Shown: positions 1-32,000 of the stretch, one piece after another
Layout of the letters: the number at the start of each line of letters is the position of its first letter
Position numbering within the stretch: the first letter of the stretch is position 1
NCBI RefSeq assembly: GCF_001598795.1
Contig: NZ_BCZP01000031.1
Location: forward strand, 1-32,000
DNA length: 32,000 nt
Direction of reading: 5' to 3'
Origin: Delftia acidovorans NBRC 14950
GTDB taxonomy: Bacteria; Pseudomonadota; Gammaproteobacteria; Burkholderiales; Burkholderiaceae_C
Program-made: the position numbers and the translations under genes
The notes under the pieces: generated by a model
What the model was told of the DNA's origin: nothing
Database searches by the model: none
What the model saw: only the letters and a program-made list of their open reading frames with translations

Positions 1-1
1 C

Positions 2-259
2 AAGCGGTTTCTGCAGGCCAGGGGAGACGGCGGCCAGCGGCTGTGGCTGCGCTTTTACGACCCGCGCGTGCTGCCTCGCCTGCTGGCGCAGTTCGACCCG
101 GCGCATCTGGGGGACTGGTTCCACGGCCACAGCATCCTCGCCTGCCTGGCACCGCATCCCGAGGGGATCTGGGTCGGCTTGGCGCAGCGCAAGTTTCTGG
201 ACCACGTCACAGGCCTGGCGCGCCTGGACAACAGGCAATGGGAGGTGTCTTCGCCATGA
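2..259 (+). CDS. DUF4123-type T6SS effector adaptor/chaperone, C-terminal fragment (5' end lies off-window)
   Basis: Frame 2 is open from the window edge to TGA at 257-259. The translation ...QRLWLRFYDPRVLPRLLAQFDPAHLGDWFHGHSILACL... carries the RFYDPRVL signature I associate with DUF4123. Codons mostly end in G/C, like the host. The stop overlaps the next start (ATGA at 256-259). Confidence 0.7.
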   Translation, partial: KRFLQARGDGGQRLWLRFYDPRVLPRLLAQFDPAHLGDWFHGHSILACLAPHPEGIWVGLAQRKFLDHVTGLARLDNRQWEVSSP

Positions 260-660
260 TGGAAATTTCAACCCTGGAAATGCAGCGCACGCTGCGCCGC
301 AACCTGGTGCCCAGCGAGGGAGGGATTGCCGCCATCGTGCGGCAGACCTGCCATCTCAGCGAGCAGGATTGGCCGCATGACAGGCTGCTGGCCCATACCC
401 GGCGAGGCCTTGACCGCGCGGTGGGCTGGGGCCTGTCGACGCCGGACGATGTCATCGGCTTCCTGGCCTTGCGCCACCAGTTTGGCGAGCGCTTCGACGA
501 GTTTCCCGCCGTGTGCAAGTTTCTCTCGCGCACCGACCTGCCGTCTGACGGACGCATCCAGCTGATGATGCTTGAACTGCCGATGGGCATCTGGGACGTG
601 GTGCGGCGGCGCACGCCTGCGGGCGAGTCCTCCTCGCCCCTGGGGGGCCCGGGTGCATGA
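256..660 (+). CDS. Hypothetical 134-aa protein between adaptor and toxin (candidate co-chaperone, or detached C-terminal part of the adaptor)
   Basis: ATG at 256 is preceded by the SD-like GGGAGG at 240-245. ATGA overlaps occur at both ends (256-259 and 657-660). The amino-acid composition is balanced, unlike the Arg/Pro/Ala-rich shadow ORFs. I recognise no family. Confidence 0.55.
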   Translation: MMEISTLEMQRTLRRNLVPSEGGIAAIVRQTCHLSEQDWPHDRLLAHTRRGLDRAVGWGLSTPDDVIGFLALRHQFGERFDEFPAVCKFLSRTDLPSDGRIQLMMLELPMGIWDVVRRRTPAGESSSPLGGPGA

Positions 661-1412
661 GCTGCGAGCAACTGGTCCCCGCCTTCATTGCCCTCAATCG
701 CCTGAAGCGGTCCAGGGACCTGTGCAAGGCCGTCGTGCTTGTGGGCTTCAACAAGGTATGCGGCACCCGGGACTTCGACAATGAACTGGACCGCAGGGCG
801 CTGTGCGAGCTGTTTTGCTGCTGCATGACCGGCGGCCTGGGCCAGCGCTGCGTGGCCGGCGTGGTCATGCAGGCCGACGGGTTTGAAGGTTACCGGGGCT
901 ACTACAAGCAGGAAGTGCCGTACCTGAACAAGGCCCCCGTCATGTCGCGCAGGGAGCCCGTACGACCCACGCGCAGCCGGCCTGCGGGCTCGCGCATTCC
1001 CGATGTGGTCGTGGTGAAGAACCCGCGCCTGCCGCCTGTGCTGGACAACGTGCAGCGGGTCTATGAGATGAAGTTTCCGGGAGATGGCTTTTCCAGTGTT
1101 GAAGGGCCAGATGGCATGAATCAGTTTCAGGCATATAGAGATATTTTTGAAGACAAGTTCCTCGAGGAAGCCTTGGACGCCGGAAGCTGTGCGTGCGACT
1201 GGGATGGCGAAAACGCAAACGAAAGTGTGCTGAACCAGGCAACGCGATGGCAGGCCAACAGGGAAAAGGCCATCTCTTTGTCCGAGCGGGTGAATAAGGA
1301 TACGGCGGCGGCGGTCGGGGCTGCGGCTGGTGCGACTGCGCTGGGGCGGGCACTCAGAGGTGTAGGTGCGGTGGGGAGCGCACTCGCAAGAGTCCTCGGA
1401 TTGGCCTTTTGA
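657..1412 (+). CDS. Putative T6SS cargo effector, PD-(D/E)xK / VRR-Nuc-like nuclease toxin (251 aa)
   Basis: The sequence reads ...SRIPDVVVVKNPRLPPVLDNVQRVYEMKFPGDGFSSVEGPDGMNQFQAY..., i.e. PD (999-1004), 20 residues, then E-M-K (1065-1073), then FPGD...Q. This is the restriction-endonuclease-fold catalytic pattern as in VRR-Nuc. The gene sits directly after a DUF4123 adaptor and directly before immunity-type genes. Its start overlaps the upstream stop (ATGA). Confidence 0.65.
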   Translation: MSCEQLVPAFIALNRLKRSRDLCKAVVLVGFNKVCGTRDFDNELDRRALCELFCCCMTGGLGQRCVAGVVMQADGFEGYRGYYKQEVPYLNKAPVMSRREPVRPTRSRPAGSRIPDVVVVKNPRLPPVLDNVQRVYEMKFPGDGFSSVEGPDGMNQFQAYRDIFEDKFLEEALDAGSCACDWDGENANESVLNQATRWQANREKAISLSERVNKDTAAAVGAAAGATALGRALRGVGAVGSALARVLGLAF

Positions 1413-1444
1413 AGCGATGGTTTAGGTACAGCGAAATATGGAGG

Positions 1445-2539
1445 ATGGATATGGCAAAAGACTTCAACAAACCTTTGAGCACCAGAGAACTACAAAAAGC
1501 CACCGTGGCGACGATGGATATTCTCAAGGCTCTGGTATTGCGGAATCGATTTGGACGCGTTTGCGCACGTGCAGGGTGGACCATTGAAATGGTTTTCCAT
1601 AACGGAGATTCATTGGCTGTGCGTGAGCGTGCATGGGAAGTGGTCAATATTTTCTGTGAGGCTGTAGGGACGGAGAAGCTGGTTTATTGGTACGACGGAA
1701 TGCCAGCCATGCTGACCAGTGCGATGGCGCAAAATAAGCTGTCTGCGAAGAAGCAGAAAAGTCTGGATAACCCAAAAGGTTATGCTCTGATCTTTCATAT
1801 GGCCTCGGGTACGCCAAAGCCCCCTGAAGTGTGGGAAAACAATGCACAAGACTTTCGTCTTTACTGTCGTATCAGCAACGACGAAGGGATTTGGATGAAG
1901 GATCGCTATCAATCCCCTGGCATAGGCCCTGCCATGTCTTTCATTCGCATGGCATTTCCTATCTGGTGGATTCTGGATCAACCGCCCGAGCGCAATGTGG
2001 GCAGCCTCACCACCCAGCTAGTGGAGTTGATGCAGCCCTTCTGGGCTATTGCAGGCTGGGGCATTATGCCTGCAGTGGAAGAACGAAATATCGGACCCGA
2101 TGGCAAGGGCCAGCAAGTGCTATATCCCTATCTTCAGAGGTTTCCAGGCTTGAATGCTTTAGGGAGCCACGCCTTGCAGAGTCATGACTTCAACAACGCC
2201 ATGTACAGCGTCAACTGGCTGAGTTTTGTCAGCGATGCATTGCTGGAAAAACTGGGCGGGCGAGAGGCCGTGCGAAAGCAGGTGCAGGCCAGCCAGTATC
2301 TATCTGCCGGGGATGTGGGCAACTGCCTGGGAATTCGTGCAGGAGACTTTCCGGGGCTGGGGGATATGGACCAGGGGCTGACGTTGCCCGCCTTTGGCGA
2401 GGCAGCGCGCCTGCTCAAGCCTGTCCGTGCCAGATCCCGCCTCAACAGCTTCATCGGACCGCCGCCTTCTGGCTCCAATGATGAGCATGCATGGCTGCTG
2501 GCGTGCGATGCCTATATGAGTCGGTTTGATTTGTTCTGA
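1445..2539 (+). CDS. Putative T6SS immunity protein, copy 1 (DUF3396/TsiV-like by size and context; ~364 aa)
   Basis: The long ORF has AT-ending codon usage foreign to the rest of the window. GGAGG lies just upstream of the ATG pair at 1445/1451; the ORF track's TTG at 1409 is less likely. It lies immediately downstream of the nuclease toxin and has a paralogue in the next gene. Confidence 0.8.
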   Translation: MDMAKDFNKPLSTRELQKATVATMDILKALVLRNRFGRVCARAGWTIEMVFHNGDSLAVRERAWEVVNIFCEAVGTEKLVYWYDGMPAMLTSAMAQNKLSAKKQKSLDNPKGYALIFHMASGTPKPPEVWENNAQDFRLYCRISNDEGIWMKDRYQSPGIGPAMSFIRMAFPIWWILDQPPERNVGSLTTQLVELMQPFWAIAGWGIMPAVEERNIGPDGKGQQVLYPYLQRFPGLNALGSHALQSHDFNNAMYSVNWLSFVSDALLEKLGGREAVRKQVQASQYLSAGDVGNCLGIRAGDFPGLGDMDQGLTLPAFGEAARLLKPVRARSRLNSFIGPPPSGSNDEHAWLLACDAYMSRFDLF

Positions 2540-2573
2540 TTTCCGGGGATTATTAAGGAGTGGAGGAGCGGCA

Positions 2574-3668
2574 ATGGATGCAAGACATGACTTCGACTGG
2601 CCATCAGTCAATGAAAAATCGGGCACCAACATGGTGGAAACACTGGATATTCTCAAGGGGCTGGCGTTGCAGGATAGATTTGGATGTATTTGCGCACGAG
2701 CAGGCTGGACCATTGAAATGGTATTTCATGAAGGAGATTCTCTGGCTGTGCGTGAGCGTGCATGGAAGGTGGTTGATCTCTTTTGTGAGGCTGTCGGTAA
2801 AGAGAAGCTGGTTTACTGGCATGATGGTATGCCGGCTAGATTAATCAGTAGTGCGGCGCAGAAGAAACTGACCACGAAGAAGCAAAAGAGCCTGGATAAT
2901 CCTAAAGGTTATGCAATGATGTTTCACCTGGCCTCTGGCTCGCCAAAGCCGCCGGAAGCGTGGACGGATAATGCACAAAACTTTCGTCTTCGCTGTTGCA
3001 TCGCTAACGAAGAGTTCACATGGCTACATGACCGGCACACCTCCCCTGGAATAGGTCCTTCCATGTCTTTCATTCGCATGGCATTTCCCGCGTGGTGGAT
3101 CATCAACCAGCCGCCAGAAAGCAATGTGGGTCGCATTACCTCTCAGGTGGTGGAATTGATGAAACCCTTCTGGGCCATTGCAGGGTGGGGAGTCATGTCA
3201 ACGGTTGAAGAACGAAATATCGGACCTATTAGCCAAGGGCAGCAAGTACTCTATCCCTATTTGCAGCGGTTTCCTGGATTGAATGCCTTGGGCAGCCTTG
3301 CGTTGATAAGCCATGACTTCAACAACGCCATGTACAGTATCAATTGGCTCAGTTTTGTCAGTGATGCCTTGCTGGAAAAACTGGGCGGACGGGAGGCAGT
3401 GCGTAAGCAGGTTGAGGCCAGCCAATACCTTTCTGCCGGAGATGTGGGCAACTGCCTGGGAATTCGTGCAGGAGATTTTCCGGGGCTGGGGGACATGGAT
3501 AAGGGACTGACACTGCCGGCCTTTGGCGAGGCGGCGCGTCTGCTCAAGCCTGTCCGTGCCAAATCCCGGCTCAATGACTTTATCGGTGCCCCGCCATCAG
3601 GATCCAACGACGAAGACGCGTGGCAATTGGCATGCGACGCCTATATGCGTCGTTTTGATGAGTTCTGA
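2574..3668 (+). CDS. Putative T6SS immunity protein, copy 2 (paralogue of 1445-2539; 364 aa)
   Basis: ATG at 2574 is preceded by AAGGAGTGGAGGAG; the track's TTG at 2526 is less likely. It is collinear with copy 1 at a constant +1129 nt offset. The last 143 residues differ from copy 1 at 12 positions by my hand count. Confidence 0.8.
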   Translation: MDARHDFDWPSVNEKSGTNMVETLDILKGLALQDRFGCICARAGWTIEMVFHEGDSLAVRERAWKVVDLFCEAVGKEKLVYWHDGMPARLISSAAQKKLTTKKQKSLDNPKGYAMMFHLASGSPKPPEAWTDNAQNFRLRCCIANEEFTWLHDRHTSPGIGPSMSFIRMAFPAWWIINQPPESNVGRITSQVVELMKPFWAIAGWGVMSTVEERNIGPISQGQQVLYPYLQRFPGLNALGSLALISHDFNNAMYSINWLSFVSDALLEKLGGREAVRKQVEASQYLSAGDVGNCLGIRAGDFPGLGDMDKGLTLPAFGEAARLLKPVRAKSRLNDFIGAPPSGSNDEDAWQLACDAYMRRFDEF

Positions 3669-4202
3669 ATGGAAAGCACCATGAAGCCACAGCCCACCGC
3701 CCCGTTGATGGATGCCGTGTTGCGCACGCTGGGACGGCATAGCCGGCAGGATTACCTGCGCCTGGCTCTGCGCCAGGCGGGATTGAGCGATGCGCAGCTG
3801 CTGAAGATCGATCACGCCCCGCCTTACCCGGTGACATGGGCGGAGAGGGGGCTGGACCTGGTCCTTCAACGCCTGGCCTGGGGCGACATGCCAGGCGCTC
3901 CGACATGGGGCGTGCACAGCGTGACCCTGGATGCGCAGCGCTGGAAGGGGTCCTGGCCCATGGGCCTGGATCCGGAGACCGTGACCGCGCAGGAATTCGT
4001 CAGCCTGCTGGCCCAGGACCAGTCCGAGGCGCTGTGCCTGCCCCAGATGGCCTGCTGCACGACCCGCGGTTTCGACGAGCAGACATGGGCACTGGTGGCA
4101 GTCTTTGGCGGCGCCAGCGGCGCTTTGCAGAATTTGACGATGAGCCGGGTCGGGGAATGGGTGGGGCTTTCCATGCTTCCGGCCTGGCAGGGAGCCGGGT
4201 AG
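3669..4202 (+). CDS. Hypothetical 177-aa protein abutting the immunity pair (possible orphan immunity/accessory gene)
   Basis: The ATG follows the upstream TGA with no gap (ttcTGAATGgaa). GC3-rich host-like codon usage returns abruptly here. Composition is balanced, in contrast to the overlapping Arg/Pro-rich minus-strand ORFs. I recognise no family. Confidence 0.5.
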   Translation: MESTMKPQPTAPLMDAVLRTLGRHSRQDYLRLALRQAGLSDAQLLKIDHAPPYPVTWAERGLDLVLQRLAWGDMPGAPTWGVHSVTLDAQRWKGSWPMGLDPETVTAQEFVSLLAQDQSEALCLPQMACCTTRGFDEQTWALVAVFGGASGALQNLTMSRVGEWVGLSMLPAWQGAG

Positions 4203-4351
4203 CGGGTGGGCCATGTGGGCGATAGGGCCCCGTGGGCGCCAGTTCCGACCGGGCGCCACGGGCATGGCGGCGCGGCTACACTGCGGGCCATTCATTCGAG
4301 GGGCTGGCCGTGGCCGGTTCCTTCCCCCTGTTTTCCCTAGAGATTTCCGCC

Positions 4352-5176
<825 letters not shown>

Positions 5177-5209
5177 GCGCCCGCGCCACAGGCTTTGGAT
5201 GCACGGGCC

Positions 5210-5524
5210 ATGAGACATATCGGTGAACGCATACGCGCCCGCCGCGCCGAACTGGGCATGACCCAGGGCCGGCTGGCCGAGGCCGCAGGCATCACGGCCT
5301 CGGCCGTGTCGCAGATCGAATCGGGGGCCATCCGCACCCTCAAGAACGACACCCTGGCCCGCGTGGCCCTTGCGCTGCAGACCACGGCGCTGGAGCTGAC
5401 GGCCGGGCTGGAAGACGACAACGCGCCGCTGCCCGTGGACGAGCAGCGCCTGCTGGAAAGCTACCGCGCCCTGCCTGCACCGCTGCAGGAGATCGCGCAC
5501 AAGCTCATAAAAGCCTTGCGCTGA
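5210..5524 (+). CDS. XRE-family helix-turn-helix transcriptional regulator
   Basis: MRHIGERIRARRAELGMTQGRLAEAAGITASAVSQIESG... is a classical Cro/C1 HTH. ATG at 5210 is preferred to the TTG at 5195. Confidence 0.85.
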   Translation: MRHIGERIRARRAELGMTQGRLAEAAGITASAVSQIESGAIRTLKNDTLARVALALQTTALELTAGLEDDNAPLPVDEQRLLESYRALPAPLQEIAHKLIKALR

Positions 5525-5996
5525 TCAGCGCATTGAGGCGCTGCAAGGCGTGTGCCACGGTGGCCTGGCGCACGGCGGCGCGGTCGCCGTCAAAGCGCAG
5601 GCATTCGCTGTGCGTGGTGCCGTACACGTTCCAGCCGAACCAGACCGTGCCCACGGGCTTGGCGGCGCTGCCGCCGCCCGGCCCGGCCACGCCTGTCACG
5701 GCCACGCTGCACTGCGCGCGTGAGTGGGCGACGGCGCCTTCGGCCATGGCGCGCGCCACGGGCTCGCTCACGGCGCCGTGTTCGGCGATCAGCGCCTCGG
5801 GCACGCCCAGCAGGTCGTGCTTGGCCGCGTTGGAGTAGCTGACAAGGCCGCGCTCGAACCATTCGCTGGAGCCGGCGCGGTCCGTGCAGGCCGCAGCGAT
5901 CATGCCGCCCGTGCAGCTCTCGGCCGTGGCCAGCATCCAGCTGCGCTGCAGCAGCAGGCCTGCCAGGGTTTCGACGAGTTCGTTGGATGCGCTCAT
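5505..5996 (-). CDS. pncC: CinA-family C-terminal domain protein (nicotinamide-nucleotide amidohydrolase PncC-like)
   Basis: ...MLATAESCTGGMIAAACTDRAGSS..F.RG.V.YSN.AK...LGV........GAVS..VA.AMA.GA... is the CinA C-terminal signature. GGAG lies upstream of the ATG at 5996. The gene starts 10 bp downstream of pgpA. Confidence 0.9.
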   Translation of the reverse strand: MSASNELVETLAGLLLQRSWMLATAESCTGGMIAAACTDRAGSSEWFERGLVSYSNAAKHDLLGVPEALIAEHGAVSEPVARAMAEGAVAHSRAQCSVAVTGVAGPGGGSAAKPVGTVWFGWNVYGTTHSECLRFDGDRAAVRQATVAHALQRLNALISARLL

Positions 5997-6006
5997 GCCA
6001 GCTCCT

Positions 6007-6606
6007 TCAGCCAATGAAATGGCGCCACAGGGCGATGACCAGCAGCGTGCAGAAGGCGGCCACCAGATCATCGAACATGATCCCCCAGCCGCCGCGCCAG
6101 CCGAAGCCCTTGAAGCACCGGTCCGCCCATTTGACGGGCTGGGGCTTGGCGGCGTCGAAGAAGCGGAACAGCGCGAAGGCGATGAGCTGGCCCCAGAAGC
6201 CCGTGGGCATGACCAGCCACAGCACCAGCCAGAAGGCCACGATCTCGTCCCAGACCAGGTTGCCCGGGTCGGCCACGCGCATGTGGCGCGCCGTGACCGT
6301 GCAGGCCCACCAGCCCAGGGGAATGCTGCCCGCGATCAGCAGGCCGATTTGCTGGGACGTGAACCAGTGCTGCAGCAGCAGGAAGGACAGCCAGGCCCAC
6401 AGCGTGCCCACGGTGCCGGGCGCGATGCGCCCCAGCCCCGAGCCCAGCCCCATGGCGATGAAGTGGGCCGGGTGGGACATCATGAATTCCAGCGTGGGGC
6501 GAGCCATGCCGCCCTGCGGCGGGCCTTCCGGTGGGCGCGCCGCAGAGGCAAAGGTGGGGGTAGCAGGATCGCCGGAAACTTCCGGCCGCAGCGGCGCGTC
6601 ACTCAT
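6007..6606 (-). CDS. pgpA: Phosphatidylglycerophosphatase A
   Basis: ...HPAHFIAMGLGSGLGRIAPGTVGTLWAWL...VVWDEIVAFWLVL...FRFFDAAKP.P...D matches my memory of the PgpA pattern. The start is uncertain: 6606 is the longest option, and the internal ATG at 6507 would give an E. coli-like length. Confidence 0.85.
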   Translation of the reverse strand: MSDAPLRPEVSGDPATPTFASAARPPEGPPQGGMARPTLEFMMSHPAHFIAMGLGSGLGRIAPGTVGTLWAWLSFLLLQHWFTSQQIGLLIAGSIPLGWWACTVTARHMRVADPGNLVWDEIVAFWLVLWLVMPTGFWGQLIAFALFRFFDAAKPQPVKWADRCFKGFGWRGGWGIMFDDLVAAFCTLLVIALWRHFIG

Positions 6607-6637
6607 GGGGCCAGATCATAAGCGCGGCCCTGGTGCT

Positions 6638-8299
6638 TCACTGACGCTCTTCGACCGCCAGATCCTGCGGATGGCGGATCTGGTGGCGGGCCTCGAAGCT
6701 GGCGCTGGCGCCAGCGGCCAGCGGCTGCTGCCAGGCGATCATGCCGTTGCGGTCGTTCCAGCGCGTGGTGGCCGGCTGCGGGCTGTATTGGGACTGCACG
6801 CGGATCTGCTCGTTGCGCGAGACGGGTGCGGCGTCCACCACCTGCAGTTCGATGGCGCGGTCATGGCGGTTGTCCACCTGGAAGCGCCGCGTGACCTGGC
6901 GTTCGGTGCTGCTGCTGAGCAGGCCGCCGCTGCCCGTGGCCGAGTCCACGGGCAGGTTGCGCACGACCACCTTGTCGTCACGGCCGAAGGACAGGCCCTG
7001 GGCCAGCGCGGTGGCGTTGCCGAAGTCCAGCCGGCCCTGGCCGGCGAAGGCGCCGTCGCGGAACAGGGCCACGGGGCCTGCGGGCCAGACACCGGCCGGC
7101 ACGGCCAGCTGGGCCACCAGGTAGGCGGCCTCTTCCACGGCGGGCGCCGTGCGCGTGAGCAGGGTGGCCGGCAGGTTCTGCGAGCCCAGGGCCAGGGTCA
7201 CGCGCTCGCTGCTGGAGGGCACGCTGATGCGGTAGGGCACGGAGAACTGCGTGGCGTAGGCGGTGTTGAGGCTGGCGACATCGAGCACCGGCAGTTCGGC
7301 GGCCTCGCCGGCCGCCCCGGGCTTGCGGGCGCGCTCCAGCATCATCGCAGGGGCCGCCGGGGCCGGCGCTGGCGGAGGGGCCATGGCGGCCACGGGGCGG
7401 GGCCGTTCCACATCCAGCGTCCAGGGATTGGGCAGGCGCGCCTGCGTGCTGCGCGAAGGCTGGCCCGTGGACAGCAGCAGCTGCACCTGGCTCCAGTCCT
7501 CACCGCTGTTCTGGGCCACCAGGGCCAGGCGTTCGATGGCCACCGTGCCCTTGGCCGGGTCCAACTGGGCGCGGTAGGTGGGCTGCCAGCTCGGGCCGCG
7601 CACCTGGTAGGTGAGCTGCACATTGGCATCGGCCGGGCTGGCCAGTTGCACGGTGACCTTCATCACCTGGGCGTTGCCTGCGCCCGTGCGGTCGCGTTCG
7701 AGCTGCAGCGGCCTGAGCTGCTCCTGCAGCGCCTGCTTTTGCCGCAGGATCTGGTGGGCGCGCAGCGTGTTGCCACGGCTGGTGCTGCGCAGCGCCTCGG
7801 TGGCGGCGCCCAGCTGGCTGGCGGCGGGCAGGGCGGGGGCTTTGGCGTCATCGCCGGGCTTGGCCAGGCCCTGCAGGTAGTCGCCCACGAGCTTGGCGGC
7901 GGACTCGTCGGCCTCCAGCGCGGCCAGCTGGTCTTCCAGCGTGCGGATCTGCTGCTCCAGCGGGCTGGCGCAGGCCTTGGAGGCCAGTTCGCGCGGCTGC
8001 GACTGCAGCTTGTAGTCGCCCAGGCGCACGCCGGCATCGGCGCTGACCTGCAGGCTCTGCGGGTCGATGGAGCCGGGCAGGCACTCGAACACCAGCTGGC
8101 GCGTGGCGGCCGTGATGCGCGCCGTGCGCTCCACCGAGGCCACGCCCGCATACAGGGTGACGCGCGCGATGGGGGCGCGGGCGATGGTGGCTTCCTGGGC
8201 TTGTGCCTGGGCCTGGACCGGGGTGCCTGCCAGCAGGAAGCAGGCGGCGGCCAGGGCCGAGAGGGCGGGCAGGGCGGGCAGGGCGGAGCGTTGAACCAT
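6638..8299 (-). CDS. Secreted DUF4140/DUF4139 (MuiA-like) protein, 553 aa
   Basis: The ATG at 8299 follows AAGGA. A signal peptide is present (MVQRSALPALPALSALAAACFLLAGTPVQAQA). The N-terminal VTLYAGVASVERTARI...LPGSIDPQSLQV resembles DUF4140. A central coiled-coil-like, Gln/Leu/Ala-rich stretch follows. Confidence 0.8.
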   Translation of the reverse strand: MVQRSALPALPALSALAAACFLLAGTPVQAQAQAQEATIARAPIARVTLYAGVASVERTARITAATRQLVFECLPGSIDPQSLQVSADAGVRLGDYKLQSQPRELASKACASPLEQQIRTLEDQLAALEADESAAKLVGDYLQGLAKPGDDAKAPALPAASQLGAATEALRSTSRGNTLRAHQILRQKQALQEQLRPLQLERDRTGAGNAQVMKVTVQLASPADANVQLTYQVRGPSWQPTYRAQLDPAKGTVAIERLALVAQNSGEDWSQVQLLLSTGQPSRSTQARLPNPWTLDVERPRPVAAMAPPPAPAPAAPAMMLERARKPGAAGEAAELPVLDVASLNTAYATQFSVPYRISVPSSSERVTLALGSQNLPATLLTRTAPAVEEAAYLVAQLAVPAGVWPAGPVALFRDGAFAGQGRLDFGNATALAQGLSFGRDDKVVVRNLPVDSATGSGGLLSSSTERQVTRRFQVDNRHDRAIELQVVDAAPVSRNEQIRVQSQYSPQPATTRWNDRNGMIAWQQPLAAGASASFEARHQIRHPQDLAVEERQ

Positions 8300-8337
8300 G
8301 GGCAGTCCTTCTCGGATGAAAGTGGTTTGGCGCGGCG

Positions 8338-9303
8338 TCAGGCCGCAGCGAAGTGGTCGAATGAGGTCCACCGGGGCGCCATGGCCGCTCCGTCCGGGCC
8401 GATCAGCCGCAGGCCGGGCGGGGCCTCGGTGCAGCCGATGCGCGTGACGCGCGTGGCGGTGTCGCGGCCTGCGGCCTGCACGGCATCGCGCCGGTCGGCC
8501 GGGGCCGTGAAGCACAGCTCGTAGTCGTCGCCGCCGGACAGGGTGCACTGGTGCAGCAGGTCGATGGCCAGGGGCGTGTGCCGGCCGGCATCGAGCAGCG
8601 GCGTGACCAGGCGCGTGTCCAGGCTGGCGCCCACGCGGGATTGCTCGAGGATGTGGCCCAGGTCGCCCAGCAGGCCGTCGCTCACATCCAGCGCGCTGCT
8701 GGCAATGCCGCGCAGCGCCTGGCCCAGGGCCACGCGCGGCGTGGGCGCTTCCAGGCGCTGGCGCGCGGCGGCCAGCGTGCCGGGTGGCAAGGTGGTGTGG
8801 CCCAGCAGGGCTTCCAGCGCCAAGCGGGCATCGCCCAGGCTGCCGCTGACCCAGATGTCGTCGCCCGCGCGCGCGCCGCTGCGCAGCAGGGCCTGGCCGG
8901 GCGGCACCTCGCCGAAGACGGTGATGCAGATGTTCAAGGGCCCCTGGGTGGTGTCGCCGCCGACCAGCTCGCAGCCGTGGGCGTCGGCCAGGGCCAGCAG
9001 TCCGGCCGCAAACGCCTCGGTCCAGGCCGCATCGGCGCGCGGCAGGGACAGGGCCAGGGTGAAGGCCAGCGGGCGCGCGCCGCAGGCCGCCAGGTCGGAC
9101 AGGTTCACGGCCAGGGATTTGTGGCCCAGCAGGCGCGGGTCCACGTCGGCGAAGAAATGCCGGCCCTCGACCAGCATGTCGCTGGAGACGGCCAGCTGCA
9201 TGCCCGGCGCCGGGGCGAGCAGGGCGCAGTCATCGCCCACGCCCAGGGCGGCGCGGCGCACGGGGCGCTGGAAGAAGCGGCGGATCAGGTCGAATTCACC
9301 CAC
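8338..9303 (-). CDS. thiL: Thiamine-monophosphate kinase
   Basis: GEFDLIRRFF....LGVGDDCALL......LAVSSDMLVEGRHF...LGHKSLAVNLSDLAA.GA.P....L.LSLP...GGDTT.GPL is the canonical ThiL/AIR-synthase-like pattern. The start is GTG. Confidence 0.9.
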   Translation of the reverse strand: MGEFDLIRRFFQRPVRRAALGVGDDCALLAPAPGMQLAVSSDMLVEGRHFFADVDPRLLGHKSLAVNLSDLAACGARPLAFTLALSLPRADAAWTEAFAAGLLALADAHGCELVGGDTTQGPLNICITVFGEVPPGQALLRSGARAGDDIWVSGSLGDARLALEALLGHTTLPPGTLAAARQRLEAPTPRVALGQALRGIASSALDVSDGLLGDLGHILEQSRVGASLDTRLVTPLLDAGRHTPLAIDLLHQCTLSGGDDYELCFTAPADRRDAVQAAGRDTATRVTRIGCTEAPPGLRLIGPDGAAMAPRWTSFDHFAAA

Positions 9304-9368
9304 GGTGGCGGCTTTCGGATGCGTTTGGCGATCGGGCTATTGTGCTGCGAGGTTCGTGCTGCCCCGTA

Positions 9369-10268
9369 TCAGGTGGTCTCGCCCACACCGGGCCGATGCT
9401 CCAGCGCCAGCGCGTGGAAGGCCTGGGCGGCAGGCGACAGGCTGCGCTGGCGCCTGCGCACCAGGTACAGGTCGCGCCGGCGGTCGGCATCGGCCAGCGG
9501 GCGCGTCACCAGGCCGGGCTGCACGAAGTGGAACAGCGCCAGGGCCGGCACCACGCTGATGCCCAGGCCCGCGCGCACCATGCCCATCACGGTGGCCAGG
9601 TGCTCCACTTCCAGCAAGGTGTTGAGGGGCGGGGCCTGCTCCTGCGATTCCAGGTACTGGCGCACGCTGCTGTGGCGGGCGAGCTGGATGAAGGGTTGGT
9701 CCCGCAGGTCGGCCATGGTTGGCGCGGGCAGCGCTGCCAGCGCATGGTCGGCGCGGCAGACCAGGTGCAGCCGGTCGGCGCAGAACCATTCGGCCTGCAG
9801 CTCCTCGGTGTCGGCGCGGATGGCGGCCAGCGCCAGGTCGGCCTGGCCCGAGGCCACCTGGGCGATGCAGGACTCGGACAGCAGGTCCGACACCTGCAGC
9901 TGTATGCCCGGATGGCGCGCATGGAACAGTGCCAGCACGGGCGGCAGCCAGGCCGCCGCCAGCGAAGGCAGCAGGGCGATGGACACGCGCCCGCGCTGCA
10001 GCGCCGCCGCCTCGCGCAGGCCCTGCACGGCATCGCCCAGGTCGGCGCGAATGCGCTGCGCGGCATCGAGGAACTGCGCCCCCTCCTGCGTCAGCGCCAC
10101 ATGGCGCGTGCTGCGGTCGAACAGGCGCACGCCCACGCCGTCTTCCAGGCCCTTGATCAGGGCGCTGAAGGCCGGCTGCGACAGATGGCAGCGCTGCGCG
10201 GCCAGCGTGAAGCTGCTGAGCTGGGCCAGGGCGATGAAGGCATCGAGCTGGCGGGAGGAGATATTCAT
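9369..10268 (-). CDS. LysR-family transcriptional regulator
   Basis: MNISSRQLDAFIALAQLSSFTLAAQRCHLSQPAFSALIKGLEDGVGVRLFDRSTRHVALT is a LysR HTH, followed by a substrate-binding domain. The gene is divergent from the AtuA-like gene. Confidence 0.9.
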   Translation of the reverse strand: MNISSRQLDAFIALAQLSSFTLAAQRCHLSQPAFSALIKGLEDGVGVRLFDRSTRHVALTQEGAQFLDAAQRIRADLGDAVQGLREAAALQRGRVSIALLPSLAAAWLPPVLALFHARHPGIQLQVSDLLSESCIAQVASGQADLALAAIRADTEELQAEWFCADRLHLVCRADHALAALPAPTMADLRDQPFIQLARHSSVRQYLESQEQAPPLNTLLEVEHLATVMGMVRAGLGISVVPALALFHFVQPGLVTRPLADADRRRDLYLVRRRQRSLSPAAQAFHALALEHRPGVGETT

Positions 10269-10287
10269 CGGGTTTTTGGATGAGTTG

Positions 10288-10302
10288 ATCCGAATAATCG
10301 AT
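10288..10302. promoter_or_regulatory. Candidate LysR box (ATC-N9-GAT)
   Basis: ATCcgaataatcGAT lies in the 70-bp divergent intergenic region between the LysR start (10268) and the AtuA-like start (10339). It fits the T-N11-A / ATC-N9-GAT dyad typical of LysR sites. Confidence 0.3.
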
Positions 10303-10338
10303 TTCACAGATTAGCAGCCCTTGCCTACATTGGCCTGC

Positions 10339-11763
10339 ATGGACCACCTGGAAACCTCCTTTGCCCCGGACAAGCCCCCGCTGTGGGTGGGCTGCGCAGC
10401 CGGCTTCTCGGGCGACCGCACCGATGCCGCCGCGCCCGTGGTGCGCGCGCTGGCGGCCAGCGGCCATCGCGCCTGCCTGATCTTCGAGACCCTGGCCGAG
10501 CGCACGCTGGCGCTGGCCCAGCTCGCGCGCCGCGAGCAGCCCGACGCGGGCTATGAACCCCTGCTGGAGGACCTGCTGGAGCCCGTGCTGGCCGACTGCC
10601 TGGCGCATGGCATACGCATCGTCAGCAACTTCGGTGCCGCCAACCCCGAAGGTGCGGCGCGCTGCATCCAGCGGCTGGCGCAGCGCCTGGGCCTGCGCGT
10701 GCCGCGCATCGCCGTGGTGCATGGCGACGATGTCAGCGGCCCGGCGTACCGCGAGGCGCTGCGGGCCGCGCTGGGCGCGGAGTTTCCCGAGGATTCGCTG
10801 GTCAGTGCCAACGCCTACATCGGTGCCCGCGCGATTGCCGAGGCCCTGCAGGCCGGCGCCGAGATCGTGGTGGCCGGCCGCGTGTCCGACCCCTCGCTGA
10901 CCCTGGGACCGGCCATGGCGCATTTCGGCTGGGCCTGGGACGACTGGGACCGCCTGGCGCGCGCCACCATGGCAGGCCACCTGCTGGAATGCGGCGCCCA
11001 GGTCACGGGCGGCTACTTCGCCGACCCGGGCTTCAAGGACGTGCAGGGCCTGGCGCGGCTGGGCTATCCCATTGCCATCATCGAGCCCTCGGGCGACTGC
11101 ACCATCACCAAGCCCGAAGGCACGGGCGGCCTGGTCAGCGAACGCACGGTCAAGGAACAACTGCTGTACGAGGTGCACGACCCGGCCGCCTACCTGACGC
11201 CCGACGTGGTGGCCGACCTGTCCGAGGCCGAGGTGCACCAGGTGGGGCCTGACGCCGTGCGCCTGAGCGGCGTGCGCGGCCATGCGCACAACGGCCACTA
11301 CAAGGTCAATGTCTGCCATGCCTCGGGCTGGCTGGCCGAGGGTGAGATCTCCTATGCCGGCCCGCGCGCCCTGGAGCGCGCCCGGCTGGCCGGCGAGGTG
11401 CTGCGCGAGCGCCTGGGCGGCGAGGCCGCAGGCGACCTGCGCCTGGACTGGATCGGCGTGGCCAGCGTGCTGGGCGACGACGCCGGCCGCTGGCGCGACG
11501 CGCAGCCGGCCGGCGCAGCCGCCCCCCAGGACGTGCGTCTGCGCGCCGCCTGGCTGCGCCCCACGCAGGCCCAGGCGCGGCGCCTGCCGCGCGAGGTCAA
11601 TGCGCTGTACACCTGCGGGCCGGCCGGCGGCGGCGGCGTGCGCACGGCGCTGCGCGCGCGGCTGGGCACGGTGTCCTGCCTGCTGGCGCAGCAGAGCGTC
11701 GCCACCGGATGGAAGTGGGCCGAGGAAGAGGTCGGGAAAGAAGCCGGGGAGCACGCCGCATGA
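10339..11763 (+). CDS. AtuA-like (DUF1446) acyclic-terpene-utilisation family protein
   Basis: ...LWVGCAAGFSGDRTDAAAPVVRAL.......LIFETLAERTLALAQ... and its length (~474 aa) fit the DUF1446/AtuA family as I recall it. ATG at 10339 was chosen over the TTG at 10321. Confidence 0.75.
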   Translation: MDHLETSFAPDKPPLWVGCAAGFSGDRTDAAAPVVRALAASGHRACLIFETLAERTLALAQLARREQPDAGYEPLLEDLLEPVLADCLAHGIRIVSNFGAANPEGAARCIQRLAQRLGLRVPRIAVVHGDDVSGPAYREALRAALGAEFPEDSLVSANAYIGARAIAEALQAGAEIVVAGRVSDPSLTLGPAMAHFGWAWDDWDRLARATMAGHLLECGAQVTGGYFADPGFKDVQGLARLGYPIAIIEPSGDCTITKPEGTGGLVSERTVKEQLLYEVHDPAAYLTPDVVADLSEAEVHQVGPDAVRLSGVRGHAHNGHYKVNVCHASGWLAEGEISYAGPRALERARLAGEVLRERLGGEAAGDLRLDWIGVASVLGDDAGRWRDAQPAGAAAPQDVRLRAAWLRPTQAQARRLPREVNALYTCGPAGGGGVRTALRARLGTVSCLLAQQSVATGWKWAEEEVGKEAGEHAA

Positions 11764-12131
11764 ACACACTGCCAACCACGATGCCCGTCACCGTGCCGCT
11801 GTACCGCCTGGCGCACGGGCGCACGGGGGACAAGGGCAACCGCTCCAACATCAGCCTCATCGCCTGGAATGCCGCCTGCTGGCCCGTGCTGGTGGAGCAG
11901 ATCACCGAAGTGCGCGTGGCCGCGCACTTCGCAGCCCGGCGCCCTGCGCGCGTGCAGCGCTTCGTGCTGCAGCGCCTGCAGGCCATGAACTGGGTGCTGG
12001 ACGCGGTGCTGGACGGCGGCGTCAACGACGCGCTCAACCTCGACAGCCACGGCAAGGCGCTGTCGTACTGGCTGCTGCAGATGCAGGCCCACATACCGGC
12101 TTCGCTGCTGCCCCACCTGGCGCCGGAGTAG
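11760..12131 (+). CDS. DUF4387-like small partner protein of AtuA family (123 aa)
   Basis: ATGA overlap with the AtuA-like stop (11760-11763). ...LYRLAHGRTGDKGNRSNISLIA... fits the pattern usually seen in the small ORF that follows DUF1446 genes. Confidence 0.65.
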   Translation: MNTLPTTMPVTVPLYRLAHGRTGDKGNRSNISLIAWNAACWPVLVEQITEVRVAAHFAARRPARVQRFVLQRLQAMNWVLDAVLDGGVNDALNLDSHGKALSYWLLQMQAHIPASLLPHLAPE

Positions 12132-12179
12132 CAGGCAGCACCCGCCCGTCACACATTCATCACAACAAAGGAGACAGAC

Positions 12180-13163
12180 ATGCACTTTTCGCACAACTTC
12201 CCCCGCCGCCATGTGCTCGCGCTGGCCGCCTGCGCGCTGGCAGCCGCCGCAGCACCGGCGCTGGCACAGGACTATCCGTCCAAGCCCATCACCTTCGTCG
12301 TGCCGTTTGCGGCCGGCAGCGCCACCGACCAGCTGGCACGGGCGCTGGGCCAGGCCGTGACCACGGCGACCAAGCAGGCGGTGGTGGTCGAGAACAAGGG
12401 CGGCGCCAGCGGCATGATCGCGGCCCAGCAGGTGGCGCGCTCGGCGGCCGATGGCTACACGGTGCTGATCACCACCAACACCACGCATGCGGCCAACCAG
12501 CATCTGTACAAGAAGCTGCCCTATGACGCGGTCAAGGACTTCGCGCCCGTGGCCGGGCTGGGCAAGGGCGGCCAGGTGCTGGTGGTGCGCGCCGATGCGC
12601 CGTACAGGAACGTGGGCGACCTGCTGGCGGCGGCGAAGAAGCAGCCGGGCAAGCTGTCGTTCGGCAGCGGCAGCTCCTCCAGCCGCGTGGCCGGTGAAAT
12701 GCTCAAGCAGCTGGCCGGCGTGGACCTGATGCACGTGCCCTACAAGAGCAATCCGCTGGCCATCACCGACCTGCTGGGCGGCCAGATCGACCTGATGATC
12801 ACCGACACCTCCACCGGCGTGCCCCAGGTCAAGTCGGGCAAGCTGCGCGCCCTGGGCTACTCCACCACCAAACGCAGCCCGCAGCTGCCCGAGGTGCCCA
12901 CGCTGGAGGAAGCCGGCGTCAAGGGCTATGACATGGGCTACTGGTTCGCGGCCTACGCGCCCGCTGGCACGCCCGAGGCCGTGGTGGCCCGGCTCAACCG
13001 CCTGCTGTCCGACGCCGTGCACAGCGCGGGCGCCAAGTCCTTCTTCGAGATGTCCGGCTCCGAGGGCTGGACCGCAACGCCCCAGGAGCTGGCTGCCTTC
13101 CAGGCGGGCGAGACCCAGAAGTGGGGCCAGGTGATCAAGGCCGCCGGCATCCAGCCCGAGTAG
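12180..13163 (+). CDS. Bug-family (TctC-like) tripartite tricarboxylate transporter substrate-binding protein
   Basis: RBS AAGGAGA. Signal peptide ...ALAAAAAPALAQDYPSKPITFVVPFAAGSATD....ENKGGASG...VPYK is the hallmark Bug family pattern. Confidence 0.9.
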   Translation: MHFSHNFPRRHVLALAACALAAAAAPALAQDYPSKPITFVVPFAAGSATDQLARALGQAVTTATKQAVVVENKGGASGMIAAQQVARSAADGYTVLITTNTTHAANQHLYKKLPYDAVKDFAPVAGLGKGGQVLVVRADAPYRNVGDLLAAAKKQPGKLSFGSGSSSSRVAGEMLKQLAGVDLMHVPYKSNPLAITDLLGGQIDLMITDTSTGVPQVKSGKLRALGYSTTKRSPQLPEVPTLEEAGVKGYDMGYWFAAYAPAGTPEAVVARLNRLLSDAVHSAGAKSFFEMSGSEGWTATPQELAAFQAGETQKWGQVIKAAGIQPE

Positions 13164-13271
13164 GCCGCTCCCCGCTCTCCCGTTCCCTTTTTTTCCGAAC
13201 CGTCCTAGGCCGCCGCAATGCACGGCGGCCAGGGCGGAGCCTTGCCTGTGCCATGACCCCAAGGAGACAAC

Positions 13272-15392
13272 ATGCACATCAGATCCACCCATCCACTGGC
13301 CCTTGCCCTTGCCGCATCCGGCCTGCTGACCGCCTGCGGCGGCAGTGACTCGCCCGCCGGCTCGCAGGCGCCTCGCATGCAGCTGAGCATCAGCGCCACC
13401 GAGGACTTTGCCGGCAGCTACGGCAGTGTCGGCGCCTATGAGAAAGTGACCGGCGTGCTGCGCGGCGAGCTGGACCCGGCCGACCCGAAGAACGCCGTGA
13501 TCCAGGACCTGGCGCTGGCGCCCGTCAATGCGCGCGGCATGGTCGAGTACAGCACCGACTTCGTCATGCTCAAGCCCAAGGACATGTCCAAGGCCAGCGG
13601 CGTGCTGCGCTATGACGCGCCCAACCGCGGCAACATCCTGACCATGCCCAACCCCACGGCCACGCCCGGCGATGCGGTCTACCTGGAGCGCGGCTATGTG
13701 CTGCTGTACTCGGCCTGGCAGGGCGACGTGCCCAAGTCCACGCCCGCGCGCCTGACGGTCACCGTGCCCGTGGCCCGCAACAAGGACGGCAGCAGCATCA
13801 CGGGCAGCTACCGCACCGAGCTGGTCCCGGCCGCCGCCGTGCCCTCCATGACCCTGCCCGGCGGCGTGTTCAACGGGACCATGATCCCCTACGAGCCCGC
13901 CAGCCTGGACAACACGCAGGCCGGCTACTCGCTCACGCGCCGCATCAACGAAACCGATGCGCGCCAGACCGTGCCTGCGGGCGACTGGAAGTTCGCCAGC
14001 TGCGATGCCGCCGCCAATCCCTTCCCCGGCACACCCAGCGCCACCAATGTCTGCCTGAAGGGCGGGTTCGACCCGCAGTACCTCTACGAGCTGGTCTACG
14101 TGGCCAAGGACCCCAAGGTCATGGGCGTGGGCCTGGCCGCGCTGCGCGACACGGTGAGCTTCTTCCGCGCCAAGGCGGCCGACGCCGACGGCAAGGCCAA
14201 TCCGCTGGCCGGGCGCATCACGCACACCATCGGCCAGGGCACCTCGCAGTCGGGCAATGCCATGAAGACTTTCCTGCACCTGGGCTTCAACCAGGCGCTC
14301 GATGGCGGCAAGGTTTTCGACGGCATGTATGCCCATGTGGCCGCGCGCCAGACCAACATCAACACGCGCTTCGCCGTGCCCGGCGGCGGGGGCGGCCTGC
14401 GCACCGACCACACGGCCTTCGGACAGACCGCGCCGCGTGGCCTGGACAAGGACTACAGCGACGAGGTCAGCGGCCGCCAGGGCGGCGTGATGAAGCGCTG
14501 CGAAGCCAGCAACACCTGCCCCAAGTTCTTCCTGGGCCTGTCGGGCACGGAGTTCTGGCAGCTGCAGGGCTCGCCCGTGCTGACCGATGCCAATGGCCTG
14601 CGCGACATCGCCCAGCCCGCCAATGCGCGCATCTACTACTACGCCAGCACCCAGCACGGCGGCGCAGGCGGCACGGCCAGCATCGGCTATGCGCCCACGC
14701 GCAATGTCTATCCGGCCGGCACCGTGGTGCACTTCAACGACACGTTCCGCGCGCTGTTCGTCGCGCTGGAGGACTGGGTGGTGCGCGGCACCGAGCCGCC
14801 GGCCAGCCAGGTGCCCAAGCTGGCCGACGGCACCCTGGTGCGGCCCGACAAGCTGGTCTTTCCCGCCATGAAGGGCCTGAGCTGGAGCGTGGGCGGCGTG
14901 CAGACCGCCATCCCCGAGTTCCGCTACCTGGCGCGCCACAACGGCTTTGCGCTGCTCGACTTCGGCCCGCAGTACGTGCCGCAGGACGAAAGCGGCATCG
15001 CCACGCTGCAGCCGCCGCGCGCCACGGGCAAGGACTACGCCATCCTCGTGCCCCAGGTCGATGCGGCCACCGGCCTCACGCGCGCCGGCATCCGCAGCGT
15101 GGAGGCGCGGGCACCGCTGGGCACCAGCATGGAGTTCAACTACGTGGCCACGCCGGGCATCGTGGACCTGTCCAACCTCACGGGCAGCTTCATCCCCTTC
15201 CACAAGACGCGCGCGGCGCGGCTGGCGGCCGGTGACGCGCGGCCTTCACTGGAGGAGCTGTATGTTGATCAGGCCGGCTACGTGAGCGCCGTCACGGCCG
15301 CGGCCCAGGACCTGGTGCGCCAGCGCCTGCTGCTGCAGCGCGACGCCGACGCGCAGATCACCGCCGCGCGTGCGGCGGCGGTGCTGCCTTGA
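13272..15392 (+). CDS. Large lipoprotein, possibly alpha/beta-hydrolase-like (706 aa), function unknown
   Basis: RBS AAGGAGA. Lipobox LLTAC-GGSD. There is a nucleophile-elbow-like IGQGTSQSGN segment. Composition is balanced over 2.1 kb. Confidence 0.75.
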   Translation: MHIRSTHPLALALAASGLLTACGGSDSPAGSQAPRMQLSISATEDFAGSYGSVGAYEKVTGVLRGELDPADPKNAVIQDLALAPVNARGMVEYSTDFVMLKPKDMSKASGVLRYDAPNRGNILTMPNPTATPGDAVYLERGYVLLYSAWQGDVPKSTPARLTVTVPVARNKDGSSITGSYRTELVPAAAVPSMTLPGGVFNGTMIPYEPASLDNTQAGYSLTRRINETDARQTVPAGDWKFASCDAAANPFPGTPSATNVCLKGGFDPQYLYELVYVAKDPKVMGVGLAALRDTVSFFRAKAADADGKANPLAGRITHTIGQGTSQSGNAMKTFLHLGFNQALDGGKVFDGMYAHVAARQTNINTRFAVPGGGGGLRTDHTAFGQTAPRGLDKDYSDEVSGRQGGVMKRCEASNTCPKFFLGLSGTEFWQLQGSPVLTDANGLRDIAQPANARIYYYASTQHGGAGGTASIGYAPTRNVYPAGTVVHFNDTFRALFVALEDWVVRGTEPPASQVPKLADGTLVRPDKLVFPAMKGLSWSVGGVQTAIPEFRYLARHNGFALLDFGPQYVPQDESGIATLQPPRATGKDYAILVPQVDAATGLTRAGIRSVEARAPLGTSMEFNYVATPGIVDLSNLTGSFIPFHKTRAARLAAGDARPSLEELYVDQAGYVSAVTAAAQDLVRQRLLLQRDADAQITAARAAAVLP

Positions 15393-15411
15393 GCCTGCGC
15401 TGAACGCAGGC
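15393..15411. terminator. Hairpin between convergent genes (possible bidirectional terminator, no U-tract)
   Basis: gcctgcg-ctgaa-cgcaggc forms a 7-bp stem. It lies in the 20-bp gap between the convergent stops at 15392 and 15413. Confidence 0.3.
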
Positions 15412-15412
15412 C

Positions 15413-16543
15413 TCAGACGGCCTGGCCGCGAAAGCGCATGGCCGCCTGGCGCGAGACCTCGGCCAGCAACTGCTCGCTGCGCTGGCGTTCGCGCAGCCAG
15501 CGGGCATCGTTGCTGCCGGCGGCCACGTCGCTGCGCAGCAGGTGCAGGGCGGGCGCGGCGCCATGGCGGGCCGCGTAGTCGGCCACGGCATCCATGGTCT
15601 TGAGGATATGGTCGGCCAGCGGCATGTGCTCGCCCGTGGCCGGGTCCACGTACACGGCTTCCAGGCCGAAGCGGCAGGCCTGGAAGCGGTTGTAAGTGTA
15701 GACCAGGTAGTCGTCCTCCACGGGCGTGAAGGGCTGGGTGTCCATGAACCAGGCAGCCAGCGCCTGCACATAGCCGGACAGGGCGGCTGCGCGCTCGATG
15801 GTCAGTGGCGTGTCGAACACGCGGATCTCGATGGTGCCGAACTCGGGCTTGGGCCGGATGTCCCAGTAGAAGTCCTTCATGCTCTTGACCACGCCCGTGC
15901 GCGTCATCTTGTCGAAGTACTGCTCGAACTCGCTCCAGTGCAGCACGCAGGGCGCGCGGCCCGACAGCGGAAAGGCGAACACCGAGTTCAGCCGCGCCGA
16001 GTCGAAGGCCGTGTCATGGCCCTGCACATAGGGGCTGGAGGCCGACAGCGCAATGAAGTGCGGGATGTAGCGCGACATGCGGTGCAGCATCAGCAGGGCC
16101 GCATCGGCGTCGGGGCAGCCGATGTGCACGTGCTGGCCGAAGATGGTGAACTGCTTGGACAGGTACCCGTACAGCTGCGACAGCTCCTGGAAGCGCGGCT
16201 TGTCGTAGATGCGCCGCTCATGCCACTGCTGGAAGGGGTGGGTGCCGCCGCCCACCACGGCGATGTTGAGCTTGTCGGCGCTTTTGACCAGCGCATCGCG
16301 GATCTGGCTGAGCTGGCCCAGCACCTCCGAGGCCGAATGGCAGACGCTGGTGGAGATCTCGATCATGCTGTTCGTCATCTCGGGCACCACGCTGCCGGGC
16401 AGCGGGTTCTTGAGCATGAGGCGCAGCATGTCCTCGGCGTAGGGGGCCAGGTCGTAGTCGTGGGTGTTGACCAGCTGCAGTTCCAGCTCCACGCCCAGGG
16501 TCAGCGGTTCGGACGAGTTGAAGGCTTCAAGACTCACGTTCAT
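15413..16543 (-). CDS. ybdK: YbdK-type carboxylate-amine ligase (glutamate-cysteine ligase family 2)
   Basis: [34 protein letters not shown]... aligns from residue 1 with my memory of E. coli YbdK (..FHVSEPFTLGIELEMQVVN). ...GGGTHPF...HVHIG... motifs are present. Confidence 0.9.
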
Positions 16544-17789
16544 CTCCTGCGGTATTCGTGCGGCTCAGCGGCTTCCAGGGACGGGAGCTTTCGCCGGAGC
16601 GGTAGATGGCCACGGTGGCCAGGGCGGCGCCCAGCACCTCCATCACCAAAATGGTGGGCAGGGCCACGCCTGCGATCTGCGCGCCCAGCTCGGGCGCGGC
16701 GGCCACGAACTGCGATGCAATCAGCAGCGCCACCGATGACATGGGTGCCATGGCGCAGCCCACCCAGAAGGCCTGGCGCCAGTTGGCGCCCGTGCCCACA
16801 TTGCCCACGGCCACGCCCATGGTCTTGGCGACCAGGCGTGCCAGGATCACGGCGCCCACCACGCCGGCCACCGGCGCGCTCCAGTCGGCCTGCGCGGCCA
16901 CGGTGGAGACCAGCACGAACATCAGCATGGTCAGCAGCGAGGCCGCCGTGCCCAGCTGGCGCGGCCAGGCCCAGGGGCGCGGGTTGAACTGCTTGAGCAG
17001 GATGCCGCCCAGCAGCGCCGCCAGCGGCGCCGAGCCGCCCAGGTACGAGGCCACGGGCACGCTGGCCGAGATCAGCGTGAGAAAGAGGATGGAGGTGTTC
17101 TCGCTGGCCGGGCTCATGAAGCGCAGCGCCAGGCGCATCAGCACGGCCAGCACCAGGGCCACGGCCACCGAGACGCCCAGCACCACCAGCACCGGCATGA
17201 TCGAGGCCACGAAGCCCGCCTTGGGCTGCGTCAGCATGCCCGCCTTGGCGCTGCCCAGGGCCAGCGCATACAGCGTGGACAGGGTGGCCAGCACCAGGCC
17301 GCGATCGGTCACGGCGCCTGCGGCACGCATGTCGGCCACCACGCGCGTCAGCACCAGGGGCGAGGCTGCCATGGCCACCAGGGCCAGCGGCCCGGCCACT
17401 TCGGGGGCCACGCCCAGCCAGCGCAGCACCAGGGAGACGAGCACATAGGTCAACGCGGATTCGGCCACGCTTTGCACCAGCACCATGGGGTTGTGGCGGA
17501 ACCAGCGCAGCGTGATGCGCCCGCCGCATTCGAACAGCACGATGGCCACGCCCAGCTCCAGCAGGAACAATCCCGTGCCCTGCAGCGGCCAGGCGGTGTT
17601 GGCGCCAAAGCCGATCAGCCCGGCAATGCCGCCGACCAGCGAATAGCCGACCACCTTGGGCAGGGCCGCATGGCGCTGGCAGGCGTAACCCACCATGGTG
17701 GCCACGGCCAGCAGCAGGGACCATTGCACCGTGGCCAACCCGGCCGATGGCCGCAGCCACGGTTCCCAGAAGCTCAGCATGTCATTCAT
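16527..17789 (-). CDS. Cation:proton antiporter (Na+/H+ exchanger family, CPA-type), membrane domain only
   Basis: 420 aa, hydrophobic throughout with about 11-12 predicted helices. ...[10 protein letters not shown]... and ...[13 protein letters not shown]... resemble the CPA2 core motifs. AAGGA lies 8 nt upstream of the ATG at 17789. The 3' end overlaps the ybdK start by 17 nt. Confidence 0.8.
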
Positions 17790-17987
17790 AAGCGAGGTCC
17801 TTTGCGCGAGCCAGTGGCCCGCAAGCGAAGCTCCGCAGGGCCTTCCCTGCGGCGCGGGCAAGCCCGCGTCCCGTGCGCCTGGCACGGGGACACTTCGTTG
17901 GCGATCCACTGGCGTGACTGCCGGGCTGCAAGGCCGGGCGGGCACGCCAGCACGTGGGTTCCGCGTGGTTCCCGAGGTCCCGCAGGC

Positions 17988-19955
17988 TCAGGGGCGGAAG
18001 AAACTCAGCGGCGCTGTGCGCAGACGGCGGCGGATGGCCGAATAGATGCGCGAGCGGTCGACTCCGCTGACATTGTGTGCCCTCATCGCAACGCGGAATG
18101 CCAGATAAAAGCTGACAGTGACATTCAACGCGCCATTGACCGGCAGTAGGGCAACCGCCCACCAGAACATGTCGGAGTGCAGCACCTGCCAGCCCAGGGC
18201 CGCCATGGCGGCACCGATCTGGCCTGCCGACAGCGTGACGTGGCGCACCTCCAGCCCCAGGCCGAAGAAGGCCGCGAAAGCGGGCACCAGGCCCAGCATC
18301 ATGCCCAGCGAGACGTTGGCGGCAAAGCCCGAAATGTTCTTGCGCCAGAAATGCGCCCAGCGGTCGGCACGCTTGGCGCCCAGCCAGCGCGTGATGCCGG
18401 GGTTGTAGCGGATCACCGAGTCCAGCCGGCGCAGCACGAACCAGTTCTCCGCCCAACCCGCGATCAGGCTGCTGGCGAACAGCAGCACGCCCGTGAAGGC
18501 CGCGAACAGCGGCGACATGCCCAGCAGACTCAGCGAGTCGAGCACGGCAATCGCATGCGGCCCGTCGATGGGCGTGTGGCCGAACAGCTGGGCATAGCCC
18601 AGCGACAGCAGCAGCACCATGGGCAGCACCACCAGCACGTTGCCCAGCACGGCCGCCACCTGCGAGCGCACCAGGTGGGCGACCTCGTCCACGAACTCCT
18701 CGATGGCCTCGCTGGCGCGCAGGTCCTTGAGCTTGGCGGCCATGGCCGGTGCCGTCATGGCCGGCTGCTTGGTCGCCACCGTGAAGTGCAGCAGCTGGAT
18801 CAGCACAAAGCTGATGGAGTAGTTGATGCCCGCCGCCAGCCCACCCCAGAACGCCGACAGCCCCAGCGCGTAGAGCGCGAACTTCAGCAGCGTGGTGAAG
18901 GCCATCACAAAGCCGCCGCCAGCGGCCTTGGTCGCCATGGACAGGTATTCGCGGCCGGTGCGCGTGATGTAGTGCTCGCCTGTCTCGGCGCTGCGCTCGG
19001 CCACCTTGGCCGCCAGCAGCGAGGTGTTGGTGGACAGCAGCGCGCGCAGGCTGCGCCGCTCAATGCCCACGGACACCAGGTTGGCCAGCAGGTCGGCCGT
19101 CTCGGTGGCGCGGTTGTCGGCCACCAGGCAGTCCAGCAGCCGCCTGACGCGCAGGATGCGCGCGCGCAGCTGGCGCAGGCGGAACACCAGGCCCACCGAA
19201 ATCCCTTCGGACTCGAAATGTGTGTAGACCGATGTCACGGCCGCGCGGCAGGCATCCAGGCGCTCGCGCAGCCGGGCCTCGGCCGCATCGCGCCGGTCAT
19301 TGGTGCGCAGCGCGTGCATCACCTCCACGCGCAGGCTCTCGGCGTCGTGGATCAGGGCGTGGAAGGGCTGGTCGTCGCGCGCCTGCTCGTCCATGCGCAG
19401 GCGCAGTTCGGGCGAAAAGCCCGTGGACAGGATCTGCCCCGTGCAATAGGTGATGGAGCCCAGCAGGCTGTTCTGCCAGAAGCTGCTGCCCTGGCCCTCG
19501 CTGCCGTCGGTCAGCAGCAGTGCGATGCGTTCGAGCAGCGGCGCCTCCAGCGCGTGCAGCCAGCGCGCGTCGAATTCGTCGGGCATGGCCAGCATGAACA
19601 GCTCGGAGGCATCCACCGTCTCGGGCGTGCTGGGCAGCAGCTTGTAGCGTGCGCGCTCGGACAGCTCGCTGAACATGTTGGTGCGCGGCGCAAAGCCGAA
19701 ATCGGCCAGCAGCGCCGTGATGTCCACGGTGTCGATGAAGCGCAGCCACCAGGCATGCAGGCGCTGGCGCACGGCCGGGTCGGCCTCCACGGCCTCCACC
19801 AGCAACTGCACACGCTGCACGGCGCCGTCCACCGACGGCTTGGGCGCGCGCACCCACTCCAGCAGGTGGATCAGCCAGATATGGCGGTGCGCGAGGTCGG
19901 CCTCGGGGTCGAGTGCGGCCAGAAGGCCGGGCAGGTCTTGGGTGATTCGCTTCAT
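17988..19955 (-). CDS. Gcr-type 'site-specific recombinase' family protein; sequence indicates a polytopic membrane protein
   Basis: The N-terminus MKRITQDLPGLLAALDPEADLAHRHIWLIHLLEWVR... resembles the family routinely annotated as site-specific recombinase (Gcr). The C-terminal ~330 aa contain at least 5 long hydrophobic segments. Confidence 0.7.
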   Translation of the reverse strand: MKRITQDLPGLLAALDPEADLAHRHIWLIHLLEWVRAPKPSVDGAVQRVQLLVEAVEADPAVRQRLHAWWLRFIDTVDITALLADFGFAPRTNMFSELSERARYKLLPSTPETVDASELFMLAMPDEFDARWLHALEAPLLERIALLLTDGSEGQGSSFWQNSLLGSITYCTGQILSTGFSPELRLRMDEQARDDQPFHALIHDAESLRVEVMHALRTNDRRDAAEARLRERLDACRAAVTSVYTHFESEGISVGLVFRLRQLRARILRVRRLLDCLVADNRATETADLLANLVSVGIERRSLRALLSTNTSLLAAKVAERSAETGEHYITRTGREYLSMATKAAGGGFVMAFTTLLKFALYALGLSAFWGGLAAGINYSISFVLIQLLHFTVATKQPAMTAPAMAAKLKDLRASEAIEEFVDEVAHLVRSQVAAVLGNVLVVLPMVLLLSLGYAQLFGHTPIDGPHAIAVLDSLSLLGMSPLFAAFTGVLLFASSLIAGWAENWFVLRRLDSVIRYNPGITRWLGAKRADRWAHFWRKNISGFAANVSLGMMLGLVPAFAAFFGLGLEVRHVTLSAGQIGAAMAALGWQVLHSDMFWWAVALLPVNGALNVTVSFYLAFRVAMRAHNVSGVDRSRIYSAIRRRLRTAPLSFFRP

Positions 19956-20007
19956 GTAGGGGTCTTGCGGCAGGGCGGAAGACTAGCGCCTCCCCCGAGG
20001 AACGCGC

Positions 20008-20415
20008 TCAGTGCAGCACGCGGTTGTCAGGGTCTGGAAAGCTGTCGCCGCCGGCACCGGATATCAGCTGGAATCGCGGAATGCTGCACTCGAAGACCTC
20101 GCCCTCGTGGCTGATGCACAGATAGCTGCCCTGCATGCTGCCGTTGGGCGTGCGCAGCTGGCAGCCGCTGGTGTACTCGAAGGTCTCGCCAGGCTGCAGC
20201 AGCGGCTGGCGGCCGATCACCCCCAGGCCCTTGACCTCTTCGACATGGCCCAGTTCGTTGGTGATGATCCAGTGGCGCGCGATCAACTGGCCCGGCACCT
20301 GGCCGGTATTGGTCACGGTGATCGTGTAGGAGAAGGCGTATACGCCCGCCGCTGGAGCGGATTGCTCTGGCAAAAAGGCGGGGCGTACCTGGACCTGGAA
20401 CTCGTTCATGGGCAT
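20008..20415 (-). CDS. apaG: ApaG (DUF525) protein
   Basis: ...YAFSYTITVTNTGQVPGQLIARHWIITNELGHVEEVKGLGVIGRQPLLQPGETFEYTSGC.L.TP.GSMQGSY aligns well with E. coli ApaG as I remember it. The start is 20415 or 20409. Confidence 0.85.
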   Translation of the reverse strand: MPMNEFQVQVRPAFLPEQSAPAAGVYAFSYTITVTNTGQVPGQLIARHWIITNELGHVEEVKGLGVIGRQPLLQPGETFEYTSGCQLRTPNGSMQGSYLCISHEGEVFECSIPRFQLISGAGGDSFPDPDNRVLH

Positions 20416-20531
20416 GGCGGCAATGGTAACTGCCCGCAATGTACCGGCTTGCGAACGTCCCCACGCGCCGCCGTCCATGGCTTTGTGCCGTCGCTGGTGC
20501 CGGCATGGGCTAGCTGCGACAATCGCAGGCC

Positions 20532-21215
20532 ATGAGCCCCACCTACCGCATCGCCCCCTCCATCCTGTCTGCCGACTTCGCCCGTCTGGGCGATGAGGTC
20601 AAGAATGTGATCGCCTCCGGCGCCGACTGGATCCACTTCGACGTGATGGACAACCACTACGTGCCCAACCTCACGTTCGGTCCCATGATCTGCGAGGCCC
20701 TGAAGCCCCATGCGAAGACGCCCGACGGCCAGCCCGTGCCCATCGACGTGCACCTGATGGTCTCGCCCGTGGACGAACTGGCCACGGCCTTCGCCAAGGC
20801 CGGCGCCGACTACATCAGCTTCCACCCCGATGCCACGGCCCACGTGCACCGCAGCATCCAGAACATCCGCGCCCAGGGCGCCAAGCCCGGCCTGGTGTTC
20901 AACCCCGCCGCCCCGCTGGACGTGCTGGACTGGGTCATCGACGACATCGACCTCATCTTGCTGATGAGCGTGAACCCCGGCTTCGGCGGCCAGAGCTTCA
21001 TCGACAGCACGCTGCGCAAGATCGAGGCCGCGCGCAAGCGCATCGAGGCCAGCGGCCGCGACATCCGCCTGGAAGTGGACGGCGGCATCAAGGAAACCAA
21101 CATCCGCCGCGTGGCCGATGCCGGTGCCGACACCTTCGTGGCGGGCAGCGCCATCTTCGGCAAGCCTGACTACAAGGCCGTGATCGACGCCATGCGCGGC
21201 GCCCTGGCCGCCTGA
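20532..21215 (+). CDS. rpe: Ribulose-phosphate 3-epimerase
   Basis: [17 protein letters not shown]......[22 protein letters not shown]...HLMV.P.....F..AGAD.ISFH.E...[11 protein letters not shown]......VDGG is canonical Rpe. Confidence 0.95.
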
Positions 21216-21234
21216 GCTTCGGCCTGCCTCCAGC

Positions 21235-21266
21235 AAAAAAGGGCCCGCGAATTGCGGGCCCTTTTC
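21235..21266. terminator. Bidirectional rho-independent terminator
   Basis: aaaaaa-GGGCCCGC-gaatt-GCGGGCCC-ttttc. An 8-bp GC stem is flanked by an A-run and a T-run, between convergent rpe (stop 21215) and the CzcE-like gene (stop 21283). Confidence 0.75.
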
Positions 21267-21282
21267 GTTGCCAACGGCGCTT

Positions 21283-21609
21283 TCAGCCGCCCAGCTCATG
21301 CTCTCCGGGCATGACGAAGATGCTCTTGCCCTGCGTGTCGAAACCGGGCGGCGCAAAGCGCGCTACCGGGACATGGTTGTGCTGGATGGAGCTGACCTTC
21401 CACGCGAATGTGCGGCCCTGGCTGGTGAAATTCACGGTTTCGCCGCAGGCGATATTGATGGGCGCTTTCTGCGATAGATCGACAGTACGGTAGACGCCCG
21501 CAGGCGCGGGCGATCCGTAATAGGATTTGCCGTTTGCAAAGCGTTCCGCATGGGCCGGCAATGCAGCCATGACGATTGCTGCGGTGCCCAATATGAATAT
21601 GGATTTCAT
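21283..21609 (-). CDS. Small secreted protein, CzcE-like metal-binding family (tentative)
   Basis: Signal peptide MKSIFILGTAAIVMAALPAHA. The ...INIACGETVNFTSQGRTFAWKV...FAPPGF......IFV pattern resembles CzcE-family periplasmic proteins. This assignment is from memory only. Confidence 0.55.
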   Translation of the reverse strand: MKSIFILGTAAIVMAALPAHAERFANGKSYYGSPAPAGVYRTVDLSQKAPINIACGETVNFTSQGRTFAWKVSSIQHNHVPVARFAPPGFDTQGKSIFVMPGEHELGG

Positions 21610-21768
21610 TGAATATGCCTCCGAAATAGGGCGGATACATGGGCGGATTCATGAAATCCGCCATGAACTGTATTCAGTCCATGGCGGAGACTGTAGAGTC
21701 ATCGGCTTCTATATATCAGGGCAGCCGGATGACATTTCAGCCATATTGCCGCAAATGCGTGGAAATTT

Positions 21769-22815
21769 TCAGAAACTGTGGCGCATGCCGAGTTCAGCGC
21801 CTGTGGAGCTGCCGCCCGCAGCCAGTCCGGTGGTGCCGCCATTGAGGCTGAAATTGGCCCCGCCCTTGTTGGTCACGCGTGCAAGGGTTCCATACAGCGC
21901 CGTGCGCCGCGACAGGTTGTGCACATAGCCGATCGCATACCTGTTGGCATCGCTGCCATTGAAGGCCACCGGGCCACGGCGCGAATCGGTGCGCACATAG
22001 GAGGCGCGGATGTAGTTCGCCCCCACGGGCACGGTAAGGCCGACCTGCCAGCGGTCCTCGGAGCCCGCGATGCGGGTTCCATAGGTGCCATAGGGCAGGT
22101 CCTCGCGCTGGAAATACCCCATCAGCTTGGCAAAGCCGAAATCGTAGGAGGCGCCTGCGCCGTATTGCTTGAGCTTGGTGCCCGCAGCATTCACATCGGT
22201 CGAGCCATAGGTGAGCGCCAGGTTCAGAGGACCGTTGTCGTAGGTCAGGCGGCTGCCGAAATGGCGGCCGGCGCTGCTCACGGGGTCTTCGTCCAGGGCA
22301 TACATCACTTCTGCCTGGAAACCGCTCCATTTGGGAGTGAAGTACTGGATGGCGTTGTCGCTGCGGTAGTAGTTCGAGAAGGTGCCAGGCAGGCGGCTGA
22401 TGATGTTGGAGTTTGCCAGGCCGATCACGTTGAACGGGTCGAACTTGGTGGGATTTTGCGCGGCCGGCGTGAAATCGCGGCCCAGGCGCAGCTCGCCGAA
22501 GCCGCCCGCCAAGCTCACCGTGGAGCGGCGCTGGAAGAACTTGCCATTGGCGTTTGTCGTGCCGGTGTCGGCATAGAGGTCTGACTCCAGCCAGAACTCG
22601 GCCCTCAATCCGCCGCCCAGATCCTCGGTGCCGCGAAAGCCAAACCGGCCCGATGACAGCCCGCTGTTGTTCATGGTCATGTTGCTGGGCAGATCGCTGT
22701 TCTTCACGTAGCGCCCATTGACGTCAACGATGCCGAACAGGGTGATGGATGACTGCGCGCTGGCCGCCAGCGAAATGACGGGCAGTGCGGCCGCCAATAT
22801 ACGATTGAATTTCAT
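21769..22815 (-). CDS. Outer-membrane general porin (Burkholderiales OmpC-like)
   Basis: Signal peptide, then AQSSITLFGIVDVNGRYV...GFRGTEDLGGGL.A.F.LE. There are alternating beta-strand patterns and a C-terminal ...ELGMRHSF ending in Phe. Confidence 0.9.
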   Translation of the reverse strand: MKFNRILAAALPVISLAASAQSSITLFGIVDVNGRYVKNSDLPSNMTMNNSGLSSGRFGFRGTEDLGGGLRAEFWLESDLYADTGTTNANGKFFQRRSTVSLAGGFGELRLGRDFTPAAQNPTKFDPFNVIGLANSNIISRLPGTFSNYYRSDNAIQYFTPKWSGFQAEVMYALDEDPVSSAGRHFGSRLTYDNGPLNLALTYGSTDVNAAGTKLKQYGAGASYDFGFAKLMGYFQREDLPYGTYGTRIAGSEDRWQVGLTVPVGANYIRASYVRTDSRRGPVAFNGSDANRYAIGYVHNLSRRTALYGTLARVTNKGGANFSLNGGTTGLAAGGSSTGAELGMRHSF

Positions 22816-23180
22816 GCCTGGTCCTTGTATTGAATGTGGATTCCATGCGCATCCATTTCAAAACGGATGCTGTTGTAAATACTAGAATTCACAGGACGGC
22901 GCCAGGAGGCTTGAAAAGGAATCGACGGGGGGTGGCAAGCCAATCACAGGTTTTTAGGGCTCAACATGTTCCGTCCGGCCAACACCAATGGATTGCAATT
23001 CCATTCATGGCAGTTATCTTTCTTCAATATGTCTTGAATGTCACTTTTCTGTTGGGTAGATGGATTCTGGAGATTGATAGCATCCCGTGGGTTGAATCCG
23101 GTAAAGAAGAAAAAATCAATTCGTATCGGGTTGTTGATACGGCTGTGAGCGGGTATCGCAAGATAGGAGGGGACAGAAAA

Positions 23181-24716
23181 ATGCGGCGCGAGGATGTCAA
23201 GCTGAGGATGCTGGCCAGGCGAGGGGACACGGGTGCCAGGCTTCAGCTCGGGGAGGCGTATCTGACCGGGGGCCCCGGCGTTTCCAGGAGCATCCCGGTG
23301 GGGTTGGAGTATCTGCAGGCCGCACTGCCTCAGGCCAGGCGCCAGGCCTCGGTCTGCATAGCCTTGCATCTGCCGCTCAGGGAGTTGCTGGAGCACGGGC
23401 TGCTGGAGACCCTGAGGATCGCGGCGGAGTATGAGGATGTCGGGCGCCAGAAGCTTGCCGCATGGCATCTCATCCGGGGGGAGCTCGATCTGGCGCTGGA
23501 GTGCCTTGGCAAGTGCAGCGCCGCCCTGCCAAGCCATCTGGCAAGCAGCGTGTCTGTGCACACATCCGGCGAGCTGCTGCAGGCGTTGCAGATCCTGCGC
23601 GCCATACAGCCGCTGGACATTGCCGAAGTCATGGCCTGCGAGGCCCGGCAGGCCATGGCCAAGGGCCAGTCGCACCGCGCCGTGCGGATGCTGGAGCTCC
23701 TGCGCGACCTGCCTCATGCCGCTCATGGCCCGGTCATGCAGCAGCTGATTGCCGACCTGGTCCACCAGGCGGAGGTGGCGGGCCATGACCTGGGACGGCT
23801 GACCGTGGGCTGTATCGAAGCCAGCCTGGACCGATGCGCCGCCAATGGCGACGTGCGCGCTTGCCACGTGCTTGGACGGGCGCTTTCGGGGCTGCCCTGT
23901 GCACACCTGGCTCCCGAAAACCTCGTGAATGCGCAGAACCTGCGCAAGGCCGCAGCCCTGCTGCTGCGCGCTGCCGATGGCGGCATCGTCACCGCCTGGC
24001 TGCACCTGTTCCGCATCTGCTCCGACTACCGCAGCTCGGTGGCCAATCCCACCCTGGCACGCTTTTGCCTGGAGAAGGCGGCACGTCACGGACTGCCCGA
24101 GGCCGAGCGCCGCCTGGGTGCACTGGTGCTGCGTGATGCCACGCACATCGAACCCATGGAACAGGGCGTGGCCCTGCTCCATGCTGCAGCGGCCAAGGGA
24201 GACGTGCTGGCCGGGCTGCTGCTGCGTTCCTTGCTGCTGCCCGTGGGCGGTGACAACGAGGAGGAGGCCCTCGCGGCCATCGAGGCCGTACAGCCAGATG
24301 CCCCGCTGCTGGCCATGCGCCTGCGCCTGGCGCGCGTGTTCGGGCTCACCAAGCTGGAGGCGCTGTCGGTCAATCCCTCGACCGCCATGCGTCCCTGGGG
24401 GCTGGTGGTGGGCCACAACCCCCTGGTGGCGAAGGCCCGGCTGTGCGAGCCCCGTGCCGTGCCCGCGACCACGCCCGATGCCCAGCGCTGCCTGGAGCAG
24501 GCCGCGTCCATGTTCTCGGCGCAGCACGGGGAATCCCTGGCGCCGGAAGGCTCGCTGAGGGCCCGATCCCTGCAGATGCGGCGGCTGTTTCACCGCCTGC
24601 AGATCAGTGAAACGGTCTTTTTCGCCTCCGCCTCCTCCCGGCAGCGCGAGGCCATTCGCGTTGGCACGAAATGGGCCAGGCGGCAGCAGCAGATCCTCCG
24701 GCAGGTGCTGGCCTGA
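23181..24716 (+). CDS. Cytoplasmic Sel1-like/TPR repeat protein (511 aa)
   Basis: AGGAGG lies 7-12 nt upstream of the ATG at 23181. Repeats are of Sel1 type (GDTGARLQLGEAYLTGGPGVSRSIPVGLEYLQAA; NGDVRACHVLGRAL; AARHGLPEAERRLGALVL...GVALLHAAAAKGDVLAGLLL). No signal peptide is present. The 5' 351 nt of the tracked ORF is AT-rich intergenic sequence. Confidence 0.7.
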   Translation: MRREDVKLRMLARRGDTGARLQLGEAYLTGGPGVSRSIPVGLEYLQAALPQARRQASVCIALHLPLRELLEHGLLETLRIAAEYEDVGRQKLAAWHLIRGELDLALECLGKCSAALPSHLASSVSVHTSGELLQALQILRAIQPLDIAEVMACEARQAMAKGQSHRAVRMLELLRDLPHAAHGPVMQQLIADLVHQAEVAGHDLGRLTVGCIEASLDRCAANGDVRACHVLGRALSGLPCAHLAPENLVNAQNLRKAAALLLRAADGGIVTAWLHLFRICSDYRSSVANPTLARFCLEKAARHGLPEAERRLGALVLRDATHIEPMEQGVALLHAAAAKGDVLAGLLLRSLLLPVGGDNEEEALAAIEAVQPDAPLLAMRLRLARVFGLTKLEALSVNPSTAMRPWGLVVGHNPLVAKARLCEPRAVPATTPDAQRCLEQAASMFSAQHGESLAPEGSLRARSLQMRRLFHRLQISETVFFASASSRQREAIRVGTKWARRQQQILRQVLA

Positions 24717-24749
24717 GCCTCGCCTGTGCCCGCGTGCGAAGGAAATGAC

Positions 24750-25436
24750 ATGAAGATCCTGATCGTGGATGCCCACCCGCCGTCGGCGCAGTACCTGTGC
24801 CAGGGCCTGTGCCAGGACGGATTCAACGTCGATGTCGTGCATGACGGTCTGCAGGGCCGCAACCTGGCACTGAGCCGCGCCTACAGCCTGCTCGTGCTGG
24901 ATCTGGACCTGCCTGGCCAGAGCGGGCGTGCGGTCCTGCAGGACCTGCTCCAGGCGGGCGGCACGCCCACCATCGTGGTCACCGCAAACGACAGTCTGGA
25001 GGACCAGGTGTTCTGCCTGCAGAACGGCGCCGATGACTACCTGGTCAAACCCGTCAGGTTGCCGGTGTTCCTGGCCCGTGCACGGCTGCGGATGCGAGGC
25101 TCTGCCGGCCAGGAGGGCCTGCGCCTGACATTGGCGGATCTGGTGCTGGACCTGTCGAAAAAGCGGGTCGAGCGTGCCGGCCGGCGACTGGACCTCACTC
25201 GCCAGGAATTCGCCGTGCTGTGGCTGCTGCTGCAGCGCCAGGGCGATGTGGTCACGCGCGCCGAACTGGTGCAGCAGGTCTGGAGCCTGCCCGTCGATGC
25301 GCTGAACAACGTGGTGGATGTGGCGGTGTGCAGGCTGCGCAGCAAGCTCGATGATCCCTATGCGGTCAAGCTGCTGCACACGGTGCGCGGCATGGGCTAC
25401 TTGCTGGCGTTGCGCGACGGGGATCTGGCCAAGTAG
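24750..25436 (+). CDS. OmpR/PhoB-family response regulator (orphan; atypical acidic pocket)
   Basis: Receiver: MKILIVDAHPP...LLVLDLDLPG...IVVTAN...ADDYLVKP. Winged helix: LTRQEFAVLWLLLQ....V.TR.EL...VW......NVVDVAVCRLRSKL......TVRGMGYLL. AAGGA lies upstream of the ATG at 24750. Confidence 0.9.
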   Translation: MKILIVDAHPPSAQYLCQGLCQDGFNVDVVHDGLQGRNLALSRAYSLLVLDLDLPGQSGRAVLQDLLQAGGTPTIVVTANDSLEDQVFCLQNGADDYLVKPVRLPVFLARARLRMRGSAGQEGLRLTLADLVLDLSKKRVERAGRRLDLTRQEFAVLWLLLQRQGDVVTRAELVQQVWSLPVDALNNVVDVAVCRLRSKLDDPYAVKLLHTVRGMGYLLALRDGDLAK

Positions 25437-25494
25437 CCCTGATCTGCACTGCCCTGCTCTGCCCTGGTGCGCCCGCCGCCACAACGCCGGGCAT

Positions 25495-26502
25495 TCAGCC
25501 CAGCCACTGCCGGATGCGCCCCGCCAGCGCGTGGGCGCTGATGCCGTAGCGCTCATGCAGCGTGGGAAGGGCGCCCGCATCAAGGAAGGCGTCCGGCAGG
25601 CCCGCCAGCCGAAAGCGCGCGGGTCGCACATCACGCTCCAGCAGGGCGCCGGCCACGGCCTCGCCCAGGCCGCCCACCACCGAATGGTTCTCCGCCACCA
25701 CCACCAGGCGCGGCCCGCTGGCCACGGCCTGCACGACGGCCTGCACATCCAGCGGCTTGATGGTGGCGCAGTGCAGCACGGCCGCGCCCACGTTGTCCGT
25801 GGCCAGCAGCTGGGCGGCCTCCAGCGCGCGCATGGTCATGAAGCCGCTGGAGATGATGAGCACCTCGCGGCCCTCGCGCAGCATCTTCGCCTTGCCCAGC
25901 TCGAAACGGTAGTCGTACTCGTCCAGCACCAGCGGCACGTTGCCGCGCAGCAGCCGCATGTAGACGGGGCCGCGGTGCGCCGCGATCTGGGGCACGGCCT
26001 GGGTGATGTCCAGCGCATCGCAGGGATCGACGATGGTCAGCCCCGGCACGGCCCGCATCATGGCCAGATCGTCCGTGGCCTGGTGGCTGGGGCCGTAGCC
26101 CGTGGTCAGGCCGGGCAGGGCGCAGCAGATCTTGACGTCCAGGTTTTCCTCGGCAATCACCTGGTGGATGAAGTCATAGGCCCGCCGCGTGCCGAACACC
26201 GCATAGGTGGTGGCAAAGGGCGTCAGCCCCTCCTTGGCCATGCCGCCGGCGGCGGCCATCAGCAGCTGCTCGGCCATGCCCATCTGGAAGAAGCGTTCGG
26301 GGTGGGCCTGGGCGAACAGGTGCAGGTCGGTGTACTTGGCCAGGTCGGCCGTCATGCCCACCACATCGGGCCGGCTGGCGGCCAGCTCCACCAGGGCCTT
26401 GCCGAAGGGCGCGGCCTGTACGCGCTGGCCCTCGGCGGCGATGGAGGCAATCATGGCCGAGGTGGTCGGCCGGGGCTTGGGGGTGGCAAGAGGCATGTTC
26501 AT
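25495..26502 (-). CDS. Transketolase family protein, C-terminal (pyrimidine-binding) subunit
   Basis: ...FGKALVELA...PDVVGMTADL...T.......P.RFFQMGMAEQ....AAGGMA.EGL.PF..TYAVF..RRAYD... The start overlaps the upstream stop (ATGA at 26499-26502). Confidence 0.9.
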   Translation of the reverse strand: MNMPLATPKPRPTTSAMIASIAAEGQRVQAAPFGKALVELAASRPDVVGMTADLAKYTDLHLFAQAHPERFFQMGMAEQLLMAAAGGMAKEGLTPFATTYAVFGTRRAYDFIHQVIAEENLDVKICCALPGLTTGYGPSHQATDDLAMMRAVPGLTIVDPCDALDITQAVPQIAAHRGPVYMRLLRGNVPLVLDEYDYRFELGKAKMLREGREVLIISSGFMTMRALEAAQLLATDNVGAAVLHCATIKPLDVQAVVQAVASGPRLVVVAENHSVVGGLGEAVAGALLERDVRPARFRLAGLPDAFLDAGALPTLHERYGISAHALAGRIRQWLG

Positions 26503-27359
26503 GGCAGGGCGGGCTCCAGGGGTTGCGATGCGTCCAGGATGGATAGGGCCTGCTGCCACTCGGGCGGATCGACGCGGATGAAATGGTTCTTCTCGCGCTG
26601 CTCCAGGAAGGGCACGCCCTTGCCCATCAGCGTGTCGCAGAGGATGACGCGGGGCTGGTCCTCGGCCAGCGCCCGTGCCGCGTCGAAGGCCTGGACGACC
26701 TGGGCCAGGTCGTTGCCGTCCACGCGCTGCACATGCCAGCCGAAGGCGGCCCATTTGTCGGCCAGCGGCTCGAAGCCCAGCATGCGCATGGACGGGCCAT
26801 CGGCCTGCTGGTTGTTCACGTCCACCAGGCAGATCAGCCGGCCCAGGCCGTGGTGGGCGGCGGACAGCGCGGCCTCCCAGGTCGAGCCCTCGTCCAGCTC
26901 GCCGTCGGACATGGAGTTGTAGACAAAGGCATCGCTGCCCTTGTGGCGCAGCGCCAGCGCCATGCCCACGGCGATCGGCAGGCCCTGGCCCAGCGAGCCG
27001 CCCGAGATTTCCATGCCCGGTGTATAGCTGGCCATGCCCGACATGGGCAGGCGGCTGTCATCGCTGCCATAGGTCTGGAGTTCCTCGTCGGACAGGATGC
27101 CCGCCTCGGCCAGGGCCGCGTAGAAGGCGATGGCGTAGTGGCCGTGCGAGAGCAGGAAGCGGTCGCGGCCCTCCCACCCGGGCTCATCGGGCCGCAGCCG
27201 CAGCGCGTCGCCATAGGCCACGGCCAGCACATCGGCCCAGCCCAGGGCCTGGCCTATGTAGCCCTGGCCCTGCACCTCGCCCATTTGCAGGGCGCGGCGG
27301 CGTATGCGCCAGGCACAGGCCGCGAGCCGGTCCAGGCGCTGTTGCAGTTCTTGGTTCAT
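26499..27359 (-). CDS. Transketolase, N-terminal (TPP-binding) subunit
   Basis: ...GQGYIGQALGWADVLA..Y...L........W..RDRF.LSHGHYAIA.YA.LAE.G.....L.TYG.D.S.L......TPG.E.S.GSLGQGL..A.GMA.....K......VY...SDGELDEG..WEA...A.H..L..L...VD.N..Q.DG. Confidence 0.9.
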   Translation of the reverse strand: MNQELQQRLDRLAACAWRIRRRALQMGEVQGQGYIGQALGWADVLAVAYGDALRLRPDEPGWEGRDRFLLSHGHYAIAFYAALAEAGILSDEELQTYGSDDSRLPMSGMASYTPGMEISGGSLGQGLPIAVGMALALRHKGSDAFVYNSMSDGELDEGSTWEAALSAAHHGLGRLICLVDVNNQQADGPSMRMLGFEPLADKWAAFGWHVQRVDGNDLAQVVQAFDAARALAEDQPRVILCDTLMGKGVPFLEQREKNHFIRVDPPEWQQALSILDASQPLEPALP

Positions 27360-27392
27360 GCATCGTCTCCTCGGGATGGAAGGGCGCGCGGC

Positions 27393-28652
27393 TCAGCGCA
27401 GGATGCTGGCCGGCACATAGGACACCAGCGCCAGCACCGCCAGCGCCACCAGGTAGAAGGGAATCAGCTCGCGCACGGTATGGCCCACCTTGACCCGGGC
27501 CAGCGAGCTCGTGATGAACAGCGTCGTGCCCACGGGCGGCGTGTACAGCCCCAGGGCCAGGTTCACGACCATCATGATTCCCAGCTGGGTCATGTCCATG
27601 CCGATGCTCTGGGCCAGTGGCACGAACACCGGCGTGAGCAGCAGCACGGCGGCCGGCAGGTCGATGAACATGCCGATGAAGAGCATCAGCAGGTTCATCA
27701 GCACGATCACCAGCCAGGCCGAATGCACATGCGACTGCACCCACTGCACGATGCCGTCGGGCATGCGGTCGAAGGTCAGCAGCCAGCCGATGGCCGACGA
27801 GGCCATGATCACCAGCAGCACCACGCCCGTGGCCAGGCCCGCATGCACCACCGCATCGTTGAGCCGGCGCCAGCCCAGGTCGCGGTAGATGGCGGCCGAC
27901 ACCAGGCCCGCATACAGCGTGGACAGCACGGCCACCTCGGTGGGCGTGGCGATGCCGAAGCGCAGGAACACGATGATCAGCACCGGCAGCAGCAGGGCCG
28001 GGCTGGCGTACAGCAGGTGGCGCCGGAAGGCGGGCCAGGCAAAGGGCGTGGTGTCGCGCGGAAAGCCGCGCCTGCGGCCCACCCACCAGCACACGCCCAT
28101 GAAGCCCGCGCACATCAGCAGCCCCGGCAGGATGCCCGCCACGAACAGCGCCGCAATCGAGGCATTGGCGCTGAGCGCGAACAGGATCATGGGGATCGAC
28201 GGCGGGATCAGGATGTCGATGGTGGCCGCCGCCGCCAGCGTGGCCGCCGAGAACGCGGGCGGGTAGCCCAGCCGCCTGTGCCACGGGATCATCAGCGAGC
28301 CGATGGCCGAGGCATCGGCCACGGCCGAGCCCGACACCCCGCCGAACAGCGTGGACGACATCACCCCCACCTGGGCCGGCCCGCCGTGAAAGCGCCCTAT
28401 CAGCGCCGACAGCACGCCCACCAGGGCCTCGCCCAGGCGCCCGCCCATCATCAGCGAGCCGGTGAGCATGAAGAACGGGATGGCGATCAGCGGAAAGCTC
28501 TGCACCTGGGCCACCATCTGCTGCACCAGCAGGTCCAGCGGCACGCGGTCCGAGGTGGCGGCCGCCGCCATGGCGCCCATGAGCAGCGCGTGGGCAATGG
28601 GCATGGCGATCACGGCGCCCGCCATGAAGACGAAAAGCATGATGAAGGACAT
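27393..28652 (-). CDS. TRAP transporter large permease subunit (DctM family)
   Basis: 419 aa, polytopic. The ...IPFFMLTGSLMMGGRLGEALV... and ...GGVSGSAVADASAIGS..IP.M...GY... motifs are present. ATG at 28652 was chosen over the GC-rich 5' extension. Confidence 0.9.
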   Translation of the reverse strand: MSFIMLFVFMAGAVIAMPIAHALLMGAMAAAATSDRVPLDLLVQQMVAQVQSFPLIAIPFFMLTGSLMMGGRLGEALVGVLSALIGRFHGGPAQVGVMSSTLFGGVSGSAVADASAIGSLMIPWHRRLGYPPAFSAATLAAAATIDILIPPSIPMILFALSANASIAALFVAGILPGLLMCAGFMGVCWWVGRRRGFPRDTTPFAWPAFRRHLLYASPALLLPVLIIVFLRFGIATPTEVAVLSTLYAGLVSAAIYRDLGWRRLNDAVVHAGLATGVVLLVIMASSAIGWLLTFDRMPDGIVQWVQSHVHSAWLVIVLMNLLMLFIGMFIDLPAAVLLLTPVFVPLAQSIGMDMTQLGIMMVVNLALGLYTPPVGTTLFITSSLARVKVGHTVRELIPFYLVALAVLALVSYVPASILR

Positions 28653-28665
28653 GGACCTGCCCCCT

Positions 28666-29220
28666 TCACCAGTGCACGGCGGCCACGGGCCGCGCGGGTT
28701 CGGCATCGGCACTTGGGGCATCGGCCGCATCTGCAGCCCCTGCGGATGCCCGGTCCCCGCCCGCCATGCAGGCGCGCCAGGCCGACTGCAGGGCCAGCAA
28801 GGCCAGCAGCGCCATGCCCACCATCACGCAGCCATAGGTCAGCGAGCCGGGAATGCCCAGGATCTGGCTGCGCTCGTCATGCACGATCTCCAGCATGTTC
28901 AGCGTGGACCAGGCCAGCGTGGCGTACAGGGCGGCCACGGCCAGCCAGCCCAGCACGGCCGTGGCGCGCTGCACGCGGGCCGGCAGGGCCTCGACCAGAA
29001 AGCTGGTGGTGATGTGGGCACCATGGGCGGCGGCCAGCACCACGCCCGACATCACCAGCCAGGGAAACAGCAGCTCGGGCACCTCGTTGGCCCATTGCAG
29101 GCTGGCGCCGCTGGCATAGCGCAGGGCGGTGTTGCACACCAGGATCACGAAGATCACCAGGGTGCTGGCCCACAGCACGGCGCGGCACAGGCCCGTGACC
29201 AGGCGTTCGATGAGGTTCAT
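28666..29220 (-). CDS. TRAP transporter small permease subunit (DctQ family)
   Basis: MNLIERLVTGLCRAVLWASTLVIFVILVCNTALRY... with four hydrophobic helices. The gene lies between the DctP and DctM genes, with a 13-bp gap to dctM. Confidence 0.8.
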   Translation of the reverse strand: MNLIERLVTGLCRAVLWASTLVIFVILVCNTALRYASGASLQWANEVPELLFPWLVMSGVVLAAAHGAHITTSFLVEALPARVQRATAVLGWLAVAALYATLAWSTLNMLEIVHDERSQILGIPGSLTYGCVMVGMALLALLALQSAWRACMAGGDRASAGAADAADAPSADAEPARPVAAVHW

Positions 29221-29237
29221 GGATGGCTCCCTGCACT

Positions 29238-30239
29238 TCACTGCGCGCCTGCGGCCTTGACGACCTTGGCGATATAGGGGCCCGCAGGGCTGGCCAGCCA
29301 CTTGTCCTGCACCTTGGCCGTGGCCTGGGCGAAGGCCCGCGCGTCGATGGTGCTGACCTCCACGCCCTTGGCGCGGATGTCGTCCAGCAGCTTGTCGTCG
29401 GCCTCGCGCGCCAGCTGGCGCTGGTAGGCCGTGGCCTCCTGCGCGGCCTCGGTCAGCAGCGTGCGGTCGGCAGCCGGCAGCCGGTCCCAGCTGCGCTTGC
29501 CCATGATCAGTGGCGTCATCTGGAACATGTGGCCCGTCAGCGTCAGGTGCTTTTGCACCTCGTACAGCTTGCTGGCGTGGAAGTTGGCCAGCGGGTTCTC
29601 CTGGCCGTCGACCACGCCCTGCTGAAGGGCCACGTACAGCTCGGCGAACTTGATCTGCTGGGCCTCGGCGCCCAGGGCCTGGATGATGTCCACCAGCACC
29701 GCGTCGGGCGGCGTGCGCATCTTCAGGCCCTTGAGATCGTCCACGCTGCGCAGGGGCCGCTTGCTGTTGGTCATGTGGCGTATGCCGTTGTCCCAGTAGC
29801 CCAGCACCACCATGCCCTTGGCGGCCGATTTGTCGGCGAGCTCCCGGCCCAGCGGCCCGTCCAGCACCTGGAAGGCTCGGGCCGGCGTGGCGAAGAGAAA
29901 CGGCATGCCATAGGCCGCGTACTCGGGCACGGCCGCTGCCACCGCGCCCTGGGAATTGGCCGACAGGTCCAGCGCGCCCGTGCGCAGGGCCGTCACCATG
30001 GCCGCGTCGTCGCCCAGCTGGGCCGAGGGGGCGACCTGCACCTCGATACGGCCCGCGCTGCGCGCCTTCACCAGTTCAGCGAACTTCAGCGAGGCCAGGT
30101 GGCGCGGATTGTCGGGCGCCGCGCCGTGGCCCAGCGTGAGCTTCACGGCCTGGGCGCCGGCCAGTGCCGGCAGCAGCAGGGCGCAGGCTGCCAAGGCCCT
30201 TGCGGCCAGGGCAGCGCGTTGGAAATGCTTGTTCTGCAT
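29238..30239 (-). CDS. TRAP transporter substrate-binding protein (DctP family)
   Basis: RBS AAAGGAGA. Signal peptide ...LLLPALAGAQA. ...LTLGHGAAPDNPRHLASLKFAELV...GRIEVQV.PS.QLG.D..M...L..G.LD......KMRTP......GA....I.F.E.Y.ALQQG.VDGQENP. Confidence 0.9.
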   Translation of the reverse strand: MQNKHFQRAALAARALAACALLLPALAGAQAVKLTLGHGAAPDNPRHLASLKFAELVKARSAGRIEVQVAPSAQLGDDAAMVTALRTGALDLSANSQGAVAAAVPEYAAYGMPFLFATPARAFQVLDGPLGRELADKSAAKGMVVLGYWDNGIRHMTNSKRPLRSVDDLKGLKMRTPPDAVLVDIIQALGAEAQQIKFAELYVALQQGVVDGQENPLANFHASKLYEVQKHLTLTGHMFQMTPLIMGKRSWDRLPAADRTLLTEAAQEATAYQRQLAREADDKLLDDIRAKGVEVSTIDARAFAQATAKVQDKWLASPAGPYIAKVVKAAGAQ

Positions 30240-30313
30240 GGTCTTGTCTCCTTTGCTTTTTGGGGGGCCATGCGCGCCATGGCCAGGCCGGTGGGGTGCG
30301 GGTGAGGATGCAG

Positions 30314-31063
30314 TCAGTGGATGAGCATCCCGCCGTTCACATCGAGCGTGATGCCCGTGCAATAGCCAGCCAGGTCGCTGGCCAGGAACACGCAGGCGCC
30401 GGCCACATCGTCGGCGCGGCCCAGGCGTGCCAGCGGAATCGTGGCGGAGATCTCGCGCTTGCGTTCGGGGCCGAGCTTGCCCTGGGTGATATCGGTCTCG
30501 ATCAGGCCCGGCGTGACGCAGTTGATGCGTATGCCATCGCCGCCGAACTCGCGCGCCATGGCGCGGGCCAGGCCCAGCACCCCGGCCTTGGCGGCCGAGT
30601 AGTGCGGCCCGCCGAAGATGCCGCCGCCGCGCTGCGCCGAGACGGAGGAGATGCAGACGATGGCGCCCGCTTGCTGCCTGCGCATGGCCGGCAGCACGGC
30701 CTGGGACATGTACAGCGTGCCGCGCAGGCTCACGTCGAGCACGCGGTCGTAGTCGGCCCCGCCGATCTCCAGCGTGCCCACGGCCTGCGTGATGCCCGCG
30801 TTGTTGACCAGCGCGTCGATGCGGCCAAAGGCGCGCAGCACGGCGGCGGCCGCCGCCTCGCACGAGGGCTTGTCCGTCACGTCGGCCACCAGCCCCAGGT
30901 GCCCGTCGCCCAGCCGCGCGGCCGCGCCGGCCGGATCGGCCCGCTCCAGGTCGAGGATGGCCACGCGGGCCCCCTGGGCGGCCATCTGGCGCGCCGTGGC
31001 AAAACCGAGTCCGTTGATCCCTGCGCCGCCGGTGATGATGGCGACCCTGTCCTTGAGCAGCAT
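30314..31063 (-). CDS. SDR-family oxidoreductase (FabG-like)
   Basis: MLLKDRVAIITGGAGINGLG (TGxxxGxG), NNAG, and the S...YSAAK catalytic motif (HYSAAKAGVLGL). Confidence 0.9.
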   Translation of the reverse strand: MLLKDRVAIITGGAGINGLGFATARQMAAQGARVAILDLERADPAGAAARLGDGHLGLVADVTDKPSCEAAAAAVLRAFGRIDALVNNAGITQAVGTLEIGGADYDRVLDVSLRGTLYMSQAVLPAMRRQQAGAIVCISSVSAQRGGGIFGGPHYSAAKAGVLGLARAMAREFGGDGIRINCVTPGLIETDITQGKLGPERKREISATIPLARLGRADDVAGACVFLASDLAGYCTGITLDVNGGMLIH

Positions 31064-31225
31064 GTGCCTGTCTCCGCTGTAGTGGTGGTGGATGCAGCCA
31101 TCTTGGGCTGTCATGAGCATGAAGACAAACGATGTTTCATCAGCCTAAGATGACGGTTCTTCAGCTCACGTACGGGGTCTCCCGGGGTCTGCCCGTGAGC
31201 TGCCCGCGTCTTCGAGGAACTTGCC

Positions 31226-32000
31226 ATGGCATCCATTCCCAGCAGTGCCCACCTGCAGGCCTTCGAGGCCGTGGCGCGCCGGCGCAGCTTCGCGCTGGCC
31301 GCTTCCGAGCTGCACTTGACGGCCTCGGCCGTCAGCCACCAGGTGGCCAAGCTGGAGGCGCAGCTGGGCGTGCGCCTGTTCGAGCGCAGCGCGCATGGCG
31401 TGCGCCTGAGCCGCCCGGGGCAGGCCTACCTGGAGCGCGTCGGTGGCGCGCTGGCGGCCATCGTCTCGGCGACCGAGGACCTGCGCCACAGCATGAGCAA
31501 CAGCCTCTACGTGCACTGCGCGCCCAGCATCGCCAGCCTCTGGCTCATGCCCCGGCTGCGGGACTTTGCGCGGGCCTGCCCGCACATTGCGCTGAACCTG
31601 TCGGCTGCGCATTCGCACAGCGACTTCGCGCTGGGCCAGGCCGATATCGACATCCGCTACGGCATTGCGCAGTGGCCGGAGCTGGAGGTGGAGCCCCTGT
31701 TCGAGGAGCACATCCTGCCGCTGGCCAGCCCCGCCTTCGTGGCCGAGCATGGGCTGCAGCGCGTGCAGCAGTTGCTGCATGTACCGCTGATCCAGAGCAA
31801 CGTCAGCATCGTCCAGTGGTCGGACTGGTTCCAGTCGTTCTCGCAGCTGCGCGCGCCAGAGCGCTTTGCCGTGCGTTTCGACCGCGCCCAGATGTCGCTG
31901 GACGCGGCCACGCAGGGCCTGGGCGTGGCGCTGGAAAGCGCCATGAATGCGGGCGGCCACATTGCCGACGGCCGGCTGGTGGCCCCCTTCGGTGTGGACC
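31226..32000 (+). CDS. LysR-family transcriptional regulator (GcvA-like), 3' end off-window
   Basis: It is absent from the ORF track because no stop lies within the window. My translation from ATG 31226 is MASIPSSAHLQAFEAVARRRSFALAASELHLTASAVSHQVAKLEAQLGVRLFERSAHGVRLSRPGQAYL.... The gene is divergent from the SDR/TRAP/transketolase operon. Confidence 0.85.
   Translation, partial: MASIPSSAHLQAFEAVARRRSFALAASELHLTASAVSHQVAKLEAQLGVRLFERSAHGVRLSRPGQAYLERVGGALAAIVSATEDLRHSMSNSLYVHCAPSIASLWLMPRLRDFARACPHIALNLSAAHSHSDFALGQADIDIRYGIAQWPELEVEPLFEEHILPLASPAFVAEHGLQRVQQLLHVPLIQSNVSIVQWSDWFQSFSQLRAPERFAVRFDRAQMSLDAATQGLGVALESAMNAGGHIADGRLVAPFGVD

Follow-up and report, generated by a model that had tools for sequence, protein, structure and literature searches.

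A probable type VI secretion cargo island in Delftia with a two-gene DUF4123 adaptor, a predicted VRR-Nuc-type nuclease and paired TsiV immunity genes

Six open reading frames, all on the forward strand, lie at the beginning of the window, the whole 32-kb stretch of Delftia DNA analysed here (Table 1), which was studied together with 20.7 kb of context around the toxin gene. A preliminary description of this DNA had listed these six ORFs, two ATGA sequences and a PD-x20-EMK motif, and all of them are present where it placed them. Sequence inspection locates the ATGA tetranucleotides at 256-259 and 657-660, and because of them stop and start codons overlap twice. The ORFs are unlikely to be chance frames: conserved homologues exist for each of them, and GC3 is 0.55-0.85 versus a GC2 of 0.44-0.51. 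Upstream of these genes, on the same contig, Pfam searches identify a VgrG protein of 792 aa (L001 6253-8631; Phage_GPD, E 6e-106) and, as a separate gene, a PAAR protein of 103 aa (L001 8677-8988; E 8e-25) whose C-terminal tail is short, about 20 residues. The gene order of the Delftia island is vgrG, PAAR, a short DUF4123 gene (N-lobe), the 134-aa ORF (C-lobe), the 251-aa toxin, TsiV-a, TsiV-b and the 177-aa ORF. The preliminary description had proposed a T6SS cargo-effector module and had pointed upstream as the place to look for vgrG and PAAR; the presence of both directly upstream bears this out.

Table 1. Features at the beginning of the window, with the evidence on which each rests.
Feature	Coordinates	Strand	Evidence
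DUF4123 adaptor gene, 3' end (85 codons)	2..259	+	PF13503; N-terminal lobe only, TecT-like
Small ORF, 134 aa, predicted detached C-terminal DUF4123 lobe (co-TecT type)	256..660	+	Profile homology
Cargo toxin, 251 aa, predicted VRR-Nuc-like PD-(D/E)xK nuclease	657..1412	+	Motif, weak VRR_NUC, homology
TsiV-a immunity, 362 aa	1451..2539	+	PF11876 E 2.7e-22, 79.9 bits; GGAGGA RBS 6 nt before ATG
TsiV-b immunity, 364 aa	2574..3668	+	PF11876 E 1.3e-20, 74.4 bits
Trailing ORF, 177 aa (173 aa from ATG 3681)	3669..4202	+	Homologues at island 3' end
Low-GC hypervariable segment: second half of toxin gene and both immunity genes	1000..3700		GC, identity

The same gene order is found again in Delftia tsuruhatensis, in a Comamonas MAG, in Curvibacter and in Paracidovorax, and the VgrG-PAAR-DUF4123 setting is kept across these four genera. 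In Paracidovorax avenae the small ORF (7603-8004) and the toxin gene (8001-8747) retain the 4-nt overlap. PAAR, DUF4123 and the small ORF occur in every cargo locus, whether of Delftia, Comamonas, Curvibacter or Paracidovorax. All three are missing in Sorangium, in which at least eight loci encode the toxin domain as a covalent part of VgrG. A second, orphan copy in D. tsuruhatensis (L003) shares exactly 647-3668 with the window, that is the toxin and the two TsiV genes, and lies away from any vgrG; the small ORF is excluded from this duplicated cassette. The low-GC segment of Table 1 has a GC content of 0.42-0.64 versus about 0.68 in its flanks, and this dip coincides with the hypervariable segment: relative to the D. 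tsuruhatensis locus L002, the flanks are 98-99% identical and the segment itself 68-87%. In the toxin itself, 17 of the 20 substitutions relative to L002 fall within residues 145-196. The variable face of the toxin (about 145-197) and the immunity genes may have been swapped together as a recombination cassette.

The trailing ORF abuts the stop codon of TsiV-b and likely starts at the internal ATG, because M5 is invariant in the homologues that start there. It gave no match in Pfam, NCBIfam, PADLOC or PDB, and its GC3 of 0.83 is host-like. D. tsuruhatensis (L002) and the Comamonas MAG (L019; 70% identity) each have a homologue after TsiV, and a further one is found in P. avenae (L021 10648-11442; 31% identity, E 3e-19). 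The ORF is part of the island and lies outside the toxin-immunity cassette; it is most likely a putative orphan immunity or accessory gene, and its family could be a new component, accessory or immunity-related, of this island type. An alternative is that it works as a functional partner of the effector, a third immunity or regulatory component, and is neither orphan nor unrelated. In fact, it adjoins the last TsiV gene with no terminator or promoter detected between them, and it is conserved as the 3'-most part of the island in three genera (Delftia, Comamonas and Paracidovorax), with differing downstream flanks, such as that of the Comamonas locus. However, it is absent from the orphan cassette and from the Curvibacter and Sorangium loci; its sequence, located beyond the low-GC segment, is 99% conserved from one Delftia strain to another, whereas the toxin and immunity genes differ; and in P. 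avenae another ORF stands between TsiV and its homologue. A functional partnership is for these reasons conceivable, though on the unlikely side. Among the accessory components that had been suggested to be new, this ORF, with no family match, is the only one that still qualifies, the small ORF being a DUF4123 C-lobe by homology and the doubling of TsiV being known from S. bongori.

The cargo toxin carries P115-D116 and, after 20 residues, E137-M138-K139-F-P-G-D143, followed by Q156; D116, E137, K139 and Q156 are invariant in the family alignment. Three parts can be distinguished: residues 1-47 occur in the cargo form only, residues ~48-190 comprise a helix rich in Cys together with the nuclease core, and residues ~214-251 make up a hydrophobic tail rich in Gly and Ala. 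Against Pfam VRR_NUC (PF08774) the toxin scores 12.7 bits (E 0.14), under the gathering cut-off of 23.8 bits; the weak match recurs in 22 of 22 family members, with a best E of 5e-4 and all of them under the gathering score. Residues 48-190 show 35-45% identity to C-terminal domains of Sorangium VgrG proteins, one of which reaches 33.8 bits and so exceeds the cut-off. The AF2 model (pLDDT 84.7) places elements at H63-76, E83-85, E117-120, E132-136 and H156-167, in the order helix, strand, strand, strand, helix, with the motif residues on the core of the PD-(D/E)xK arrangement (helix-strand-strand-strand-helix-strand). Foldseek returned no PDB match for this confident model, so that the assignment as a nuclease depends on motifs and on transitive homology. 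Judged from its sequence, the toxin is a predicted PD-(D/E)xK nuclease of VRR-Nuc type, in line with the VRR-Nuc-like toxin first proposed: the invariant D...ExK...Q, the family-wide VRR_NUC match and the Sorangium homologues above the cut-off all point to this, the toxin itself remaining below. Its size had been called unusually small. No PAAR or PAAR-like domain was found in it with Pfam; the remark is not supported, since the size simply reflects a cargo protein without fused PAAR, Rhs or VgrG, whose toxin domain of about 145 aa matches TseV3(132-281).

Six cysteines are conserved over the range from Delftia to Sorangium; four of them (C50, C54, C56 and C65) precede the core, and two (C178-x-C180) follow it. 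By analogy with AddB, Cas4 and Dna2, these residues may build a metal staple, of Zn or Fe-S, that clamps the PD-(D/E)xK core. Moreover, the hydrophobic C-terminal tail is conserved in both the cargo and the VgrG-fused forms, and it may help the nuclease across the inner membrane of the prey. It is doubtful, as a joint proposition, that the toxin represents an uncharacterised subclass of T6SS VRR-Nuc effectors, with a cysteine staple and a membrane-crossing tail, and that the trailing ORF family is in addition a new component. The conserved tail, together with the low VRR_NUC score and the Foldseek result, would also agree with a protein that is not a DNase, either using a PD-(D/E)xK-like fold for another activity such as that of an RNase or acting on membranes through its Gly/Ala-rich tail; we regard this as improbable. 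As a DNase, by analogy with the TecT/co-TecT/TseT/PAAR4 and Tap systems, the toxin would enter the prey cytoplasm after firing and cut DNA, a divalent metal being held by D116, E137 and K139.

At the left end of the window, the frame of the adaptor gene includes RLWLRFYDPRVLPRLL and closes with a TGA stop at 257-259. The fragment had been taken for DUF4123, and this identity is confirmed by Pfam, with PF13503 at E 2e-8 for the fragment and E 1.6e-33 for the complete product of 186 aa (L001 9043-9603), of which residues 18-137 cover profile positions 1-117 of 119. The complete product aligns to residues 24-145 of P0114, a full-length DUF4123 protein of 334 aa, with 33% identity (E 9e-20). The small ORF gave no match in Pfam, NCBIfam or PADLOC. 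Its close family comprises 33 clusters with a length of about 134 aa, in which the motif GERFDEFPAV is invariant, and the AF2 model of the small ORF is all-alpha, with six helices (pLDDT 87); DUF4123 C-lobes have been described as all-alpha (PMC11582642). An exhaustive profile search retrieved 202 matches. Ten of these are proteins of 303-334 aa in which only the C-terminal ~100 residues are matched, each having PF13503 at the N-terminus. The small ORF aligns to residues 230-321 of P0114 (hhalign probability 96.6%, E 6e-10), so that the two adaptor genes are collinear on this protein, the N-lobe by alignment and the C-lobe by hhalign. The DUF4123 protein has 186 aa versus 303-334 aa in its full-length relatives, the small ORF standing for the C-lobe. 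By homology, the 186-aa product is the conserved DUF4123 N-lobe, and the 134-aa product corresponds to the variable all-alpha C-lobe of full-length adaptors; the adaptor is divided into two translationally coupled genes, the small ORF being ATGA-coupled to both its neighbours. The suggestion that the small ORF was a new component is thus superseded, since the profile places it with the C-terminal lobe of ten full-length proteins.

The full-length DUF4123 adaptors Tap1, Tap6 and Tap14 have a conserved alpha/beta N-lobe and a variable all-alpha C-lobe that recognises the effector (PMC11582642). The Delftia gene pair resembles them in aligning collinearly with a 334-aa full-length member and differs in that its lobes are separate polypeptides, coupled through the ATGA overlap. 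If TecT/co-TecT/TseT/PAAR4 and the Tap proteins are a guide, the N-lobe would dock on the spike, most likely on the C-terminal tail of PAAR or on VgrG, and the C-lobe would grip the toxin, probably via the cargo-specific residues 1-47, which are missing from the VgrG-fused versions. Alternatively, the small ORF could have no part in the adaptor and serve instead as a chaperone or stabiliser dedicated to the toxin, or as an additional antitoxin holding the nuclease inactive before loading: it lacks any known domain, among close relatives it strictly co-occurs with the toxin family, to which it is translationally coupled, and co-TecT was originally labelled a co-chaperone. This is quite unlikely, because its homology is to the C-terminal lobe of full-length DUF4123 adaptors, and remote relatives adjoin short DUF4123 genes with unrelated effectors, as in a neighbourhood with PAAR (196 aa), DUF4123 (168 aa), the small ORF (126 aa) and an unrelated 500-aa effector. 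Moreover, the loci with a VgrG-fused toxin lack the small ORF, and so does the orphan toxin-TsiV cassette; from the latter it follows that the small ORF is not needed for self-protection.

Both immunity genes, whose bounds were taken with RBS-proximal ATG starts, lie directly 3' of the toxin and encode proteins above the gathering score (25 bits) of PF11876, the TsiV family formerly named DUF3396, in agreement with the duplicated DUF3396-type immunity first proposed. They are 78% identical to each other, and TsiV-a matches weakly PDB 7drg (PA0821), which is P. aeruginosa TsiV. TsiV-b is the most strain-variable gene of the locus, DNA identity to D. tsuruhatensis dropping to 68-74% over 2600-3200. 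The doubling cannot count as new, TsiV pairs having already been described for S. bongori TseV1 and TseV2 (TsiV1.1/1.2 and TsiV2.1/2.2, in tandem; PMC9635880); in that species TsiV2.1 alone neutralises TseV2 (PMC9635880). P. avenae carries one TsiV gene only, so that the system can do without the second copy. In the producer, TsiV would by analogy block the DNA-binding face of the toxin, and the second copy probably gives protection from a sibling allele, or else is a spare that is diverging.

It is highly improbable that toxin and TsiV form a toxin-antitoxin or anti-phage module of their own (PADLOC candidate PDC-M20) with T6SS genes as mere neighbours: TsiV-a matches PDC-M20B (E 7e-14), the toxin core weakly PDC-M20A (E 0.01) and the orphan copy lies apart from vgrG, but translational coupling ties the toxin to the adaptor genes, its VgrG-PAAR-DUF4123 setting recurs across genera, its domain is covalently part of VgrG in Sorangium, and the orphan toxin may still be loadable. 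In fact, the N-terminal 98 residues of the L003 toxin differ from the window at positions 4 and 92 only, and because of this near identity the main-locus adaptor could load it. The region is probably the 3' portion of an orphan Delftia vgrG island, one that would equip a type VI secretion spike with a small nuclease directed against bacteria.

The cassette is a further example of systems known from Pseudomonas and Salmonella, and this kind of system is not new. The P. aeruginosa operon PA3904-PA3908 is given as paar4-tecT-co-tecT-tseT-tsiT (Burkinshaw et al. 2018, as cited in PMC11582642 and PMC10586262), TecT and co-TecT being described as a split DUF4123 (PMC11582642). On gene order and descriptions, the Delftia locus shares with it the succession of PAAR, short N-lobe DUF4123, small ORF, PD-(D/E)xK cargo nuclease and DUF3396-fold immunity, with the adaptor in two ORFs, and the homology of the Delftia small ORF to DUF4123 C-lobes corresponds to the role given to co-TecT. 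The layout is therefore not undescribed, as had been supposed, given this operon and the paired S. bongori genes. Unlike PA3904-PA3908, the Delftia island has vgrG directly upstream, two immunity genes and the extra trailing ORF; TseT is a Tox-REase-5-type nuclease outside the VRR-Nuc clades (PMC9635880), whereas the Delftia toxin is VRR-Nuc-like.

The TseV/TsiV systems comprise TseV1-4/TsiV1-4 of S. bongori and TseV (PA0822)/TsiV (PA0821) of P. aeruginosa (PMC9635880). A VRR-Nuc-type D...ExK toxin, an adjacent PF11876 immunity gene, tandem immunity pairs and association with T6SS are common to these and to Delftia. [quoted passage not shown] The VgrG-fused toxins of Sorangium share the domain, the same six cysteines, the hydrophobic tail and a downstream TsiV; they differ in having the domain covalently on VgrG, without PAAR, DUF4123 or small ORF, and in carrying one immunity gene.

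The 5' end of the window carries a T6SS nuclease effector/immunity locus, as the preliminary description had proposed: vgrG, PAAR and DUF4123 genes accompany a VRR-Nuc-like core and TsiV genes, and every feature that had been listed for the locus is present in the sequence. The T6SS assignment stands because vgrG and PAAR, whose absence upstream would have spoken against it, are both found there on the same contig. The three genes directly 5' of the small ORF encode a 792-aa VgrG (Phage_GPD, E 6e-106) and a 103-aa PAAR protein (E 8e-25), both from Pfam (within the 10 kb upstream of the window, same contig), and a complete DUF4123 protein of 186 aa (PF13503, E 1.6e-33; Pfam, same contig); the PAAR protein has the C-terminal tail ...RCLAEAAQSGAAFVSAMED. 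An identical 251-aa toxin is encoded on KN046795.1 (assembly GCA_000741825.1), and close toxin homologues are annotated as Delftia tsuruhatensis. A promoter/terminator scan of positions 1-5300 gave background level only: no such signal stood out between the genes, the immunity genes showed no promoter of their own, and no terminator followed 4202.

Features of the effector island, of its 3' surroundings in the window and of the orphan cassette of D. tsuruhatensis
Feature	Position	Strand	Remarks
DUF4123 fragment	2-259	+	frame end reads ...RLWLRFYDPRVLPRLL...SSP*
ATGA overlaps	256-259 and 657-660	+	three genes coupled
Toxin	657-1412	+	251 aa; P115-D116-x20-E137-M138-K139-FPGD...Q156
TsiV paralogues (TsiV-a, TsiV-b)	1451-2539 and 2574-3668	+	GGAGG-type ribosome-binding site before each; 78% identical to each other
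Trailing ORF (orf177)	3669-4202	+	adjoins second TsiV paralogue
UPF0149/SEC-C-motif protein (YecA-like)	4352-5176	+	just 3' of island; 100% identical in D. tsuruhatensis; host-like GC
Small HTH_3/HTH_31 regulator	5195-5524	+	just 3' of island; host-like GC
PF10136 'site-specific recombinase' family protein	17988-19955	-	E 1e-231
Gram-negative porin gene	21769-22815	-	Porin_4, E 1e-69
Orphan cassette	6991-10012 of L003 (NBRC 16741, NZ_BCTO01000013.1)		same genome as full island L002

Residues D116, E137, K139 and Q156 of the toxin are invariant in a 22-sequence alignment and lie, in a structure model (pLDDT 84.7), on a helix-strand-strand-strand-helix core, which is bracketed by six conserved cysteines; the protein also has a hydrophobic tail. 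The proposed VRR-Nuc style of the toxin is supported by the motif, the predicted core and a Sorangium homologue above the cut-off, but not by the toxin's own VRR_NUC score; in fact all 22 family members match this Pfam model, every one under its gathering score. Sequence searches of the PDB with the toxin (single sequence and profile) returned chance-level matches only, to hydrogenase and PolD small subunits, and Foldseek found nothing in the PDB at E<=0.001 with its AF2 model.

A genome scan located the toxin domain at the C-terminus of VgrG in eight Sorangium loci, with a TsiV gene next in each; the match covers toxin residues 48-190 at 35-45% identity. One of these homologous VgrG proteins reaches 33.8 bits on VRR_NUC, against a cut-off of 23.8 bits, and thus links the Delftia toxin transitively to the VRR-Nuc family. 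Judged from sequence, the fusion is independent proof that the domain is a T6SS-delivered toxin. PAAR, DUF4123 and the small ORF are missing from the fused loci, and the fused domain has no counterpart to residues 1-47 of the Delftia toxin, as a loading role for both the adaptor genes and this N-terminal stretch would predict. Sorangium genomes contain several evolved VgrG proteins of this kind, with a C-terminal VRR-Nuc toxin domain and a TsiV gene next to each (L006-L013, for example L007 4913-7591); strain So ceGT47 has three fused loci, two of them only ~7.7 kb apart.

The small ORF between the DUF4123 gene and the toxin has no match in Pfam, NCBIfam or PADLOC; a weak Tla1 match of the DUF4123 fragment was the only one from NCBIfam. 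The close family of the small ORF comprises 33 clusters, ~134 aa long, in which the motif GERFDEFPAV is invariant, and members of it stand beside the toxin gene in Delftia, Curvibacter, Paracidovorax and a Comamonas MAG. AF2 confidently predicts six helices packed into an all-alpha bundle (pLDDT 87), for which Foldseek found nothing in the PDB at E<=0.001; a PDB profile search was likewise empty. When the small-ORF profile was searched exhaustively against 1.84 billion representatives, 202 matches reached E<=1e-3, the majority being free-standing proteins of 110-140 aa. Ten matches are proteins of 303-334 aa that align only over their C-terminal ~100 residues; every one of them has a DUF4123 domain (PF13503) at its N-terminus. 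On one of these full-length proteins (P0114, 334 aa), the window's 186-aa DUF4123 protein matches residues 24-145 (E 9e-20) and the small-ORF profile residues 230-321 (hhalign probability 96.6%, E 6e-10). Because both products map on the same protein and all ten long matches have the DUF4123 domain, these comparisons indicate that the coupled 186-aa DUF4123 gene and the small ORF are separately encoded lobes of one DUF4123 adaptor. Such adaptors are described as having a conserved alpha/beta N-lobe for binding the spike and a variable, all-helical C-lobe for binding the effector, with TecT and co-TecT of P. aeruginosa as the split version (PMC11582642). The split arrangement is modular, as shown by a metagenomic locus in which a remote member of the small-ORF family (126 aa) follows PAAR (196 aa) and DUF4123 (168 aa) and precedes an unrelated 500-aa protein.

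On another metagenome contig (L014, 5001-7682) a remote relative of the small ORF (E 1.5e-8 to the profile), beside which no DUF4123 gene is called, lies immediately 5' of a 759-aa amino-oxidase-domain protein; the lobe may serve that protein as a further type of effector. In Curvibacter gracilis (L005, 5746-7559) the matches to the second TsiV copy are spread over two frames, so a frameshift is possible. Next come a 243-aa ORF, which begins with a second small-ORF homologue (~130 residues) and continues with an unrelated tail of ~110 residues, and then a 144-aa membrane protein; these genes may be what is left of another effector module.

The layout of the locus had been regarded as undescribed, a claim that fails: gene order and split adaptor are like those of the P. 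aeruginosa operon paar4-tecT-co-tecT-tseT-tsiT (PMC10586262), toxin and immunity type resemble TseV/TsiV, and in S. bongori tandem TsiV pairs lie beside TseV1 and TseV2, the latter being neutralised by TsiV2.1 alone (PMC9635880). The Delftia locus departs from both systems in four respects: it joins a split DUF4123 adaptor to a VRR-Nuc-like toxin, vgrG is linked, there is a trailing ORF, and the toxin has core-bracketing cysteines and a hydrophobic tail; the TseV paper mentions neither cysteines nor a transmembrane segment (PMC9635880). Current concepts are unchanged by the Delftia locus. The catalogue of T6SS effectors gains a family of small VRR-Nuc-like toxins, adaptor-loaded and so far uncharacterised, that come mainly from Comamonadaceae. 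The sequences also provide evidence that small ORFs of the co-TecT type represent C-lobes split off from DUF4123 adaptors; >200 clusters at 50% identity were found, some free-standing and others fused. Recognition of this lobe could aid annotators in spotting effectors 3' of short DUF4123 genes. The toxin domain exists both as cargo with a split adaptor and joined directly to VgrG, a pair that forms a natural experiment from which loading determinants could be mapped.

The suggestion that the immunity genes are of the DUF3396 type proved sound, both paralogues matching PF11876 TsiV (79.9 bits for TsiV-a and 74.4 for TsiV-b) and, weakly, PA0821 (PDB 7drg). Two TsiV copies are present in Delftia and Curvibacter and one in P. 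avenae, so the duplication is not universal. In one P. avenae strain (L021, 5746-6632) the upstream vgrG is degraded, its ends alone matching and stops lying in frame, and TsiV is intact; in another (L022, 4266-6632 and 8775-9849) vgrG is intact, but the TsiV matches are split among three frames and no gene is called for them. This contrast reflects either reciprocal decay or sequencing error.

From about nt 1000 to 3700 the GC content drops from ~0.68 to 0.42-0.64, and DNA identity to the syntenic D. tsuruhatensis locus, 98-99% in both flanks, is 68-87% over 1000-3600. Between the two toxins, 17 of the 20 substitutions fall in residues 145-196 and residues 1-98 are identical. This pattern is the one usually seen where a toxin surface and its immunity genes diversify jointly; being sharply bounded and holding two immunity genes, the hypervariable segment makes a tidy case for studying toxin-immunity co-diversification. 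What the orphan copy in D. tsuruhatensis has in common with the window is precisely 647-3668: the toxin and both TsiV genes, from 10 nt before the toxin ATG through the stop codon that ends the second TsiV gene. It is without vgrG, PAAR, adaptor genes and trailing ORF. The window's second GC dip (~21-23.5 kb) coincides with a Gram-negative porin gene and not with a further toxin island.

The trailing ORF, orf177, has host-like composition, lies outside the variable cassette and has no match in Pfam, NCBIfam, PADLOC or the PDB (profile search included); Pfam scans of its homologues, the divergent P. avenae one included, found nothing. Its true start is probably ATG 3681, since M5 is invariant and the homologues begin there. 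Host-like GC and absence from the orphan cassette had suggested a gene of the chromosomal flank, a reading dropped because homologues follow TsiV elsewhere: one, 70% identical, comes after TsiV in the Comamonas MAG with different genes downstream, and another (264 aa, 31% identical) lies two genes past TsiV in P. avenae. orf177 is nonetheless linked to the island by homologues that trail TsiV amid different flanks, and the most economical guess is an orphan immunity gene.

A phage-defence or toxin-antitoxin function for the locus is rejected as very unlikely, given the coupling to the adaptor and the VgrG fusions. As a separate observation, TsiV-a matches PDC-M20B (E 7e-14) and the toxin core weakly PDC-M20A (E 0.01), both from a PADLOC candidate phage-defence system, PDC-M20, which, given these matches, may itself be a VRR-Nuc/TsiV-type toxin-immunity pair.
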